Part shown: one piece after another, positions 1-64,000 of the stretch | Numbering within the stretch: the stretch's first letter is position 1 | Layout: each line of letters opens with the position of its first letter | Virus record (IMG/VR): IMGVR_UViG_3300035365_000057 | Span: 12,555 to 76,554 of that record | Length of the DNA stretch: 64,000 bases | Source: a virus | Taxonomy: Duplodnaviria > Caudoviricetes | Strand: one strand, 5' to 3' | Notes under the pieces: generated by a model | Told to the model about the DNA's origin: nothing | What the model saw: the letters and a program-made list of their open reading frames with translations, nothing else | Database searches by the model: none | Translations under genes and position numbers: made by a program

Positions 1-570
1 AATAGAGCGTGGTGTACCGATATTAGATTCTCCTTTTAATTGGCGCTGTATCGTTCGCCTATCACAGCCTGTGGCTCTACTAGCACCAATTATACTAGGG
101 TATTCTCCTATAAGTTCACCGGTATGAATATCATATTGACAAACAGCTTTAGCTATTTTCATTCCATTTTCTCTAGCATTCTCTAACATTTTACCTGTTA
201 GTTTACTATTTGGTTTGAATAAAAATTTTTCAGCGGCTTTTCTACACGCTTCGGATATAACATGACCACCTTTATCTTTATTATATCCTTTCTCACGATT
301 TGTAGAATCATATTTAGCTATCCATTCTTGCTCTTTAATATCTATTTCCTTTTGCGAACCAACAACAACCTCAAGTAATTCTGGAATAAAGTTTTGTATA
401 CCGTGTTCTCTCATAGCAATGTATAGAAAACAAGATAAATCATTTGGTCTTTTAGATACAAACGCACGAGATATATGTTCAGAATATCTTTTCATTATAT
501 CTCGTTTAGTTTGACCTACGTATACTTTATTATTTGTTAAATCTGTTATTTTATAAATATTACTAGTCAT
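1..570 (-). CDS. Free-standing GIY-YIG homing endonuclease with NUMOD1-like C-terminal region (runs off the left edge; missing from ORF track)
   Basis: Manual translation from ATG 570: MTSNIYKITDLTNNKVYVGQTKRDIMKRYSEH...KGYNKDKGG...KAVCQYDIHTGELIGEYPSIIGASRATG; open to position 1 with no stop. Confidence 0.85.
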   Translation of the reverse strand, partial: MTSNIYKITDLTNNKVYVGQTKRDIMKRYSEHISRAFVSKRPNDLSCFLYIAMREHGIQNFIPELLEVVVGSQKEIDIKEQEWIAKYDSTNREKGYNKDKGGHVISEACRKAAEKFLFKPNSKLTGKMLENARENGMKIAKAVCQYDIHTGELIGEYPSIIGASRATGCDRRTIQRQLKGESNIGTPRSI

Positions 571-603
571 AGTGGTATAAATTTTAAACGTTTATACCAC
601 TAT
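569..603 (-). promoter_or_regulatory. 13-bp hairpin covering the initiation region of the GIY-YIG gene
   Basis: atagtggtataaa (569-581) is the exact reverse complement of tttataccactat (591-603); the stem overlaps the start codon at 568-570. Confidence 0.65.
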
Positions 604-642
604 AACGTAGAAAATTACTTTAGGTTGTCACAAGCGTGGCAA

Positions 643-2112
643 TTATTGAGCATCACAAATCAATTCTCCGCATGCTCTAGGGTCACGGAGCATAATACCC
701 ATTTCACCAAGGAAGTATACGGTATAACCGTCCTTACCATTAGATCTCAGAGTATCTTTGCTATGAGCATAACCAGATGGAGCAACAGCACCACCGGTGT
801 ACCAAGTAACAAACTCACGATCCTTACGAACAACTTTAACGATGTTGGCTTCACCATCACGACGGCCAAGATCAAGGAATGTCATACGGTAAGATTCCAG
901 AGGTTTCAATGTTACAGGATGCAACTGACGATTGTAAACTGTATCGTCATACAGAGGGAAATACTTCAGAGTCAACTCGATACCGTTAGTCATCTTATAA
1001 GTCTTGAACTGACCACCGAAGGTAAGACTATCACCCTTGCCGGTAACAAATACAGTATCGATCAGATTCATATTAGCAACCTTTTCTTTCAGAATTCTAT
1101 CGAACTCTCTCATACCCATTTCACCAGTCAGAGCAACGAACTTACGTTCATTCGTACCAAGTACGTTATAAGACAGATCGAATAAGAAATCTTCAAGTAA
1201 CTCAGCAGTAAGACGAGTATAATAACGTCTGTTAGAAGGAGCAATCTGCTCAAGCAGACCAGCGCCAATGAATACAGGACGACCGTTAGTACCAGTCAAA
1301 TTACAAGAACCATCCTTATTTACATTGCTCTTCATATAAACGAGCATACGTTCACATCTCTTATACCACTCACGCATAGCCAACCATTCCTGATAATCAG
1401 CCCACAGATAAGAAGTTTTACCAGATGCGGGATCTTTCAATGCGATAGCCATTACTGTAGAATAAGCAGAACCAGTAATATCATAGTTGATACGAATTGT
1501 AGTCAGATAATTACGCATCTTGAAATGAGTATTATAGTTCAGGATATCACCCTCTTCACTGTACTCTTCGTAAGCAGAAGCAAGACGAGATACCTGGCAA
1601 CCTGCCTGCAGATATTCACCAGGAATATAAGAAGAAGCCTGACCGTCTGCGATAAAGCAAGTATATACCCACAGATTACCATCCTGATAAGGGGCACCAG
1701 AAATACGTGCCTAAAATTCTTTGTTATCAAATTCAATGATAGCACCACTAGCAAACCAGTTGTCTTCCAACCACAGTAAGATAGGAGTATTACCCAAACC
1801 TGCAGTAGTATCAGCGCTTACAGCAGCACCATTCCATTTAGCGTCTCTAATTGTAACAGCTCTATCTGCGTCAACAATAACATTCCATTCCCAGCTAGGC
1901 TGATCAATAGTCATCACGTTTCCAAGACCGCCAGTCAGCATATCCAAAGATGTGCTATAACCATTATCCTTAGTACCGAATACCAAAGACAGAATGGTAG
2001 AAACCTGATAAGGATTCTATTGCGATGCGGCAGAAATCTTGTTTGTGTCGATCAAATCTGAGAATCGTTTACCTTTATAGAGCTATAGGTTATTTAAAAT
2101 ACCGTTATCCAT
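643..2112 (-). CDS. Major capsid protein, crAss-type, 489 aa with TAG read-through
   Basis: ATG 2112 gives MDNGILNNL(TAG)LYKGKRFSDL...; ORF-track pieces 1711-1986 and 643-1518 are in this frame and separated by TAG; C-terminus LRDPRACGELICDAQ; adjacent to portal and terminase. Confidence 0.9.
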
Positions 2113-2164
2113 AATTAATTAAAATTATAATTATAATCTCTAAAAATTTAAAAAATTGTTAATA

Positions 2165-3292
2165 TTAATTCACGCGCAATTGTCGTGCAAAAGAATCCCA
2201 CATAGACAAATCGCTAGTGTTATCCTGTGTTTTAGTTCTTCTGCTTATACCAGTTCTATTCAAGCTATTCTTGAATTTGTCTATAGCAGCATTAGAACCT
2301 TCAGTTTTTGCTGCTTTCATTAACTGATCACCGTATTTAGTAAAATAAGCAGTTTCAATTAAATTCTTTACACTCTTTGACCAATCTTTATGAAATTGTG
2401 TTTGGCCATCAGCGTCTGGCTTAAATATGTATTCGATAAGAACTCTTTTTTCTTTTTCTGGTATTTTCACACCACGAATACTATCCATGCCTTTTATTTC
2501 GTTCACAACGCTATTAAAATATTGCTGTTGACGAGCCATTCTCTCTTTTGCTTGCTTTTCCTGGTTCTTTAATAGCTGTTGTTTTTTATCCTCTCTTATC
2601 TCTTTAAGGGCTTCTAAAGCGTCTTCTGCTTCATCTTCCAGTAGACCAGCATCTTCATATTTTGTTAATTTCTTATCAATTTGCTTACTATTATAACCCT
2701 TCTCTTTTAAGAATTCTCTAAGTACTAATTTCTGATTACCTTCATCCTCAGTAATATCGATGTTTTCCAAATCGATTTCAGCGTCTATTTGTAAGTAATC
2801 TCTAATGTTACCGCCATTTCTAACAAAGTTATCAAGAGCTTCTACTTCTTCGCTAGCGTACTGAGGAACAGAATTATCTTCGATCACTTGCTGAAAGTAT
2901 TCGACTAATTCTTCGGGAGTTTGAGGTACCTCGTCTTCATCTGTTAAATCCCATCCCATTTTTTCGGACAATACTTCAAAGAAAGCACTTACTGTGTTAT
3001 CGTCATTCTGTACGTCGTCGTTTGTTTGATTACCGTCATCTGTATCATCATCTCCCTTAGGTTCATCATTAGTCTTCTTATCTTTATCGTCCTTTTTATC
3101 GTCTTTGTCGTTCTTATCGTTTTTATTTGACTTTTTTAACTGTTCTAATTCTTCATCAGTTAATTCCTCTGACAAACCTTCCATATCGATTTTATCGTCT
3201 GTTACATCTTTGCCAGGTTCAGTCGTTGTTTTCTTATCATAAATTCCTGGCAAGAAGTCTTCAAATACTTCGAAACCGTTTATTGTATCCAT
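2165..3292 (-). CDS. Conserved acidic protein upstream of MCP, likely scaffold/capsid-assembly protein
   Basis: 375-aa ORF with D/K-rich low-complexity N-part and helical coiled-coil C-part; function inferred from position and composition. Confidence 0.55.
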   Translation of the reverse strand: MDTINGFEVFEDFLPGIYDKKTTTEPGKDVTDDKIDMEGLSEELTDEELEQLKKSNKNDKNDKDDKKDDKDKKTNDEPKGDDDTDDGNQTNDDVQNDDNTVSAFFEVLSEKMGWDLTDEDEVPQTPEELVEYFQQVIEDNSVPQYASEEVEALDNFVRNGGNIRDYLQIDAEIDLENIDITEDEGNQKLVLREFLKEKGYNSKQIDKKLTKYEDAGLLEDEAEDALEALKEIREDKKQQLLKNQEKQAKERMARQQQYFNSVVNEIKGMDSIRGVKIPEKEKRVLIEYIFKPDADGQTQFHKDWSKSVKNLIETAYFTKYGDQLMKAAKTEGSNAAIDKFKNSLNRTGISRRTKTQDNTSDLSMWDSFARQLRVN

Positions 3293-3310
3293 AATTATAT
3301 ATAATTAGAT

Positions 3311-4441
3311 TTATTTGTTTTCTTGTTGAGTATAATATCTGTTTGCTGCAACAGCTCCTGCGCCAAGCAAAGGTATTGTATTAAACCACTTTGCATATTG
3401 ACGCATACTTTTAAATTGTTTACTTGCTCTTTTTACAGAGTTCATATCAGATGGTAATTTATCAATTGTATTCTATAATAATTCTCTATCTACCTGTTGA
3501 TCTCTATTATTTATTAGTCCTCTATTATACATATATTCTCTCAATTGATTCATATATGCTTTCTGTTCAGACATATTTCCATAATATTTATTATTACCAT
3601 CAGCATAAGGTTTAATAGACTATCTCATTTGATAAAAGAGATTACTATTACCATCAGCATCACTTGTTTTATTCTTTAAGAAATCAGATAAGTGATTTGT
3701 TTCATGAACAGTAATACCTTCTGGTAAATCGGTATCTTTAGCAAATTGATATTCGTATTCACCTAGTTTTGGAAATTCTCCACCTTGTTTATGTCTCTCT
3801 GTTGATTTCTTAGTAGTAGATATTCTACCATTTGCTCCAGTACTAAATTCAGTAGGCATAGCTTTCGGTAGTATATCCGAATTTGTATTATATGCATCAA
3901 TTAAATCCGCATATATCTAAGTATAGTCATCACCATATTTCTCTTTAACTCTATTAGCTCGATTCATATAACTCGGATCATCAGTTAATCTCTATATAAC
4001 TTCATATATTTCATTATTTAAATCTGTAGCTTTCTGTATATTTCTAGTATTTCTACTGAGAGCTCTATCTATAGCGTCCTATACGTATCTCTTATTAACA
4101 GTTGGTATAAACGGCGCTACTGCTAATGCTGATAAACCTGCGCCTAACCAATCTCTATTCTTTATTGCTTGATAAGCATCATTAACTGCCAAAGCATCAC
4201 CAACTGGTGTAAAATCTGCAGCGGTTCTTAAGTCTAATACTGGAATTGCTTGACCAGTCGCTATAGGCTATCCTGTCCATCTATTTACTCTTTGGCCATT
4301 AATGAACTGTGGATATTTAGATTCTACTTCTCCCCCATCTTCGAAAGCCTATGCTTTCCAATCCTAGTAGCCTTTACCGGGATTTTGTTCCCGGTAAGAC
4401 TTCAAGGATTTCATTCTCTATTTAAATTGAGTTCTGTCCAT
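3311..4441 (-). CDS. Virion-associated protein with pre-toxin-like segment and HExxH zincin motif (376 aa, TAG read-through)
   Basis: ATG 4441 MDRTQFK(TAG)RMKSL...AFEDGGEV...ADFTPVGDALAVNDAYQAIKNRDWLGAGLSALAVAPFIP...GITVHETNHLSD; TAA at 3311; in frame with track ORF 3620-3859. Confidence 0.7.
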
Positions 4442-4443
4442 AA

Positions 4444-4503
4444 TCACTTACTTTTCTTTCCGCCTTTGCCTTTAGAGCTAGACTTCTTGCCTCCACATGC
4501 CAT
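4444..4503 (-). CDS. 19-aa basic micro-protein MACGGKKSSSKGKGGKKSK
   Basis: ATG 4503 to TGA 4444; AGGAGG (cctcct, 4511-4516) upstream; fills the gap between two genes exactly. Confidence 0.6.
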   Translation of the reverse strand: MACGGKKSSSKGKGGKKSK

Positions 4504-4505
4504 AA

Positions 4506-4859
4506 TTAATCCTCCTTACTACTTTTAATTTTTAAATATTTAAACCAAGCATAATGCTTTCTTTCATTGCAATAATTTAAGTTTGTATCATTATTATGAG
4601 CTTCTTCTTCAAATGATATATCATGATATTGTTCACCTTGTTCATCTTTTAATCTAAACAATTTGATAATCAAATATTCAATACCATACCATAAATAGAA
4701 AGGAACCCACAGCATTTCCTACATTTGTTTGAGATGAATCTTTTCGTGATTATATTCAACATCCGTAATTTTCGATTTATCTCTAGTAAAAATAATACCA
4801 AATAGATTGATATATTTATATCCTTTAAAAGGAATAAATTTGTTCTGTACTATTTTCAT
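4506..4859 (-). CDS. Small HExxH zincin-like metallopeptidase (117 aa, one TAG read-through)
   Basis: MKIVQNKFIPFKGYKYINLFGIIF...YNHEKIHLKQM(TAG)EMLWVPFYLWY...SFEEEAH. Confidence 0.7.
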
Positions 4860-4861
4860 AA

Positions 4862-7800
4862 TTATTTCTCTCCCGGAACCCTATTCTTAAGAGCCGTTCT
4901 GGCTTTCAATTTCTCTCTTTCCATTGCAGCATCATCTGACATTTTTTGCAATTTCTCTTCGTGCTTCATTCTTTCTTTTTCTAAGGCAACTTTCTTATCT
5001 TCAATTTCTTTCTTCATTTTCTATTCACGAATCTTATTATTGAATTCAAATTGCTTAGATGCTTCTTCTGAAGCTTGTTTTCTTTCTTCTAAGGCCTATC
5101 GACCGATTTCAAGTATATCTGGTTCGCCATTATTATTTGCATCGGTATCAACAGAACCCATATATGCATTAAGTTGAGCTACAGCTATCTTAGTCGCATT
5201 ATCTTGATCAATCTTGTATTTTTCAAGATCCATTTCAGCTTCTTTAAGCATAAGCTCTTCTTCTTTGATTTCATTCTGCATCTGAATAGCTTGCTGTTCT
5301 CTCTGAGCTTGTGCTTCTTCCATTGCTTGCTGTTGTTGCATACGTTTTTGTTCTATTTCTTCAAGTCTATTCTTGATCATAGTAACATTATCCATAGTAA
5401 TGATCTCAGCAATATCTAACAAACTAGCGCCATTCTACATAGCTGGCTACATGAGATTCTTAAGAGCTTCTATCTGTTGCTGATTCTTAGTAGTATCTTC
5501 AATAAATACATCCATATCTTCATAGAAGAAATTATCAGACAGTGTTATAAATGCTCTTGTTGCATCATCTAATACATACTATATCGATGTTTTATTATCT
5601 TTCCATGCATATTTAGCAGTATTCAGAAGCATTGTTATTGCTTCTTTTTTAACTCTGTTATGCACCCAGAACCAAGGTTCAGTAATATGAGCAGACTGTA
5701 TCACAGATCTTTCTACATTACCAACTAATTCATTAGAAGAAATTGCACCTTCTCTTTGCTTACTTACCCCTGATATTTCAGATAACATTGATTCGATCTT
5801 ATCCATAAGATTAATATACTAATCTATAGTATTAGCCATAGTAAGATCTAATGCTGATATCTGATTAAATGTAGAAGAGTTATGGCATATCGTAAAATCA
5901 TCGAGTAAGAACAAATTATCTCTGTCCAAAGTAAAACCATAATATTCGTCAATACCATAGTATTCTATTTTGAACATAGATCGATTTATGTCTTTCTGAT
6001 GAGTTTTATCTCCCTTAGCTTGTTTTCTAGCTATCTTGGTAGGTATTCTTTCACATCCTGACAGAATGGATACAACATAAGAATATTCGCTAACGTTCTT
6101 ACACAGTTTAGAAGGTTTTAACTTTTTCTTACGTATAGATACCTTCATACCTAAACTTCTAGCTATAAAAGCAAAATCGTAAGCAATATCTTTTCTATAG
6201 TCTACCTAACAAAAACCAAATCTTTTCTTTTTTGGGTCATACCATCCATCAGAGTCTATCAAACCTGCTAGTAACTCTAGTCTATCTTGCTCACAACAGT
6301 AAATATATTCTTTAGGAATGTATTTATTCTCAAAGATCCCTAATCGTTTCAGATTTTGTATTATATAGTTTGTTGGTTTATTTCTATAACCTTTTTCAGA
6401 TTTATCTGTAAGTACTAAACTTACGTTCATAGCTTTTTCGTTACGTACCTTATCGTATCTTACTCGCATATTATTATTCAAAGCAAATTGCTCCAAATAA
6501 TCCATTATTTCATAATCTGCAGTTGTTATAGTTGGTTTGGATGTCGTACCATCTCCTAACCAAAGCCCAAGCAGGTAAGGATCGAAACTATTCCTTTGTT
6601 CTCCAAAATAAAGTCCATCTTTACGATATAAGTAATATTTATCTCTACATGAAGGAGTTCTATTAAATCTCTCCATTAATGTAATTGGAGTATCTGTCTT
6701 AAAAGTAACTTCTCCGGTATGATGGTTCTTAAATCCATAATATATCTCATGCTTACTATTTACGATTTGTGGATTTCCTCCAGAAGATGGAGTAATCTTG
6801 TACATATGATCTTTTCCATGGTGAAGTTCTAGTACTGTACGTGGAGTTCCATCAGCTCCCATTACTTTATCAAACAGTTTAATATCTTCTACATTTTTTA
6901 AAGATCCGTCTGCCATTATTACTTTAGTACCCTTAATGTGACATTTACCACCTTCTCTACCAGGTATATCCCAACCTTCTTCGTACGGATTAACAAAGTT
7001 AACTCCTAGCGCAGATAAATAATGCATCCATTTAGACACATCAATATTCATTGATTTAGGTATTTGAGTAATATCCATGGTTATGATCTTACCTTTGTCT
7101 CTAGCCATAGCTAACTCAAGTCTATACCATATTATAATATACATATATTGTAAAGGCTTCATCATACTTACTAAGCTTCGTGGTCTGCTATTAGTATTAT
7201 TGTATATTACACCTGTATATGGTAATCTTTGAGCATTTGGATTATCTGCAGATATGTGTTGATACTCTAACGGTTGTATACCGATATATAAGTCTTCTCC
7301 AACTCTATAACCTTCCCAAACATCAACAATCCATTTCCATTCAACATTCAATTCGTTACCTGTAACTTTATAACTTTCATCAACTTCATATTCTTCAGGT
7401 TGTCCTGTTTCTTGATTCAAGATAGTAACGAATCCAATCTTTCTAAAAGACTTCCAACAACAATGCCATACGTGAACATTATCTGAACTTTCAAAAGGAT
7501 TGGATGTGAATCCGTTAATTGTATGTGTTTTTATATGAGGATAATCTAATGAAGTCTTACCTAATTTTGGAGTAATACCACCCTTAGATGCATCATCCAT
7601 TAATTCTAGTAACTAGTCTAGCTATTTTTCTGACATCTTATCATAAAGCCTATCATATACTTCAGTAGATGACATTATCATTTCATAGCAGCACCATTCG
7701 GCATCGTGGATGAATTCTAGATCAGAAGTATCAGTATCATAATCAAAGTATATAGGATTTATTCTTTCCATACAAGGTTCTCCATTCTATATACCTACGT

Positions 7801-8431
7801 AATATACTTCTTCACCGCCAATCAGAGCATCTTTCCAACCTTTAAAGAATTCGTGAGTTATATTTAATTTATTCTTTAAATAATTAAGACTATGATATGC
7901 TACAGATTCTGCTATATCCTTATAGTCTTTACTCATATATTTTTGTATCTATTCAGGTTGCATTACTTCACCAGATTGTAATGCCTATTGATATCTAGCT
8001 TGATCTTCAGAACTTAATCTACTCATAATTTCAGCCTAGATATAATCAATTAGCATCTACTTGGCTTTATCCTACATCTCACTAGTAGCTATATCACTTG
8101 TTCTGCTAACTCTGAAATTGAAAGGTCTTTTTGTTTCTTCACCTAATAATAAATCTATTTTTGGTTTGATTATATTATAGTCTTGTGCTGTAGCAGGGAA
8201 ACCATCTTGCTGTTTAAATGGGTTTGTAACATACTTAAGATCTTTCTCATTATATATACTATTATATAAATCATAGTATGTCTACATTTCTTCTTTCCTA
8301 GTACGTGTATTTCCATTTCTGGAACCACCTTGACTACGACCTATAATATAATCAACGCAAGCTTCTTGCCACTCTTTTGTCTTCTTAGACATAGGTAGCT
8401 TCTATATTGGCATTTGATTAATATTATTCAT
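4862..8431 (-). CDS. Portal protein with intein (1189 aa precursor, TAG read-through)
   Basis: ATG 8431 MNNINQMPI(TAG)KLPMSKKTKEWQEACVDY; track ORFs 5096, 5579, 5819 and 6206 share the frame of TAA 4862; typical position between TerL and MCP. Confidence 0.85.
5879..6943 (-). mobile_element. LAGLIDADG/DOD homing-endonuclease intein in portal (355 aa)
   Basis: N-junction GGK|CHIKGTKVIMADGS; LAGLIDADG blocks YLLGLWLGDG and LLAGLIDSDG; C-junction YGFTLDRDNLFLLDDFTICHN|S. Confidence 0.92.
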
Positions 8432-8433
8432 AA

Positions 8434-10479
8434 TTAAAACATATATGCTTTTAAATCATCAGTATCGTCGTCACGAAACCAATTTTGTGTAAAAATAGGA
8501 CCTTCAAATAGTACCCTATTTTTATTTTCTTTTTTAACTTCTTTTACTTTAACATTATATAGCTGTTCTCTATATATCATTACTTGAGTCAACGCCATCA
8601 CCCTATCGACGTTGTTGACGTCATTTGCAGCTATCAATTCCTCTAATAGCGGTTCTGATAGGATGTTGTATAAGTTCTTCTTACCATCAGCATTGATATC
8701 ATTTAACCAATCTTTTATCAGACCCCAACCCCACTATTTAATCTATTTATTCATATGGCAACCTTTCTTACGTTGTACTTTGGAATTGCTAACAATATCG
8801 TTTATGATGTCCGGCTAATCTGCTAGTAGATAATCACAATGTTTATTAGTAAAGTATACGAATATACCTTTATTCTGATTTTCATACATTGCCCGTGCAT
8901 TATAGTATATCAGCAATTTTCTAACATTTTCATAGAATTCGTCTGCAGTTTTTGGTCTACCAGTATACTCTGCTACAATTATATCTGAATACTATTCTAT
9001 AGACTAAACTCGCTTATATATAATACAAGAACCTAATGACGTAGTACTAGATTCATCATAGTCGTATGAGTCTATACCAGCTATGTATAAACCAGTCGAT
9101 GCTTCTTTATTTGGATGCTCCCATATTACTATAGAGCCTTCTGGATTATCTTCTTTCTTTAACGGATAATGAGTTATATCACCACTCTTCTTTATAGTCC
9201 ACCTCAAACTACCATCTGGTTCCCAAGTAAGATCACCGACCTGTTTATAGTTTTTTAGATTCTTATTAGTTCTTAATAGTGCTAACTATTCCTATAATTC
9301 TTTTTTAGGGAATATATTACCATTAAATTCCAAACATGCCTCTGATGGAGTGATACAGTGTTCTGCTACATATCTATCTATAGTATTACTATTTGTAGCA
9401 TTTTCGATTACTTTTCTTCTTTCTTCTAGTATGAATTCTAAAGACTTTTTGTGCAGCGTATTACCATCATCGTCCATATATATTCTGTGACCTTCTTTAT
9501 CACGAAAATCAAGATTGGTATACTACGGAATAAAGAATCCGCACTTCTTTGTAGTAGCTGATTCATCCCATATATTATCAAATTCTAGACAATTATAACC
9601 TTCTGGATTATAAAACATATCTTTTAGTGTCTCGAAATGGCTACCTTCATCACCACCAGTACCAAACGCAACCATAGTACCAAATGCAACACCATCCTGT
9701 TCTACAGACGGTCTGGCTATTTGCCATGCTGCGCCTAATTCTGAGAAAGAACCAGCTTCTTCAAATATAATTAACTTACCAGCTTTACCACGAACAATAT
9801 CAGGATTGTCTTTCAAAGTAACACCTATGATTTCTGATTTATATCCTAATTCTACTTCATTACCATAATCATCTTTAGTAAAGAATCCAGCACGTTTACG
9901 CATCTAAGTGTTAACTGATCTTTTCTTACCCCAAGCAGTATTCTTATCTATAAAGTTCATATAATCCCAAGCTTTAGTAAGTATACCATCTTCAGTAAGA
10001 TATTGTTTATTAGAAGCGTATATATAGGTTTTTGAGTTGGGAATTAAATAATAATTACGGCAAGCCATTGCAGCATTCTTATAGGAATAACCCTTTCTAC
10101 GACTCTTTAATGCACATAGATGTTTTCCTTCTTCTTCAGCTTGTTGCATAGCCTAAAAGAAATAGTAATCGTAATCATAGAAATCTGGGAATAATAATTC
10201 TCTTGTTTTTACTATTTTCTTTATACCATTTACTATTTTTTCTTTATACACTATTCTCTAAATAGGACAATAGTTTAAATAAAAATAGTTATACCCACTG
10301 ATGTAATCACCATCATCAGTAGTATAACCATCAATACATCTATTTTTTTCTCTATCCCAGAACTGAAAGAATTCCGATGTACCCTAAGGATATGAACAAT
10401 ACTAGCCAGTATTTATAAAGGTCAAAGCCGGCTGACGGAATTTATCACTATTATGTATCTTTTTAGTAAAGTCAATCAT
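8434..10479 (-). CDS. terL: Terminase large subunit (681 aa, TAG read-through)
   Basis: ATG 10479 MIDFTKKIHNSDKFRQPA; Walker A-like KSRRKGYSYK, Walker B IIFEEAG, nuclease YIAGIDSYD; five track fragments share one frame. Confidence 0.9.
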
Positions 10480-10513
10480 GTTATTGATATGCGTAATATG
10501 GAAAAGTTATAAT

Positions 10514-10545
10514 AAAAGGGGCGCGTTTCACAACGAACCCCTTTT
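10514..10545 (-). terminator. Intrinsic terminator-like hairpin between GIY-YIG gene and terL
   Basis: AAAAGGGG...CCCCTTTT inverted repeat with a U tract on the minus strand. Confidence 0.6.
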
Positions 10546-10558
10546 CTGATTTCAATTT

Positions 10559-11245
10559 TTAAATAGTCTTTTCAGACAGAATATTATCATTTGATTCTGT
10601 ATCTGCGTACTCCCAGTAGAATCCTAATGATAATTTATGTTTATGCGTAGCGCCCCTAGATATTATTGTTCTTATATGATTAAGTTTTAAAGAGCTAATT
10701 CCTTCTTTAGAAATCCATCTAGCAGCGTCTGCTATACTGTTCCAAATTCTTATAAGTTTACCATCTTCATCTATTTGTTTAACTCTCTTAGGAGATTTTA
10801 GCACTTTATTAAAAACATAAGTATTTACCGGAACATTATTACTTTTTAATACATTTCTTACCGTATCAACATGGCAACCAACTTGTTTAGCTACTTTTTC
10901 AGCAGAAAGCCCTGTTCTATATAATTCTATTATGTGTTTGTGATCATATAATATTTTACCTTCTCCTCCTTTAGTTGCATTGTATCCGGATTTAAATGTA
11001 TTATAAATATTTATATAATATATTTCTTTCTTAGATAATTCGTTTTCTTCACAAGTTGCAACTAAATCCACTCTAAAATTTTCTTTTCCGTATTTATTCA
11101 TCGCTCTATAAAGAGGTCTATTTTCTTCACATCTTCTAGTTGCATCTTGGCAGTGTTCTTTAAATCTATCTGTTATTGAATTTAATGTTTTACCTATATA
11201 TTTCTTATTATTAATTAAATTCGTTATACAATAAATGTATCCCAT
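10559..11245 (-). CDS. Free-standing GIY-YIG homing endonuclease
   Basis: MGYIYCITNLINNKKYIGKT...RF.EH...YNATKGG, followed by HTH and NUMOD1-like VKQIDEDGKLIRIWNSIADAAR. Confidence 0.88.
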   Translation of the reverse strand: MGYIYCITNLINNKKYIGKTLNSITDRFKEHCQDATRRCEENRPLYRAMNKYGKENFRVDLVATCEENELSKKEIYYINIYNTFKSGYNATKGGEGKILYDHKHIIELYRTGLSAEKVAKQVGCHVDTVRNVLKSNNVPVNTYVFNKVLKSPKRVKQIDEDGKLIRIWNSIADAARWISKEGISSLKLNHIRTIISRGATHKHKLSLGFYWEYADTESNDNILSEKTI

Positions 11246-11408
11246 AATCTCTAGTCTATTTAAAAATTGAATTAAAGGTAGAAAGCTTTCTTGATTTTTA
11301 GTACTTTCCTTGAGGAGCTACCATTACCTCCAACTACCTCTTCACTGTTGATCTTAACCTAAGAGGACATACTCTGCTATCAGACTTCAAGTATGCAGTT
11401 TTTATTTG

Positions 11409-11480
11409 TCGCCCCAGTCTCGATTCGAACGGACAACTCGAAGGTTAGAGCTTCGCATATTACCTTTATACTATGGGGCA
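11409..11480 (-). tRNA. Amber suppressor tRNA (anticodon CUA), probably Gln-charged
   Basis: TGCCCCA/TGGGGCG acceptor; anticodon arm CGAAG-CT-CTA-AC-CTTCG; T loop TTCGAAT; T stem has one bulged A; CCA not encoded. Confidence 0.9.
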
Positions 11481-11561
11481 GTAAACATGGATATTAATTT
11501 ATCCTCCGTCCATGTAGCGGAGCAGACGCTTACACATTTGTTTCACACGTCCTATGAAACA

Positions 11562-11696
11562 TTAAAACCAGGATAACAATCTCTTATACCAAGGTTTCTT
11601 AATCTTTGCGATTTTAACGCGTGATTCATAGATCTGTTCCCAAATATTTTCCTCACATGCCGTTAAATCAATAATAATTTCAATTTGCTTTTTCAT
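11562..11696 (-). CDS. 44-aa protein with amphipathic basic C-terminus (KKPWYKRLLSWF)
   Basis: ATG 11696 to TAA 11562, manual translation. Confidence 0.6.
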   Translation of the reverse strand: MKKQIEIIIDLTACEENIWEQIYESRVKIAKIKKPWYKRLLSWF

Positions 11697-11753
11697 AAAT
11701 GTTAGTTTTTATATTTAAAACGATCTAATATATTTAAGTTCTAATTTGATGTA

Positions 11754-12284
11754 TTATTTCACCAACTCATATGGGTTAACTTTTGCATCACCTTTTACTC
11801 TACCCATGGATACTTCTTCAGATTTAACCATATCTTCTAGCGAATTAATACTTTCCATAACCTTACCTACAGATGTCATACCTGCTAACAAATCTTTAAT
11901 CTTCTTCTCATCAAGAGTATCATCAAGAGATTCTTTGTAATAGTTACTAATACTGTCTAATTTCAAGCGCATGTTATTTAACATTTGTAATGCTCTTGTA
12001 TTTAAGAAAGACTTATATTCATCTTCACACATCTATTCTTCAGGAGTAAGAGTGTAATCACTATTATCGAAGAATCTCTCTTTGAGTTTACTTTCTCTTG
12101 AATCAGCATCCATACTTTGTACATATGGACTATCCCATTTGTTATTAAGTACTATGTAACTGATTATCTTTGTAGCGTATTTCTTATCCTCTTTATCAGA
12201 TTCCCATAATTCTTTGAATGCAGGTATAATCAACATATCCGGATGTATAGTTACGGAACCACCTACAATATCAGCTAGCTTCAT
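11754..12284 (-). CDS. Conserved 176-aa protein upstream of terL (candidate small terminase subunit)
   Basis: Two track ORFs abut across a single TAG at 12033-12035; function inferred from position only. Confidence 0.6.
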
Positions 12285-12570
12285 TTTCTTTATTTATTTC
12301 ATTCCGCCAACGTGTAATATCATCTTTTGCTACGGCGTCAGTAACAACAATTATTTTTTGTTTATTATTATCTTTATACCATTTAGAAAGTACTAGTATA
12401 ATATCACCAGCTTCATAGTCAACAACTTCATTCTAAGTTATTACTTGACCATCTTTTTCAGCTAGATATATACTACGTATATCTATATCGTTTGGTGTAT
12501 TCTTTAATACGTTATGTTCCTAATCGAAACATACAACGTCATTCCATTGATTTACTAATAATTTATCCAT
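12271..12570 (-). CDS. Hypothetical 99-aa protein with two TAG read-throughs, likely paralog of 12573-12914
   Basis: MDKLLLVNQWNDVVCFD(TAG)EHNVLKNTPNDIDIRSIYLAEKDGQVIT(TAG)NEVVDYEAGDIILVL...KQKIIVVTD; TGA overlaps next start. Confidence 0.65.
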
Positions 12571-12572
12571 AA

Positions 12573-12914
12573 TTAACGGCTAATTTTACAACAACCATCA
12601 CAACATTCACAGTCATTAATAAGTTCATCCAAACCTTTAAAATATTCTACAAATCGTTCGTCGTGCAATATAATTATTTGTTTATCTTGATAATCTTTAG
12701 TATTAGAGTACATTACGAAAACTATATCGTTTTCTTTAACTTCATATTCGGTAATTTTACCAAAATGGTCTTTTACTCTAAGTAAACCATCTTCTTTAAT
12801 GCGATAAGAATAATCAATGTTAATACCTGAATTAACGTAATCTATTTGAGGGAAATCGCCATTATTATCTAATTCAAACATACGATTATCCATATCATAA
12901 TAATAATTCTTCAT
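12573..12914 (-). CDS. Hypothetical protein
   Basis: 113-aa ORF in the co-directional gene array. Confidence 0.7.
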   Translation of the reverse strand: MKNYYYDMDNRMFELDNNGDFPQIDYVNSGINIDYSYRIKEDGLLRVKDHFGKITEYEVKENDIVFVMYSNTKDYQDKQIIILHDERFVEYFKGLDELINDCECCDGCCKISR

Positions 12915-12971
12915 AATTAATCTATTCTATAACCTAAATAAACTTCTTTAACTAGTCTCTATAATATCTCT

Positions 12972-13349
12972 TTAGCACGACTTAGTGGTACATTCGGGTT
13001 CACATACTCCGGATCCGTCTTGTATTTCCATATTATCTACTGATACTCCTTCATTTCCTACTAAAGACTCTCTGTTTTTATATTTTGCCTCATACTTCTT
13101 AGTTAATTCCTTGCAAATATCATCAATCATTTGAGCTCGATTTTCATCTATATTTTCTTTGGTATTGTTGATAATTTTATTAGTAATCTCATCAATCATA
13201 TCACTACTAAATTCATCATACATCAACACACCTTCATTTATACATTTATCTACTACAGCATATAACTTTTGCAAAGGCTTTGACAAAGTTTCAACTTGAA
13301 CAAATGCTTTTTCTAATTTCCACTGGATTAAACTATCTTCTTTAGTCAT
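12972..13349 (-). CDS. Hypothetical protein
   Basis: 125-aa ORF overlapping the upstream gene by 8 nt. Confidence 0.65.
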   Translation of the reverse strand: MTKEDSLIQWKLEKAFVQVETLSKPLQKLYAVVDKCINEGVLMYDEFSSDMIDEITNKIINNTKENIDENRAQMIDDICKELTKKYEAKYKNRESLVGNEGVSVDNMEIQDGSGVCEPECTTKSC

Positions 13350-13773
13350 CTTGTTTTCTTATTTTATTTAAAGTGTTACTAATACAATCTGCTGACCAAC
13401 CAACTAAATACGCATATGCTTCATTTCCGCTAGAGAAGTCTTGTGAATATAAACCTAATTGTTCATAGAAATAATCAGCTACATGAACCGATTCGTGTGC
13501 TATTACTTCTGTAGTTACTTTATTCTCATTCATTAATATGATAAGTACACCCAATTCATCAGTTGCTATATTCATTACTGCGCAAGTTAATGCTATACTA
13601 GTATCATATTCAAAATCACGTTGTATTTCATGATATGTAGAACAATTCTCTAAGTTATCTATACCATTTACAAATACGAATTGTTCATTTAACTTATCTA
13701 TCTCTGTAGTAATCCACAACTTTCTTGGATAAATTTTAGGGTCGTATTTATCAACATTGAGCTTCTTTTTCAT
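13342..13773 (-). CDS. HExxH zincin-like protein
   Basis: IAHESVHVAD...NEAYAYL motif. Confidence 0.65.
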   Translation of the reverse strand: MKKKLNVDKYDPKIYPRKLWITTEIDKLNEQFVFVNGIDNLENCSTYHEIQRDFEYDTSIALTCAVMNIATDELGVLIILMNENKVTTEVIAHESVHVADYFYEQLGLYSQDFSSGNEAYAYLVGWSADCISNTLNKIRKQDD

Positions 13774-13954
13774 ATCTTTTCTTAACCTTTATTTTTCCTA
13801 GATAAGTAAACCTAACAGGTTTACTATCATAATTACTTATTACATCATTTAGAAAATGAAAGGGACTGTTACATATGACTTCTATTACTTGATAAGGCAA
13901 ATTGTACTTATTACTTAACTCAGTATATATACTCTTTGCTTTCTTTATCTACAT
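13751..13954 (-). CDS. HU/IHF-like small DNA-binding protein (67 aa); codon 2 is TAG; missing from ORF track
   Basis: ATG-TAG-ATA...: M(Q)IKKAKSIYTELSNKYNLPYQVIEVICNSPFHFLNDVISNYDSKPVRFTYLGKIKVKK; helix-helix then V-x-F-x-x-LG-x-I-x-V pattern of the HU/IHF fold. Confidence 0.65.
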
Positions 13955-14327
13955 CGATTAATCTGTAATAATTATTATCTGATAAATATTTGTTATCGAC
14001 AAATAACGGAATATTGTTGAATGTTTTTGGCCTAATTATATTTGCTACATGCATTATTTCTGCCCAATCACAGGATACAGTAGAAATTATCTGTTTCAAT
14101 TTGTTTATTTCTTTATTGTTATATTTTCTTATGGGAGTATAAATCTTAACATCTTTCAATCCTTTGACATAACAATATTCAGTATTATCTCTAAGTAATA
14201 ACGCTCTGTTATAAGGTAGCTCTTTTCTTCTAATCTTATACCACAATTCTTTAAAGAAATTGTGCTTTTTCCATATTAATATTGTACCGGCATTCAGTGG
14301 TACATAGTTAATTTTTATCTTTTTCAT
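13920..14327 (-). CDS. Hypothetical protein
   Basis: 135-aa ORF overlapping its neighbours. Confidence 0.65.
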   Translation of the reverse strand: MKKIKINYVPLNAGTILIWKKHNFFKELWYKIRRKELPYNRALLLRDNTEYCYVKGLKDVKIYTPIRKYNNKEINKLKQIISTVSCDWAEIMHVANIIRPKTFNNIPLFVDNKYLSDNNYYRLIDVDKESKEYIY

Positions 14328-14697
14328 TTATTCTTAGTATTATCGTAACTTGTATTCTATCGCCGATTATCTCAGGTACTAATATCTTATTGACTATAAC
14401 TTCGTCTTCGATTTTACCTTTAACTAAGAATCCTTTCTCTTTAAATTTAGTAATGTACCTACTTAGATTATCTGGAGTAATACCTAATGTTTTACGTATA
14501 TACTTTCTATTATCAGTACTGATAACATTCTTACTTATATTCGGGAGTTTTGGAGTATTGACATCAATGTCAATCAATGTTGCCAATAACTCCAATTCCC
14601 TATCAGTTAAATCTAATATACCATTTAAAGACTTTAAGAATTCCTTGTATAGATCAGCTTTAGATACTGTCTTAACAAGTTTATTCATATCATGCAA
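14308..14697 (-). CDS. Putative winged-helix transcriptional regulator
   Basis: LTDRELELL...RKYIRKTLGITPDNLSRYITKFKEKGFL resembles an HTH/wHTH. Confidence 0.55.
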   Translation of the reverse strand: MHDMNKLVKTVSKADLYKEFLKSLNGILDLTDRELELLATLIDIDVNTPKLPNISKNVISTDNRKYIRKTLGITPDNLSRYITKFKEKGFLVKGKIEDEVIVNKILVPEIIGDRIQVTIILRINEKDKN

Positions 14698-15076
14698 TTA
14701 ATTTACTCTTAATTTCTTTTAATACCTTAGTAAGGTTATAATATACGGTTTCAGCTTCCAATTTAACGCATGGTTGTATTTCACCATTATTAAATTTTCT
14801 AATTGTTTCATTAAGATCTGAATCGTATTGCTCAAGTAAAGAATCGATAAATTCAATTGTTTCTTTAATTGTCTTTTCTAAGTAACCGTTTGAATGTTTC
14901 AATTCTATGACATTTCCATTTTTCTCATAGATCTCCAACGTATTACAATCTATCGCCATATAACGATTAAAACCATTGTTTTCATCTATCATTTCAAATG
15001 TATTAGTGTCAACATTATATTTAAAGATATCACCTTTCTTCGCAATACCGAAACTTTTAATAACTTTATATTCCAT
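14690..15076 (-). CDS. Hypothetical protein
   Basis: 128-aa ORF. Confidence 0.65.
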   Translation of the reverse strand: MEYKVIKSFGIAKKGDIFKYNVDTNTFEMIDENNGFNRYMAIDCNTLEIYEKNGNVIELKHSNGYLEKTIKETIEFIDSLLEQYDSDLNETIRKFNNGEIQPCVKLEAETVYYNLTKVLKEIKSKLIA

Positions 15077-15157
15077 ATTATTCTTTAGTTTTATTTAATT
15101 TATATGCTATTAACCATATTAATGCTACATACAAACCTATCAAACAAATTCCTTCCA

Positions 15158-15508
15158 TCATTTCTTTATTGCAATAATGTCGTAGGCTTTAACTAACTGG
15201 CTATTCTTAAATAAATCGAAATCCTTTGCAAATTTCTTATTGTAAACAACAGTATCACCTACTTTGAATTGTGTTTCAATATCTGAAGGAATCTGTAATA
15301 TTACACCAGTAGCCCAATCAGATTCAACTTCCTTTGTCTCAGTCTTAGTATCGTAGAGATTATAACCGTCTTCGTCTTTCTGACCATTTGGTATTTGTTC
15401 TGTAATTTCTTTAGTAACCATAATAGGATCTAAAGGTTTTACAAGAACATCCTTCAATACCGTATACTCAATTCCATTTACTACTGTTTCTAATACTTTA
15501 TCTTCCAT
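15158..15508 (-). CDS. GroES/Cpn10-like co-chaperonin
   Basis: DVLVKPL...GVILQIP...FKVGDTVVY...LVKAYDIIAI pattern. Confidence 0.65.
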   Translation of the reverse strand: MEDKVLETVVNGIEYTVLKDVLVKPLDPIMVTKEITEQIPNGQKDEDGYNLYDTKTETKEVESDWATGVILQIPSDIETQFKVGDTVVYNKKFAKDFDLFKNSQLVKAYDIIAIKK

Positions 15509-15513
15509 ATTGT

Positions 15514-15714
15514 TTATTCTTCTACTAATTTAAATATATTTCCACCATTTGAACAACATATCGTTACAGCTCTATTTGGACATTTCTTGCCTAAGAAATA
15601 ACAACCATCGCATGTTCCTGTAGGGCTAGACTTAACAATAACTTTGATATTACCAAATGGTATTTCTGTTTCATTTTTAATCATATCTGCTATGATAGGA
15701 TCTTTCTGTCTCAT
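15514..15714 (-). CDS. Small Cys-rich protein (CxxC...C...CC)
   Basis: MRQKDPII...GTCDGCYFLGKKCPNRAVTICC; start coupled to the upstream stop. Confidence 0.6.
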   Translation of the reverse strand: MRQKDPIIADMIKNETEIPFGNIKVIVKSSPTGTCDGCYFLGKKCPNRAVTICCSNGGNIFKLVEE

Positions 15715-15893
15715 TAGATATTCTTTAGTATAAATCCTTGTCTGCAATACTTTAGCAAATAATTACTGCACGCATTATTGTCGTTTAATACACAACCTTG
15801 GCATCCGCCTCTTACTTTTTCATTAATTAATACATATTCTTTATCTTTATAAATGATATGCTGTCCTTCTTTAGCTCTTACTTCCTTCTCCAT
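15714..15893 (-). CDS. Small Cys-rich protein, likely paralog of 15514-15714 (59 aa, missing from track)
   Basis: MEKEVRAKEGQHIIYKDKEYVLINEKVRGGCQGCVLNDNNACSNYLLKYCRQGFILKNI. Confidence 0.6.
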   Translation of the reverse strand: MEKEVRAKEGQHIIYKDKEYVLINEKVRGGCQGCVLNDNNACSNYLLKYCRQGFILKNI

Positions 15894-16215
15894 TATTCAA
15901 TCCTTTATTATGTTTATCACAGTATAACATCGCTATTGCATTCCAAGCTACCGCAGCCAGATGTAGACATCCTGTTTCTTCATCGAACGTATTGCCTTTT
16001 TCGTATTCCATTAAATGTCTTAACATAGCACCTTTATATCTATTGTATCCGTCAGGTAAACCTTGCCACTTATTTGGACCGTATTTTTCAGCACCGGCTG
16101 TATATACTTTAACAATATCTTCAATTTCTTCTAATGGGAGTAAATCCCATCTTAATTTGTGATCTTTAAAATCGTTCTTTACACTTTCAGTTTCCATAGT
16201 ATCGATTATACGCAT
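15871..16215 (-). CDS. DUF5664-type dATP/dGTP diphosphohydrolase-domain protein
   Basis: K.D..KLRWDLLP...GAEKYGPNKW...AMLRHL...DEETGCLHLAAVAWNA. Confidence 0.8.
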   Translation of the reverse strand: MRIIDTMETESVKNDFKDHKLRWDLLPLEEIEDIVKVYTAGAEKYGPNKWQGLPDGYNRYKGAMLRHLMEYEKGNTFDEETGCLHLAAVAWNAIAMLYCDKHNKGLNNGEGSKS

Positions 16216-16411
16216 TAATGAATTTATTATTAGTATACCTCGTCAACATTTCTTTATGAAGTTCTTTTACGAATTTTTCATTTGCGTATATGAATTGGTT
16301 ATTTCCTAAATCGATTTTAAAAATACCGTTATCATCACAAGTAATACTTGGATTATAATTCATATCCTGTAATACGTTTCTTAATTGATCTAAAGTTACT
16401 TTATTCTCCAT
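16187..16411 (-). CDS. Hypothetical protein
   Basis: 74-aa ORF overlapping its neighbours. Confidence 0.6.
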   Translation of the reverse strand: MENKVTLDQLRNVLQDMNYNPSITCDDNGIFKIDLGNNQFIYANEKFVKELHKEMLTRYTNNKFINAYNRYYGN

Positions 16412-17348
16412 CGTGATTTATATATTTGTTGTATAGTTCGTCAAATTTACCTGGATACATTTCATTTAATTTGACTAGTAATTCTTTAGCTAATTTCTGT
16501 GCATCTGGGTGAGCTGAAGGAGCACAACGTAATTCAAAGAAATGAATCCAATCAGATAATAATCCTGTCATTACTAACTCTGTCTTTAAAGCATTTGGTA
16601 ATACTTGTCTTGCTTGTTGTGGTTTATATCCATTTTCTATCAAGTTTAGATAACCTAACTCAGAATTTATTGCCGTGTATAAAAATGTTTTAGTATACTC
16701 ACTAACTTTCAATTTAACTTCCTGTTTTGTTAAGTCACTCTATACGAAATTAAATGTTTCCTCTAACCCATTTAATACTGTATTATTAGAAATATCATCA
16801 ACCCAACTAGGAATAATAAAAGTTAATCCGTTTCCAAACTTATTTTTAGAATAATTACAATATCTTGTAGATTCAGCGGCGAAGCTGAATGTTCTGTGTC
16901 TTGTAAATTCTGCAAGGATACCTCTATCACAAGTCCATTTAACGGTAATGCGCTTTTCGTGATATTCAGTTGGTTCACAGATATATTGTAGATCATCTAA
17001 TCTGTTATTTTCAATTATAACTCTAAAGTTAGTTGTAACATAATATACATCGTCTTGTTGAACTACTTTAGAATATTTATTCCCGTTTCTCCAAAATAAC
17101 ATTGCTGGTGGTATATTACTGTTGTCTTTGGTTATTTTTAAGTAAACAGTACCATGTTCAAGTACTGCCCCGTGGCGGGACTTAATCATTCTATCTACAA
17201 ATGCTTTAGCACTATCTTCAGTAATCTTATCCTCAGATTTATAGCATGTTCTACCAGCTAATTCAATCTGTTTGTACATACCATCTAAACCTGGTTGTTG
17301 TTCTAATATCTCTAAACCCGAATTAATTAGTCTCATATTTCTTTCCAA
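16401..17348 (-). CDS. thyX: Flavin-dependent thymidylate synthase (one TAG read-through at 16740)
   Basis: RHGAVLEH, EFTRHRTFSFAAESTRY, QQARQVLPNALKTEL, FFELRC motifs; two track ORFs in the same frame joined by TAG. Confidence 0.9.
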
Positions 17349-17664
17349 TAAATAGTTTAACAGCCCAATGTGATCTATAACGTTTTACGATATCTTTCCA
17401 AGTGCATACTTTCCAGTACAATTCCGAATTACTATGTTTTAGTCTTTCTATTTCGACATTTAAAGAACTGATTTGATTATTGAGATTATTAATCTTGTCT
17501 TCATAATCTTTTCTCACAATATCGTATACTTCATTGTACTTCTTTCTATATTCATTTGCCGCATTCTCATACCTCTCTTTTGAATCTCTTATTTCTGTTT
17601 TTAGAAGTAAGTTTTTATATTCAGAAGTAGTAATCAATGCTGTATTAATACGTGTATCCATCAT
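17323..17664 (-). CDS. Coiled-coil hypothetical protein
   Basis: 113-aa ORF with heptad pattern. Confidence 0.6.
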   Translation of the reverse strand: MMDTRINTALITTSEYKNLLLKTEIRDSKERYENAANEYRKKYNEVYDIVRKDYEDKINNLNNQISSLNVEIERLKHSNSELYWKVCTWKDIVKRYRSHWAVKLFIGKKYETN

Positions 17665-17833
17665 AATAAAAATAAATTATCTAGAGTAAGAGTAACTATT
17701 TAAGTTATTATTACTGTTCTTAGTAATACCCCCTTACCCCCTTTGCACATACATAATAACGTAGTACTTGTTAATTTGGTATTAATATTTTAACATTTGT
17801 TAAGGATTTATACAATAATTAAGTAAAAAATAT

Positions 17834-18088
17834 TTACAAATTGTTTGTAATCAAATACTGATCTATCATATCTCTTAATTCTGGTATAGTTTGTGCTTCA
17901 ATCTTGATAATATTGTTTTCATTACTCCGGATATGCCCTATATAATGGGTTATTTCAGTAAATAAATTATTATCTAATTCGTATGCTGTTTTAGCATTAG
18001 TTACTCCGCTAATCCATATTTTAACAGATTTATTAGAATAACGATTGTTAATTTCGGTTAATTGTTTATAAATTTTTTCAATATCCAT
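17834..18088 (-). CDS. Hypothetical protein, first gene of the minus block
   Basis: 84-aa ORF. Confidence 0.6.
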   Translation of the reverse strand: MDIEKIYKQLTEINNRYSNKSVKIWISGVTNAKTAYELDNNLFTEITHYIGHIRSNENNIIKIEAQTIPELRDMIDQYLITNNL

Positions 18089-18363
18089 AACTTTTATTTA
18101 AATTATTTATATATTATTAACGTAAAAGTTAAATAAAAATAAAAATTAGTAAAAAATTTTTACAAAAAAATTTTAAGAATTTTTGTGAGTGTGTGGAACT
18201 ATCCCCAATTCACCCCCCTCTGTCATCGATCGGCGGGAATACCCCGTTGGGTCGTCTACCCTAAAACTCAAAAAGCTGAGTATAGACTATTCTTCCGTGA
18301 CTGACAGGAATTCGGAAGAGGGGTGCAAAGACTGTCGTTTTTTTTATTATTTTTTTAATCACT
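18089..18363. other. Divergent strand-switch region (candidate genome terminus/origin and divergent promoters)
   Basis: Genes diverge here; an AT-rich tract is followed abruptly by a C/G-run-rich segment (18190-18330). Confidence 0.4.
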
Positions 18364-18513
18364 ATGAAATACAGAATAGATGCTTATCAAAAGAACGGTG
18401 CTGTTAAGCAAGGCACAAAGCTGTTAGAAGATATTGATGCAGCAATTAAATTAGCAAAACAAGTTGCATCTCATTATCATTGTTACACACGTATTGCAAG
18501 GGTACAGGCTTAA
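18364..18513 (+). CDS. 49-aa hypothetical early protein
   Basis: MKYRIDAYQKNGAVKQGTKLLEDIDAAIKLAKQVASHYHCYTRIARVQA. Confidence 0.5.
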   Translation: MKYRIDAYQKNGAVKQGTKLLEDIDAAIKLAKQVASHYHCYTRIARVQA

Positions 18514-18997
18514 TGCCTGTATTCCTACGCATACGGATGCAATTCAATCTCTACTGTAACTTATTGGTAATTTAGATTATTAATTTTAGTTATTATCATA
18601 AGTATTATGAGCGATATACATTTTGCTTCAGGAGTGATATGTTTGTTATTATTCCTATGGTTTAGATATGTGGAGGATTAATATCTGATAAACAACAGAA
18701 CAATTCAGACCCAACTCCCAACACACGGCAGTAATAGAACAGTATTTACTACACAATATCCGGTACTGATTACACAGTACTGAGTATTGTTGGTAAAGGC
18801 TGCGCACCGGGAACAATTCAGCCCCATCTGCCACAAATTGGAGAGAAAAAAGAAAGGATTTAAGGATTTGTGAAGTTGTGGGATTGAGAGGTTATCCCAA
18901 TTTCCGAACATAATCGCAAATCAAATCCAAACATAATTTTCTCCACCGCTTAATATATAGCGATTAATTTAATTATTCACCAAAAAATCATACAATT

Positions 18998-19663
18998 ATG
19001 GCACGTTATCGTATTTTAAATCCAGTCATCAAGACTGTAGAGCAAGGCAAACAGAATGCAGGTAAGAAATATTTAGTTGCAGACCTTCAGAACACTATGT
19101 GTATTTGGGAACCAACCCAGATATTCACATGTTTCATTGACGCTATTGTTGCAGCATTTACTCCACTATTATCAATAGCACACGGAGGAACAGCACAACA
19201 AGATGCTCAACTACCAGAAGAACTATCAACCGTAACAGGTTGTTGGATTGACTGGGTACCGCCTCAGAAGTTCTATAAACAACATTTATCATCGCATCCT
19301 GCACAGCCAGCTACTCCTACAAGAGCAGCACGACCTGCAATACAAGCAGGTGAATTAGTCAAAAAGGGCGATACTCCTATTTTGTACACAACTCTTCGTA
19401 TATTCTGTCAATATTATCTTGACGAATTTAACGAAAAACAATGGATACGCGGAGGTTCACCAGAAGAAGTTGGACAAAGAGCATTCAGTGCATATTGCAT
19501 TCCTGCAAAAGAAGACGGAACGCCACAAGCAATGCCAACAGCTCAGCCAGAGATAGTAAGTGGGCAAGTTATACAAACAGCTCCACAACCTCAACCTCAA
19601 CAGCAAGTTCAAGGTCAAGGTCAATTCAATGGTCAACCAACACCCGCAATGCCATCATTCTAA
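18998..19663 (+). CDS. Early protein with beta-rich N-domain and Q/P-rich disordered tail
   Basis: 221-aa ORF; tail QPQPQQQVQGQGQF...PAMPSF. Confidence 0.7.
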   Translation: MARYRILNPVIKTVEQGKQNAGKKYLVADLQNTMCIWEPTQIFTCFIDAIVAAFTPLLSIAHGGTAQQDAQLPEELSTVTGCWIDWVPPQKFYKQHLSSHPAQPATPTRAARPAIQAGELVKKGDTPILYTTLRIFCQYYLDEFNEKQWIRGGSPEEVGQRAFSAYCIPAKEDGTPQAMPTAQPEIVSGQVIQTAPQPQPQQQVQGQGQFNGQPTPAMPSF

Positions 19664-19746
19664 TTAATAGATGACAACTTGAAAGAAAGTGACAGCCTGG
19701 AAAGACAGGCATTTTCATTGATTATTTACTTAAAACAATATATCAT

Positions 19747-19923
19747 ATGAAAAAGTTTATCAAAGAAACAGTATTAACAGCAATTTGTACATTTGCAATA
19801 CTATCATTTTGCGCATGGGATGTTCAATGGATTGCAAGCTGCCATGTAATATTACGTGTGTTTTTTGCAGTATGGTGCATAGCCATTGGCGTACTCAATC
19901 GAGTATATCTTGAAAATAAATAA
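19747..19923 (+). CDS. Small membrane protein (58 aa)
   Basis: MKKFIKETVLTAICTFAILSFCAWDVQW...; two hydrophobic segments. Confidence 0.55.
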   Translation: MKKFIKETVLTAICTFAILSFCAWDVQWIASCHVILRVFFAVWCIAIGVLNRVYLENK

Positions 19924-20111
19924 ATACGTATTATAAAAACTTAATAACTTCCCAAGTTGTTGAGGGCACCAGTTTTCCTTGTGACTTAGTTAGAAGCTGG
20001 CACGGCTACTATCCTGATATAAAGATGGTAATAAATGTGCATAAATTACTTAATTGTAAATCTAACGGTGATAAGTCACAGGGTTTAGGTGTAAAACACA
20101 TTATAATAGAT

Positions 20112-20240
20112 ATGGAATATACAAAAGAATACAAATACTGGGTATATCATAGAATTATGAGTAATCCAAAAGATAAACCATTTCTATTAGCTCATTTAAA
20201 ATTATTAGATGAGATTTTAAAAGAAATAACAAACTTATGA
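20112..20240 (+). CDS. Small hypothetical protein
   Basis: MEYTKEYKYWVY...; stop overlaps next ATG (ATGA). Confidence 0.5.
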   Translation: MEYTKEYKYWVYHRIMSNPKDKPFLLAHLKLLDEILKEITNL

Positions 20241-20458
20241 TATATATCATATTAGAAACATCATCAGATAGCATAGAATCTTTTACAAGGATTATATTTG
20301 CATCAACAGATAAAGAAAAAGCTGAAGACAAATTCAATGAATGCAAAAATCTTTGTGCAAATACAAAAGATGATAAATGGTGGAATGAATTTAATTTCAT
20401 TAAATATGATGATGAAACAAACCAACAAAAAACAATAGAAACAATAGATAATACATAA
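20237..20458 (+). CDS. Hypothetical protein
   Basis: 73-aa ORF. Confidence 0.6.
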   Translation: MIYIILETSSDSIESFTRIIFASTDKEKAEDKFNECKNLCANTKDDKWWNEFNFIKYDDETNQQKTIETIDNT

Positions 20459-20485
20459 ATTGCAATCTTTAACTACAATAAATAT

Positions 20486-20686
20486 ATGAAAAAAGAATAT
20501 GTTTTAGAACCATTTGTAGGAGACTATGACTCATCTTGTTTCAACTGTGATTTAGCTGATTACTGTATGGGGAATACTAAAACATTCGAAAAAACAAATC
20601 AATCTATTGAAGAAATAGACAAATTAATAGAAGAATGTTTATATGATGATTTCTGTTACATTAAATTGCATACATATGAAAGATAG
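20486..20686 (+). CDS. Small Cys-containing protein ending in TAG
   Basis: 66-aa ORF, CFNC motif; terminal codon TAG 20684-20686. Confidence 0.6.
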   Translation: MKKEYVLEPFVGDYDSSCFNCDLADYCMGNTKTFEKTNQSIEEIDKLIEECLYDDFCYIKLHTYER

Positions 20687-20750
20687 TTTAGAAGCTTTAG
20701 GATTTGGTCTATTAATAGGCCTATTATTTATTATTGGTTTAATATTATAA
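20676..20750 (+). CDS. 24-aa hydrophobic peptide
   Basis: MKDSLEALGFGLLIGLLFIIGLIL; start overlaps the upstream gene end. Confidence 0.4.
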   Translation: MKDSLEALGFGLLIGLLFIIGLIL

Positions 20751-20911
20751 GATATTCTATACACATTTCGCTTAGTAACTATTCTGTGAAAGGCAAATAT
20801 CCTTCTACAATCGTGAGATTGCAATTTACTTCGTTAAACTATAGTATTATGAGTCAGGTATGACCTCATAAAGAGTTAGGTAACGCTAACATACCATATT
20901 ACTATAGTTAC

Positions 20912-20968
20912 TCTTCTAATGCAGCCAGATAAAGACAGTCACAAGCCTGTTTAATGCAGAGTGGAAGA
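20912..20968 (+). ncRNA. Twister self-cleaving ribozyme
   Basis: P1 TCTTC/GAAGA, TAATGCAGC, P4 ACAG-TCACAAGC-CTGT, then TGCAGAGT; matches the conserved blocks of twister env9-type RNAs as I recall them (UAAUGCAGC, GCGG-UUACAAGC-CCGC, GCAGAGU). Confidence 0.85.
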
Positions 20969-21498
20969 TCGTACGATTGAGTTTAGGTTTGACTCATAAA
21001 ATAAAGTAACTAATCTTAAAGCAAGCAACGGAGAATAACGCTGTACCAAAACAGAGGACAATGGTGCTTGACAGTATGACACTAACTGATAAATAATGTG
21101 TTGTGAAAATTAATTAAAATTCATGAATTTTACTCAAGCTATATAGTGTGAGTAAACGTACAGCCGCACGTTAGTGGGTTACAGTTCGTATTCTAGCAAG
21201 AAAAGAATATTGTATTGCCGAAAACTGGGGACATGTAAATAATACGTAGGTTCCGTACACATGTTGAAGAAACCAATCGAATAGTAAGCATAGAGAAATA
21301 GGCAAACGACCAGCCAAAATGGTAGTGCTTACAAATAAAAAAGATAAGAGAAAGTGATATCCGTGCATATATAGATATCTTAGTATAGTTAAGGCCTCAA
21401 GCTGCACTGAGCAAATATATTACACTTATCTTTATTAAACTCTTTACTGAATTGCAGCCTAAATATGTCAAAGGTAGCGCATGAAAGTAAAGAGTTTC

Positions 21499-21679
21499 TA
21501 CACTGTGAGAATCAGTGTCAACTTTGTGGGGCTTATATTTAGATGAGCGCACAAAAGTAAACCTATATTGTGTGTAGCATTTCGAAAAATTATATTTAAA
21601 CTAGCTAGATAATTCGTAGAAAGAGTGATATCAGTATAGAGAGACTTTTGCATCTAATATTAGTGCAGAGAAATCAAAG
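21499..21679 (+). ncRNA. Hatchet self-cleaving ribozyme 1 (with ~100-nt insertion)
   Basis: P1 ACACTG-TGAGAAT-CAGTGT, CAA, CTTTG, TGGGGCTTATA, TTAGATG/CATCTAA stem, TATTAGTGCAG, closing CAAAG. Confidence 0.85.
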
Positions 21680-21783
21680 ACAAGATTATATCCTGAGTGT
21701 ATAATCTAGTAAACTACTAGAGGCTGGTCACCTCGGCAGGAAAGCGCGACCATGGAGAGGTTTGTGGTAGTACCTCTCCGCTC

Positions 21784-21889
21784 TTTATGGTGAGAATCCA
21801 TGACAAGCATGTGGGGCTTATATCTTTATGAGAGACAATACGGTAAAAATACCCTTCATAAAGTATTAGTGCGGACTTAAAAATCATGC
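21784..21889 (+). ncRNA. Hatchet self-cleaving ribozyme 2
   Basis: P1 TTATGG-TGAGAAT-CCATGA, CAA, GCATG, TGGGGCTTATA, CTTTATGA/TCATAAAG, TATTAGTGCGGACTTAAAAAT, closing CATGC. Confidence 0.9.
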
Positions 21890-22054
21890 AATGTAACAAT
21901 TTACTTCTCAATCTCGCGTATAAATACTTCACGTTACAAATCTTGTTACATTTATTTGGGCTAAGTGTAGCCTAGTCATTAGCCACTTTATAAAACCTTC
22001 TTTCTTTTATGTAAAGATCTAGCATATTAGTCTGTGAAGATCGATATGCTAGGT

Positions 22055-22139
22055 GCACTCATGAGATAACCTTCACGTGGTGAGTGTGTAAGTAAGGGTC
22101 TAACAAAACTTCCTATTCTACCCTGAAACTAATATCTCA
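22055..22139 (+). ncRNA. HDV-like (theta-type) self-cleaving ribozyme
   Basis: P1 GCACTC/GAGTGT with first G.U pair; P2 TGAGATA/TATCTCA; P3 ACC/GGT; L3 TTCACGT; P4 AGGGT/ACCCT; J4/2 A-C(22129)-TAA. Confidence 0.85.
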
Positions 22140-22142
22140 AAT

Positions 22143-22227
22143 GCCCGAATGGCGAAATTGGTATACGCATTTCACTTAAAATGAAATATCCATACAGGGT
22201 GTGCGGGTTCGACTCCCGCTTCGGGTA
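22143..22227 (+). tRNA. tRNA-Leu (UAA)
   Basis: GCCCGAA/TTCGGGT acceptor; TTTCA-CT-TAA-AA-TGAAA anticodon arm; long variable arm; GCGGG-TTCGACT-CCCGC. Confidence 0.93.
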
Positions 22228-22276
22228 CAAACACTTTTAAATTAATTTAAAGTTTAATTCATTAATTATCAAAATT

Positions 22277-22534
22277 ATGGAAAAAATTAAAGATTTTCTC
22301 AAGAGAAATGACATTAAGCTAGCAGCAAATGCTAAGGCTAAGAAACTTATTGAAGGTAATGCAGAAGAAGCAACAATCGCCGTGGCTATGAAGTCTACGA
22401 AGGCTTACAAAGAGAACGCCGAATTACGTAGTCTTTGCGACGAAATTATTTCCGCTGCCGGTAAGCAACAAGCTGAACGTAAAGAAGCACCGACTAGCAC
22501 ATCCGATTGTCCTGGAGAAAGAACCAGATGGTAA
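22277..22534 (+). CDS. Hypothetical protein
   Basis: 85-aa ORF with TATCAAAATT-ATG leader. Confidence 0.7.
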   Translation: MEKIKDFLKRNDIKLAANAKAKKLIEGNAEEATIAVAMKSTKAYKENAELRSLCDEIISAAGKQQAERKEAPTSTSDCPGERTRW

Positions 22535-22601
22535 AAATGAATAAAGCTCTATATAGTATTTCTACCATATAGAGCTTTTTAAACTATTAAATTAATTTAT
22601 T

Positions 22602-23837
22602 ATGACTAAATGGCAAGAATCGTGCATTACAGCACTCGCTTCATCACCATTCGCATGGGAAGCCTTTAAAATGAAGCAAAGAAACAAGAACTTATTATGG
22701 CAATATATAAATAGAATATGGCCGTATCACCGTATTGTAAGTACTAATAAAAAGTTATCGAAAGATTCACAAATGATTAATGAATTGAATAGATTACTAG
22801 TATATCTTAAAGCATATGATATAGAATCTAATTGTAATTATGATTTCTCATCGGCTATTGATTTTATAATTACAGATAAAGATATGATAGCAATTGAAGC
22901 AGCACGTTTATTACCAGATTCTGCGAGAAATATATATGATACTAATAGATTTAATGTTACTCTTACAGAAGGTAATTCGGTATCAGGTACTACTGATATT
23001 ATTGAACTTTTAGCGAATCAACAAGTTGGAAATCATATACATTTCAATGCTATTTGTGGACATATGAATAAACCTAAAGAACAAATTAAAAATTGTATTC
23101 ATGGCATTGAACTTTTAATATGTACTTATAATTCGATACATGAAACGCAAAAAGAAACTAAATTAATTAAGAAAAAGATTAAGACATTAAATTGGCTAAA
23201 TATTGGTATTGAAATAGAACATGATGCTTCAAATGAAACCTCTGAAAAAATTGTGAAACGTATTTTACAACAAAATTGTACAGAATACGATTCTGGTTAT
23301 GATGGAGGAATGCGTTCTCGATTACGAGAAAATAGGATTCGTCTTAACGGTATTAAAGGTCTTAAAGGTTTATATACTTTATTACAAGATATGCAAGAAA
23401 ATGCAGCAATTGCTAATAATAGTAGTGTGCATATGCATGTTGATTGTAAATTTGATAATTCTTACGAAAGAATAAAATCAAATGTTAACAGTATGGTTAA
23501 CGAAGGTAGAAGAAACTTTGCAGATCTAGAACAAACTTTTGTAGATATTATTCTAAATTATGAAATTTTAGAAGAATTTGTACAAATTTTTGATTTACAT
23601 AAAATATCGTGTATTTCTGATTTTGAAAGATGGGTAGATTTGAACGGTATTATTCGATTTAATAATGAGTTTAATACTGTTGAATATCGTTTCTGCATAC
23701 CAAACTTTAATTATTCTGATTATGTGATTCAAATATTATTCTTAATACATATTACAGAATGTATTAAGCATAATTCTCCTATTAACAAAAATTACGTAAT
23801 AATGCTATATAGAATAATGAATAGTATACGTAATTAA
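22602..23837 (+). CDS. Putative amidoligase (COOH-NH2 ligase type 2 family) domain protein
   Basis: C-terminal motifs IGIEIEH, SSVHMHVD, TVEYRF. Confidence 0.65.
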   Translation: MTKWQESCITALASSPFAWEAFKMKQRNKNLLWQYINRIWPYHRIVSTNKKLSKDSQMINELNRLLVYLKAYDIESNCNYDFSSAIDFIITDKDMIAIEAARLLPDSARNIYDTNRFNVTLTEGNSVSGTTDIIELLANQQVGNHIHFNAICGHMNKPKEQIKNCIHGIELLICTYNSIHETQKETKLIKKKIKTLNWLNIGIEIEHDASNETSEKIVKRILQQNCTEYDSGYDGGMRSRLRENRIRLNGIKGLKGLYTLLQDMQENAAIANNSSVHMHVDCKFDNSYERIKSNVNSMVNEGRRNFADLEQTFVDIILNYEILEEFVQIFDLHKISCISDFERWVDLNGIIRFNNEFNTVEYRFCIPNFNYSDYVIQILFLIHITECIKHNSPINKNYVIMLYRIMNSIRN

Positions 23838-24245
23838 TAATTAAATTATATTTTAATAGCAAATCGGGAATTAAATGACGATTGACGCTGGACAGACAGC
23901 TGCGCTTGGATGCGTATTTTTAGAAATGTATGATATCAGCATACATTTCAGGTCTCCGACTTTGACAATTATTCCTGATATGTTTAGTTGTCATAACTGG
24001 GATTAATGTTAATAGGTAAGGCCATTACCTAAAACATTCGGTGCCACAACTAGTTCTTGCCAAACAAATGTGGATGGGAGTAATATATTGGAGTAGCTAC
24101 CAATATATTATTCAGCTCTTCATTGGAGTGGTGAACCAATGATTCTAGCCCTATAGTTTAAACATACGTAAAACAAGCCTTAAGAAAGCTTTTGCAATAG
24201 TCGTTCATTGCTAGGGTACATTATTAACTTTAAAATATTATCAAA

Positions 24246-24518
24246 ATGATTAAACCAGTAAATCCAAGGCATCATATTATAGTATATATGCCATTAAGAT
24301 TATTAATGTTCTTGATTAAGAAGAAAATTTTACACCAATGGTTAACTTATGTTATACGAGAACAAACAGGATTAAGAACTGCACCAGAAATAGTCAGATT
24401 CCTAGTATGCCATAAAGAAAACACATTTAGTGGATTATTTCCATGGTCTTATACCGTAGAAGGATCAGACTTTTGGTTAGATGTTGATCGAAAATGGCGG
24501 AATAGTATATGGAAATAA
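24246..24518 (+). CDS. Hypothetical protein
   Basis: 90-aa ORF with TATCAAA-ATG leader. Confidence 0.65.
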   Translation: MIKPVNPRHHIIVYMPLRLLMFLIKKKILHQWLTYVIREQTGLRTAPEIVRFLVCHKENTFSGLFPWSYTVEGSDFWLDVDRKWRNSIWK

Positions 24519-24694
24519 TATTATTGAAAGTAATCATAATAATATTTGCTATGATTACTGGAGGATTTATAACTCTTAGTTTTGTTTGTTTGTTAATTCT
24601 TGAAAAAAAGAAAAGCATCGAGTGCGCAGAATATGCAACAATAAGCTTTATAATAATGCTGTTATTTATAATCTATACATATAACATTAATTAA
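24509..24694 (+). CDS. Small membrane protein
   Basis: 61 aa, two hydrophobic helices. Confidence 0.55.
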   Translation: MEIILLKVIIIIFAMITGGFITLSFVCLLILEKKKSIECAEYATISFIIMLLFIIYTYNIN

Positions 24695-24707
24695 AATTAT
24701 TATCAAA

Positions 24708-25163
24708 ATGGAAAATTTAGAAAAAAAGAAAAGCCACAACTGGATTTGGTGGTTAATCGCGATGATTATCGCATGTGTTACAACTGGTTTCATTGTCCAC
24801 AATAACGGACCTGAGATTAACAAACTCCTTGATCGTGGAAACGATATTGGGTTACAAGAAGGTATTGTATGCGAAGATACGGCATATGCTGAGCCAAGCA
24901 TACAAGATATTCTCGAATTTAGAGAATATGCTCGTGAATGCAAACGAATTGATAGTATATTTATAACAATGCCGGATGTGGTTCTTATTGACATACTCAT
25001 GAATCACGGTACAAGTCTATCAAATTCGGATATTGTATACATATATGAAAACAATCCGAAGACATATAATGCAGTGCAATCAGGGGCAAGAGCTCAAAGG
25101 TATAAAGAACAAATTGAACCAGACAGCTTACCAACAAAGCCTATTCCAGATAAATTGGAATAA
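24708..25163 (+). CDS. Membrane-anchored hypothetical protein
   Basis: 151 aa with N-terminal hydrophobic segment WIWWLIAMIIACVTTGFIV. Confidence 0.7.
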   Translation: MENLEKKKSHNWIWWLIAMIIACVTTGFIVHNNGPEINKLLDRGNDIGLQEGIVCEDTAYAEPSIQDILEFREYARECKRIDSIFITMPDVVLIDILMNHGTSLSNSDIVYIYENNPKTYNAVQSGARAQRYKEQIEPDSLPTKPIPDKLE

Positions 25164-25234
25164 CTTTTTTTATTTGTGTCACTTTACCTTTTTATGTTTT
25201 AAGTCATACTAGTCTGTGAGGATAGGTATGACGT

Positions 25235-25353
25235 CCTCAGAAGATGACAAACCTGTGGGGCGTAAACTATGTCCTATTTTAAGAGTTAGGCTTGCATAAC
25301 TCAGTAAATCAGGATGCAAGAACATAGTGATCGTGCGGACGTTAAAATCAGGT
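25235..25353 (+). ncRNA. Hatchet self-cleaving ribozyme 3
   Basis: CCTCAGAAGATGACAAACCTGTGGGGCGTAA...GATCGTGCGGACGTTAAAATCAGGT, near-identical to the published hatchet construct blocks as I recall them; ACTATGT/ACATAGT insert stem. Confidence 0.92.
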
Positions 25354-25552
25354 ACTCCAATAAGAAATAGTTTGACAGCTTATTTCTGCTTACGAGTTAA
25401 AACTAAAGTAAGATAGTCATATTAAAAATTAACAATAATGTAGATTTTTGTTCTTTTCTAATAACAAATGTGTAATCGGTACTGATCAGAATAGAAAATC
25501 CCAGAGTACCCTGGGCGTCATCAAAATGTTTAACCAAAAAAAATTTATCAAA

Positions 25553-25780
25553 ATGAAAGTAATCGGACATTTTCTGGTAGTAGATCAAGTGTTTACAGAC
25601 TTACCAGAAACAAAAACAGCTTTAGTCGATATCAAAAGTATCGCAAACATAAGCGAAGTAAAACTTAATGAAAAAGATTGTAGAAAAATTTATTTCAACA
25701 ATTGCGCCCCATTAAGTGTAAGCAACACAATGGAAGAAATCATAAATACTTTAGAAGATGCATACACAGAAGAATACTAA
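25553..25780 (+). CDS. Hypothetical protein
   Basis: MKVIGHFLVVDQV... preceded by TATCAAA leader. Confidence 0.65.
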   Translation: MKVIGHFLVVDQVFTDLPETKTALVDIKSIANISEVKLNEKDCRKIYFNNCAPLSVSNTMEEIINTLEDAYTEEY

Positions 25781-26012
25781 AGTGTTTCTGACAGCAATTA
25801 AATTCAATACCACTCATTATCTTGCAAACATGCTTGCTGTAACTAAAATACTCGGTATTCCAATGAGTATGGCAAGAACATTATGCAAGAATAAACCAAA
25901 TGATTGGATTGAAATTGTGCCTTATTTCGAGTTAAAAAGTAAGCATACTCTTGATGAAATACTTACTGAACTTGATGAATACGAAATCGAAATCAAAACA
26001 CTTAATCAATAA
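25758..26012 (+). CDS. Hypothetical protein
   Basis: 84-aa ORF. Confidence 0.6.
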   Translation: MHTQKNTKVFLTAIKFNTTHYLANMLAVTKILGIPMSMARTLCKNKPNDWIEIVPYFELKSKHTLDEILTELDEYEIEIKTLNQ

Positions 26013-26015
26013 GTT

Positions 26016-26480
26016 ATGAAAGCAATAGTTATTTTAATTGATGGTTCTCTTGGACAAGAACCACATGAAACAAACGCAATGTCCAATATGATTTCAGCAT
26101 TGTTGAAATCGCCAGGAGTAACAATCAATAACGAAACCATCAAAACAGCAATACTGTACGATGAAGATGTCGCAAAATGTTTAGTACAACACATTGTTAC
26201 ACCAGCAAAGAAACCTTCAAAAACTGAAATAGAAACAGCAAAAGAAGTACAATTACAAGCTTTTTGCAAAGACGTATTAGGCGCATGTGGAGAACAACCA
26301 CTTGCAGATCAAGCGGCATACAGACGTAAATTCATTACGTGGATGTTGAATGATACAAAAGCATATTCGTCAGAAATTGTTCAAAGCTTAACGAATCCAA
26401 CAAAAAGACAAATGGAAATTCTCCGTGAACATGGTTTACAAAACATTCCCGCTTATCTCAAAATTATCCAACAGATATGA
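26016..26480 (+). CDS. Hypothetical protein
   Basis: 154-aa ORF. Confidence 0.7.
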   Translation: MKAIVILIDGSLGQEPHETNAMSNMISALLKSPGVTINNETIKTAILYDEDVAKCLVQHIVTPAKKPSKTEIETAKEVQLQAFCKDVLGACGEQPLADQAAYRRKFITWMLNDTKAYSSEIVQSLTNPTKRQMEILREHGLQNIPAYLKIIQQI

Positions 26481-26650
26481 GCCAGAAAAAAGTAGAATTT
26501 AGAAATAAATTCAGAAAAGAAGTTTCAGACATGAACAAAAACATCAAACAAGCAGAAACTTCAATAAAAATCTTTGACGAAAAGTTCAAAAAGAGACCAA
26601 AGCATAAAAAAATGGAACCATACAAACGTGATAAAAAATTATGGAGATAA
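26477..26650 (+). CDS. Small basic protein (57 aa)
   Basis: MSQKKVEFRNKF...KMEPYKRDKKLWR; ATGA overlap. Confidence 0.55.
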   Translation: MSQKKVEFRNKFRKEVSDMNKNIKQAETSIKIFDEKFKKRPKHKKMEPYKRDKKLWR

Positions 26651-26784
26651 AACAAGATTGCCCTACACAAGATAATAAAATCAACTGTAGTGAATGTAGT
26701 CATGAGTGTAAACTCAGAATACAACCAGAAATAGAAGCTAATTCGAATTTGCCAGAGTCCGAATTAGCAACTATATATTACTAA
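26641..26784 (+). CDS. Small Cys-containing protein (47 aa)
   Basis: MEIKQDCPTQDNKINCSECSHECKLRIQ... Confidence 0.5.
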   Translation: MEIKQDCPTQDNKINCSECSHECKLRIQPEIEANSNLPESELATIYY

Positions 26785-26995
26785 CTAAAACTTAGTATAC
26801 ATGGTGGATTCAGTCAACCTAAGAACTATTTTATAACCAGAATCCTAATGGAAGCCCAAAAGGCAAGAGTACAAGGGACCATACAACGGTCAACCAATTT
26901 ATATTGGTCTGGAGAAGAGCAGGGGTTATCTACTAAATAAGACGTACGAATAAGTAGAAATAGTTCTTTTTATTTAAAAATCAAAATTAAAAAAC

Positions 26996-27289
26996 ATGGG
27001 ATTAAGACATTTAATGTATTTTTGCAAAAAACGTGCAAAAAAATACGATTTCACACCAGAAGAATTAAAGTCTGATTTTGATTTTAGCAAAGCAGAAGAA
27101 GACGAAAAACGTTTAGCTAATGTAAAAAGAGAAAGTATCTATCTTACTATTGTAAGAGAAAATACAATCAAAAGAATGCAATCCTATAAAAATAGGAAAG
27201 AAATTAAAGCTGGCGAAAAAGAAAGCTATCGCACAAGAAAATTCAAAGCTTGGCAAAAACGTAAAAAAGCGTATAATCGTGTTAATTAA
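26996..27289 (+). CDS. Basic hypothetical protein
   Basis: 97-aa ORF. Confidence 0.65.
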   Translation: MGLRHLMYFCKKRAKKYDFTPEELKSDFDFSKAEEDEKRLANVKRESIYLTIVRENTIKRMQSYKNRKEIKAGEKESYRTRKFKAWQKRKKAYNRVN

Positions 27290-27321
27290 CATATGTTAAA
27301 TCAATTAAACGTAAATCAATT

Positions 27322-27798
27322 ATGGCAAAAGAAAAAGAAACCAAAGAGGTGAAAACCTCGATCTTCAGTGATGCGAACGAAGAAAACATCCAAGAAGTAA
27401 TCAAAAACGCTTCCATCGTTACCGAAGAAATTGTCACAGCAGCAGCCGAAGACATTGCCAAACGAAGGAAGGAGAAACTTACTGAAGAATTGAAGAATAT
27501 TGTTCAGAAGTGCGACTATACGATCAAGAGCTCTGTATTAGCTGTACGACGCTCTAATCGTATCAACCAACGTAACAAGAAGTATCTGAAGGATCTATCC
27601 GCTTTGGCCGAAGATATCAAGAGTGGAAAGAAACCGACGACTGCTTGGGACAAGGAGGCAAGGGAACTGAAAAAGCAACTCGACAAAGACTTGATTGAAA
27701 TTGGAAAAGATATTGACGAATCACAGCGCGACCTCGACAATATTTTCCCAACTTCATGGAATTGGAGATACGGCGAATTCATTCCTAGCCGTGATTAA
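27322..27798 (+). CDS. Coiled-coil hypothetical protein
   Basis: 158-aa ORF. Confidence 0.7.
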   Translation: MAKEKETKEVKTSIFSDANEENIQEVIKNASIVTEEIVTAAAEDIAKRRKEKLTEELKNIVQKCDYTIKSSVLAVRRSNRINQRNKKYLKDLSALAEDIKSGKKPTTAWDKEARELKKQLDKDLIEIGKDIDESQRDLDNIFPTSWNWRYGEFIPSRD

Positions 27799-28149
27799 CA
27801 AATAAAAGAGGCTCCAAACTTAGAATCTTTGAATCAATAGTTAATGTATGTCTACGCGTGAAAAAAGTACGGTGTACAAAGCACGGCGGTACAAAGACCT
27901 GAATTAACAGGTCTCATGCAGAATCTTTGAATCAGCCATGAGGAGCTACCGTGAACCACTGATCATGAGTCTGAGATCGCGACAATAAGATTGTCCTCTA
28001 GCAATAGAGAAAAGCTTTAGTCGTGATATCAAGTCAGACAGAATATGCAGAATCTTAGAATCTGTATATAGTAATAAATATGCTTTATACACATATTCGT
28101 ATATTATCAAGATCAGAATTATAGGACTAACCATCCTAAGACCAAATAA

Positions 28150-28411
28150 GGCTAGTAACTTTGGTCGGTCACTAGCCTACTATTGACTGTTAGGTCATTA
28201 TACAATCGTTAAGACGGGGCTCTCGGATGCCCCTACCTCCACTAAGTAATGTTTACGTAATTAATTTACACAAGAAACGTTCTATTTTATGTATATTATA
28301 TTAAGGGGGTAAACGGTTTTTGATTAGCGATGAGATGTAGTGAATAGGTCAATAAAGCCGATAAATGGCAAAACTTTCGTAACAGACTACACTCGTATCG
28401 CCGCAGCGTGA
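28150..28411 (+). ncRNA. ssrA: Circularly permuted (two-piece) tmRNA gene
   Basis: Acceptor piece first (GAC-GGGGC-TCTCGGAT-GCCCC-TACCTCC-A, 28213-28241); coding piece later (GGGGGTA...GGTTTTTGA from 28305); G3.U70 pair; three P2 helices between the pieces; tag frame GKTFVTDYTRIAAA-TGA at 28367-28411. Confidence 0.88.
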
Positions 28412-28452
28412 TACAGGAAGTCAACGGCTAAGCTAATGTCGTAAAAAGCTGG

Positions 28453-28508
28453 AGTAGGGAGGTTACCTAGATTAAGTTCTATGGGGAGTTCGATTCTCCC
28501 CTCTACTA
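28453..28508 (+). ncRNA. Minimal tRNA-like element (acceptor stem plus T arm, no D stem)
   Basis: AGTAGGG/CTCTACT 7-bp stem, GGGAG-TTCGATT-CTCCC T arm, discriminator A, internal TAGA/TCTA mini-hairpin. Confidence 0.65.
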
Positions 28509-28545
28509 CTATTAAAATTAAGTTTAATCAATAAATTAATTTGAA

Positions 28546-28839
28546 ATGGGATTAATAACATTTATTAGACGTAATCTACCAGAACCGGTAGAAAAAGCTT
28601 GTTTAGAAATGCGTATGAAAGAACAAGTTGTTCAACGCATTTATGGTGCAGTACCTCAACAATTCAAAAATAAATATCATTACAAAGAAGGGTTGAGTCG
28701 TATAAAACTCATATTTCATTCTATTACCGAAAAAGGTACAGCCATATATCATTTAATTGATATGACTGATGTAGAAGATCTAACTAAGTGGAAAGAATTA
28801 GACAACAAAATCAAAAATTACAAAGAATATGCGCGTTAA
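28546..28839 (+). CDS. Hypothetical protein
   Basis: 97-aa ORF. Confidence 0.65.
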   Translation: MGLITFIRRNLPEPVEKACLEMRMKEQVVQRIYGAVPQQFKNKYHYKEGLSRIKLIFHSITEKGTAIYHLIDMTDVEDLTKWKELDNKIKNYKEYAR

Positions 28840-29020
28840 ATATTTCGCTTGGTTTGATTCTAAGCACGAAAAAACAGAATTCGTAAATTTACTAAGAGAA
28901 TGTCGCTCAGATATGGAAGCTGTATCTAAAGTAATGGAAAGATATCCAGAAATTAATATGAGTGAAGCTATGGGAGTTGTAGAAAATTTTAAAAAAGAAA
29001 TTAATACAAAGAAATCATGA
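28829..29020 (+). CDS. Hypothetical protein
   Basis: 63-aa ORF, overlap-coupled. Confidence 0.6.
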   Translation: MRVKYFAWFDSKHEKTEFVNLLRECRSDMEAVSKVMERYPEINMSEAMGVVENFKKEINTKKS

Positions 29021-29463
29021 GACTCAATCATCCAGGTATATATCGAATCGTTGGCGAAAAATTCGAATTATTAGCCAATATCGAAGGCGAAGCGCCATTA
29101 TTGAATATCAATGAAGCTTTACTAGTAAATGATCTCGTAATTGACGGTAAATTTACTATATTAAACAGTGAATCACTTGAAATTCAACAAGTAATAAACA
29201 ATCCTGATCAATTCATATTCATTGAATACGAATATTCAGATATTGCAAAATTACCACTTTATCGTAAAACGATTCGTGGTACAAAGGTGCCAAACATCAC
29301 AAATAACGAAATGAAAGAATTTGAAGAAAAGTATATTCATGATATGAAAACTAGACGTGACACCACACGAACTAGAGCATATATTATGGAGAGAACTAAT
29401 CTTTCATTATCGCAAATAAACGTGCTTATCATGCAAATGGCAAGAAAATTTAGAAACTTATGA
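29017..29463 (+). CDS. Hypothetical protein
   Basis: 148-aa ORF, ATGA overlaps. Confidence 0.65.
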   Translation: MRLNHPGIYRIVGEKFELLANIEGEAPLLNINEALLVNDLVIDGKFTILNSESLEIQQVINNPDQFIFIEYEYSDIAKLPLYRKTIRGTKVPNITNNEMKEFEEKYIHDMKTRRDTTRTRAYIMERTNLSLSQINVLIMQMARKFRNL

Positions 29464-29852
29464 TCGTAAATTCACTTACTAATCATGTATATACCCCATG
29501 GGGAGTAAGATACAATGAATTTAAATGGAGAAACGAATGGTATACTTTTTTAAAATTATACGATAAAGAACTAAAAGAAATAGATAGTTTTAGAAAAAAC
29601 ACTACAAACTCTGTAAGTCATATAATTTGTTGGTTTGACAGAAATGTTATCCAACGAATTGGTATCGATAATAAAGTAACCATACAAGTAAGAATCAGAA
29701 TTATCTGTGGCATGATAAACAAGTTATTTATCCCTACTGTAACTAGAGAAATGAAAATAGAATTCATGGAATGCATATGGGATACATATAAACAAATGGA
29801 TAAATCCTGGTCTGACTATTATTGTCTTAATATATTAGGTTTGCCATTTTAA
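29460..29852 (+). CDS. Hypothetical protein
   Basis: 130-aa ORF. Confidence 0.65.
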   Translation: MIVNSLTNHVYTPWGVRYNEFKWRNEWYTFLKLYDKELKEIDSFRKNTTNSVSHIICWFDRNVIQRIGIDNKVTIQVRIRIICGMINKLFIPTVTREMKIEFMECIWDTYKQMDKSWSDYYCLNILGLPF

Positions 29853-29903
29853 GGGTATGCGGCTTTGATCGGCCGCATATTCACATATTAAAAGCCCGTT
29901 ACT

Positions 29904-30467
29904 ATGACAGAGAAAGATAAACAAGAAGTATCTGACCTGATCAAACAGGCTAAAGAAGGTAAACAAATTGCCTTCTCAAAACTTTACGAAATGTTCAAAA
30001 GACCTCTTTATATTACTATCATTAAGATAGTCAATAATAAAGACGTTGCAGATGATATCTTATCAATGGCATTCGTAAAGGCGTTTACTAAACTAGATAG
30101 TTATGTAAACGATATTTCATTTGAATTATGGCTAAAAACAATAGCTATAAATAGTAGTATCGATTATATACGTAGGTATAAGAAAGACTCAAGCTTATAT
30201 TGGATTGATGATGACGAGAATTGTAACATTCAGTTGGGTAGTACTGCAGATTACTCTCCTGAAGAAGATTATATCTTCAAAGAAACCGATTCTCGTTTAT
30301 CAGAAGCTTTTAGTAGATTGAGATTCAAGTATCGAAATATACTCGAACTACGAACCGTTCAAAATCTCTCTTACAAAGAGATTTCAGAACAGTTAGGCCT
30401 TAGTGAAAGCCAGGTAAAATCCACGCTCAACAAGGCTAGAGAGAAATTAAAACAATTGTTAAACTAA
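29904..30467 (+). CDS. ECF-type sigma-70 family RNA polymerase sigma factor
   Basis: Region 2 (AFSKLYE...ADDILSMAFVKAF...FELWLKTIAINSSIDYIRR) and region 4 (LSYKEISEQLGLSESQVKSTLNKAREKL). Confidence 0.9.
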   Translation: MTEKDKQEVSDLIKQAKEGKQIAFSKLYEMFKRPLYITIIKIVNNKDVADDILSMAFVKAFTKLDSYVNDISFELWLKTIAINSSIDYIRRYKKDSSLYWIDDDENCNIQLGSTADYSPEEDYIFKETDSRLSEAFSRLRFKYRNILELRTVQNLSYKEISEQLGLSESQVKSTLNKAREKLKQLLN

Positions 30468-30479
30468 AACTTTACTTTT

Positions 30480-30854
30480 ATGCCAGCAGCAAGTATTATT
30501 TTATTACTTATGATCGCATTTGTCGCTTCGCGTTTATTCCGAAGCACGAAAATGTGGTGGACATTCTTATCCACAATCATGGCTGGTCTATTAGTAGGTA
30601 TGTTGGGGAGAGAGGTTATCGGTCATATTGATGACAACAAAACCTCTCAAACTCAGCTAATTGAAACTACAAACACTGTAGATTTAGGATGCATGCAAAG
30701 CTTAGTAGTATTTGCAGAATCAGATGCTACCACTTGCCTAACTGGGGTTGCAGGTAACATACCTAAATACACAGAAAGTTTGCGTGACATAGTTTTAATT
30801 AGTAATACCGAGACTAATGGACGTGACTCACCATCTATAGAGGATGATAGTTGA
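30480..30854 (+). CDS. Membrane protein downstream of sigma factor
   Basis: Two N-terminal hydrophobic segments. Confidence 0.6.
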   Translation: MPAASIILLLMIAFVASRLFRSTKMWWTFLSTIMAGLLVGMLGREVIGHIDDNKTSQTQLIETTNTVDLGCMQSLVVFAESDATTCLTGVAGNIPKYTESLRDIVLISNTETNGRDSPSIEDDS

Positions 30855-30920
30855 CCTCTTTAAATAACCTATCGACTGAATTAAAATTGTTTATTAACCA
30901 CCAAAAATTTATCAAAAATT

Positions 30921-32435
30921 ATGGCAACAAAAGAAATGACGAAGAAGGAACGTCGCGAAGCAATTAAAGCAGCAAAAAGAGCTGAAAAAGAAGCAAAAGC
31001 AGCAGAAACTAAGACTACCGTAGAAAATACTACCGTAGAACAACCAAAAGACGAGAAGAAGAAACCTACAGAAAAGCCTGCAGAAATGAAAAACCAGCAA
31101 GCAACCGAAAAGAAGACGGAAGAAAAGAAGGAAGATCCGAAGCCGACTCCTAAGAAGAATGCACCCAAAGACAAACCTAAGGAGAAGAAGGACAAGATTC
31201 CTACAATTATTCCTGAAGATGCTGGTGAAAAAGAAGTAGATCGCGCCAACAAATTAACAGGAGTGATACCTACTGGTAAGAACCGTACAGGTTCATCATT
31301 CGATGCAAAAGCAATGCTCTTGCATTCTATGACAACCCGTTATTACAACAATGAAGAACTTCAGAAGAACTATCCGGAGTTGTATAACGATCTGAACCGT
31401 AGTATGGATGTAATAACCTTGCTCGCATTGGTAGACTTACGTCAAGAAGTAATCGAACGTAATACTTCTGGGCAGTTGATGCTCACAGTCAATGCTGATC
31501 AGATTCTGCCGTTGCAGGGTATGGCCGCATTGTTGGGAATTGAACTCGCACCCGCAAAAGCACTTCCTGGAAACGATGGTCAAATGCAAATCGATTTCAA
31601 GGAGTCAAAAGTACCCGAAGAACTCGTAAAGGACGCAGGTAAAAGCACAGAAGAAAAACCAGAATTGGATCCTAAAAAGATTCAATCCGCGGAAGATGTA
31701 AAGAAAGCTCTCGAGTATTTACTTCGTTCCGATAACAATACAGCAACAGCATTAGTAAACGCAGTAGAATGGTATCGTACAATGCGTATGACCAATGAAG
31801 AAGATGCTAATAAGAAGCTCGCTATGGACGACAAAACCGTAGAAGAGTGGATTAACGAAATCATTAGTATAACTAATCCTACAAGTCTTCTCCGTGGTCT
31901 TGGCCGAGCAGTATATCTATACGACTCGCAATTAGGATCTCCGATCTTCTCTCATTCACTCTTGCATCATCATATCAGCAAAGTCGGCTGGTCTGAAGAA
32001 CAAATCGCAAGTGCTCATAAAGCTCTCATTCAAGAGAATGTGCGCATGAAGTTGAAAGAAGATGAGAACGCCAAACCTCAAGACGATAAAGCCTTGAAGG
32101 CCGTTATCGGTTCTCTTGGAACAGAATATATCGAAAAGCTGTTCAACGATGCTAACATCAACATGGATGAAGTAGCAGAAGACAAGAAGACCGAAATGGA
32201 AAATGCGAAGAAAGACGCCAAGAAAATTCTTGGAGTAATTCGTACAAACTACTTCGAAAAGGATCATGTTCCTACCACAGACGAACTTCGCATGTGTGTT
32301 GGACAGATTATCAATCTGTATCGTGATCCGGCAAATCGCTTGGCAGAGTATTGTCAGAACTACATAACTTCTTCGAAAGAGGGTGAATACCCTGAAAAAG
32401 CAAGCGGCGAAAAAAAAATTAACGCCCTCGTTTAA
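30921..32435 (+). CDS. Large hypothetical protein with K/E-rich N-terminal tail
   Basis: 504-aa ORF. Confidence 0.75.
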   Translation: MATKEMTKKERREAIKAAKRAEKEAKAAETKTTVENTTVEQPKDEKKKPTEKPAEMKNQQATEKKTEEKKEDPKPTPKKNAPKDKPKEKKDKIPTIIPEDAGEKEVDRANKLTGVIPTGKNRTGSSFDAKAMLLHSMTTRYYNNEELQKNYPELYNDLNRSMDVITLLALVDLRQEVIERNTSGQLMLTVNADQILPLQGMAALLGIELAPAKALPGNDGQMQIDFKESKVPEELVKDAGKSTEEKPELDPKKIQSAEDVKKALEYLLRSDNNTATALVNAVEWYRTMRMTNEEDANKKLAMDDKTVEEWINEIISITNPTSLLRGLGRAVYLYDSQLGSPIFSHSLLHHHISKVGWSEEQIASAHKALIQENVRMKLKEDENAKPQDDKALKAVIGSLGTEYIEKLFNDANINMDEVAEDKKTEMENAKKDAKKILGVIRTNYFEKDHVPTTDELRMCVGQIINLYRDPANRLAEYCQNYITSSKEGEYPEKASGEKKINALV

Positions 32436-32496
32436 GTTTCTGAAGAAAGTTAAAGAGTTCATTTTAACATCGTTCTACGAATAAATCATAATCAAT

Positions 32497-32910
32497 ATGA
32501 GTATTCGAATTCTATCTGTTGTTAGCATGTTTATAGCCAGTATTTTCGTTGGTTATAACTTGCTACCAACCGAACAAATACAAGCTCAAACGCTTGTAAT
32601 TCCTTCACCGATTGAAATACCACACATGATGGATATTCAACCGAAAAAAGAGGAGTTGTCCACACCAGAGATAGATGTCCAGATAGACCTATCTACTAAA
32701 GAAGTATCTGTAAAAGGAACAGTGGACGCAAAGGTCAATGTAACAACGATTGGTGAACCAAAACCAATTGTTAAGTGGAAAACCAGAGTAAAGAAAGAAG
32801 TTCGTAAGGATACTATTGGTTATCCTTATGTAAAATCAGTAGGACGTATGCCAACAGATAGTAAACCAATTTCTATACTCAAAACAATTGATAAAAATGC
32901 CAAGCAATAA
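32497..32910 (+). CDS. Signal-peptide or membrane-anchored hypothetical protein
   Basis: 137 aa, hydrophobic N-terminus. Confidence 0.65.
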   Translation: MSIRILSVVSMFIASIFVGYNLLPTEQIQAQTLVIPSPIEIPHMMDIQPKKEELSTPEIDVQIDLSTKEVSVKGTVDAKVNVTTIGEPKPIVKWKTRVKKEVRKDTIGYPYVKSVGRMPTDSKPISILKTIDKNAKQ

Positions 32911-33316
32911 GATTATATTAAAACAGATGCTCCGTTTATCACGAGTAATCCGAGATCTTAAAGAATCCAGAATGAAAATGAACTTAGTTCAAAATCAAAC
33001 TGAATACTTTGTATGTGGTGGAGAATCATTAGATATGATTCGTTCCATGGCAAACACGAATATATCTAATTGCTTGTATTTAGAAAAGTACTTACGCTCG
33101 TCTGTAAGTAATGCATGTAAATGCTTGGATGGTTTCATTCCAGGTAAAATGGATCCAATAGACTACATCAGTAGTAGTGATGTAAAAAATAAATTTGTCG
33201 ACTTATGTCTAGGTAGGAATATTGTAGCAACAATCAATCTTACCACTGGAATCATTATACCAACTGAACCAGAGCAAAATTTGGCAGAAGATAAATGCCC
33301 ATCGGAAAAAAGTTAA
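32897..33316 (+). CDS. Hypothetical protein
   Basis: ATG 32897 in frame with track ORF 32888-33316. Confidence 0.65.
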   Translation: MPSNKIILKQMLRLSRVIRDLKESRMKMNLVQNQTEYFVCGGESLDMIRSMANTNISNCLYLEKYLRSSVSNACKCLDGFIPGKMDPIDYISSSDVKNKFVDLCLGRNIVATINLTTGIIIPTEPEQNLAEDKCPSEKS

Positions 33317-35427
33317 CATCAATAACCGATTAACAAATACTATAATTATGATGTAGTTCGAGAGGAGTAAAACTATAGCGTAAATCACTCCGACAGAAGT
33401 CATGCGAGTCATAAAATAATGACAGTCGCGCTGTGTCAGGGAGCTGTGTTCATTTACACTGGCCCGAAAAAGTACAGGATCCGAGAATATGTTAGCCGCT
33501 AAAACGGTGAGATTACTCAAAAGGTAGGATGATAGGCCAAAACGTCTGAAAAACGGATGGTAAATGGGGATCAGAGTGCTTACCCTCATTAGGTAATGAG
33601 AACCGTACTGGTGATTACTAAAGACTCATAAATACTGCAATCAGTACCGCTAATGCAGATTTATAAAAATAAGCAAGGGGAACGAAATCCTCTTTAATTA
33701 CTCGTTTGTATCATCAAAATATGAATCAAGAAGGAGTATAAACACGACGCCGAAACAGGGGCAATCCGGCTCCTGGGCTAATCCTTTGGAAAGAGAAGCC
33801 GAAGCCAAAAGGCAAACAATAAAATGCAGATAACGCATCAGCGGGGTCCAATCTCGCTTAATAAAAGCGCAATTATGCGTCCTGACTGGGAAAATAGGCT
33901 AACTCTAGTGTTCAGTATACATCAGCTGTGATGCAATATTATTATATTGGAACTTATACTTATGAAGGGAGTAAATTAACTGATACTAATGTGAGGGTAA
34001 CCGTGTTATGGTACATATTATTTAAAATGAGATGGATACGCAATGATCCGGGGAGTGAAACTACGGTGGAACCATGATCCGACTGATTAACGTGGAGCAG
34101 AAGTAAATTCTGTGCATTATGGTAAATAGTGTTCTCTAAAATTTTAAATAAGGATGATGTATATGAGATTGATACAGCCTTCCAAGACTAAAGTTGACTC
34201 ACGAGCTTAGTCGTTCATGTGAGTATAATATATGACGAATGACGAGACTAAATAAACAGTCTAAAATGCGGTTTGAGGGCGCTTTAACCCTGATTCTAGT
34301 GAACAAAGACCTTTAGCAAGTCTTAGCATATTATGTTCTAAAATAAACTTTAGGTGATGCGTAGAAAACACCTACTAAAAAATCGCAGAGTTTAAGTATT
34401 TTAAGATATATAAATACCTTTGCTAATAGTTTATATGCACTCCAGTATATCGACTAAACGCATCGTAAAAAGGGAATATGAGAGCTTATATTGTTGCTGT
34501 AGCCTAACAACCTACAACCAAAATATATCGCATTGCTTACTTAAGAAGTTAAGAAGCATTAATCAAAAGTATTTACGCTGAATAGAGTCAGCTGCAATAA
34601 ATGTACTCTAATTGTTTAATTTTTTAATAATTGGGGAAGTCCAATGATAGGTCAGAAATATAAGCTACTGTTGTAAAGTAGACATATGGAGAGCGAGTCA
34701 CCCCCGACTACCAACCGTTATGCTGACTGTTAAGACACTCGTAAAGTATATAGCCGCAACTATATATGTATGAGAACGCTGAATCGTAGCACTGACCGCG
34801 TAGTATATACTGTCTCTATATAATACGTAGTAAACTCATGATGAAGGTATTTCCATGAGCAAGGTAAAGAATGATGAATGGGTGGAAATCCCATATATTC
34901 GTGTAGTATAAATAAGAAATCCGAGAGGTCAAGTGGGCGTCTTGAAAAATTAGACGGCTTGTTATGGGTTTTAAAATTTTTCTCAACAGGAAAAAACCTC
35001 ATTCGCTTAGAATGTTGTAATCCTCAATGTTGTCCCGTAGGCATACCAGTTGCTGATGATGGGTACTTTTCGAATTGTACTAACACAATACTTATGTTAG
35101 AGAATATGATTTGAAATAGGGTGATAGGTGCATACGGCATCGTATAAGTTGAATCCGTATAGTTTTTATCTTTACTTATAAAAGATTATATCAGAAAATA
35201 TCAGATGAAATAACAGAAACGTAATTTCAAATAAATTTCAACATTTATCATTTATACCTAGTAAGTTATGTGATTGAATTCACTACCAATGTTCTAAACT
35301 TTTTAAAGTGAAACCACATGCTGGTTTTTTGGTACCGAGAAATAACTGAAAGGTGGAGAGAATTAATTTTAATATTAACTAATTTCGTATTGGTATATCA
35401 AGTACGGAATCAAAAAGGAAAATAGTT
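33317..35427 (+). ncRNA. Candidate large structured non-coding RNA region (~2.1 kb)
   Basis: No credible CDS; many short stems (GGAGT/ACTCC, GTCAT/ATGAC, CTCATG/CATGAG, ATGGG/CCCAT, AGGTG/CACCT, TTAGTC/GACTAA); strand inferred from flanking genes. Confidence 0.45.
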
Positions 35428-36039
35428 ATGGACGTAAATGTAAACATCAATAACAAAGGCGAACAAATCATTGGACGGTATCGCCAGGTTTTAACTTCTT
35501 ACGGACCTTATTTTGGTCAGAAGTTATTCACAGTAATAAAGACTAACCCTGATTTGAAGTGGAAAGAAGACACATTCAACGGCAAAAATACGTTACGGCA
35601 AGAAGTAAACGTATACATGCTGAAGGGTATTGACATTAAGTCAGTAGCATTTAAAGAGAAAGATATCGATGGTAATCCGAAGATTATCTTCAACGCAGAA
35701 GACAACGACAATACGCTCGTATTCCCGCTCGAAAAGCCGGACTTCAAGAATGCAACTCGCGATACTATCGCAGATTGTATTGATCGGTTGAGCAAACCGA
35801 ACAGCAAGCCTATGTTCTTCGACGCTAAGGAACTTCCGGAGCTCGTAGAATTGCTGCGTATTGCTAATCAGAGTGTATTGGAATTCTATGAAGAACAGTC
35901 TCGTAAGTTCTTGAATCTATCTCAGACTGTACGCGGTATGATGGATCAGGCAGATCGCTTCCAAGTCGAATATTTACGGCAGTGCGGAGTATCTACAGCC
36001 GAGGCTGAAATCAACGTAAAGATCGAAACTAAAGAGTAA
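35428..36039 (+). CDS. Hypothetical protein
   Basis: 203-aa ORF. Confidence 0.75.
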   Translation: MDVNVNINNKGEQIIGRYRQVLTSYGPYFGQKLFTVIKTNPDLKWKEDTFNGKNTLRQEVNVYMLKGIDIKSVAFKEKDIDGNPKIIFNAEDNDNTLVFPLEKPDFKNATRDTIADCIDRLSKPNSKPMFFDAKELPELVELLRIANQSVLEFYEEQSRKFLNLSQTVRGMMDQADRFQVEYLRQCGVSTAEAEINVKIETKE

Positions 36040-36044
36040 CCATT

Positions 36045-36605
36045 ATGACTGGCAGAATGTCTCCTTCTAGGATAGCGCTTCTGCAATTACTCATCTGTTC
36101 AGAACCAACCATATTGAGCAAAGTTCAGATTTGGAACGGCGAACAAAAGGAAACTGCCAAAAAAGTAAGCATAAGAGAGGATGGATCGGTCTTCTTTTAC
36201 TATGGTAGTGGTCCATTATGGTGGCAAAGACTGTTTGGTGCTTATAAAGCCGTAAGTATTATAGACGCAGCTATAAATATTGCAGATGCAATTACTGGTT
36301 CTAATGGAACTCGTAACGAAATAGCTTTTGATGGAATTACTAAAAGTATTCTTGATGAAGCTGTTAAGAAAAAAGATCTTGATTGCGTAGTAGATATATT
36401 GTTTGATAGTATGAGAAACTGTTCTGATGGAGAACTGCATTCTAAGTATATCACACAAGAAAATCTTCGCAAATACGCAAAAGAAAAAAACTTACAAGGC
36501 AATCTCCGTATAGAGATGCCTGATGATCTATTCGGATTCGCATCCGTAGAGATACGGCCTGGGGTATCAGTACCCATTCGTATAGGCCGTGTCAAATTTA
36601 AATAA
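36045..36605 (+). CDS. Hypothetical protein
   Basis: 186-aa ORF. Confidence 0.7.
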   Translation: MTGRMSPSRIALLQLLICSEPTILSKVQIWNGEQKETAKKVSIREDGSVFFYYGSGPLWWQRLFGAYKAVSIIDAAINIADAITGSNGTRNEIAFDGITKSILDEAVKKKDLDCVVDILFDSMRNCSDGELHSKYITQENLRKYAKEKNLQGNLRIEMPDDLFGFASVEIRPGVSVPIRIGRVKFK

Positions 36606-36641
36606 TATTGGATTGGATATTATTAAAAACAAAATAATTTC

Positions 36642-36694
36642 ACAGTACTGAACTGGGTACTGTTTAACATAGAATTACTGAACTGGGTAGTTCT
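36642..36694 (+). repeat. Twin hairpins with identical TGAACTGG loops
   Basis: ACAGTAC-TGAACTGG-GTACTGT and AGAATTAC-TGAACTGG-GTAGTTCT. Confidence 0.75.
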
Positions 36695-36704
36695 TTGTTT
36701 ATAT

Positions 36705-36772
36705 CATAAGTAATCCAAGGTATTGAATTGGATACTTGGTGGATGTTAAAGGTTCGACTCCTTTGCTTATGA
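36705..36772 (+). ncRNA. tRNA-like element without a formable anticodon arm
   Basis: CATAAGT/GCTTATG acceptor, TCCA/TGGA D-like stem, AAAGG-TTCGACT-CCTTT T arm. Confidence 0.6.
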
Positions 36773-36827
36773 CAACACCAGTAAGCGATTTCGGCGAGTT
36801 ATTAACAATTTAAAAATCAATTTGCCT

Positions 36828-37331
36828 ATGAAATCAATTACATCTAAATATATTATCGACCGTCGTAAAGAACTTAGTAACAACATTACAAAGTATTGGA
36901 ATATTATTAAAAATGAAAATGTAATTCCGAAAGACGGAAAACGAAACTACGATCTGAAAGCGTTACTTACGAAGATCGAAGAAATGGCCGACGAACGAAT
37001 ATTATTGAAACTGTATTTACAGTGTATCAATATGGGTTATAAAAAGTTTTCAGAATTACCTGAAAATAATAACTATCTCGCCATTTTCACACTTAGTGAA
37101 AAGTCGGAACAACTATTTCACTTAAGCAAGATACGCACGATTGACCAAAAATTAAAGCGTTCTAAAGGTAAGAAAAACCTTAATACAACCGAAGAATTAA
37201 CTTCTTCATTCATCAATATGCGTATAAACAAAATCCAATTAGAAGTAAATAAATTAGAAAAAGAAATAGAAAACTTTAACAATTCAGCAACTTTAGAAAT
37301 AGAAACAGCAGCTAAATCATTAGCAGCATGA
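36828..37331 (+). CDS. Hypothetical protein ending in LAA
   Basis: MKSITSK...AAKSLAA. Confidence 0.7.
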   Translation: MKSITSKYIIDRRKELSNNITKYWNIIKNENVIPKDGKRNYDLKALLTKIEEMADERILLKLYLQCINMGYKKFSELPENNNYLAIFTLSEKSEQLFHLSKIRTIDQKLKRSKGKKNLNTTEELTSSFINMRINKIQLEVNKLEKEIENFNNSATLEIETAAKSLAA

Positions 37332-37546
37332 AAGGAGCAATTTACTTAAAACAGCATTTGCTTGAAACTAATAGTCACTATGAAGAAAGAGTTAACAACT
37401 ACATAGTGACTGTTAGCGAAAAGTACAAATTTCTTGGAATAGAAACTAAATTTCGCCAAGTAACAATTTATTTTGAGACTAATGAACCGTTACAAGAAAA
37501 TTCAAAAAGAAAAATTGATTTTCCTGTAACAAGTAATAACATTTAA
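37328..37546 (+). CDS. Hypothetical protein
   Basis: 72-aa ORF, ATGA overlap. Confidence 0.6.
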   Translation: MKGAIYLKQHLLETNSHYEERVNNYIVTVSEKYKFLGIETKFRQVTIYFETNEPLQENSKRKIDFPVTSNNI

Positions 37547-37561
37547 AAGATTATCAAGATT

Positions 37562-38350
37562 ATGAAAAAGATATATTCACAAGCCGGTAAAAGAAAAGGA
37601 GTTAAAACTAGTTGTTCTAACAAAAACAAATTACGCCGTAAACAACACGGTATATTAATGCGTTCGATAGAACGTCCAGCACCGGAACCATCTCATCTGA
37701 TAAAAGTTACAGAAACTGAGAATGGGAAAACAATAGAAATTCAGAGAGTATTAGGAAATAAAAAACAATCTGAATATACTACAAACATTGCGAAAAATGC
37801 AATGGCTGATAATAAATCTGCAAAACAATCCAAGAAAGAACTTATCAAAAAGATACTTATGGAAGCAGGATATGAACCCACAGTACGCTATACTCGTAAG
37901 CAAAAGAAACATTTTACGCGTATAGTTAAAAACAAACTATTTGCTAAACCAAAACCAATCAAACAACTTTCTAAAGAAGAATACAAAAAGAAATTCGCCG
38001 AAGAAAGAGCTGCAAAAAAGATAAAATTAGACAACTTACCACACGCACAATTACCTGTAATAAAAGGTAAACAAAGACCAATATCAGCTGCAGAAGCAGT
38101 AAAGAAAGAAAAACCAAATAACAGAAAATTCCGTTACGTAATAAACAGAAAATCTGATGAAAACCCAAACAAGGTTTATGATTTCTTAACAGATTATTTT
38201 GATGCTTCAACAAGAACTGAAGCAAAAGACAAAGTAAAGAGTATTGCTGAAAAATACAAGAAGGATACTTCATTCACAGGTATAACCGTTCAAGATATTA
38301 ACGGAGATAATAGTATTACATACTATACTAAAGAAAAATTAGCAGCGTAA
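37562..38350 (+). CDS. Highly basic hypothetical protein ending in LAA
   Basis: 262-aa Lys-rich ORF ending KEKLAA. Confidence 0.7.
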   Translation: MKKIYSQAGKRKGVKTSCSNKNKLRRKQHGILMRSIERPAPEPSHLIKVTETENGKTIEIQRVLGNKKQSEYTTNIAKNAMADNKSAKQSKKELIKKILMEAGYEPTVRYTRKQKKHFTRIVKNKLFAKPKPIKQLSKEEYKKKFAEERAAKKIKLDNLPHAQLPVIKGKQRPISAAEAVKKEKPNNRKFRYVINRKSDENPNKVYDFLTDYFDASTRTEAKDKVKSIAEKYKKDTSFTGITVQDINGDNSITYYTKEKLAA

Positions 38351-38372
38351 TAACCATTAAACTATCAAAATT

Positions 38373-38684
38373 ATGGGAGAACAAAATTATATTGAATGGA
38401 AATTAGCAGAAGCAAAAAGACCTCGCAAGAAACTTTGGAAAGAAAAAGAAAAAGAAAGAATTGCAAAAGCAAGAACAAATACACCAAAGCCCGAGGGTAA
38501 ACCTGAAGACTGGTTGTCTGAAAGGTTAGTCGCTAAACGTATCGTAAACCGACACAACAAGAAGATTATACGTTTAAACGAGCAAAAGGCTCGTTTAAAC
38601 AGCAAAATAAAATCTTATCCGAAACAGCATATTGCTGAAAAACGATATAAGATAAAAACATTTGCTATGTTATTAGCAGCGTAA
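38373..38684 (+). CDS. Basic hypothetical protein ending in LAA
   Basis: 103-aa ORF ending FAMLLAA. Confidence 0.65.
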   Translation: MGEQNYIEWKLAEAKRPRKKLWKEKEKERIAKARTNTPKPEGKPEDWLSERLVAKRIVNRHNKKIIRLNEQKARLNSKIKSYPKQHIAEKRYKIKTFAMLLAA

Positions 38685-38721
38685 ACTAACTAAAATCGGT
38701 TGTTTTTATTTTTTAAATGTT

Positions 38722-38797
38722 TCGCATATAGCTCAGTTGGTAGAGCCGCAATACTAATACTGTGTGATTTGCGTGGGTTCGAGTCCCACTATGCGAT
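38722..38797 (+). tRNA. Atypical tRNA with irregular anticodon arm (AAU/Ile or unresolved)
   Basis: TCGCATA/TATGCGA acceptor, GCTC/GAGC D stem, GTGGG-TTCGAGT-CCCAC T arm; 3-4 extra nt between D and T arms. Confidence 0.75.
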
Positions 38798-38821
38798 CGA
38801 TAATCCCCAAAATATATTCAT

Positions 38822-40678
38822 ATGATAATTCGTAATAAACCATGTATTGTCTATGATATTGAGGTGTTTATTAATGTATTTCATTGTACTCTATATAATA
38901 CTGAAACACAAGAACTAATTAAGTTTGAATGTTCTCAGCGTAAAAATGAAATTCATGAAATGTGTCAGTTCTTTTTATATACTGATGCATATTTTGTTGG
39001 TTATAACAATATTCATTATGATAATCCAATAATCAACTATTGTATTGAGTATTTTAATAATGATAACTATACTCACAATCGAATTTGTGAATCTATTTTT
39101 AACATGTCAAATATTATTACATCAAACGATGATAATAATTTTGATAAATGGAAAAGATGGAAATACGCAAAAAATTTCTTGACATTAGACTTACTTACAA
39201 TGCTGTATAGTAAGCAGTTACGAGTTTCTTTAAAAGAAATGCAAGTAACCATGATGTATAAAAATGTACAAGAATTTAATATCGATTGGAGAGAACCGTT
39301 ATTATTAACTCAAATAGATGAAATGATTCAGTATAATATAAATGATGTAATGTCTACTACTGAATTATTGAATCGCTGCAAGAAAGATATTGAATTACGT
39401 ATAAGTATTGAAAACCAATATAATATTGATTGTTTATCAAAAGATGGTGTTAATATCGGTATGCAAATATTAGCAGAAGAATATATGCGTAAAACAGGAA
39501 TTCCTTGGAATATACTAAAGAATTTACGTAGTCCTGCAGATAAAATTGCATTAAAAGATATTATACTACCATTTATTCACTATCAAACACCAATACTACA
39601 AGAATTACTTACTGAAATGAAATCATTAACAGTAAGTCCAGGTAGAAAAGGGTATGAAAAACAATTCGTAATGGATGGTACAACATATTCAGTTGGTGTT
39701 GGCGGTATTCATAGTATAAACAAGCCAGAAATAATAATACCAAAAAATGATGAATTACTAATTGATTGTGATGTTGCATCACTATATCCAAGTATGCTAT
39801 TAAACTTTAATTTCTATCCAAAACATTTAGGAAAAGAATTCAAAGAAGTATATTCAGATATACGAGATAGAAGAATTAAAGCAAAACACGAAGGAAATAA
39901 AATTGTAAATGAAACGTTAAAATTAAGTCTAAATGGACTTAGTGGAAATTTACAAAATGAATTTTCTTGGTGTTACGATCCTAATGCAGTAATGTCTATT
40001 AGAATAAATGGACAATTATTATTATTGATGTTAGCAGAAGAATTAACAATTCACGGATGTCGTATAGTTCAAATCAATACAGATGGTATTTTATACTTAT
40101 GTAAGAAAAACAAATACGATATTATAAAAGCAATATACAATAAATGGCAAGAATTAACTGGATTAGTATTAGAAGAAGAAAACTTCAAAGCTTTTTATCA
40201 ATTAGCAATTAATGATTATTTTGGTATACTTGACAACGGTCAAGTAAAAGAAAAAGGATGTTTTATTACTTCTGTTAAACTTGGTAAAGGTCTTACTCCA
40301 AAGATTATACCGAAAGCAGTAATAGCATACTTTAAAGATAGAATCCCAATTGAAAATACAATTAAAAACTGTACCGATATTAAGGATTTCTTAATGTCTG
40401 AAAAGACAGGCAAACAATGGCATGTTGAATATTTAGAAAAGGAACAACAGCGTATTAATCGTTTCTATGCGTCTACTAATGGTGGATATCTATGGAAATG
40501 GAAAGATAATAACGGAGAGAAAGCATACCAAAATATGCTTACTGCATCTGGTGTTACTTTACTAAATAAATTTGATGATAAACCAATCAATGAACGTAAG
40601 ATTAATTACCGGTATTATATAACAGAAGCCGCTAAGATAATCGACGAATTAACTACTAAACAATTGAGTCTGTGGTAA
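38822..40678 (+). CDS. Family B DNA polymerase with 3'-5' exonuclease
   Basis: Exo YDIE, GYNNIHYD, YNINDV; polymerase DCDVASLYPSM, KLSLNGLSG, QINTDG. Confidence 0.92.
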   Translation: MIIRNKPCIVYDIEVFINVFHCTLYNTETQELIKFECSQRKNEIHEMCQFFLYTDAYFVGYNNIHYDNPIINYCIEYFNNDNYTHNRICESIFNMSNIITSNDDNNFDKWKRWKYAKNFLTLDLLTMLYSKQLRVSLKEMQVTMMYKNVQEFNIDWREPLLLTQIDEMIQYNINDVMSTTELLNRCKKDIELRISIENQYNIDCLSKDGVNIGMQILAEEYMRKTGIPWNILKNLRSPADKIALKDIILPFIHYQTPILQELLTEMKSLTVSPGRKGYEKQFVMDGTTYSVGVGGIHSINKPEIIIPKNDELLIDCDVASLYPSMLLNFNFYPKHLGKEFKEVYSDIRDRRIKAKHEGNKIVNETLKLSLNGLSGNLQNEFSWCYDPNAVMSIRINGQLLLLMLAEELTIHGCRIVQINTDGILYLCKKNKYDIIKAIYNKWQELTGLVLEEENFKAFYQLAINDYFGILDNGQVKEKGCFITSVKLGKGLTPKIIPKAVIAYFKDRIPIENTIKNCTDIKDFLMSEKTGKQWHVEYLEKEQQRINRFYASTNGGYLWKWKDNNGEKAYQNMLTASGVTLLNKFDDKPINERKINYRYYITEAAKIIDELTTKQLSLW

Positions 40679-40737
40679 TACCAAAAGACTATCAGATATA
40701 TTTCAAAACCATAAACTCTGTAAAAATATAGAGAATT

Positions 40738-41307
40738 ATGATTTTAGAAATAGACACTTCTATCTTAGATAGAATTCCAAACTTGTCTATTAATCAATTA
40801 GTATTCCTAACTCTTGTATTGAGTGATATCAAAACAATCAATCAAGACATTCAAAAACTTCTCAGCCTGGTTAATGAAGAAGAAATACATGAGTTAGAAC
40901 TTCAAGGTTTAATACTAATCAAATTAGATGAATCAGGTAACCAAGTCATTAGTAAAACAGAAAAACTAAACGAACTTCTAAAAGAAGATAAGTCCATGTT
41001 TGATGAATTCTATGACCTATTTCCAGTTTATGTTACTAGACCTGACGGAACTAAAGGTTTCCTTAGGAGTAATATAAACAAATGTAGAAAAGAGTATAAC
41101 CGTATCATTGGTAAATCTAAAGCAATGCATGAACATATCATGGCTTGTTTAAGATATGAAATCGATGATAAAATGCAAACAGGCAAATTAGGTTATATGA
41201 AAACTATGTGGAAATGGCTCACTCAACACGAGTGGGAAACCGTTGAAGAACAAATGAAATTAGAAGAACCTGTAAATAGTTATAGCTATGGAACAGAATT
41301 ATTCTAA
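40738..41307 (+). CDS. Putative replication initiator/helicase-loader protein
   Basis: FDEFYDLFP...KTMWKWL; lies between polymerase and helicase. Confidence 0.5.
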   Translation: MILEIDTSILDRIPNLSINQLVFLTLVLSDIKTINQDIQKLLSLVNEEEIHELELQGLILIKLDESGNQVISKTEKLNELLKEDKSMFDEFYDLFPVYVTRPDGTKGFLRSNINKCRKEYNRIIGKSKAMHEHIMACLRYEIDDKMQTGKLGYMKTMWKWLTQHEWETVEEQMKLEEPVNSYSYGTELF

Positions 41308-42268
41308 TACGCTAACTTTCCAACATATTTCAACAGCAACTAAAGAAGCGGTTGAATATATTCGCAAAAGAAAGAATCACGAAATTCAATCTCTTGCAAC
41401 ACGATGGAATAAGTTCAATAAACACTGTATGGGTGGAATTGAACCGAATACGATATATACTATAGTAGGTATATCAGGTAGTGGAAAATCTTCATTTGTG
41501 AATACGCTCGAAAATGATTTAATAGATTTAAATCCAGATCAGGAAATAATAGTATTGAATTTTAGCTTTGAAATGCTTAGTTCAAGAAATGTTGGTCGTA
41601 AATTGAGTAGTAAGTTAAGGCAAACTACTTCTCAGCTTTATAGTTCTACAGAAGAATTATCAGATGAATTATTAAATGAGGTAGAAGAGACAGCAAATGA
41701 AATAAAGGAGTATCCGATATATTATATCGATACTCCAGGAACTGTATCTCAAATATCTGAAACTATCGATTACTTTTATGAACAAAAAGTAAAAGATACA
41801 AATAAAAAGTTTATAATCATCTTAGACCATACTTTATTAGTAGAAGGTCAAAGCTCGACATTACAAACAATATCCGATTTACAGAAACTGTTTATTAAGG
41901 TGAAAAAATACCCGAATACTACTATAATTCAGTTATCACAGATGAATCGTAATATTGAGTCTCCTGAAAGGATTAACAATCCGTCTATGCATTATCCAAT
42001 GCGTAGTGATATTTCCTCAGCGGATACTATATTTCACGCGTCAGATTACGTTATTTGTATTCATCGTCCAGAATTACTAAATATTGGAGCGTATGGACCG
42101 AATCGTTTACTGGTGAAAAACAAAGTCTATTTGCATATCTTAAAAAATAGAGATGCAGGAGAATGTGTGATATTAGAATTCGAAAACGATTTAAAATACA
42201 ATAATTTAATTGAAACAGTACGAAATGAAGAATCTGCAAAGAAAATTTCATTTAGTAATAACAATTAA
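41288..42268 (+). CDS. DnaB-like replicative helicase
   Basis: Walker A GISGSGKSS, IILDH, IIQLSQMNR, LHILKNRDA. Confidence 0.88.
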   Translation: MEQNYSNTLTFQHISTATKEAVEYIRKRKNHEIQSLATRWNKFNKHCMGGIEPNTIYTIVGISGSGKSSFVNTLENDLIDLNPDQEIIVLNFSFEMLSSRNVGRKLSSKLRQTTSQLYSSTEELSDELLNEVEETANEIKEYPIYYIDTPGTVSQISETIDYFYEQKVKDTNKKFIIILDHTLLVEGQSSTLQTISDLQKLFIKVKKYPNTTIIQLSQMNRNIESPERINNPSMHYPMRSDISSADTIFHASDYVICIHRPELLNIGAYGPNRLLVKNKVYLHILKNRDAGECVILEFENDLKYNNLIETVRNEESAKKISFSNNN

Positions 42269-42282
42269 AAGGCTGAAAAATT

Positions 42283-42825
42283 ATGAAAACATATACTTTT
42301 ACATTACCGAAGAATAACAATAGTGCTAAGATTTATAAAGAAAAGTTGATGGACCGTATTATAACTGCTTATCCTTGGATGACAGTTGAAAGTAAGTGTG
42401 ATTATCCGTATAGCAATGACGGTATCGAATATGCCAGCGCAGGTGATATGATTACGCTTGGTGTAAGTAAGACGCATAATGTATCTTGGTTACCTAAGGA
42501 AATCTATACCAATAAGACTGCAGAAGAACTTGCTAAAGAATTGTTCGGTTTTGATCCGTACAATAATATCAACTTTGATTTAGAAACAGAGTTCTATAAA
42601 GCTATTAACGCATTAAACGTATACGCAAACGAACATTATCCTTTCGAAAAGGATTACGATTACGTAGACGAATTCGGTACTCCGATTAAAATCTTTGATA
42701 ACTTTATCCAGATTGGTTATGAGATTATTCCTATCGCAGCAGGTTCTCTTAATCATCTGAAACCTAAAACTAAGAAAACTATCATTGACATTACGATTAA
42801 GATTAAGAATCGTGGTCTTTATTAA
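42283..42825 (+). CDS. Hypothetical protein
   Basis: 180-aa ORF. Confidence 0.7.
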   Translation: MKTYTFTLPKNNNSAKIYKEKLMDRIITAYPWMTVESKCDYPYSNDGIEYASAGDMITLGVSKTHNVSWLPKEIYTNKTAEELAKELFGFDPYNNINFDLETEFYKAINALNVYANEHYPFEKDYDYVDEFGTPIKIFDNFIQIGYEIIPIAAGSLNHLKPKTKKTIIDITIKIKNRGLY

Positions 42826-42888
42826 TAACAATTCCGTACTATCAGAAACTATCAGAAATTATCAGGGAATACAAAAATATAAGCTTTT

Positions 42889-43629
42889 ATGATTGTATTA
42901 CCTAAAGAAAAACAAAAGGCTAAAGTTGCCAATCCAAAACTCTTAATATTATTTGGTAGACCAAAAGCAGGTAAAAGTACACTTGCTGCAGCCATTGATA
43001 ATAATCTCATCATTGACTTAGAAAATGGTTATCAAGCTCTATCAGCTTTAGTAGTACAAGCTAGGTCTGTTAAAGACTTCGGTGAAATAGCTACAGCTAT
43101 TAAAGAAGAGATTAAGCGTAACGGTAAATTCCCTTATAAGTATATAACAATAGATAATGCAACTCGCCTTGAGGAAATGTGTCTTTCGTATGCCATTCAG
43201 TTGTACAAAGCCACACCTCAAGGTAAAAATTACCAAGGAACAGATATTCGTACTCTCCCAAATGGAAGCGGATATATGTGGCTTAGAATGGCAGTTAAAA
43301 AAGTAATAGACTTGTTCAGAGATCTATGTGAAACGCTTATAATTATCGCTCACGTTAAAGATAGACAAATAACCGTAGATGGTCAAGAAATGTCAGAAAT
43401 GACAATTGATTTGACAGGTAAATTAGGAGATATAATTTGTGGAGAAGCAGATGCAATTGGTTACGTATATCGAAAGAAAAACGAAACTATTGTATCATTC
43501 GAAGGTGGTGAAAATACCATCAGAGAAGCTAGAGCAGAACATTTACGAGGAAAGAAGATTGTAGTAGCTACTAGTGATGAAAATAACAATATTACGGTAG
43601 ATATGACAAAAATATTTCTCCCAGAATAA
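42889..43629 (+). CDS. Sak4-like AAA ATPase/recombinase
   Basis: LFGRPKAGKST, LIIDLENG, ITIDNAT, IIIAH; adjacent to SSB. Confidence 0.75.
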   Translation: MIVLPKEKQKAKVANPKLLILFGRPKAGKSTLAAAIDNNLIIDLENGYQALSALVVQARSVKDFGEIATAIKEEIKRNGKFPYKYITIDNATRLEEMCLSYAIQLYKATPQGKNYQGTDIRTLPNGSGYMWLRMAVKKVIDLFRDLCETLIIIAHVKDRQITVDGQEMSEMTIDLTGKLGDIICGEADAIGYVYRKKNETIVSFEGGENTIREARAEHLRGKKIVVATSDENNNITVDMTKIFLPE

Positions 43630-43668
43630 CTTTAACAGAATTTTAAATCAGTTTAAAGAAAAGATATT

Positions 43669-44271
43669 ATGATATACAGTACAGAATTAGCAAACAAGAT
43701 TGAAACTATCGATAACAGTAATAAATATCTTGAAGCAGGTATTCATGAAAACGTATCTTTAGTAAGTGCAAGAACAGAAAAATCTATTAACGGTAATACG
43801 TTCTTAGAAATTAAGTTCGAAAAGGATGGTAAATCATTAGTTCATACTGAATGGGAATCTAACAAATTTCCTGAAATGACTGAAGAAGCATACCAGGAGA
43901 GAGTATCTCGTCAGGTTAAGCGTGTACTTCAGATTTTGAGCTGTTTCTATCCTAAAGAAGCACTTGTGTTTGCAGGAGCAACTTATAAAGAATTTGCAGA
44001 GTGGGCTGCGAATCTATTAAATGCTGCAGATAAGACGAAATTAGTAAGAGTAAAGATTGTATATAACAATAAGGGATATACTACTTTGCCTAGCTATTGT
44101 AAGTTTACTTTCATTGAACCTATGGAATTACCAGAAGGTGAAAAGAGTAAGATTACAATTCTGAATATCGATCAGATAACTCGTCCTGTTGTAGCAGATA
44201 ACGAAGCAAAAGAAACAAATCCTTTGGAAGGAACTACAGAAACATCAACTAACGATGATCTGCCTTTCTAA
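43669..44271 (+). CDS. Single-stranded DNA-binding protein
   Basis: Acidic tail ending NDDLPF; follows the Sak4-like gene. Confidence 0.7.
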   Translation: MIYSTELANKIETIDNSNKYLEAGIHENVSLVSARTEKSINGNTFLEIKFEKDGKSLVHTEWESNKFPEMTEEAYQERVSRQVKRVLQILSCFYPKEALVFAGATYKEFAEWAANLLNAADKTKLVRVKIVYNNKGYTTLPSYCKFTFIEPMELPEGEKSKITILNIDQITRPVVADNEAKETNPLEGTTETSTNDDLPF

Positions 44272-44438
44272 AGATTAAAACAAAATAAGCCGCCTACGCT
44301 AGGCATATATAGCGACACGAGGATTAGTATACCACACTATGAAACTATCTAAGATAAGTCAGAATAAGTGATTACAAAATAGTATACAATCCTCGTTTTT
44401 TAGAAAAAAAATAATATCAAAAACGATTGTTTATAGTC

Positions 44439-44514
44439 TGTGGTTTAGCTCAGTGGTAGAGCGACAGTTCTTAGTAAGCTGTAGGTCGTAGGTTCGAATC
44501 CGGTACAACCACGG
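44439..44514 (+). tRNA. Atypical tRNA (6-bp anticodon stem, loop CTTAGTA; 2-nt bulge in T stem)
   Basis: TGTGGTT/AACCACG acceptor, GCTC/GAGC D stem, ACAGTT/AGCTGT, GTAGG-TTCGAAT-CC(GG)TAC. Confidence 0.7.
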
Positions 44515-44563
44515 GTCAACGTTGGAGTTGCTATAAAAGGTAGTTTTGATATTTTTAAAAAAA

Positions 44564-45074
44564 GGACTTTTAGCTCAGTCGGTCAGAGCATTTAGATTAA
44601 AAAAATATGCAAAAAATGAAAAAATACGATATAGAAAACGTAATAGATTTACGCGATAATTAGAACTTAACTTGGAAACAAATTGGAAATCTTTTAAAAA
44701 TCTCTCCAGAAACATTACGAAAAGCATATAAAAGAATAAAAGAAGAAAAGACTTCGCATTAGATAAATCCGAATTCTTATATTTTTCAAAAGAAAAGAGG
44801 TTTGGAAAGAAAAAAACAATTTGTAAAAGATTTAGGTGGAAAATGTCAAATATGCGGTTATAATAAAAATATAGCAGCGTTAGAATTTCATCACATACAA
44901 CCAAGTACAAAAAAATTCCAATTAGATGTAAGACACTTATCAAATACAAATATACAAACATTAAAAGAAGAAATAGAAAAATGTATATTAGTGTGTGCTA
45001 ATTGTCATAGAGAAATTCATTATGCTGCATAACTCATAATCTGAAGGTCGTAGGTTCAAGCCCTACAAGGTCCA
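44564..45074 (+). tRNA. tRNA-Met(CAU) interrupted in the anticodon arm by a 436-nt insertion
   Basis: 5' half 44564-44596 GGACTTT-TA-GCTC..GAGC-AT-TTAGA; 3' half 45033-45074 CT-CAT-AA-TCTGA-AGGTC-GTAGG-TTCAAGC-CCTAC-AAGGTCC-A. Confidence 0.9.
44607..45032 (+). CDS. HNH endonuclease with N-terminal HTH inside tRNA-Met (141 aa, two TAG read-throughs)
   Basis: MQKMKKYDIENVIDLRDN(TAG)NLTWKQIGNLLKISPETLRKAY...SH(TAG)...GGKCQICG...LEFHH...CANCHREIHYAA. Confidence 0.88.
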
Positions 45075-45093
45075 CAATTAAACCATATATCAT

Positions 45094-46065
45094 ATGCTAT
45101 ACGATACAACTAAAATACAAGAAGAACAGCAAGTTACGTTAGAATGGATACTTTCTAAAGTAACTGAATATGATATATACTCAGCGTATATTGGTAATTT
45201 TAAAGTAGGAATGATCTATAACAGTCCTTTTAGACAGGATAAAAATCCTTCATTTGGCTGTTATTACAGTAGAACGACGAAACAACTAATGTTTAAAGAT
45301 CATGGTACAGGTGATTGCGGTAATGTAATTAAATTCGTCTCATTACTTACCGGTTTAACTAATTATTCAGATATACTCAATAATATAGTTAATAAGCTTA
45401 AAATTACTAATAATACGCAACTCGTTAGCTCTAAGCAATACATATCGTCCAAAGAGACAGTAATTGGTGTTGTCCGACAAGACTTTACTCTAACTGACAC
45501 CAATTACTGGTCTCAGTTCAATATATCATTAGATACATTGAAAAAATTTGGAGTAAGTAGTATTAAATATTATTTATGTGACGGTATTGTTAAGGGTATT
45601 TACAAGGATACAAATCCTATGTACGCATATAAGGTCTACAATCATTTTAAAATATATCGACCTTTAGCAGATAAATATACGAAATGGCGTAATAACCTGA
45701 CAGAAAATGATATTCAGGGGTTTAAACAGTTACCTAAAACTGGAGATATACTCATTATTACAAAGAGTATGAAAGACGTCATGTGTTTATACGAAATGGG
45801 TATACCAGCAATAAGCCCATCATCAGAAAGTACGTTTATTCCAGATAAGGCTTTAGAACAGCTTAAAAAACGTTTTAAACGCATTATAATACTTTTTGAT
45901 AGAGATAAAGCTGGTGTTAAATATCTTCGCAAAATAAGCGTTAAAACAGGCTTAGAAGGATTTCTTTTAAATAAGAAATTTAAAGCAAAAGATGTATCGG
46001 ATGCTATTAAAGCTAATGGATTTGAAAAAATTAAAAGTTGGATTTATAAAGAGTTAAAACTATGA
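45094..46065 (+). CDS. DNA primase (Toprim)
   Basis: SPFRQDKNPSF...FKDHGTG zinc-finger-like region; ITKSMKDVM; ILFDRDKAG Toprim DxD. Confidence 0.88.
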   Translation: MLYDTTKIQEEQQVTLEWILSKVTEYDIYSAYIGNFKVGMIYNSPFRQDKNPSFGCYYSRTTKQLMFKDHGTGDCGNVIKFVSLLTGLTNYSDILNNIVNKLKITNNTQLVSSKQYISSKETVIGVVRQDFTLTDTNYWSQFNISLDTLKKFGVSSIKYYLCDGIVKGIYKDTNPMYAYKVYNHFKIYRPLADKYTKWRNNLTENDIQGFKQLPKTGDILIITKSMKDVMCLYEMGIPAISPSSESTFIPDKALEQLKKRFKRIIILFDRDKAGVKYLRKISVKTGLEGFLLNKKFKAKDVSDAIKANGFEKIKSWIYKELKL

Positions 46066-46286
46066 ATACAGTAAATAAAATATTCAATGGAATTCGTAAA
46101 ATAATTGCTTTTCCTTTTAAAGCAATTGGTATTATTACTATTGTACTTGGTACACTGATTCTATTAGGTGGATTTAGTATTTATGGTAATATTGATAATG
46201 TGAAAAAATCAATAGCAGATCTAAAAATTGAATTAGAAAATACCAAAAATGAGATAGAAAAAGCAAAGAAAGAAGAAAAAGAGTGA
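46062..46286 (+). CDS. Small membrane/coiled-coil protein
   Basis: 74 aa, hydrophobic segment then heptads. Confidence 0.6.
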   Translation: MNTVNKIFNGIRKIIAFPFKAIGIITIVLGTLILLGGFSIYGNIDNVKKSIADLKIELENTKNEIEKAKKEEKE

Positions 46287-46650
46287 AGGTCTTGTTAAGA
46301 ACGCCACTCCTAACGAATTCGATGGAATAAAATTTCGTAGTAAACTTGAAACATATACATATAAAAAGCTGAAAGAAGCAAAAATAGATGCTGAATATGA
46401 AAAGCATAAATTTGAGCTACTTCCAGCTTTTAATTTTCATGGTGAAAAAGTAAGAGCAATTACATATTTACCAGATTTTGTCGGAAAAAACTTTATAATT
46501 GAATGTAAAGGATTTCCGAATGATGCCTTTCCTTTAAAGGAAAAACTATTCAAACATCTGCTCGTGGATATACTCCCAGATAGTATGTATTATGTAGTAC
46601 ATACTCAAAAACAAGTCGATAAATTAATTAACGAATTGAAAAATCTATGA
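46249..46650 (+). CDS. T7 endonuclease I-like PD-(D/E)xK nuclease/resolvase (133 aa); codon 3 is TAG; missing from ORF track
   Basis: ATG-AGA-TAG-AAA...DGIKFRSKLE...TYLPDF...IIECKGF; TGA overlaps next ATG at 46647. Confidence 0.82.
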
Positions 46651-47501
46651 GCAATTTTATTATTAACGGAGAACGTATTGTAACTAAACCAGAAGGTCAA
46701 GATTATGATTTAATGCCGGGCAAAGTATACGATTTACTATTCGATAATTATGAAATGTATTCATATTTAAAAGAAAATGGTAACTTAAATATGCCTAAAA
46801 AGATATATGAAATTGAAGAAGATATTAAATTCATGGATAGAGTATTATTATTCCACAATTCGGAATACAATAACGGTAATACTGGTGTGTTACTTGCTGG
46901 AGATAAAGGAACCGGAAAATCCATGCTAGCAAAAAGAATTGCTTTAAAAAGTAATTTACCAATTATAATTGTAGATTCTTCATATCCTTTATGGCAAATT
47001 ACTAAATTCTTTAAGAAAGTAAAGACAGAAACATGCATTATCTTCGATGAAATTGAAAAAAATCCAAGAACATGGCCATCTGAAGATCTATTAACATTTT
47101 TGGACGGTATACAAGAAACCGGTAAGAAAATCGTAATTATGACATGCAATAAAACAGAAGGCTTAGATGAAAATCTGTTCGATCGTTGTTCTCGAATACG
47201 TTATTATCGCAAGTATAAAGCAAACGCTAATGAAATATTTATTAAAGAAATGATTGAAGATAAAGGTTTAACACCCAATCAACCTTTAATAGATTTTATT
47301 AAACGTTTCACAGTAAAATCATTCGATAATATCAATTCATTCTTAGATGAATATAAATTATATTTAGAAACTACTGATACTAACTTTATGTTAGAAAATG
47401 TAGCAAATATAATGAATATTTCATTAGAAGATGAGTTAGAAAAGAATGATTCAAAAGATAATATTGAAAATGATCTTATTCTTAACGATATTGACGTATA
47501 A
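46647..47501 (+). CDS. AAA+ ATPase
   Basis: GDKGTGKS Walker A, IIFDEIEK Walker B, MTCN, DRCSRIRY. Confidence 0.85.
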   Translation: MSNFIINGERIVTKPEGQDYDLMPGKVYDLLFDNYEMYSYLKENGNLNMPKKIYEIEEDIKFMDRVLLFHNSEYNNGNTGVLLAGDKGTGKSMLAKRIALKSNLPIIIVDSSYPLWQITKFFKKVKTETCIIFDEIEKNPRTWPSEDLLTFLDGIQETGKKIVIMTCNKTEGLDENLFDRCSRIRYYRKYKANANEIFIKEMIEDKGLTPNQPLIDFIKRFTVKSFDNINSFLDEYKLYLETTDTNFMLENVANIMNISLEDELEKNDSKDNIENDLILNDIDV

Positions 47502-47518
47502 ACTTACTTTGTGTATCT

Positions 47519-48496
47519 ATGACGATAACTAAACCGTATTACGAAGACATGGACCGTATCAGTAACTCTGGTATTGGTTGGTTCCTTAAAAAAGGACCTC
47601 AGTACTATCATGATATGGTTACAGGTAAAGAAGAAGGATTAAAACTTCCTCAGCTTGAAAAAGGTACGATGATACACGAATACTTATTACAATCAGAAGA
47701 ATTCTGGAAAGATTATGTTGTTCTTGATTATGAAGTACCTAAAGTAAAACAACAAAAAGATTTCTGTGAGGCATATGTAGCTTCATTAGAACTTACAGAA
47801 GATGACAAAAGACTAAAAGCATATCGTAGCGCATATAACAATACGAAAAGCGATGCAATAGCCTTAAAAGAAGCTACAGAGTTAGTCAATAAATATCCAA
47901 ATTATATTGATTATCTCAGTCAAATTGACAATAAAAAAGTAATATCATTTGCTGATTTAAATATGCTCAAAAAGATTAAAGAGAATATTGATAATCATAA
48001 GAAAGCAAAAGAATTATTATCCGATATATCCGGTTGTGAAAATCATAATGAATTTCACATAAACTGGGAAATAAAAATAAAAGGTTGGTTGGCACCTTGT
48101 AAATCATTATTAGATAGAGTCATATTTGATCATATAAATCATAAGATTATACTAATAGATTTAAAAACAACCAGTGATGTTTATAATTTCAAACATTCTG
48201 TAGAAGAATTTGGATATTATAGACAAATTACGTATTATCTAATGGCAATTACATGGTATATGAAAGACTGTGATATTGATATTAGTGAGTACGATTTGGA
48301 AGCTTACATTATAGCCATTCAAACAAATGGTAATAATGAAGTAAGAGTATTTGATATGTATAACGATGAGGAGTTACTCAGCAGTAAAGACATTATCTTA
48401 GATGCATTATCAGAACTTTCATACCATTATCAGACTAATAATTGGGAACATACTCGTAATTATTATGAAGGCAATGGTGTTGAAAAACTTGAATGA
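47519..48496 (+). CDS. PD-(D/E)xK exonuclease (RecE/DUF3799-like)
   Basis: ISNSGI, GTMIHEYLL, CKSLLDR, LIDLKTT, YYRQITYY. Confidence 0.82.
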   Translation: MTITKPYYEDMDRISNSGIGWFLKKGPQYYHDMVTGKEEGLKLPQLEKGTMIHEYLLQSEEFWKDYVVLDYEVPKVKQQKDFCEAYVASLELTEDDKRLKAYRSAYNNTKSDAIALKEATELVNKYPNYIDYLSQIDNKKVISFADLNMLKKIKENIDNHKKAKELLSDISGCENHNEFHINWEIKIKGWLAPCKSLLDRVIFDHINHKIILIDLKTTSDVYNFKHSVEEFGYYRQITYYLMAITWYMKDCDIDISEYDLEAYIIAIQTNGNNEVRVFDMYNDEELLSSKDIILDALSELSYHYQTNNWEHTRNYYEGNGVEKLE

Positions 48497-48974
48497 CGTT
48501 AGTATCTTTATTGCTCCACTATTAGACGATAAAATTACAATAAATGATTTGACAACTGAAAGTGGATTTATTAATGCTTATACTTCTGATATAAATAGAC
48601 CGTATCTAGAAAATAAAGTATTTTTGTTATATGATAGCCAAGTAAATACAAAAGAATCTTTAGAACGATTTTGTAAATTCGATAAACTTGATACTATTCA
48701 TAACACAAAATATATTACAATAAATAAGCATCATTATACAGTATATTGTTTTAACAATCCTATTTACAATAATGAAATTAATAATCTTAAATCTTTTGGT
48801 AAAACAAATAATCTTAATGCTAATTTTAGAATATACAATTTTTGGAAAGACGTGCCAATTCCAAGATTGAATGAAAGATTATTTTTTCCGAATTGCGGTT
48901 TTGGTGAGACCGTAGAAGCTGAATTACCAGAAGAAGATTATTATGATTATCTAGATAAATTTATTTCTAGATAA
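48474..48974 (+). CDS. Hypothetical protein
   Basis: ATG 48474 MVLKNLNDVSIF..., in frame with track ORF. Confidence 0.65.
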   Translation: MVLKNLNDVSIFIAPLLDDKITINDLTTESGFINAYTSDINRPYLENKVFLLYDSQVNTKESLERFCKFDKLDTIHNTKYITINKHHYTVYCFNNPIYNNEINNLKSFGKTNNLNANFRIYNFWKDVPIPRLNERLFFPNCGFGETVEAELPEEDYYDYLDKFISR

Positions 48975-48978
48975 GAAA

Positions 48979-49012
48979 ATAGCCCTGATAGCAATTAAGT
49001 TATCAGGGCTAT
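48979..49012. terminator. Bidirectional terminator at the convergence of the plus and minus blocks
   Basis: ATAGCCCTGATA/TATCAGGGCTAT 12-bp stem flanked by A and T tracts. Confidence 0.8.
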
Positions 49013-49057
49013 ATTTTTTATAAGTAAAATTAATATCTGAGAATCTATATAGAAACT

Positions 49058-52000
49058 TTAGAAGCTCATCAATTGATTCTATAAATAATTTCGTTTAGAT
49101 TTTGGATCTTGTGCTTCAATAATACTTCTAAAAGGTGTTACCTTTATAATATTTTTTAAAATTCTTGGCATTCCTTCGTATACACCTCTATCGATTATAT
49201 CAAAAGGTCCTTTTCCTCCGAAGTATGTAAATGGATTAAATAATCCTATAATATTAGAAGCATTCTCCAAAGTTGAAAATGCTGCTGTTGGAGATTTAAT
49301 CATTGAAACAAATTCAAATGGATTATACATAGTTCTAAATTCAAATGCAGATCGCAATGCCAAATATGTAATAGACTAGAATAACCAATTATCATAATCA
49401 TCATCACCGTCTACAATTGCAGCCATTGTTAAAGCTACTGTTGTAGAACCAGCTATCAATAGCATGTCATATAATACTTTTTTAACAGCATATTGCTCAT
49501 ATTCCTACATATTATCATAATCAGCTAATAACTGAGTAAGAGCAAAATGTCTATTTCCAATTACATTCTTTAAAAATTTTCCAGTAACCCAATAATATCC
49601 ATCTTCTATTACTCCTAAATCCAAATTGAAATGTCTTCTTTTAAATCTGTCGTGCAAACCCTATATCATAAAGTTTTTATGCATTACAACATATGCAGTT
49701 ATTGCATTTGCATGTATAGCTGACTTATCAACCTCTCTAAGAGTTCCGTCTATTCGTTTACTTATTATCTCTATTCTATTTCTAACATCATTCAATAATT
49801 TGTTTGTTACATATTTAGAATATTTATCAGATAATATTGTATCTCCATTTGGTAATTCCTCATACGCATCATATAAATTTGTATCCAATTGTGAAAACAT
49901 TACTTTACCTTTTTTTCTGTTAGCTGGATAGAATTTATTAATGTATTCATTTTCGGACATAAATCCAACACCTTTTACAAATCTATAATTATCATATACA
50001 CTTAATAAAGTGTGACTCTTAACAACGTAATCAGATTGGGTATAACCCATATACCAGAAGTTCTAATTAATAGATCTTAATACCTAGCTCTAATCGAGTC
50101 TATCGAATAATTCTCTATTCTCTTTTACAACCTGATTTAGCATCATAAGATATGCTAATTTTCCTTTCGGAACTGGATTACCTATATTTTCCATCATACT
50201 TGGTAATTGTCTTTGAAATTCCTATATAGCAAATCTTAAATTCTTAGTATTAAAAAATCTACCTAATTTAGATTCCATAGTAGTATACGTAGTATCTGTA
50301 AAGAAACTAGTTGCTATAGACCATATATTACCAGATAGATTTACTTTAGTAATAAAAGATCTTAGTAAATTTAATAACTTAGATACATTTATTTCTTTGC
50401 CGAATATTTCTGTTTGAATAGGATTAACTTTTCTACCATAAAGTATTCTATCAACTAATAACTGTGCCTATTGATAAACATTAGTAGATCCTGCGGTTTT
50501 AATTCCTCTTTTTGTAGAGATCTATATTTGTTTTAATAGATTCAATAACATTTCAATATCATCCTATTTACTACTCATATTTTTATAATTAGCAGCCATA
50601 TCATAATATTGAACTACCGCAGCAACAGCATCAGTACTAATAGTATTCGGATCATCTAACATTTTTATATACCTAGTAGGTATTACTTTTATAGGGTCAC
50701 CATTAGGCATTGTTGAATAATCTTCTACAAAATCTAAATCGTCAGACTATGTTTGAATAACTTCTTCAAAACTATATTTGATAGATCCAAGAACACCTTT
50801 TCTTCCTATAACTTGCATATATCTAGCAGGTATTTGAGGCATTCTTGTATCATCGTGATTAACCAAGAAAGAAATATAAGAATTAGCTTTCAACATTGTA
50901 TCTGTTATCTAATCATATAATTCTTTTACTTCTGGTTTATTAGCCATTTCGTTGTACGCTTTACTATTATCATACAATTTCTTGTTAGGCTGAATTGATG
51001 GACCATTTGGATCGAAATCTTTATTATACCAATCAGAACTAGGATCTACATCACTATACTTATTTATAGGTATTATTTCAGTATATTTTTCAATATATTC
51101 ATCTTTTGGTTTTAATTGAGTATAATAAGATGCCGGTCTCATTTGTCCTCTGTTATCTTCGTAGTGATTAGCATCAAACCATTCCTAGAATTTACCATTT
51201 TCTCTAGCAATATTTGCGTCTCTATAATATTCATCGGTAGGTACAACCTCAGCGAAATTAGAAAATTTATCGAGTAATCCATCCGGATCGTCTACTTTTT
51301 CATACGTACGCAGATCAGCAATATCTTTATCTAACTATAATATTGATGCTTTTTCAATATCAGATAATGAATCGGCTTTTACTGTACCAGTTACTGGATC
51401 TCTAAATAATCGTAATATATATCTTCTCTTTTCTCTTAATTCGTATTCAGTATCACTAGTTTCATTATGTGATAACTTTTCTATTCGTTTATAGAATTCT
51501 TCAGTATATACTTTTTGAGTATTTCTCTAGTACCATAATTTATATTCTTCAGAATCTGCACCGTATTTAGCGATTACTTTATTTTTAATTTTATTAAATC
51601 TTTCCTGATCTGTTTTATATTTTATATGACTTTTGACAGTTTCATTAAATTCTCTTAATTCCTTAGATATTTGAAGAGCATCACCAGTTTTAGAACTTCC
51701 ATCTAAGTTAAAAGGATTGGCTAATAGAGCTTTCTATTTTCTTAAATCCATAAGTATACGATACTCTGATTCAGATAATAAGTTATCATATTCAACTCCA
51801 TCAATTGTTATGGGAGATGTTATATTATCTATGAATGTATCTATCTCTTCTATAGCTTGTTTTGTTTTAAATGATAACATCTTATTTTTAAGAGTATAAT
51901 ATTCAGATTTAAATCTTCTATTAGAATGAGAATTATGGAATTCATTAATACTACTATACCATTTATTTTGAATATTCTCGTCATCAGGTATCTGCCACAT

Positions 52001-54493
52001 ACCGTTTTCATCTTTTTTGATACCTAATTTATCTGCTAACTTCTAGATAAATTCCTATTTGTCTTTATGATGTTGACCATAATTAATAGGCATTACTTTA
52101 TTTCCAGATAAAGTACCATCATTCAAACGTTCGTATAATAATTTTTGAACATCATTACCATATTTTTCTTTAGCCTTATTTAATGTTTTTACTAATGATA
52201 CTCCAACTTCCATAGTTTCTCTATCAGTCTGATTCATAGTATCATTTAATATTTTAGCTATTGATGTAATAACAGCATTACTACTATTACTAGACATGCC
52301 AGCCCATAATTGTATGATAGAAGTATCTCTATCAGGATTATTTATCCAATTTATAACATTATCTACAAATTCTTGTGGCATATTATTTTGAGATAAGTAA
52401 TTCTATAAATCCTGTATAGCTTTTCTCTTTTTAACATTGTTAAAACGATTGTTTATCATACTAATTTGGTTGGAAATTGTAATAAAATTATTATACAATT
52501 CGTCATAATTATTCATATCTTTGAATATATCTGTAGTATCCATAAGATATATAATATTATCAACCAATGGTTTATAGAAGCCTATAAAATCTCTAGAAAG
52601 TTGATTTATTTGTTTAGAATTGATTTCATTTATAGGTCTACTTAAGAATTTTATACTATCACCTAAACTATCAGATACGTGATTCATAAATTGTATAATA
52701 CCTTGTTCTGCCTCAGAATTTTGTAGCTATTGAATTACAGTAGTCAATTTATTCCATACTTTAGGATTTTTATTAGTATATCTCTTTATTGAATTTAATC
52801 TTTCTTTAAGACCTTTTTGAATATTCTAGTATAATTTATCTACTTCTGTTTGATATTCTGATGAAACTTTATTATACTATCTATATGCGCCATCATTAGC
52901 ATTATATGTATCAATATCTCCATCATTAACTTTATCCAACAAATCAAGTATTTTATTCTATAAATTTACTAATCTATCGTCTAAAGTTACTTTGGTATTA
53001 AAGTCAGTACCAAATAATTTATTTATTACAGTAAGTAATGCATTTTTAAGTAATTCAAATATACCAACAGATTGAATTTTAAGTCTTGTTCTAAAGTTAG
53101 TATTACTCATGAATTCATTTAAGAATTCTATAGCAGAATCATTATCGCCAAGACCATACCAATCTGTACCTATTTTATCTCTATAATAGTTCTAGAATGT
53201 TTTTAATTCCTCTGCAAACTGTTTATTATTATCATAGTATTTCTATAAATAATGGTGTAATAATTCATGAGCAATATCCTCAGCAATCTACTAATAACTC
53301 TAAGTACTAATTATATCTGATTGTAAGTTGACAGCACCATCGTACCATGCTACAGCATTAGATTTAGGTCTACCTTCATGTATTATAAGCTAAGTACCAT
53401 GCTCTTTTAATTTAGATAATAATTCTTTGGTAGCTCCATTTATATTCTTATTTAAAAGAAAATCTATGATTTCAGAAGTATTAGAAAATTCTCCTATTTC
53501 TTTTAATATATCTTCACTATAAGTATCATTTAATTCATCAATTATATCATTCTACTATTTGTAGTAAATGTTGTCATCAAATTGTGAAAATGTTCCTTGA
53601 TTATCTATTGATTTTATTTGATTTGGATCTTTTACTATTATTTCATAATTTTCTTCGACTAACTGTTTAGAATTAATATTTGGAATTATTCCATCATATT
53701 TGTTTATTTCTTCTACAGCATCATTCCATTTTTTATTAACGTCAAAATCTAACTCTTCTTTTGATTTTTCTTGAAGTTGTGTTTGTAAATCTATAAGTTT
53801 ATTTTTGTAATGCTCCAGATATTGCTTAGCTATTTCATTATGCATTGAACCTTCTTCTCTATAACTATCATAATCTGGGTCATTACCGTATAACTTTTCT
53901 TCATAGTCTTTAATAGAAAATTCAACTACATCAATATCTTTTTGAATTTTTTCTCTTAATGTAACAGATTTTGCTTTTTCCCTACCAAACGAATCTGTCA
54001 TTTGAAATTTTTCTTTAGGAACAGGATTTTTAATACTAAGATAAACTGGTTTTATAACATTGCCGTACATTTCTGAAACATCTTTTCTTGGAGAAAAATA
54101 AAATCCTAATCCCCAATCTCCTGGGTCAGTAGTTCCCCTAAATTCTCTAGAAAAAGCATCAAATTCGTTTACTGTGCCATGATAAACAATTAGCGGTTCA
54201 CCATTCTCATCTACTACTTTGGATACTTCAGTTTTATCTTCAGTCAACCAATCACCAAACCATTCTTTAAAAGCATACGAGTATGCTTTAGATTTAGCCT
54301 AAATAGCTTTAGTTCTATCACCATTATAATGTTCTAGAAGATCTGAGAATAACTTAGAATCATTACCATTAGGAGCTTTATCTAAAGCATTACCATTATT
54401 CTAATCCCAAAGATAGTAGGCTTGGTTTTCGCCTACTATCTCTACTAATTCCTTCCATTCTGGAAGATTCTTATTTGGACAATATTTATTCAT
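49058..54493 (-). CDS. Large polyvalent virion protein (1811 aa, TAG read-through) with ADP-ribosyltransferase-like and HExxH domains
   Basis: ATG 54493 MNKYCPNKNLPEWKELV; all seven track fragments share the frame of TAA 49058; VVDENGEPLIVYHGT...GFYFS; HELLH at 53255-53269. Not every codon checked. Confidence 0.8.
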
Positions 54494-54494
54494 A

Positions 54495-57400
54495 TTATAA
54501 ATCACATATAAATTTGTTAATTAAACCTTCCATTTCTTCATTAGTAGAAGGATTTTCTTTACGTAATAGCTGAGTAAACTCATTAAGTTTAGTATCTATT
54601 TGATTATCATCGATAACCATGTCTTTACTCAAATCTGTTAAGTATGATCTCATTTTCTATATAGCATCAACTTCCATCTATGTTATTCTATTGAAATCAT
54701 TAGATGAAACGGTATTATAAGTTTTTTCATATGAAATATTGTTAGTAACGTTTTCAGGTTCTTCTTTTGTTTCCAATACACCGTGATCACTTTCGTCAAT
54801 AGAATCTTCATCTTCTTGATATACCATATCCTATATCTGATTAAAATTACCATTATAAACTGGAATATCCCTTAACGGAAACATTTTGGAATTCTTACTA
54901 AACGCTAAGTCATACCACAATTCTCTTTCAAAAGAATCAGCCATATCAACTAAAGCTTCTTGATTATTTAAAGCTTCGGCATAGTTATACTCATTTTCTT
55001 TATTGAAATCAAATCTTGTACTGGTGCCGTATTCATATATTTGATGTCCGCGATACTTATAACCTTTCTTTGATACCAAACCATATAATGGAATATATTG
55101 TGTATTGCCATATTGATCATATTTTCTACAGTATCCTATTAATTTATAAACATGATAGTTATTTATACCATATCCCTATAAATCATTTATTTTAATAAAT
55201 GGTGGAAATACCGGTAAAATATCATCATCTACTTTGGTCCAATTCAACGGTTTTATTTGTGGAGTATCTTTTCCGAATCGTATACCAGCAATTATATTTG
55301 GAACTACTTTATTTTCATCAGTAAATGATATACTTAAAAGTTTATTGTTATTCTTATCGTAATAGTCTATAGGTCTAACCAATTTATCATTAGTCCAACC
55401 GTTTAAGAATACATCTTCTTTTGAAGAAGTATAATCATTTGAAGTATTTGATAATTGATTCAGAATATTACGTATGTAATCAGTATATCCAATTTGAATT
55501 CTATAACTATTTGGAACAAACTAGAAGAAAGTATTCATACCCGGATTATCTGCAGATGTCAAGAACGCATATACAACCAGATCTTTGAATAATTTACTTA
55601 TCTGAGGATCGGAATCTTCTATAAGTTCTCTCCAATAGTTTATTAAATTATTAGCCGTAGCCTAATCTGTATCTAATAGTTTGCTAGTATCGATGAAGTC
55701 TAAGCCATTATTTATCTTGCCATCACTAATATTTGGAACAAGATAAGATATAAAATCATTGGCAAATGTTCCATCGTCATTAAGTAAATGAACAAGTCTT
55801 TCGTTTTTCTTCTTTATCAATTGCTAGAAATTATTTATACGCTTAGCCATAGACATACCACCAGTAAACATACCGTTTACGTCAATGTTATTATCTTCGA
55901 TAAACTTATTAAAGAATTCTGCTTTAATCTGTCCTTCCATACCAGATATTACAGAATTTAATAATTTTTTATCAGCATTGTTTTGTCTACCTAATAATTT
56001 TAATATTTCGTTTTGTTGAGATATAAAAGAATCTGTATTCCTAAGAAGTAAATTTCTAAAGATAGATATTCCAAACGGAATAGCGTTATCTGTTTTTCTC
56101 TATATAAACGTTTCGTTAAAGAATTTCTCTATAGATCCTTCCTAGAAATGAGTATCATCTTTCATAGCTAACATTCCATTATAGTATACTAACTATTCAG
56201 CAAAAGATTTACCAGTCTTTTTTGTATCAATCTTAGAATATTTAACAAGATTGGCTAGAGCGTCTGCATATGGTTTAATCATCTTATAAGCATAATACAT
56301 TCGTACCTATTGCTCATTATATGACATACCATCACCAAGAACGTCAATACTAGATTTATCAGCAAACAGTAATTCTCTTGTGGAAGATGTTTCTATTGTT
56401 TTACCATCTACCTCTTTAGTATACGTATCAAATATATCAGAATATACCTAAGAAGCTAGTTTATTATTCTTATTTATAGTATCGTATTTCTTTCTAAGTT
56501 TCTTATCTGGATCATATTTACTTAAAACACTTTCTATAGCTTCATTCTCAAGCTGAGAAGGTGTTTTTGTTCTATCTATGCCATACTTACCCTTAGTTTT
56601 GAGAACTGCATCAGCCATCTCTTTAAGAATAGGTTGTGACATAAAATAGAATGTCTATTTGCCTTTACCAGTTCTCAATAAGAATGCTACCATATTATAC
56701 GTCCAAGCATTCACATTCAATCTAGTAATATAAGGATCCTTAGCGATATCCACAAAACCATTAATCATTGCTGATAACCAATCTAGAATTCTACCTCCTT
56801 TTGGTTGTAATGCTGTAGGATGATCAAATATTCTACTAACATCATTTATCTTTAATGCTTTTGTAAATTCATTAGAAACCATTCGTAAACCAGTTAACTA
56901 TGTTAATATATGATGTGCATTATTTAATGCAAACGGGCCAATACCTGATTTACCAACCGTATATTCAGATTTTCTAGCTTCTTGGTAAGATGGTGTATAT
57001 ACTCCGAAAGGAGTAGCATACGTGTTCTATCTACCACTTTCTATATCCTTCAGAACAGCCTTAACATTATCTGTAGCGATATCAATAGATAATTTTAATT
57101 GATTTGTATTCTCTTTAGTAAGTAATACTCTTAAATAATTACGAATCAATTCATTCTTATATGCCGATTTAACATCTTCATTAGTAAGAGCATCATCTTG
57201 ATATATTATTTTGCCATTCTTATTATAAGAATATCTAGCAACATAAAGTTTATCGATATCGAAGTCAGAACCAGTTAATTTGGTAAAATCTTCTGGTAAC
57301 ATTATCGTATCACCCATTATTTCAGGGAATACATCTACAAAACGTAATGGAGATATAGATGCTATAGATTGCGTTGGAATACGATAGCCTATTGCAGAAG

Positions 57401-60400
57401 CTTCAGCATTTTCACCGATAATATTATGATCTATTAACCACTGTCTAGCTTCAGTAAATGTCATATTACTATAGTTAGGTATTATATATTTAAATAAGTT
57501 AATACTTACTATAGAATCCATAGAGCCATCTTTATCATTTATTGGTTTAAGATATTTTCCATTGCCAAGCATACTAGGAGTAACAACATCCAAACTGGTA
57601 GCTTCCTAACCGAATACAGATCTCTGAATAAATGCACCTCCTGGCAAATGTACGTCAACTATCTCTTTATTTATCATCGATATGAAACGGCTTTCTAACC
57701 ATTTATTATCGGACAATGCAGATAATGGTATCACAAAAGCATCGTCTTTAGTTGCTAATCCTGATACTATATTATCATTAGCATCAGATTCTCTAGCATC
57801 CTATAATAACATATCAGACAAAGCGGCTATTTTAACATTACCATTCCTATCAAATAATTTATCGTATATATCTTGTTTGCCTAGATCTGATAATTTATTT
57901 ATTGCTCCAATGACATTATCTTTTATTTCATTTCCGGTAACTTTATCACCTTCTTTTCCATACAAATCGTCAAGTCTAAGATTTGATAAGTTTACTTTCA
58001 TGAACTGAGTACCTAACATTTGTTCTTCGTGTGTGTGCGGATTAGTTTCTAATTGCTGTCTTATATACTTATATTTTTGTTTATAAGTGGTAATATTATC
58101 AAGATTATTTAATACCTTGTATCCAGCTTCCAATCTATCCATCATTTCTGCAGATAAAATAGTTTGCCCATCTTTCAATTCTATTTCTGAATCAGATGCA
58201 TCTTTATACATCTTAGCCGGATTTACAGAACCAGCTTTAACAGCAGAATTGAACATAAACATGTCTACACGTTTATTAGGATCTTCGTCTACCATTTTAT
58301 CATACAAGACTTTGATATCTCCTGTAGCTACAGATTTAAATAATGGGAACAATGCCATCTTATTGAAATATGGTACACCTAAACCAGGAACATCGAATCT
58401 AGTTCCAAATGCTACATATTTCATAGCATTTAAAATAACTTTATTAGCTTTAGCGTACAAATCTTTATCAGATTCCCATTTATCTGCTGTTTCTGGATTT
58501 GTCAGTATATCGAATGCTTTCTTTATATCATCAGACCATACACCTCTCATTCGAAGTAAATTCTCTGTCATCTTAGGGCTGATATATACTGCAGCATCGG
58601 CCACATTTATTTCAGATTCATAACCTTCTACTTCTCGATTAGTAGCCATATTAGCATACTTATAAGCTTCCGGATATTTCTATTTGATATCATCTTTTGA
58701 TAAATCCTTTACATCATTCCAAGCTTTTTCACCATGCATTTGTATTATGGTCTCTCTCAAGTTACCGTCAAAGAAAAGATTCTTATATATATTATATTGC
58801 CTACTCTTTACTTCATGGTCTTTGAGTTCTGCAACAGTATATTCATCTGATTCTAACGGAGCATTGAAGAAGTCCAATCTATTATTTAAACCAGTAGAAG
58901 TTAATGATCCCAAACGTTTAATCTTATCTACGGATATATCTGTTATTCCATTTCTGTCGTATTTTACTTTATAATAAGCAGGAGAACCACTAAACAGTTT
59001 TTCAATTTCTTGAATAGATATTATACTGTTTATGGTATAATCTGCGATCATATCATATACTGCAAAACCTTCAGAATTAACAGAATCGAAACCACCGTAT
59101 CGTTTCTTCCTTTCATCTAATACTTCATCATCTAAAAGATTATTACGTAAAGACCAAATATTCATTTGATCATTAGCTGTAATTATACCATTATCGATAC
59201 AATATTGTAATTCATCTTTAATTCTTGTAGCTAGAACACCGCTTAAGAATCGTTTCTTTGTTTCTCTACTAAGATTAAAGAAATATTCTTTTGCCGTCTA
59301 TAGATTTTCTTTAGCTGTCTTTGTTGGATCATTGAAACTAATAAATTCTTTATTTGTATATATTCCCGTTAAGAATAAGAATCTAGTTCCATTACCTTCT
59401 AGAGTTACTTTATGTTTAACTCCATCTTTATCTGTATATTGATATGTATTCGGTGTATGAAAGTTTTTAATTCTTCTTTCTTTTGGTAACCAATCATTAT
59501 TTATAGTACCATCTTCATTATAGTGAATACCATCTTTTACATGATTTGGATCATCATCAATTTGTCTTAAACATAATTCTATTTGATTTAATTCGTCTTC
59601 ACAATATCCTAAGATAGTATCTATAGTCTAATCACCAAATGTTATATAATACTTACCGTTTTCTGTAGGAGTAAATTGTACAGCTTCGTGTGGTAATTTT
59701 ACTCCGGTTATCATATGATAAGTTTTCTTATCAGCTACAGTAGGGAATATTATTCTGTCTTTCTAAACGAAAGCCATCTTTGCTAAATAGTCTTCTCTGT
59801 CAGTAATACCAAAGTAATCTCTACCAGAATCATAAGTAGAAGTATTATCTTTAAAATTAATGAATGTTTCTACTTTAAGATTTGCACCTTGTTCAGCAGA
59901 TTTAAGCAAAATAGAATTTTGATTATATACTACAGATTTTAGTTGATCTCTAACTTCTTCATCATTTACCAATTCATTAACACGGTCTTTAGCAAAATTA
60001 TTCTAAGATACCATATAATACGAATTACCATCAGGACCAATACTGCTTAGACTTCTATCTGTAGCATGAACCTCAGCGTAGTTGTTAGCTAATTCTTTAA
60101 CAAAACCATTATTATTCCATACTTCAGATGGTTTAAATGTCTTGTCGTATAAACTTATTTGATCTACAGTATTATCTTTAGATATAGATTTTAATACACT
60201 TTCTAAAGTTGTTATGATACTATCTATACCACCGAAATGCATTCTAGAATTAACAAAAGAATTCAGAAGAGTATATTGATCCATAGACGGATTTCCATAA
60301 TCTCCAGACTATAACATATTATTTATAGTAGGAACATCTATTCCAATTCCAACAGTATTTAATATACTTACTATCTGCGATTTGAGCCAGTCTTGATTAC

Positions 60401-63400
60401 CAGAAATATGTAAATCAATCTTATTACTTCCTATAACCAATTCACCTCTGTTCTGAGTAAAAGCTGTTTTAATAGAATTCAATGCTTTTATTATGCGGTT
60501 TATACCGTTTTTAGCATTGTCTGTAGTTTCAACCTTACCTTCTTTATTATAATGAAATAAACCAGAACTTATAAATAAATACTGAGACCATACTCTAGGA
60601 TATATTGCAGCTTTTATATCTACGGTATTATCTTTTATTTCAATTTTATTGAAATCAGTTTCAGTATCTTTATTTATGGCAACAGTTACGAAATTGTTAA
60701 CGTCACCTGTTAATACCGTCTCTATCTTAGTTAACAAAGCCTCCGCATTTGCAGAACCGTTTATAGATTTTTGTATTTCTGATTGCAATTTAAATACAAA
60801 AGATTTGTAAAATAAGTCGCCGTTCTAAGCCAAATTATTTGCTTTAATTAATATCTAAGATATTGTTCTGCAATTATGAAGGTCTTTTAATACTTTTGTC
60901 CAAGCAATATTACTATCAACAAACATTGGGAAATTAGTATAAGGATCTTGTTTTACAACAGCTATACCGTTTTTACCAATCTTGTAATCAGGAATTGTTT
61001 GTATAAAGAATTTTACTTCAGCGGGAGCATTATCTTTTATTGATATATTCATACCTTCTACAGTATGCTGACCGATATTTACTCCTTCTGCACCTTCTTC
61101 AATTTTACTTATATTATCAGATTCATTTCTATCAACTGCTCGTATACCAAGATTCTTTAAACGTATGGCGACTTCTTTAGAAAATATATTATCAAAATTG
61201 TCATATATTTCCTACATTACAGGATTTGGATATTTATATAACTGTGCACCTATTACTAATTTAAGACGATCAAATGTAGGTTTTTCTTCATTAAGATCAG
61301 CATAGTTGATAGAGTGACCATCCGAAAATGCAACATTAAAGAAAGCATACAGTAAACTCTTGCAAATATCATCGAATTGTTTTTGTTTCTGTATATGCTG
61401 GAACTTGTATCCGTTTACTTCATAATTGGGTCCTTTACCCTAATATATGTTTCTGAATCTTTCTACGTTCTATTCACTTGGTTTTATACCAGAGAACTTT
61501 CCTCTATTTATTTGAGAATATAATTTAGCAAGACCATAAGATCCAGTTCTCACCCACAATCTTATAAAATCATATATTCTTCTAAACCAATTGTTTGTTT
61601 CGAAATCAAATGTCTTAGAGTCATTTAACATGAAATCTTTGAAAGAATCTGCTAACATTTCTTCTATTTCCGTGTCAGACATATTCTTTCCAAGTCTTTT
61701 ATTAAATCTCTAATATATTTTATTTCTATGTTTATCATCAATTAATAATTGAGATACTCTATGCCAAGCTTCGTGATACTAAACACCTTCTATAGAAGTA
61801 TCTGATAATAATATAGAATCTTCTGTTACTCTACCAATAACAACACCACCTGCTTCTGTTACATCAATAACACCATTTACAATTTCTGGAGTAATACCTA
61901 AGGTATTTGATAACCATTCGATAGCTTGATTAACATCCATTTTATATTCTGAATTCTTCTGCAAACCTTCTAATTCAGTCTCGACTACTTCCATATTTGG
62001 ACCTTTTCTGTTTGCAGCATCCATCATTTTTAATGTTTCTGTTATATCTACAGTGTGTATAGTACCGTTCTAATCCATTACTTGAAATCCTTTGGTACTA
62101 TCTTGTTGTTTTGCAGCAGTAGTAACCTGATTTAATGTATCTCTCTGTTCATTCGTAATCAGTTGAACATCATCCACATATAAATTAGCATTCCATAATC
62201 TATCTGCTATATCTGTTAACAATACGCCTTGTTTAATATACCAGCCTAATTCGCTGATACCGTTTGTACCATCAAGTACTATTTCGTTATTAGCATTTCG
62301 TTTTAACCCAAAATCTTTCAGTGTAAATTCAAACTTACCTGGTATCATTACAATTTTATCCAGGTTGTTATTACGCATAAACGCTCTAACCGAACTAAAT
62401 CTACCATCTTGATTTTGAACAGTATTATCTCCTCCTAACTGCAGATTTAATAAAGAATTTTCATCAACACTATAATGAAAATTATCTATAATATATTGTC
62501 GAGCCTGATTATATATATCTTTGTTACTTAATAGATCATTTACTGTAAATCTATTAGTACCCATGATTATATCACCATTCTAATCGATATAGAATATTTT
62601 CTTCTGCATTTCTGCAGCTTGATTCTAATCAAAATTAGCTGGATCAAATACCGTCTATGGGCCGATATTTACTATAAAGTCTAATAGGTGTTTATTCTCA
62701 ATATTAGTTCTGACGCCATTAGCATCTGTAAAATATTGATCATTACTAAGTAATAATTTCAGAATCAAATCAGCTACTTCTGGTTCTTCCGAGAATTTCT
62801 TAATATTTAGTTTTACTAATTTTGTGTCATTACCTCCGTCTGCTCTAGGAACTTGTATTTCCAACATTGGTTGGCCAAGATAATGTCCTCTACCACTCAT
62901 TACTCTAGAACCAAAACGTATGATGCGGTTACTTCTAGGACCAGTAGTTATACCTATTTGTGTATTCTGAGAATTGATTTTATACGGATCTTTTTCAGTA
63001 AGCCAAACAGATTCTGTTAATTTTCTGTTTTTAGGACTATTGTCATCATTCTTTTCATTAAAGAATTGACCTGTTGTCCTATGTAACATTGTAGGTACAA
63101 TTTTAGAATTGACAATCTTTTGTGATTGTCTATTTAACTCTAAAATCTTATTACGCAAATCTATTAAATTTTGTTTAATAGCCTACCATTCATTATATGA
63201 TCTTCTATCAGGATTAAATCGCTTATTAGCAATATAATCTATTCGTCTAGGTGTGCTTACTGCAGCAATGTATTCTTTACCGTTATACGGAATCATTAGA
63301 TATATAGCATCCTCAGTAATACCATTTTTATCCTTATATGGTTTTACTACAAAATACGAATTCTTACTTGCTGAACTAATGAAATCATCATTACATATCA

Positions 63401-64000
63401 CATTAGCGAGTTCATCGTTATTTAAGTATTGTTCCATTCCTTGATAAGGAATTTTCTCCCAAGAACCATCTTGTTTCTATTGTGTTAAATGGTATTCTAA
63501 TTGATGTGAATAAGGATCACTTTTTTGATTATAATTTAATTTTGGTAATTCCTACTGATCGTTTATAGACTGATTTGTTGTATTCATAGCATTTGCAGCT
63601 TCTTCGCCAACAAGTCCACTAAGAACCTCGGATAATGTAGGAATATCTACAGCCTTTTCAGATTGCTGCTTCTATTGCTCTTTAGTAGGTTGTACAGGAT
63701 TAGAATCGTTTTGCTATGCCTTCTATACTTTTGGAGAATTCTACTACTTTTTAGCTTCCTACTATTTTAATTCTTCCTGAATACGCTATTCCTCGGCCAT
63801 TTGCTATAAACGAGCACGTTCTTGTTCTTCGTATTTCTATTTTAACTTATCTTGTATTTTCTAAAGACCTGTATTAACAAATGAATTGTAAGCTAATCTA
63901 TCTTCTAATTTTTCTGATAATTCATTCAGATCATTTGTTAATTTTCTGATATTTTTAAGTTCTTCATCGGATGTTATATCTTTAGAATTGAAGAGAGATT
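54495..64000 (-). CDS. Virion RNA polymerase polyprotein (>3168 aa, start beyond window, TAG read-through)
   Basis: Sixteen track fragments share the frame of TAA 54495; catalytic GSDFDIDK at 57252-57266; HEAWH at 61761-61775. Not every codon checked. Confidence 0.85.

What the first reader, a model, noticed from the sequence alone, without database searches (positions are those of the whole stretch)
20790..22227. Self-processing RNA cassette: four ribozymes of three classes in tandem, ending in tRNA-Leu
Seen: twister (20912-20968), hatchet (21499-21679), hatchet (21784-21889) and HDV-like (22055-22139) ribozymes, all on the plus strand in a 1.4-kb ORF-free tract. Each is directly preceded by a strong stem that would cap the upstream product: AACTATAGTA/TACTATAGTT, AAACTCTTTAC/GTAAAGAGTTT, GGAGAGGT/ACCTCTCC, CTAGCATAT/ATATGCTAG. 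Known: these ribozymes leave 5'-OH and 2',3'-cyclic phosphate ends, the substrates of RtcB-type ligases. Inference: one transcript is cut without proteins into defined RNAs of about 580, 285 and 270 nt plus a ribozyme-tRNA unit, which could be circularised or serve as stable decoy RNAs. I know of no described function for such an array.
Basis: partly seen in the sequence, partly recalled or inferred. Interest (0 to 1): 0.9.

Follow-up and report, generated by a model that had tools for sequence, protein, structure and literature searches.

The report
Self-circularising hatchet ribozymes in crAss-like phage
A gut phage cuts its early transcript with a row of self-cleaving RNAs, and its hatchet ribozymes carry a conserved second target site that probably lets each one cut itself out and close into a small circular RNA (one such circle appears in one gut RNA data set), a possible job for a ribozyme class with no known function.

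Summary
The array is real: twister, two hatchets, an HDV-like ribozyme and tRNA-Leu in a Suoliviridae-like crAss phage, conserved in about 100 relatives. The stems before each cut are real but already known for hatchets (P0).

New: most hatchets have a second substrate site downstream: a hairpin, four bases complementary to loop L2, one free base, then three bases complementary to P1. It is present in 123/125 and, in held-out loci, 36/36 hatchets of types B and C (permuted controls 4-5%), with compensatory changes. Hatchet A instead matches the cut end of hatchet B. For a third hatchet (25237) one gut metatranscriptome holds a 284-nt circular contig joined exactly at the predicted sites. No phage RNA ligase was found. 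Cleavage, ligation and function are untested; a reverse-transcription artefact is not excluded. The scan noted the long-range pairing before on other DNA (e1-5346209), but not, in the lines shown, the second cut or circle.

The parts
20761..20912 (+).
   Evidence: Rfam RF02686 120.8 bits, E 2e-18, below gathering; stem z -3.5
20913..20967 (+). Type-P1 twister ribozyme, predicted cut 20917^20918
   Evidence: RF03160 50.6 bits; T1 pseudoknot compensates CAC/GUG vs GAC/GUC vs UAC/GUA in relatives; one RNA contig ends 12 nt inside the cut (X3)
20968..21103 (+). RAGATH-7 RNA (first stem reduced or replaced in this genome)
   Evidence: RF03159 59.8 bits here, 138-160 bits in cr114_1 and cr4_1
21104..21436 (+). 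Uncharacterised spacer; in relatives this slot varies from about 100 to over 1000 nt and often ends in ORF-like sequence
21437..21497 (+). P0 stem before hatchet A; same element precedes hatchet B in cr114_1 with compensatory changes
21500..21679 (+). Hatchet A (6-bp P1, long P4 insert), cut 21499^21500; L2 guide GAG at 21668-21670
   Evidence: RF02678 78.9 bits; core residues intact; RNA contigs of two studies start 11-12 nt inside the cut (X4 and X5)
21680..21784 (+). Cargo of predicted 285-nt circle A (21500-21784): variable hairpins, P0 stem 21754-21779, docking triplet CUC 21781-21783
   Evidence: L2 GAG with CUC 14/15 and GAU with AUC 8/9 at the next hatchet's cut; own upstream 0/15 for GAG
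21785..21889 (+). Hatchet B, cut 21784^21785; L2 guide GACU at 21874-21877
   Evidence: RF02678 99.2 bits
21890..21981 (+). Cargo of predicted 194-nt circle B (21785-21978): stem with large variable loop, hairpin 21957-21974, second substrate site AGUCA^UUA at 21974-21981
   Evidence: second site in 64/66 type-B hatchets; GACU with AGUC 37/38, GACG with CGUC 27/28
21979..22054 (+). Predicted 76-nt linear piece ending in the GUGA-loop hairpin (22019-22052) that precedes the HDV-like cut
   Evidence: stem >=7 bp in 29/30 relatives; z -5.4
22055..22139 (+). HDV-like ribozyme with P4, cut 22054^22055, catalytic C 22129
   Evidence: direct sequence inspection; covariation; no Rfam hit
22143..22228 (+). 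tRNA-Leu(UAA), downstream of the HDV-like ribozyme, so not processed by its cut
   Evidence: spacing varies in relatives
25203..25232 (+). P0 hairpin (GUGA-loop family) closing the mRNA of ORF 24708-25163 before hatchet C
   Evidence: (D19)
25237..25353 (+). Hatchet C (3-bp P1), cut 25236^25237; L2 guide GACG at 25338-25341
   Evidence: RF02678 88.4 bits
25354..25523 (+). Cargo of circle C (25237-25520): conserved stem-loop with probable pseudoknot (about 25354-25420), hairpin 25500-25515, second site CGUCA^UCA at 25516-25523
   Evidence: circular contig 25520->25237 in RNA run X1; site in 59/59 type-C hatchets; cargo helices covary

Best explanation
The early plus-strand transcript of this crAss-like phage is punctuated by ribozymes that all cut at or near their own 5' ends, just behind a hairpin, so each upstream RNA (ncRNA or mRNA) gets a defined, hairpin-protected 3' end without proteins. 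The hatchets do more. After the first cut, loop L2 (G66-N69), which is not needed for cleavage, pairs with bases -5 to -2 of a second site downstream, and that site's +1 to +3 bases (UYA) displace the weak bottom three pairs of P1. The same active site cuts there, the three-pair product leaves, the ribozyme's own 5'-OH end re-enters P1, and the cyclic-phosphate end held by L2 is joined to it by the reverse reaction. The result is a circle of ribozyme plus cargo (194 nt for B, 284 nt for C). Hatchet A has no second site of its own; it captures the end made by hatchet B (285 nt). Twister and HDV-like pieces stay linear. Shown computationally: the motifs, their conservation, the L2 covariation and one circular contig. 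Inferred: every cleavage, the strand exchange, ribozyme-catalysed ligation, and that the stable circles act on host or phage factors early in infection.
For: Second site in 64/66 type-B and 59/59 type-C dereplicated hatchets and 36/36 in held-out metagenome loci; permuted-L2 controls 100/1842 and 21/552. L2 tracks the downstream site, not the ribozyme's own upstream flank (own flank 4/4 in only 1/66 type B): GACU with AGUC 37/38, GACG with CGUC 27/28, cross matches 0/38 and 1/28; GACA with UGUC in L005 and in distant L249 and L263; both G and U states also occur in a second P1 lineage (L216, L235). +1 U is invariant and +3 is A in 122/123; P1 UAA always goes with UUA (15/15). Type A: GAG with CUC 14/15, GAU with AUC 8/9 at the next cut. 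RNA run X1: 314-nt contig with a 30-nt end repeat, joint 25520->25237, 2 mismatches, depth 237; flanking contigs (depth 25 and 39) stop short of both sites. The joined form was not found in viral DNA contigs (8 pattern hits share one native P0; 7 show their own separate downstream site and 1 is truncated) and 0/230 loci show a tandem copy. Stems end within 6 nt of 73/79 hatchet cuts versus 0-8/79 at shifted positions, from many unrelated hairpin families. A67-U70 is called non-conserved and dispensable for cleavage yet pairs intermolecularly in the crystal (PMC6561176). Hatchet-bearing circular RNAs of 357-567 nt, 35% GC, were seen in 34 clusters (10.1101/2022.07.19.500677).
Against: Only one circle, one run, assembled contigs not reads, no matched DNA run. 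Reverse transcriptase reaching the cut 5' end could jump to the UCA of the second site and give the same joint. No joint was listed for circles A or B (coverage there is thin and from divergent strains), and X1 contigs run across the second site of B and across the twister site. Ligation by a hatchet ribozyme was not found in the papers searched. Covarying rows are related, so the independent events number about four to five, not hundreds; the UAA/UUA match is confounded with clade. The site could also pair with U62-G63 of the core, an inhibitory fold. One distant candidate (L242) lacks the site.
Confidence: 0.6

Rival explanations
1. The hatchet makes both cuts and L2 holds the ends together, but the circle is sealed by host RtcB (or another host ligase) rather than by the ribozyme.
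For: Ends would be 5'-OH and 2',3'-cyclic phosphate (PMC4604424), the RtcB substrates; Bacteroides thetaiotaomicron has RtcB (control). Hatchet ligation was not found in the papers searched.
Against: In the product structure the 5'-OH of U1 sits in the catalytic pocket with room for residue -1 (PMC6561176), and the L2 helix puts the 3' end in that register; no phage ligase found. The host is not known.
Confidence: 0.15
2. The downstream motif is only a long-range clamp or an off-switch (pairing with L2 and U62-G63) in a linear 200-350 nt RNA; the circular contig is a template-switch or assembly artefact; the array is plain 3'-end punctuation.
For: RNAalifold pairs the motif with L2 plus U62-G63; an earlier scan note read it as a clamp (e1-5346209); single contig; reviews propose processing of polycistronic transcripts (PMC6765202).
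Against: Does not explain the invariant +1 U, the free -1 base, the P0-like hairpin before the site, type-A covariation with the next ribozyme's cut end, or a joint at the exact predicted bond in the dominant contig while flanking contigs stop short.
Confidence: 0.17
3. The second cut is what is selected, to give the next unit (mRNA or ncRNA) a defined 5'-OH end; circles are harmless by-products.
For: In the window the second site of C lies 6 nt before an ATG and 20-40 nt before one in relatives; cargo of A and B is highly variable.
Against: The L2 helix is not needed for cleavage (PMC6561176) but is what ligation needs; type A keeps it with no second cut to make; cargo of C is a conserved covarying structure.
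Confidence: 0.06
4. The ribozymes are selfish or neutral repeats that mainly act as recombination anchors for swapping modules.
For: Cargo modules and small ORFs are exchanged between conserved ribozyme copies.
Against: Catalytic residues, stem spacing and long-range covariation are kept; no mobility gene lies in the array.
Confidence: 0.02

Closest known systems
Hatchet ribozyme class (Rfam RF02678; PMC4604424; structure PMC6561176)
   Same: Full consensus, 3- or 6-bp P1, cut at the base of P1, P0 hairpin upstream in about 90%, found mostly in Crassvirales (10.64898/2026.03.07.710320).
   Different: In the passages read, L2 A67-U70 is called non-conserved and no downstream partner, second cut, ligation or circle is described; P0 and the fixed P1 lengths are left unexplained.
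Hatchet-bearing 'viroid-like' circular RNAs (10.1101/2022.07.19.500677)
   Same: Small low-GC circles with one hatchet in one polarity.
   Different: Read there as replicons of unknown host, mostly aquatic, 357-567 nt; here the circle is DNA-templated from a phage genome and a route to closure is proposed. Their sequences were not compared here.
Retrozymes and viroid/satellite RNAs (PMC7229834 abstract; PMC6765202)
   Same: Self-cleaving ribozymes release a unit that is circularised; circle A uses two tandem ribozymes.
   Different: No terminal repeats, retrotransposition or rolling-circle replication; circles B and C need one ribozyme and an 8-nt second site.
Theta ribozymes (PMC10879173)
   Same: HDV-like ribozyme next to a tRNA in a code-15 gut phage; ribozyme used to form the 3' end of an upstream RNA.
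   Different: This one keeps P4, lies 5' of the tRNA, and cuts behind a hairpin, not at a tRNA 3' end.
RAGATH-6, -7, -9 motifs and ribozyme-rich phage islands (Rfam RF02686, RF03159, RF03146; PMC8216279; earlier scan notes)
   Same: Known motifs found near clustered, interchangeable ribozymes.
   Different: Order and product boundaries in Suoliviridae are mapped here; the original 2015 paper could not be read, so its supplement may already note the clustering.
Group I intron circles (own knowledge)
   Same: A ribozyme uses a short guide pairing to select a second site and closes itself.
   Different: Different chemistry (2'-OH attack, cyclic phosphate) and no sign that the flanks are spliced: no skip joint and L2 does not match the upstream flank.

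Membership tests
Hatchet ribozyme | P1-P4 fold above the Rfam gathering score | tested here: met
   78.9, 99.2, 88.4 bits vs 51
Hatchet ribozyme | Conserved C20-A22, U28-G31, G63-G66, A73-A75 | tested here: met
   all present in A, B and C; A has a shortened L2 shared by its relatives
Hatchet ribozyme | Mg2+-dependent self-cleavage at the base of P1 | not testable with these tools
   weak hint only: RNA contigs start 11-12 nt inside the cuts of A (two studies) and C (one)
Twister ribozyme type P1 | P1/P2/P4, U^A site, two pseudoknots | tested here: met
   E 5e-9 but below gathering; T1 compensatory changes
Twister ribozyme type P1 | Self-cleavage | not testable with these tools
   one contig ends 12 nt inside the cut; another spans it
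HDV-like ribozyme | Nested double pseudoknot, G1-U wobble, catalytic C in J4/2 | tested here: met
   no Rfam model hit
HDV-like ribozyme | Self-cleavage lost with C-to-U change | not testable with these tools
   needs in vitro assay
tRNA-associated theta ribozyme | Cut within 5 nt of a tRNA 3' end | tested here: not met
   ribozyme lies upstream of tRNA-Leu; its cut is 88 nt before the tRNA 5' end
tRNA-associated theta ribozyme | Minimal form lacking P4 | tested here: not met
   5-bp P4 with 20-nt loop
Viroid-like circular RNA replicon | Covalently closed RNA | tested here: inconclusive
   one circular contig for hatchet C; none seen for A or B
Viroid-like circular RNA replicon | No DNA template; RNA-to-RNA replication | tested here: not met
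   encoded linearly in phage DNA in over 100 genomes
Retrozyme | Terminal repeats each holding a ribozyme; mobile element | tested here: not met
   only 43 nt of similarity between hatchets A and B; no repeat at circles B and C beyond 8 nt
RtcB-sealed ribozyme-flanked circle | Ligase available | tested here: inconclusive
   none found in phage (PF09511 search had no positive control); present in B. thetaiotaomicron; host unknown
Crassvirales, Suoliviridae | Marker-gene phylogeny (TerL, MCP, primase) | not tested
   assigned by array similarity and synteny with cr4_1 and cr114_1, code 15, and capsid/portal hits

The most novel reading that the evidence does not exclude
Hatchet ribozymes are natural self-excising, self-ligating circularisers: one small ribozyme, guided by loop L2, cuts at two sites and seals itself and a swappable cargo into a stable circle with no protein, and crAss-like phages use a panel of such circles as decoys or guides against host defences early in infection; the hatchet 'viroid-like' circles of metatranscriptomes are these phage products.
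Probability: 0.25. Interest if true: 0.95.

Novelty: new variant of a known kind. Interest (0 to 1): 0.85.

Why it matters
The biological role of small ribozymes in bacteria and phages is a long-open question, and for hatchets I found none described. This gives a precise, cheaply testable mechanism that would explain several loose ends in the literature (the P0 hairpin, the sticky but dispensable L2 segment, P1 of exactly 3 or 6 pairs, hatchet-bearing circles in metatranscriptomes). It would show DNA phages making programmed circular RNAs, warn that some 'viroid-like' circles are phage transcripts, and offer a compact protein-free way to circularise RNA needing only an 8-nt downstream tag.

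Tried and rejected
Circle of the 582-nt twister fragment: its 3' end can pair with twister P1 in this genome, but not in most relatives; rejected. Closure of the 270-nt hatchet B to HDV fragment: its 3' end does not match L2; replaced by the 194-nt circle. End-to-end ligation stems: none in the folds of the three fragments. Phage ligase: RtcB and PF09414 not found; PF09511 search uninformative. Theta ribozyme: rejected on two features. Splicing of flanks: no skip joint and no L2 match upstream. Absence of circle joints for A and B in the four runs is not evidence: cover is partial and from other strains; runs X3-X5 hold small shares. Promoter scan: no excess over shuffles. RAGATH-6 pattern scan found nothing (pattern too strict). 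PHROG search named only a sigma factor among ten early proteins. Weinberg 2015 (PMC4509812) is not held. No tree was built for the covariation because the alignable core is too short; independent events were counted by lineage only. Cargo targets in host genomes were not searched (host unknown).

Full report
Setting. The window is part of a 76.5-kb, 77%-complete viral contig. Coding density rises from 49% to 83% when TAG is read through, capsid and portal genes match PHROG families under code 15, and the tract's only matches among annotated phages are gut crAss-like phages and unannotated gut phage contigs; the two inspected, cr4_1 and cr114_1, are Suoliviridae with the same gene order. The tract lies near the start of the plus-strand block of small genes that leads into the replication genes, the early region by the layout reviewed in PMC10136315. 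No member of this family had been cultured at the time of that review.

Observation. Rfam confirms two hatchets above the gathering score, a twister-P1 below it (E 5e-9) and tRNA-Leu(UAA). The HDV-like ribozyme has no Rfam hit, but the fold is complete in the sequence, P1 and P2 covary in 55 related copies and the catalytic C is kept. The four stems are real.

Conservation. Pattern scans fetched over 100 related loci. Their usual order is RAGATH-6, twister, RAGATH-7, variable slot, optional hatchet A, hatchet B, hairpins, HDV-like ribozyme, often a small ORF, often tRNA-Leu, and hatchet C 1.3-3 kb later. So the ribozymes are the fixed posts and the material between them is swapped; the tract is ORF-free here but not in the family, and the ribozyme-tRNA junction is not conserved.

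Stems before the cuts. A stem of at least 7 Watson-Crick pairs ends within 6 nt of 73 of 79 distinct hatchet cuts, against 0-8 of 79 at positions shifted by 15-25 nt; the stems fall into many unrelated sequence families and include hairpins right after ORF-like sequence. The same holds for 29 of 30 HDV-like and 15 of 16 twister sites (these are closely related, so less independent). For hatchets this is the known P0 hairpin, present in about 90%, dispensable for cleavage and unexplained (PMC4604424). The simplest reading (inference) is that hairpin plus ribozyme forms a protected 3' end for whatever lies upstream.

The circle. Four RNA runs were laid on 19700-26000. In gut metatranscriptome X1 a 314-nt contig with a 30-nt end repeat covers 25237-25520 with two mismatches and a joint from 25520 back to 25237 (three letters ambiguous), at depth 237; the neighbouring contigs (depth 25 and 39) end at 25152 and begin at 25542. 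Position 25237 is U1 of hatchet C, the cut site by the crystal structure (PMC6561176). There is no ribozyme at 25521. Instead there is a hairpin followed by CGUCA^UCA, a mimic of the ribozyme's own cut site. These are contigs, not reads; they cannot prove a covalent circle.

The second site. The four bases at -5 to -2 are complementary to G66-N69 in loop L2 and the three at +1 to +3 to the P1 3' strand. Such a site lies downstream of 64 of 66 type-B and 59 of 59 type-C hatchets and of 36 of 36 in metagenome loci fetched separately; with permuted L2 the rate is 4-5%. L2 follows the downstream site and not the ribozyme's own flank: GACU goes with AGUC (37/38), GACG with CGUC (27/28), cross matches are 0/38 and 1/28, and GACA goes with UGUC in L005 and in the distant L249 and L263. 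Counting by lineage this is about four to five separate compensatory events. In the window hatchet B's site is AGUCA^UUA at 21974-21981, predicting a 194-nt circle and a 76-nt linear remainder. Linkage of A with its cargo means these counts are not independent. The twister fragment shows no such signal.

Mechanism. Published work fits: A67-U70 was described as non-conserved, could be replaced without loss of cleavage, and formed an intermolecular helix in the crystal (PMC6561176); P1 is almost always exactly 3 or 6 pairs, for unknown reasons (PMC4604424). I infer: first cut; strand exchange at the weak bottom three pairs of P1; second cut; release of the three-pair product; re-docking of the 5'-OH end; ligation to the cyclic phosphate held by L2. 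My estimates: the long-range pairing is real 0.95; the second cut happens 0.75; circles exist in cells 0.7; the ribozyme itself ligates 0.5-0.6. No RtcB or PF09414 ligase was found in this contig or five complete relatives, while B. thetaiotaomicron has RtcB, so host ligation remains a rival. The joined form was not found in viral DNA contigs and no locus has a tandem copy. Template switching at the cut 5' end could give the same joint and is not excluded; an inhibitory clamp with U62-G63 is also possible.

Function. Cargo of A and B is a variable loop or hairpin set on a stem; cargo of C is a conserved covarying stem-loop with a probable pseudoknot (the pseudoknot was read by eye). Stable circles made early in infection would suit decoys or guides, but nothing here tests that. 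The second cut of C also frees the next mRNA.

Comparison and novelty. All ribozyme classes and the RAGATH motifs are known, hatchets are known to be largely confined to Crassvirales, and processing of polycistronic transcripts has been suggested (PMC6765202). Hatchet-bearing circles were reported as viroid-like without a phage link in the passages read (10.1101/2022.07.19.500677). Eight paper searches found no account of a second hatchet site, hatchet ligation or phage-templated hatchet circles; the library lacks most subscription journals and the 2015 discovery paper. An earlier agent of this scan noted the long-range pairing on another genome as a clamp (e1-5346209); no note matched a search for the second cut or circle. 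Verdict: a real, conserved array; a new variant of ribozyme-made circular RNA; interest 0.85.

Noticed in passing
window 19934-19977 (+): Short conserved twister-like core (outer 6-bp stem, UUCCCAAG loop, GAGGG) found in at least 17 related loci with unrelated flanks; very high depth in RNA contigs (about 1000 in X1). Resembles the stripped-down twister of note e1-5767477. No Rfam hit.
   Followed up: partly
window 25354-25420 (+): Conserved stem-loop in circle C whose loop appears to pair with a downstream GUC/GCC-type triplet with compensatory changes; no Rfam family.
   Followed up: partly
window 22100-22119 and relatives (e.g. L001:6680-6692): The P4 loop of the HDV-like ribozyme carries a conserved pyrimidine-rich motif (UCUUCCAGUUU in most relatives, diverged here), a possible antisense or protein site.
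   Followed up: no
window 26810-26968, 27896-27978, 28182-28411 (+): RAGATH-9 (133 bits), a weak RAGATH-20 match near three short repeats (27818-28062), and a permuted tmRNA, all in the same early region.
   Followed up: no
window 23840-24240 (+): ORF-free 400 nt covered by RNA contigs in all four runs, starting at 23871-23893 in each; no Rfam hit; candidate further ncRNA.
   Followed up: no
window 11408-11480 (-): tRNA with CUA anticodon (amber suppressor) in a phage whose late genes read TAG as an amino acid; no HDV-like motif was checked behind it.
   Followed up: no
window 20676-20750 (+): 24-codon hydrophobic ORF directly before RAGATH-6; its mRNA would end with RAGATH-6 at the twister cut.
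   Followed up: no
L039 and L108, after the HDV-like ribozyme: tRNA-Leu appears interrupted or duplicated by an HNH-nuclease-like ORF with in-frame TAG codons.
   Followed up: no
L002:6150-6215, L010, L021, L029, L084, L104: A divergent twister variant occupies the same slot after RAGATH-6 and is not detected by Rfam in L002.
   Followed up: no
window 4865-8431 (-): Under code 15 the portal and terminase-like parts read as one 1189-aa frame, probably a real TAG stop read through by my translation.
   Followed up: no

Follow-up and report, generated by a model that had tools for sequence, protein, structure and literature searches.

What does a phage genome gain from hatchet ribozymes? To our knowledge, no biological role has been shown for this class of self-cleaving RNAs, which was first described from anonymous metagenome scaffolds only and for which Weinberg et al. 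2015 is reportedly the source. The question is raised here by a 64,000-nt stretch of phage DNA (the window), in which a first-pass annotation had proposed two hatchets about 290 nt apart and a third copy at 25235. In this work, Rfam searches, comparison with related phages, and RNA folding were applied to the locus and its surroundings.

The Rfam hatchet model (RF02678, gathering score 51 bits) was run with cmscan over the whole window, over 19-29 kb with a relaxed threshold, and over the whole 76.5-kb source record. Three matches were obtained in the record, all on the plus strand and none elsewhere, and each covers model positions 1-133, i.e. the full length (copies A, B, and C; Table 1). 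Because all three scores lie well above the gathering score, chance resemblance is excluded, and we regard the three copies as practically certain members of the hatchet family. The predicted scissile bonds of A and B are 285 nt apart, in agreement with the proposed spacing. The sequence blocks listed for this pair in the first-pass annotation (the UGAGAAU loop of P1, CAA, TGGGGCTTATA, and TATTAGTGC), as well as the closing stems CTTTG/CAAAG and GCATG/CATGC, are all found in the plus-strand sequence, and the proposed third copy coincides with match C, which lies 3.4 kb further downstream.

Table 1. Features of the hatchet locus and other elements of the window (positions in the window)
Feature	Position	Strand	Evidence or remark
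464-aa ORF with Hint and LAGLIDADG homing-endonuclease domains	6206-7600	-	intein-containing gene
Suppressor-type tRNA, anticodon CUA	11408-11480	-	ARAGORN: tRNA-Pyl
RAGATH-6-like RNA	20761-20912	+	120.8 bits, below gathering score; E 1e-19
Twister-P1-like element	20913-20967	+	50.6 bits, cut-off 67.2; E 3e-10
RAGATH-7, 3' two thirds	to 21103	+	59.8 bits, below gathering score; E 2e-12
P0 of copy A, 12-bp stem	21437-21448 with 21486-21497	+	fold, -20.2 kcal/mol; 2 nt before predicted cut
Hatchet copy A	21496-21679	+	RF02678, 78.9 bits; E 1.3e-14
Copy A, predicted cut	between U21499 and A21500	+	
Copy A, P1 ACACTG/CAGTGT, loop TGAGAAT	21500-21518	+	sequence
Predicted RNA between the cuts of A and B, 285 nt	21500-21784	+	
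Copy A, CAA linker	21519-21521	+	sequence
Copy A, P2 CTTTG/CAAAG	21522-21526 with 21675-21679	+	sequence
A-B spacer, 101 nt	21680-21780	+	two small hairpins and P0 of copy B
P0 of copy B, 8-bp stem	21754-21761 with 21772-21779	+	fold
Hatchet copy B	21781-21889	+	RF02678, 99.2 bits; E 6.8e-20
Copy B, predicted cut	between U21784 and U21785	+	
Copy B, P1 TTATGG/CCATGA, loop TGAGAAT (as copy A)	21785-21803	+	sequence
Copy B, CAA linker	21804-21806	+	sequence
Copy B, P2 GCATG/CATGC	21807-21811 with 21885-21889	+	sequence
Small hairpin GGGC-UAAGUGUA-GCCU, then AGUC	21957-21980	+	downstream of copy B
Structured RNA without Rfam match	about 22018-22140	+	ends 2 nt before tRNA-Leu
tRNA-Leu, anticodon UAA	22143-22228	+	253 nt downstream of copy B
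P0 of copy C: 8 bp, internal A/A, 4 bp, GUGA loop	25203-25232	+	fold
Hatchet copy C	25233-25353	+	RF02678, 88.4 bits; E 4.4e-17
Copy C, predicted cut	between C25236 and U25237	+	
RAGATH-9 RNA	26810-26968	+	133 bits, above cut-off
Permuted-tmRNA-like match	28182-28411	+	38.7 bits, cut-off 47

Hatchets consist of the stems P1-P4, with P1 of three base pairs in 40% and of six in 59% of the class. The P1-P2 linker and the P2-P3 bulge contain conserved residues, the P4 arm is variable, and about 90% of hatchets have a dispensable hairpin, P0, immediately upstream of the cleavage site (Li et al. 2015, PMC4604424). The copies in the window have the same P1-P4 layout, P0 hairpin, and variable P4 arm, with P1 of six base pairs in A and B and of three in C (UCA/UGA, loop GAAGA; P2 is ACCUG/CAGGU). 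The CAA linker, the UGGGG and GUGCRG blocks, and the AAA triplet before P2 are kept in all three. L3 of copies A and B contains UAUAU/UAUU flanking P4, the putative docking partner of the UGAGAAU loop, and in copy C, as in all its C-type relatives, L3 is UAA/GAU and the L1 loop is GAAGA. Copies B and C show nothing outside the family range, whereas copy A falls into a subclass with a short L2 and has a long P4 arm, both of which are considered below.

The crystal structure of a hatchet and the accompanying mutants (Zheng et al. 2019, PMC6561176) showed that P1 begins with the pair U1-A19 and that C20-A22, U28-G31, G63-G66, and A73-A75 are highly conserved segments. According to the same study, cleavage is abolished by changes at C20/G30, G31/C64, G63, or G66, while the mutants A65G (with wild-type activity), C(-1)U, C(-1)A, and ACGU-to-UUUU are still active. 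All four segments (env10 numbering) are present in copies A, B, and C; position 65 is G in B and C, and the residue 5' of the predicted cut is U in A and B and C in copy C. Mapping of the Rfam alignment onto this numbering placed the scissile bond between model positions 4 and 5, so that, as in the class at large, the predicted cut is at the very 5' end and the ribozyme stays on the downstream product. A cut between model positions 3 and 4 (C/U) was ruled out, since U1-A19 is the first P1 pair (PMC6561176) and, for Ht-1, the 3' product coincides with the P1 strand (Li et al. 2015, PMC4604424). Nearest-neighbour folding put the hatchet fold 4-7 kcal/mol above the unconstrained minimum in all three copies; such a penalty is expected where tertiary contacts hold the core, and it lends the hatchet fold no support.

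The phage is placed among the Suoliviridae-like Crassvirales by its nucleotide similarity to, and its synteny with, phages already classified there. Among named sequences, it comes closest to the crAss-like phages cr4_1, cr53_1, cr114_1, and cr125_1, all of them Suoliviridae from human faeces. In these four genomes, RAGATH-6 and RAGATH-7 are followed on a single strand by one or two hatchets and, as a rule, tRNA-Leu; after small ORFs and another hatchet come further ORFs, RAGATH-9, and a permuted tmRNA. The same synteny was found in 20 IMG/VR islands at Rfam gathering thresholds. The window likewise contains a RAGATH-9 RNA and a permuted-tmRNA-like match, as in the Suoliviridae relatives.

A scan of IMG/VR for the hatchet core motif yielded at least 116 stretches, and since this motif favours the A- and B-type copies defined below, the following record counts are conditional on that bias: among 50 whole related records searched with RF02678, 18 have three copies, 18 have two, 14 have one, and none has more than three. 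In all 18 three-copy records, one strand carries a tandem pair and, about 1.7-3.4 kb further downstream, the third copy. The count of three hatchets in one phage is correct, but they are not special to this genome, since they represent the standard layout of a large related group.

The copies of this group fall into three positional classes. Class A has a 6-bp P1 (ACACUG or AUACUG), a P2 that is always CUUUG/CAAAG, and an L2 of 8-10 nt; class B has a 6-bp, UUAAGG-like P1, P2 GCAUG/CAUGC or UCCUG/CAGGA, and an L2 of 12 nt; class C has a 3-bp P1, P2 ACCUG, GCAUG, or ACAUG with matching partners, and also a 12-nt L2. Positions 34 and 60 form a G-C pair in C-type copies and a U-A pair in A- and B-type ones. 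Across 70 related copies, P1, P2, and the N34-N60 pair covary, with a single non-standard pair in P1 and P2. In a maximum-likelihood tree of the cores, the A-type copies and the 3-bp C-type copies each form a clade with 100/100 support, and B is unresolved around A. Among the 188 distinct hatchets sampled, a B-type copy follows 82-146 nt downstream of the A-type copy in all 38 cases with enough flank. The three copies in the window are the positional orthologues A, B, and C of this conserved Suoliviridae-like layout. One hatchet with a 6-bp P1 was observed at the C position (L131, 4242-4343 of IMG/VR contig 3300045988_058019); it sits on a long branch and is without the usual P0.

Copy A had been described as carrying an insertion of about 100 nt. 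It is indeed longer than copy B (184 versus 109 nt), but the difference is 75 nt, all of it in the distal P4 arm, and it is no foreign insert. In related phages, the hatchet matches range from 84 to 189 nt, and among 40 distinct A-type copies, which range from 81 to 184 nt (median 154), copy A is the longest. Parts of its P4 arm align with the 159-163-nt A-type copies of relatives, and constrained folding with the hatchet stems enforced turns the extension into one long imperfect arm, at a penalty relative to the free minimum of 6.9 kcal/mol, compared with 7.2 kcal/mol for copy C. Because lengths vary among relatives, the arms partly align, and the extension folds as one arm, the longer arm of copy A is ordinary P4 length variation. 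A conserved folded insert in P4 was also considered, and RNAalifold on nine long A-type copies found nothing shared beyond the P4 base.

The P4 base differs between alleles yet stays paired. In three pairs of relatives (L129 versus L143, L127 versus L141, and L134 versus L005), the distal P4 arm of hatchet B is swapped for unrelated sequence of another length, with flanks about 97% identical. The arm looks like a hot spot of recombination or replacement.

The short L2 of copy A bears on how fast it cuts, or whether it cuts at all. The 3' strand of L2 is 12 nt long in copies B and C (consensus AGACGUUAAAAU) and 8 nt in copy A (AGAGAAAU), a length and sequence shared by 13 of the 19 tabulated A-type copies, the other six having 8-10 nt. 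Lacking 4 nt of the consensus L2, copy A might cut slowly or not at all, although substitution of ACGU in this segment is tolerated. In the extreme case, copy A would be a catalytically dead relic of a duplication with a structural role only, such as that of a bulky cap at the 3' end of the upstream RNA, and B and C alone would cut. The shortened A-type L2 is also more variable (AGAGAAAU, AGAUGAAAU, AGAUACAU, AGAGUAAUAU), A-type copies score lowest of the three classes (69-91 bits), and their clade is on a long branch, as a relic would lead one to expect. Against this, none of the 19 A-type copies has lost a residue whose change abolishes activity (C20, G30, G31, G63, C64, and G66), compensatory changes preserve P1 within the class (ACACUG/CAGUGU versus AUACUG/CAGUAU), and the UGAGAAU loop is conserved together with its L3 partner. 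A core so well kept across genera is not expected of a relic, and we consider a dead copy A unlikely.

The predicted cuts of all three copies follow the P0 hairpins by 2-5 nt, and a P0 hairpin lies directly 5' of nearly every related hatchet. P0 of copy C is located 3' of the stop codon (25161-25163) of ORF 24708-25163, and its architecture recurs in most C-type relatives with compensatory changes in the stem. A long hairpin like the P0 of copy A precedes the single B-type copy of cr114_1 and cr125_1.

If both A and B are active, the two cuts on one strand necessarily release a 285-nt RNA made up of hatchet A, the spacer, and P0 of copy B. Its ends would be a 5'-hydroxyl and a 2',3'-cyclic phosphate, and a host ligase of the RtcB type could possibly close it into a circle. 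This raises the alternative that the A-B interval itself matters and that the released fragment acts as a small RNA. In its favour, A-type copies form one well-supported clade whose members always have a B copy at the short distance given above, and the unit is present or absent as a block in close genomes, where its breakpoints fall within 0-4 nt of the two scissile bonds. On the other hand, the spacer sequence differs between genera, so that only its length, 82-146 nt in the 38 related pairs, and the P0 hairpin are kept, and A is absent from many related phages. A small-RNA role of the fragment therefore appears quite improbable.

The block itself can be accounted for in another way. In two-copy relatives, a complete B-type hatchet stands directly behind the hairpin that precedes A in the closest three-copy relative; therefore, one hatchet can do the job. 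An indel with the same ends in several lineages can stem from one old duplication and recombination in the flanks, and the block of hatchet A, spacer, and P0 of B is most simply explained by such a duplication, spread or lost by recombination in the conserved flanks. Comparison of the A-B spacer with the sequence after B, made by eye for traces of a duplication, revealed no similarity. A further reading, which we consider very unlikely, takes the same block as a discrete module at the RNA and DNA levels alike. If it were true, the module would be excised as a 285-nt RNA whose 5'-hydroxyl and cyclic-phosphate ends suit RtcB-type ligation into a circle, and it would spread or be lost as a ribozyme-bounded unit, a counterpart in prokaryotic viruses of the hammerhead-bounded retrozymes.

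The hatchet pair is embedded in an RNA island of 1.5 kb (about 20.7-22.27 kb) that contains no credible plus-strand ORF. The RAGATH families owe their name to the twister and hammerhead gene neighbourhoods with which they are associated. Upstream of copy A, a RAGATH-6-like RNA is followed directly by a twister-P1-like element, which here replaces the 5' hairpin of RAGATH-7, and then by the remaining two thirds of RAGATH-7. The twister-P1-like element may be the fourth self-cleaving ribozyme of the island. At the corresponding position, relatives have full-scoring RAGATH-6, RAGATH-7, and RAGATH-7-assoc RNAs. Like the ribozyme and RAGATH islands of other gut phages, the window has its hatchets among RAGATH-6, RAGATH-7, and RAGATH-9 RNAs and a twister-like element, all encoded on one strand, and their order matches that in cr4_1, cr53_1, cr114_1, cr125_1, and the 20 IMG/VR contigs. 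It differs in that RAGATH-6 and RAGATH-7 score below the Rfam cut-offs and RAGATH-7-assoc was not detected, and this phage is a divergent member of the group.

Downstream of copy B, a small hairpin of the form NNNN-UAAGNGUA-NNNN followed by AGUC was found. In relatives, one or two such hairpins lie in the 300 nt that follow B-type hatchets, and their stems covary; they are present behind nearly all B-type copies and behind no copy with a 3-bp P1 (C-type). A-type copies have none of their own: two A-type entries also show such a loop, but one of them is from the window, where this is the hairpin following B. The middle of the loop was compared with the B-type L2 (ACNUU): GAG occurs almost only with ACUUUA, and GCG with ACGUUA, with at least 11 exceptions in samples that are related to one another. 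In the window, L2 of copy B is ACUUAA and the loop GUG, a combination that no single pairing register fits. The middle base of the loop tracking the L2 variant hints at a long-range contact, with exceptions that include this window.

Next follows a structured RNA that has relatives in 22 of 26 related loci, with compensatory changes at 12 of the 31 consensus pairs. It contains a 16-bp hairpin with a GUGA loop, a stem of the AUAGGU/ACCUAU type, a covarying long-range stem (GAGAUA/UAUCUC here), and a GCACUC/GAGUGU stem that encloses a small hairpin whose loop, UUCACGU, is nearly invariant, with UUCAUGU as the one variant. Pistol and hammerhead were considered as identities for it, and no Rfam match was obtained at E values up to 1.

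The tRNA-Leu behind this RNA suggests another task for the hatchets, namely to free the tRNA-Leu precursor, as HDV-like ribozymes supposedly do for other gut-phage tRNAs. A same-strand tRNA (tRNA-Leu where typed) indeed lies 253-943 nt downstream of B in 20 of the 26 loci. However, the cut is 358 nt upstream of the tRNA 5' end, with the structured RNA in between, and RNase P would therefore still be needed. In addition, the Aurodevirus relatives (cr114_1 and cr125_1) and others keep B and C without a tRNA at this place, one locus has the tRNA upstream of A, and no tRNA lies near copy C. We regard tRNA maturation as a highly improbable role.

Copy C is located between the stop codon of ORF 24708-25163 and the next ORF. 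Ten flanking ORFs were compared with Pfam and PHROG and no family matched; therefore, the proteins give no clue to function. A DnaB-like helicase, a primase, and an AAA ATPase are encoded further along the same strand, and the island therefore heads a block of replication genes. A sigma-70 scan revealed fewer promoter-like sites than in shuffled sequences, with only a few weak terminator-like sites, and such a scan is uninformative for a phage of Bacteroidota. Elsewhere in the window, on the minus strand, a suppressor-type tRNA with the anticodon CUA suggests that in part of the genome TAG stands for an amino acid residue, and an intein-containing gene was found (Table 1).

Beside the observed ribozyme identity, conservation, covariation, P0 hairpins, and synteny, we propose a functional reading, which we hold to be rather probable: three working hatchets punctuate one long transcript, for which we infer co-transcription, cleavage in vivo, and an effect on RNA stability. 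One long plus-strand RNA would start near 19 kb and run through the RNA island and the small ORFs into the replication genes. Each ribozyme would fold during transcription and cut just 5' of its P1, at the three predicted bonds. Since these bonds follow P0 by 2-5 nt, the upstream piece would end in a hairpin with a 2',3'-cyclic phosphate at its 3' end, and the downstream piece would begin with a 5'-hydroxyl and the compact ribozyme fold. The primary transcript would in this way be split into units with their own stability and fate: the upstream RAGATH and twister RNAs; the 285-nt A fragment; a B-led RNA with the uncatalogued structured RNA, tRNA-Leu, and the ORFs within 22277-25163; and a C-led mRNA. 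By cutting twice, the A/B pair would provide redundancy and guarantee that the upstream RNAs are parted from the B-led RNA.

Similar principles are known from other systems. With tandem intrinsic terminators, the doubling of an element makes it more likely that the upstream RNA is uncoupled from the downstream one, and ribozyme 'insulators' in synthetic operons give the downstream RNA a defined end by means of a 5'-terminal ribozyme. In contrast to both, the separation proposed here would take place in a natural phage operon, whose RNA, once transcribed, would cleave itself.

The confinement of hatchets to Crassvirales is mentioned in passing in two 2026 preprints that draw on Rfam, and a 2023 review of Crassvirales mentions ribozymes in connection with introns only. 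No description of the A/B/C layout was found in the literature, the 2015 discovery paper and its supplements lying outside the search. The locus is a new example of a known RNA class in its usual host, the confinement to Crassvirales being already known, and for the window alone the finding is ordinary, as the Rfam model detects the copies at once. Its added value is the well-defined and widely conserved context.

Together with its relatives, the locus gives the hatchet a defined and repeatable setting: three positional classes, with each copy directly behind a hairpin, in a multi-ribozyme RNA island that heads the replication-gene block of abundant human-gut phages. A natural subclass with a short L2, the A-type copies, is singled out, and its activity would inform the structural model of the ribozyme. 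The question of what the hatchet is for thereby becomes a question about specific cut sites.

Follow-up and report, generated by a model that had tools for sequence, protein, structure and literature searches.

The plus strand of the 64-kb stretch of viral DNA analysed here (the window, part of a 76.5-kb IMG/VR contig that is 77% complete) carries a circularly permuted tmRNA gene at positions 28181-28452, in which an acceptor piece, a spacer and a coding piece follow one another in that order. The arrangement, with the 3' tRNA half upstream of the 5' half and a spacer between them, is evident both from the sequence and from a call by ARAGORN at its -ps90 setting, and a reading of 27900-28700 recovered in place every element that a preliminary description of the region had listed.

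Anatomy of the tmRNA gene

The acceptor piece (28181-28242), which is the 3' half of the tRNA-like domain and whose stems persist in 87 unique homologues through compensatory changes, starts with one strand of helix P2c (28181-87), followed by an invariant internal loop (28188-94), strands of P2b (28195-201) and P2a (28205-12), and GAC (28213-15). The T arm (28216-33) has a 5 bp stem (28216-28220 with 28229-28233) closing an 8-nt loop (28221-28228), and is followed by the 3' strand of the acceptor stem (28234-28240), a discriminator A28241, and C28242. CCA is incompletely encoded, with the 3' end in the window and in its homologues always being A-C followed by a base other than C. The intervening segment is AT-rich and about 62 nt long (28243-28304, with its left boundary at 28242/3); it folds no better than shuffled sequences, and is presumably unstructured and removed in maturation. 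In the homologues it ranges from 14 to 916 nt and its sequence is not conserved. Single-sequence folds of the pieces are also no better than those of shuffles, with the weak exception of the acceptor piece taken together with the hairpin upstream of it (z -2.16).

The coding piece (28305-28452, ending at G28452) is 86% identical by blastn to the tmRNAs annotated in cr114_1 and cr125_1. It opens with the 5' strand of the acceptor stem (28305-28311), which forms seven pairs with 28234-40 including G3.U70, and continues with a D-loop analogue containing GG (28312-23) and the second strands of P2a (28324-31), P2b (28337-43) and P2c (28348-54). The three P2 helices that join the pieces are thus 8 bp (28205-12/28324-31), 7 bp (28195-201/28337-43) and 7 bp (28181-87/28348-54) long, with standard pairs throughout. 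A tag frame was expected behind the sequence ATAAAT, and 28367-28411 does read GKTFVTDYTRIAAA from a GGC resume codon (28367-69) to a TGA stop, with a helix-5-like hairpin around the stop (28395-401/28408-14); the ARAGORN -ps90 call predicts the same tag. The interval between P2c and the resume codon is just 12 nt long, and pseudoknot 1 is therefore absent. The invariant 20-mer behind the tag (28424-43) lies in the sole candidate pseudoknot of the gene (28424-28450), and the invariance of this sequence leaves no co-variation to be read there.

Directly 3' of the coding piece is a tRNA-like minihelix of 56 nt (28453-28508, plus strand), with an acceptor-like stem (28453-59/28501-07), a canonical T arm (28484-500), A28508 and C28509. 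An element of this kind, 42-80 nt long, begins at the same point in 70 unique homologues, with canonical T loops and many differing but fully paired acceptor stems. From its position and conservation, the minihelix (28453-28509) is likely to be an RNase P signal that creates the 3' end of the coding piece. At six loci (L018, L036, L050, L051, L023 and L076) another conserved element of ~70-80 nt precedes the tRNA-like element downstream of the coding piece.

A further conserved RNA module lies upstream on the same strand (28107-28177) and contains a small hairpin at 28123-37 and a second one at 28150-77; pairing is possible between the loop of the latter (28160-66) and 28140-46. The module occurs in a subset of the relatives only, has stems that vary between phages with loops that are kept, and has no Rfam match. 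Some relatives have extra sequence between the module and the tmRNA, and it may be part of an upstream RNA rather than of the tmRNA.

Detection by ARAGORN and Rfam

Neither the default mode nor the -ps mode of ARAGORN calls a tmRNA in the window. The ARAGORN check proposed in the preliminary description did return a permuted tmRNA (28151-28502), but at the -ps90 setting only, where the background is one call in the real 64 kb as against one call in 30 dinucleotide shuffles. The proposed comparison with permuted-tmRNA models had a divided outcome: Rfam reports no tmRNA in the window at gathering thresholds, yet RF04321 (tmRNA_permuted) aligns over its full model to 28182-28411 with 38.7 bits (gathering score 47; E = 1.2e-5 in a 2.5-kb search, 8.4e-8 per genome). 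The copy in the window is thus below both curated thresholds, probably because its T loop is 8 nt long. RF04321 is a merger of RF01849-RF01851, which describe the two-piece tmRNA lineages of the alpha, beta and cyano groups; these lineage-specific models are unmatched in the window, the best being beta_tmRNA with 22.7 bits (gathering score 84) over no more than the tRNA domain. The same model gives 27.4 bits in a relative, and two relatives score above the cut-off of RF04321 (50.9 and 50.3 bits).

Homologues in crAss-like phages

A blastn search of a phage collection matched 14 records, all of them human-gut crAss-like phages, and those inspected belong to the Suoliviridae where a taxonomy is assigned. 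Annotated Suoliviridae RefSeq tmRNAs are matched with up to 86% identity (E 8e-29), and the matching place bears the RefSeq label 'transfer-messenger RNA, SsrA' in cr114_1, cr115_1, cr125_1, cr52_1 and cr60_1, with coordinates that are those of the default permuted calls of ARAGORN. The genes that flank the tmRNA in the window match the same Suoliviridae genomes, showing a shared neighbourhood. The invariant 20-mer matches at least 115 IMG/VR contigs, and ARAGORN calls permuted tmRNAs at 54 of 129 loci by default and at 80 of 129 with -ps90. Among bacterial and archaeal genomes (185,579 species genomes) the 20-mer is present in only six contigs, all of which derive from MAGs of inconsistent taxa, with two of them being ~100 kb long; they look like mis-binned phage sequences, and the gene does not appear to be bacterial. 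Since the homologues were gathered by an exact motif and their sequences are related, these counts overstate the number of independent events.

The preliminary description knew of no such form in Crassvirales, and this part does not hold: in addition to the five RefSeq annotations, Table S1 of an ARAGORN survey of 18,146 phage genomes (Buchholz et al. 2022, PMC9004378) lists at least 10 crAssphage genomes as 'Permuted', although its text does not comment on them. A tmRNA database paper of 2025 (PMC11915505) distinguishes three gene forms and has 79 phage sequences in its count, and we did not find a listing of the phages in its supplementary tables. Nor did the literature searched yield a paper that discusses the tmRNA of crAss-like phages, or one on the build of this family, with its absent PK1, tRNA-like 3'-end marker, variable T loops, and relatives with introns or nuclease genes. 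The gene in the window belongs, as a divergent copy, to a family of phage tmRNAs that is catalogued but apparently unstudied, and is not a discovery.

Co-variation of the stems and of the inter-piece helices

In a MAFFT alignment of 84 unique sequences, the structure derived from the window is significant but untidy, and the figures for the acceptor helix and P2b are poor because MAFFT shifted the G-run of the window by one column. We therefore re-anchored the strands on landmarks that are independent of pairing, using 87 unique sequences. The acceptor pairs G1-C72, G2-C71 and G3.U70 are then present in 87/87 copies, so that the alanine identity pair noted at the outset in the window is invariant in the homologues; position 4 is paired in all 87 and positions 5-7 in 84, each with 3-4 pair types. 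All five pairs of the T stem form in 87/87 copies, again with 3-4 pair types each. The homologues have at least 10 distinct acceptor stems, that of the window being one of them; although kinship and motif sampling inflate the counts, the distinct compensated stems are many.

Co-variation of P2, on which the preliminary description had staked its proposal, is seen in two of the helices. Cognate strands of P2a have a mean of -5.8 kcal/mol compared with -3.6 for non-cognate strands, and 0/5000 permutations of the partners reach the observed mean. P2c is nearly invariant, and both of its strands are altered together in one relative (L104); the support for P2b in the MAFFT columns is weak. Between the window and its nearest relative (L019) there are compensatory double changes in both the acceptor stem and the T stem, which argues that pairing is still under selection in the lineage of the window.

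The tag frame

The tag frame is open in 84/84 aligned homologues and has 13-14 codons. Its length differs only by multiples of three, the window having one extra Ala codon, and synonymous codon changes are found at many tag positions. The C-terminal ends (...AA/VA) are conserved, and the stops are TGA or TAA but never TAG in these 84 sequences. The choice between TGA and TAA changes together with that of the Ile codon (ATC or ATT) with which the stop is paired in the helix-5-like hairpin. As judged from these patterns of substitution, the tag frame is under coding constraint, and the in-frame indels, the synonymous changes and the conserved ends argue that the tag is translated and that the RNA is more than a pure decoy.

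T loops and insertions

Most of the relatives have a canonical 7-nt T loop, with 8-nt, 6-nt or odd 7-nt loops in some sub-lineages. The 8-nt T loop of the window was described beforehand as non-canonical, and this is borne out at 28221-28228, where the canonical pattern is lacking and the sequence is unique among 91 unique copies. The window copy could for that reason be impaired; unusual loops recur, however, in sub-lineages with intact tags, and variation at this place therefore seems to be tolerated.

Several relatives have larger insertions. A group I intron lies within the permuted tmRNA gene of cr6_1 and of at least eight IMG/VR loci. The T loop is split by an insert of ~875 nt in L010 (cr6_1, NC_055894.1; 615-1860), L017, L038, L057, L078, L094, L109 and L110, and in L054 the intron insert is at another site. 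Within the T-loop insert Rfam recognises the core of a group I intron (RF00028, 96.7 bits), and behind the insert come the rest of the T arm, which is its 3' half, and the acceptor strand; the insert of cr6_1 also includes an endonuclease gene in the opposite orientation. The spacer is ~600 nt long in L003 (cr56_1; 1544-2125), L012 (cr113_1; 744-1325) and five more IMG/VR loci, and the tmRNA genes of this type are missed by ARAGORN. In cr56_1 and cr113_1 an endonuclease gene is annotated within the spacer, in the orientation opposite to the tmRNA, and there is no match to a group I intron. In L001 (cr114_1) the two pieces of the tmRNA gene have a tRNA-His(GUG) gene between them, within the spacer (1316-1388, 63 bits). 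Default annotation misses intron-split and nuclease-bearing relatives such as these as well as copies like that of the window, and counts of phage tmRNAs are therefore underestimates.

Genome context

Pfam and PHROGs searches with ten neighbouring ORFs identify only an ECF-type sigma factor (29904-30467), and Atlas look-ups of the neighbouring 148-aa and 63-aa ORFs were without result. A scan for sigma-70-type promoters upstream of the gene, which excludes Bacteroides-type and phage promoters, gave nothing useful. Four other RNAs are present on the strand of the tmRNA, a RAGATH-9 RNA (26810-26968, 133 bits) and three hatchet ribozymes (21496-21679, 21781-21889 and 25233-25353), making this an RNA-dense region. 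There is also a weak RAGATH-20-like match at 27896-27978 (31 bits; gathering score 101); RAGATH-20 is matched in full upstream of the tmRNA in cr52_1, cr56_1, cr60_1 and cr113_1, and in cr115_1 the end of a RAGATH-9 RNA abuts the tmRNA gene. Rfam identifies a tRNA at 44440-44512 (37 bits) that ARAGORN does not report.

In-frame TAG codons are numerous in minus-strand frames, namely 54495-63998 (48 in 3167 codons), 49058-54520 (34), 4862-8455 (17) and 8434-10506 (13), and are absent from the large genes listed for the plus strand, on which the tmRNA is encoded. A tRNA with the anticodon CUA is encoded on the minus strand at 11408-11480. The distribution of TAG and the CUA tRNA point to amber recoding of late genes. 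TAG recoding is also found in four reference relatives that have the tmRNA (cr114_1, cr115_1, cr52_1 and cr6_1), which is compatible with the function suggested in the preliminary description, rescue where amber recoding and ribozyme-cut mRNAs stall ribosomes; because all five recoded genomes belong to one phage family, the co-occurrence of tmRNA and recoding may reflect only their kinship.

A six-frame search of the 76.5-kb record (77% complete) with the Pfam SmpB model did not find an SmpB gene, so that function would depend on an SmpB of the host accepting the unusual tRNA-like domain. Bacteroides thetaiotaomicron, used as a control, has SmpB and a standard one-piece tmRNA, and no match to the permuted model.

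Discussion

The closest counterparts of the gene are the annotated tmRNAs of the Suoliviridae phages cr114_1 (NC_055897.1), cr115_1 (NC_055898.1), cr125_1 (NC_055900.1), cr52_1 (NC_055888.1) and cr60_1 (NC_055891.1), with which it shares its place in the genome, the permuted order, the invariant blocks and a tRNA-like element behind the gene. The coding pieces are 72-86% identical and the tags are related (...V[T/M]DYTR[I/L]AA). The gene in the window differs from them in its 8-nt T loop, its extra Ala codon, acceptor-stem positions 5-7, which are changed on both strands, and in being missed by default ARAGORN and the Rfam cut-off.

Two-piece tmRNAs are described from Alphaproteobacteria, some Betaproteobacteria and some Cyanobacteria (Keiler, Shapiro and Williams 2000; Sharkady and Williams 2004, as cited in PMC9004378 and PMC11915505). 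The gene in the window resembles these in having the acceptor piece upstream of the coding piece, G3.U70, P2 joining the pieces and an Ala-Ala end of the tag, but it is much smaller, lacks PK1, does not encode CCA and matches none of the lineage-specific models. The host group, as represented by B. thetaiotaomicron, has a standard one-piece tmRNA, unlike the bacterial two-piece lineages. Permuted tmRNAs are also carried by the marine phage Melnitz and other aquatic myophages (PMC9004378), which like the crAss-like phages are lytic and without an integrase, and the roles proposed there, keeping the hijacked translation machinery running or tagging selectively, could be shared. However, the Melnitz gene groups with alphaproteobacterial ssrA and a glutamine riboswitch is reported with it (PMC9004378), and the crAss-like family has neither this affinity nor the riboswitch. 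In the intron-form tmRNA genes of PMC11915505 a group I intron is placed in the T loop; the copy in the window has no intron, and its intron-bearing relatives combine the intron with a permuted gene, which is outside the forms tabulated there.

The tRNA-like element behind the gene also has a parallel outside bacteria and their phages. Behind MALAT1, the mascRNA is a tRNA-like marker of the 3' end that is cut by RNase P. Here too a tRNA-like fold is directly behind a non-coding RNA and placed for RNase P to make its 3' end, though in the context of a bacterial phage and with the cleavage predicted from sequence.

The best explanation, and one that we consider probable, is that 28181-28452 is a genuine permuted tmRNA, of the family that Suoliviridae gut phages carry. 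Its processing, charging and tagging can be proposed by analogy with established tmRNA biology, which includes the two-piece tmRNA of Caulobacter, recognition of G3.U70 by AlaRS, and delivery by SmpB and EF-Tu. A plus-strand precursor would fold with 28234-40 paired to 28305-11 and its halves held together by the three P2 helices. RNase P would cut 5' of G28305 and also 5' of A28453, the latter with the minihelix as its signal and generating the 3' end of the coding piece. The acceptor piece would be trimmed after A28241 or C28242, its CCA completed by the CCA-adding enzyme of the host, and alanine would be charged by host AlaRS. Host SmpB and EF-Tu would then deliver the tmRNA to ribosomes stalled at the ends of mRNAs, where translation would resume at GGC 28367, append A-GKTFVTDYTRIAAA and stop at UGA 28409. 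The phage may benefit from added capacity for rescue while it infects, as non-stop messages then arise from amber suppression, ribozyme-cut RNAs and mRNA decay; the tmRNA may also impose a tag specific to the phage. Both suggestions are speculative.

Three other readings compete with that of a genuine tmRNA. The copy in the window could be decaying or inactive within a functional family, its 8-nt non-canonical T loop having disabled the tRNA-like elbow, as the uniqueness of that loop among the 91 unique copies, the sub-threshold flag by ARAGORN and the Rfam score below the gathering cut-off might suggest. Set against this are the intact stems, tag frame, resume context and P2 helices, the double substitutions by which both the acceptor stem and the T stem have stayed paired in the window lineage, and the recurrence of odd T loops with intact tags in several sub-lineages, and we regard loss of function as unlikely. 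Somewhat less likely still is that the RNA is a tmRNA mimic directed against the host, which soaks up SmpB, AlaRS or EF-Tu or displaces the host tmRNA. The phage tags are unlike typical bacterial tags, several lineages have unusual T loops, and a tag-less tmRNA fragment of mycobacteriophage DS6A inhibits the host tmRNA (as cited in PMC11915505); the coding constraint on the tag frame nonetheless implies that it is translated.

Chance resemblance, or an RNA of another kind, for instance an attP-type piece of a host tmRNA gene or unrelated hairpins, is very improbable. The sub-threshold scores would be compatible with it if the window were taken alone, but the gene has its two halves, which co-vary with each other in at least 87 unique homologues, the full RF04321 model is above its cut-off in two relatives, and ARAGORN makes default calls at 54 loci. 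A chance match is effectively refuted by these comparative data, and we rejected the attP reading on the grounds that a remnant of this kind would comprise only a 3' part and match the host gene exactly.

If the tmRNA is genuine, a broader reading that joins the observations can be sketched, which as a whole we put forward only tentatively and think rather doubtful. The family would represent a fourth independent origin of permutation and a minimal tmRNA, with no PK1 and at most one 3' pseudoknot, and tRNA-type punctuation would define its ends. Group I introns and homing nucleases, by invading the T loop repeatedly, would keep that loop changing, the 8-nt loop of the window being a working, nuclease-resistant variant, and rescue would be linked to amber suppression, acting on ribosomes that read through TAG and reach the ends of mRNAs.

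The crAss-like phages are among the most abundant human gut viruses, and a whole family of them has its own, apparently unstudied, ribosome-rescue RNA. If functional, it bears on why lytic phages carry a tmRNA at all, on how phages with recoded stop codons handle ribosomes that run off the ends of messages, and on how far the tRNA-like corner of a tmRNA can change and yet be charged and delivered.

Follow-up and report, generated by a model that had tools for sequence, protein, structure and literature searches.

A split tRNA-Ile2 gene before the primase gene of a crAss-like phage as a probable unspliced, tRNA-shaped frame for an HNH endonuclease

Why would a phage keep both halves of a tRNA gene around a nuclease gene, and are the halves ever joined? 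The window, by which we mean the whole stretch of 64,000 nucleotides analysed here, comes from a gut crAss-like phage (Suoliviridae/Loutivirinae), and its nearest named record is cr4_1. The late genes of this phage read TAG as Gln, and partial recoding of late genes has already been documented for the crAss-like group (PMC7886860). Directly before the DNA primase gene, a tRNA gene is split by an open reading frame for a predicted HNH endonuclease. A preliminary description of this locus had put forward, as its lead idea, a tRNA intron made of an ORF only and spliced by proteins, and, as a second option, a homing element aimed at tRNA genes. The features that bear on the question are these:

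43669-44271: 200-codon hypothetical gene, the upstream neighbour of the split tRNA
44317..44401, plus strand: long hairpin and T-tract, conserved in relatives, where a tRNA-shaped frame comes directly after it
44439..44513, plus strand: degenerate Thr(AGU)-like tRNA, its anticodon stem with 2 extra nt and its T-stem distorted
44541..44548, plus strand: possible Bacteroidota -7 promoter box, 15 nt 5' of the tRNA 5' half
44564..44596, plus strand: 5' half of tRNA-Ile2(CAU), with the acceptor 5' strand, the D-arm and the 5' anticodon stem with one extra U
44597..44615, plus strand: A-rich HNH leader, without a spare tRNA or promoter gap, unlike sister cassettes
44616..45032, plus strand: predicted endonuclease of 138 aa, HTH plus HNH (McrA-like, Zn-binding), its C-terminus shortened to HYAA
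45033..45074, plus strand: 3' half of tRNA-Ile2(CAU), with anticodon loop C32-A38, the 3' stem, variable loop, T-arm, acceptor 3' strand and discriminator A
45094..46065, plus strand: DNA primase gene, with a tRNA-shaped slot directly 5' of it in all relatives examined
11408..11480, minus strand: CUA (amber suppressor) tRNA, which would be required for reading the TAG codons of the HNH gene

By position only, the 200-codon gene is SSB-like. Boxes of the -7 type occur at chance frequency, and the one listed is missing in the related lineage L306; the Thr(AGU)-like tRNA is present in strain L098 and absent from L306. The hairpin and T-tract, 5' of the slot, hold nested and variable inserts (window 44317-44401 and L016-L097). 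Elsewhere in the window, Rfam detects three hatchet ribozymes and one RAGATH-9 RNA (21496-21889, 25233-25353 and 26810-26968), and L098 has a NUMOD4-HNH gene 3' of its primase gene (L098:4621-5133) that is missing from the window.

Taking out 44597-45032 gives a cloverleaf, as had been described. ARAGORN recognizes it as a CAU tRNA with 7/7 acceptor pairs, a full T-arm and an extra U in the 5' anticodon stem, and the rejoined halves are identical to an uninterrupted phage allele (L108) at 67 of 75 positions. The border between tRNA and insert can shift by 1-2 nt, and 44597-44598 may be tRNA positions 32-33. The identity first given, tRNA-Met, has to be changed: the rejoined tRNA has both A3-U70 and C4-G69, which are marks of Ile2 (PMC1635315), and it matches Ile2-type Bacteroidota CAU tRNAs at 62-63 of 75 positions as compared to 45-46 of 75 for fMet, which served as the Met side of the comparison. 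For the intact L108 allele, the best E. coli match is tRNA-Ile. By these sequence marks, the split gene is tRNA-Ile2(CAU). An assembly artefact or one-off was rejected, as the element is common to 16 protein cluster members and three lineages, and an origin from two adjacent tRNAs trimmed by deletion was dropped because the acceptor stem pairs throughout and covaries.

The insert was reported to be a 10-nt leader and a 141-codon ORF that starts at 44607 and whose TAA abuts the 3' half. The general layout of leader, HNH ORF and abutting TAA stands, but the start, length and leader do not. We place the start at 44616, giving a protein of 138 aa and a leader of 19 nt, because L098 has ATG 44607 out of frame and L306-L309 lack it; HNH homologs beginning at the MKKYD position support this choice. 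The HNH domain is matched by PF01844 (E 8e-7) with a weak N-terminal HTH, a sequence search of the PDB returned McrA at E 0.005, and in a fold search HNH folds were nearest, weakly (E > 0.1). The protein cluster comprises 16 variants at 90-100% identity in which the Cys, His and Asn motif residues of the HNH are invariant, and the pN/pS of 0.06-0.17 indicates purifying selection. The ORF is intact and sits outside any self-splicing element, as is typical of free-standing nucleases.

Both in-frame TAG codons that had been noted are there, at 44661 (codon 16) and 44760 (codon 49), with TAG read as Gln. The surrounding block, described as free of TAG, is nearly but not wholly so: a resolvase and a few other ORFs have TAG. 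In the HNH gene, TAG makes up 2 of 9 Gln codons, compared with ~2% for the early block (P about 0.02). TAG16 is kept in 3/3 lineages, while L098 and L306 do not share TAG49. Several TAGs occur in homologs from recoded phages, and since one of these homologs (L102) has TAG at the codon equivalent to TAG16, the amber codons may just go back to a recoded donor. It follows from the reading frame that the full-length nuclease would depend on amber suppression, so it probably appears once the phage CUA tRNA is active, and late-only expression by means of the amber codons is plausible. The resolvase-like gene (window 46249-46650) has an early TAG within an otherwise standard-code block, as does the L306 version of this gene.

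Could the insert belong to a known class of intron? That it is neither a group I nor a group II intron is borne out. No group I core (RF00028) matched the window element even at E 10, Rfam returned no match to group II domain V/VI, the non-coding part of the insert is only 19 nt, and the last base of the insert is A, C or T in the possible registers, not the terminal G of group I. A bulge-helix-bulge (BHB) intron was rejected as well, in agreement with what had been said of the geometry: the junction is predicted as a 9-bp helix, a 6x5 internal loop and a 6-bp helix. The pairing of the insert ends fared less evenly. Alone, the 6 bp first pointed out are near chance (p 0.08-0.26) and are broken one-sidedly in L306, but a closure of 12 bp in two helices is above chance against shuffles (p <0.001-0.007) and, more weakly, against real neighbouring DNA (p 0.01-0.13). 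Because the ORF starts at 44616, this pairing does not join the start codon with the last codon, as had been thought. Nesting of the element within an outer tRNA was also rejected, as an A/T tract and the primase leader border the element, and outer halves are absent.

We then asked where the nuclease belongs. Among loci of this HNH family, 135 of 187 have a tRNA within 400 nt. The closest homologs lie in cassettes with a recurrent layout: an orphan 5' half of an AUA-reading tRNA, a complete spare tRNA, a leader, the HNH gene and sometimes an orphan 3' half. Two kinds of spare occur, diverged CAU tRNAs and UAU tRNAs that are rewired and have covarying stems, and a whole or partial spare of one of these kinds was found within ~130 nt before the ATG in 10/10 distinct full-length contexts, i.e. 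those at 59-67% identity with upstream DNA present (L100, L101, L102, L106, L110, L111, L112, L193, L296 and L298). Many cassettes retain orphan Ile halves. The HNH stop coincides with U36-A37-A38 of the CAU loop in five of them (L111, L195, L197, L295 and L296), while in the window it comes 7 nt earlier, and the 3' orphan of L101 has 31 nt in common with the window 3' half. These halves are ragged, with 5' halves ending anywhere from ~21 to 33 and 3' halves missing or beginning at 30-35: L101 is without tRNA positions 24-34, and L106, L112, L196 and L298 are without a 3' half. Judged from what is left of them, the halves of sister cassettes often cannot be rejoined into a tRNA.

In the window, the insertion falls at positions ~30-33 of an AUA-reading tRNA and the nuclease belongs to the cassette HNH clade. 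The intact spare is missing, with only a 19-nt leader in its place in all three lineages; the element thus looks like a spare-less derivative of the cassette, not a full member. In a tree of only 84 columns, whose inner forks are unresolved, the window HNH falls with most cassette HNHs in a clade with 98/92 support, apart from intron-borne HNHs. The latter include group I introns with HNH-superfamily ORFs in tRNA-Asn(GUU), which occupy one fixed anticodon site and keep 4-5 of 5 stem pairs at nine loci (L229, L232, L234, L246, L251, L261, L262, L266 and L271); the five of these nine that were tested against Rfam are all group I, at 70-98 bits. The distribution of the window nuclease is patchy, with no HNH at the slot in 89 relatives and homologs at 60-67% identity in unrelated phages. 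These comparative data agree with the second option, an element that homes to a tRNA gene, with Ile2 replacing Met as the target.

The same survey turned up other unusual tRNA loci. The rewired tRNA-Ile(UAU) has its anticodon hairpin directly after the acceptor strand and a D-loop-like GG stretch between this hairpin and the T-arm; copies occur at L002:628-712 and L101:2862-2945 and in L102, L112, L162, L195, L197 and L298, and 14 of 22 pairs covary in 8 copies. In L176 (around 1690-2330) an HNH sits in another bare tRNA frame, Phe-like and without a recoverable anticodon loop, which a 17-bp inverted repeat closes. At L285:2577-3085 a tRNA frame is split by a short leader and an unrelated nuclease-like ORF; its ends are complementary and its anticodon arm is degenerate. 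Finally, a tRNA-Lys(UUU) at L101:1679-2265, in a phage that encodes Rnl2, has a 513-nt insert by ARAGORN intron mode, which gave no match in an Rfam scan and is likely a group I intron.

What does the position before the primase gene hold in phages that lack the nuclease? In 83 of 89 HNH-less relatives, a clean acceptor and T-arm lie 14-23 nt before the primase ATG. The parse was lenient, and six rows with an ambiguous 5' strand (L093 twice, L095, L299, L301 and L303) were left uncounted. The acceptor and T-stems of this slot are paired in ~10 unrelated sequence versions, and the middle of the frame is 10-104 nt long. ARAGORN finds no canonical tRNA in the slot of the HNH-less relatives, nor do they have a canonical anticodon arm there. 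The split tRNA has the same spacing, with 19 nt from the end of its 3' half to the primase ATG, and in L306 it is preceded by the same hairpin and T-tract. The predicted fold of the unspliced RNA is itself a frame of the slot type, with acceptor pair probabilities of 0.7-1.0, U36-A38 paired, a middle of ~480 nt and a partly paired anticodon. Thus the features that characterize t-elements are found here: an acceptor and T-arm kept by covariation, a fixed distance from a gene and an anticodon arm that is free to vary. A further tRNA-like element, called Ile(AAU) by ARAGORN, lies 5' of the DNA polymerase gene (window 38722-38798); in L306 its orthologue (L306:4327-4399) keeps the frame, has a tetraloop and has lost the anticodon loop. 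This element is probably also a frame, not a decoder.

Element DNA could be compared in three lineages, those of the window, L098 and L306; exact-pattern scans of viral contigs for the element gave no match, and additional copies were located through the protein. Between the window and L306, 5 of 77 sites in the halves differ, while synonymous pS is 0.24 (P about 0.001), and one acceptor change is compensatory (U6-A67 to C6-G67). Numbers are small, but the changes in the halves are in loops, keep pairs or, once, break the D-stem (U12-A23 in L098). Across the three lineages, the CAU loop, the extra U and the anticodon stem show either no change or changes that preserve pairing. By a rough estimate, the unpaired anticodon-loop positions changed (1/4) at about the drift expectation, and therefore nothing points to additional selection on the anticodon. 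The preliminary description had named decay of the tRNA halves in relatives, together with the absence of a spliced or reassembled tRNA, as the sign of a simply inactivated tRNA. Such decay is seen in the wider family only; in the window lineage CAU is intact and the halves appear not to be decaying but to be conserved beyond neutral expectation.

The reading we prefer, to which we give a probability of about 0.6, is that the locus is an unspliced tRNA-shaped frame, probably a processing mark, that carries an amber-dependent nuclease as an oversized anticodon arm. Based on the relatives, a free-standing HNH cassette, normally a spare AUA-reading tRNA plus the HNH gene, would have entered tRNA-Ile2(CAU) at ~31-33. 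With the spare missing in the window lineage, whether lost or never acquired, the halves would have come to flank a bare ORF. The RNA would remain unspliced, with the tRNA frame of acceptor, D-arm and T-arm in place and the anticodon arm stretched into a long stem that holds the ORF. This frame would fill the fixed pre-primase slot, which would need just the top half of a tRNA, and this seems to be the reason why both halves have been kept. We infer, by analogy with t-elements (PMC1920247), a processing role for the slot: most likely, it would be recognized by host RNase P and 3'-trimming enzymes, and the 5' end of the primase message would be set in this way; such cuts would also free a nuclease mRNA with paired ends. 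We count several points against this reading: the retention of the CAU loop, extra U and anticodon stem would also be predicted by splicing, an Ile2 gene is absent from the slot of HNH-less relatives, and an ancestor with the spare still in the pre-primase slot was not found.

The alternative that survives best, though we consider it unlikely, is a plain insertion scar, whose halves would have no RNA function and would be kept as homology arms refreshed by homing or recombination among strains. Orphan halves do flank many sister cassettes, the adjacent Thr-like tRNA is degenerate, and between the window and L098 the pS of the HNH gene is 0.21 as compared to 0.04-0.08 in neighbouring genes, which suggests allele exchange. 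However, a scar accounts poorly for the compensatory acceptor change and for half divergence below neutral, nor would it explain the exact placement in a slot occupied by a paired frame in almost every relative, and the relatives are without an intact Ile2 allele from which the arms could be refreshed.

Splicing by proteins, which we regard as quite improbable, would have an endonuclease cut both junctions and host RtcB or another ligase join tRNA-Ile2 with its extra U, while the HNH would give mobility. The locus would then be an ORF-only phage tRNA intron, sealed by RtcB and yielding tRNA-Ile2 and a free nuclease RNA, that arose from a cassette trading its spare for splicing. Such a process would fit halves that are under selection and rejoin into a near-canonical tRNA with CAU intact in all three lineages, as well as the 12 bp of pairing between insert ends. 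Bacteroides, the host group, has RtcB, which was the positive control of our search, so ligation by host RtcB is possible in principle. Phage tRNA introns of unknown mechanism exist (PMC6784885). On the other hand, without a BHB, the 5' cut would be inside the 9-bp helix and the 3' cut in the 6x5 loop, and no cutting enzyme for tRNA junctions is evident. EndA was not found in the phage's own record (77% complete), Rnl2 and RtcB were found neither there nor in five complete relatives, and the cr4_1 annotation does not list an RNA ligase. The broken D-stem pair of L098 and the closing helix broken without compensation in L306 also count against splicing, sister cassettes at the same site cannot yield a spliced tRNA, and relatives manage without any decoder in the slot. 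With enzymes not found, no BHB and pairing not conserved, the lead idea of the preliminary description is left with no positive support.

A domesticated late nuclease, in which the HNH would cut tRNA-Ile2 genes of the host or of competitors, the frame would stabilise or sequester its mRNA and TAG16 would delay it, is very doubtful as a full account: purifying selection on the HNH in 16 variants though sister phages are without the presumed target, TAG16 in all three lineages and host-type Ile2 genes that match at 62-63/75 positions speak for it, but one retained TAG is expected by chance at this divergence and the donor-like L102 also has TAG at that codon. This idea is partly compatible with the frame reading preferred above.

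How does the locus compare with known systems? SegB of T4/T6 is likewise free-standing, associated with tRNA genes and not borne by an intron (PMC2330249; PMC13096335). However, SegB is a GIY-YIG enzyme between intact tRNA genes, whereas the window gene encodes a putative HNH nuclease and interrupts a tRNA gene, and relatives of this nuclease come with a spare tRNA. Some group I introns in tRNA anticodon loops (e.g. L229, L232, L234, L251 and L271) likewise have an HNH-superfamily ORF in the loop; unlike them, the window element is without a ribozyme core, terminal G or fixed site, and its HNH is of a different clade. Archaeal BHB introns can hold endonuclease ORFs (LAGLIDADG) closed by terminal stems, without a ribozyme. 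The window resembles them in having an ORF closed by terminal stems and no ribozyme, but it lacks a BHB, no EndA was found, the host is bacterial and the nuclease is HNH, not LAGLIDADG. Plant mitochondrial t-elements and tRNA punctuation (PMC1920247) offer a tRNA-like fold beside an mRNA end with a dispensable decoding arm, as in the window, whereas the frame described here is in a phage, holds a 138-codon ORF and is putatively processed. The tRNA introns of Lak megaphages, in the portion of the source accessible to us, also represent a non-ribozyme insert in a tRNA gene of a TAG-recoded gut phage, but that insert is tRNA-like and a nuclease ORF is not mentioned in this portion, while the window insert is ORF-only and without an outer tRNA (PMC6784885). 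Taken by its gene content and fold, the element would at present probably act as a free-standing homing endonuclease of the SegB type within a t-element-like frame. We found no published description of this layout, of tRNA-breaking cassettes that carry a spare or of tRNA-shaped marks in crAss-like phages, in a search that most subscription papers lay outside.

One practical consequence is that split phage tRNAs spotted by eye or by ARAGORN intron mode need not be introns. If our reading is true, a tRNA gene could harbour a homing nuclease at no cost, with neither splicing nor a spare, the tRNA being needed by the phage as a shape only. This would link tRNA-breaking cassettes that carry a spare with tRNA-shaped marks before crAss replication genes, and frame middles of 10 nt, about 100 nt and about 480 nt would represent a natural series for tRNA punctuation in phage. 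More speculatively, tRNA-shaped mobile introns could plausibly descend from a tRNA frame whose anticodon arm is an HNH gene.
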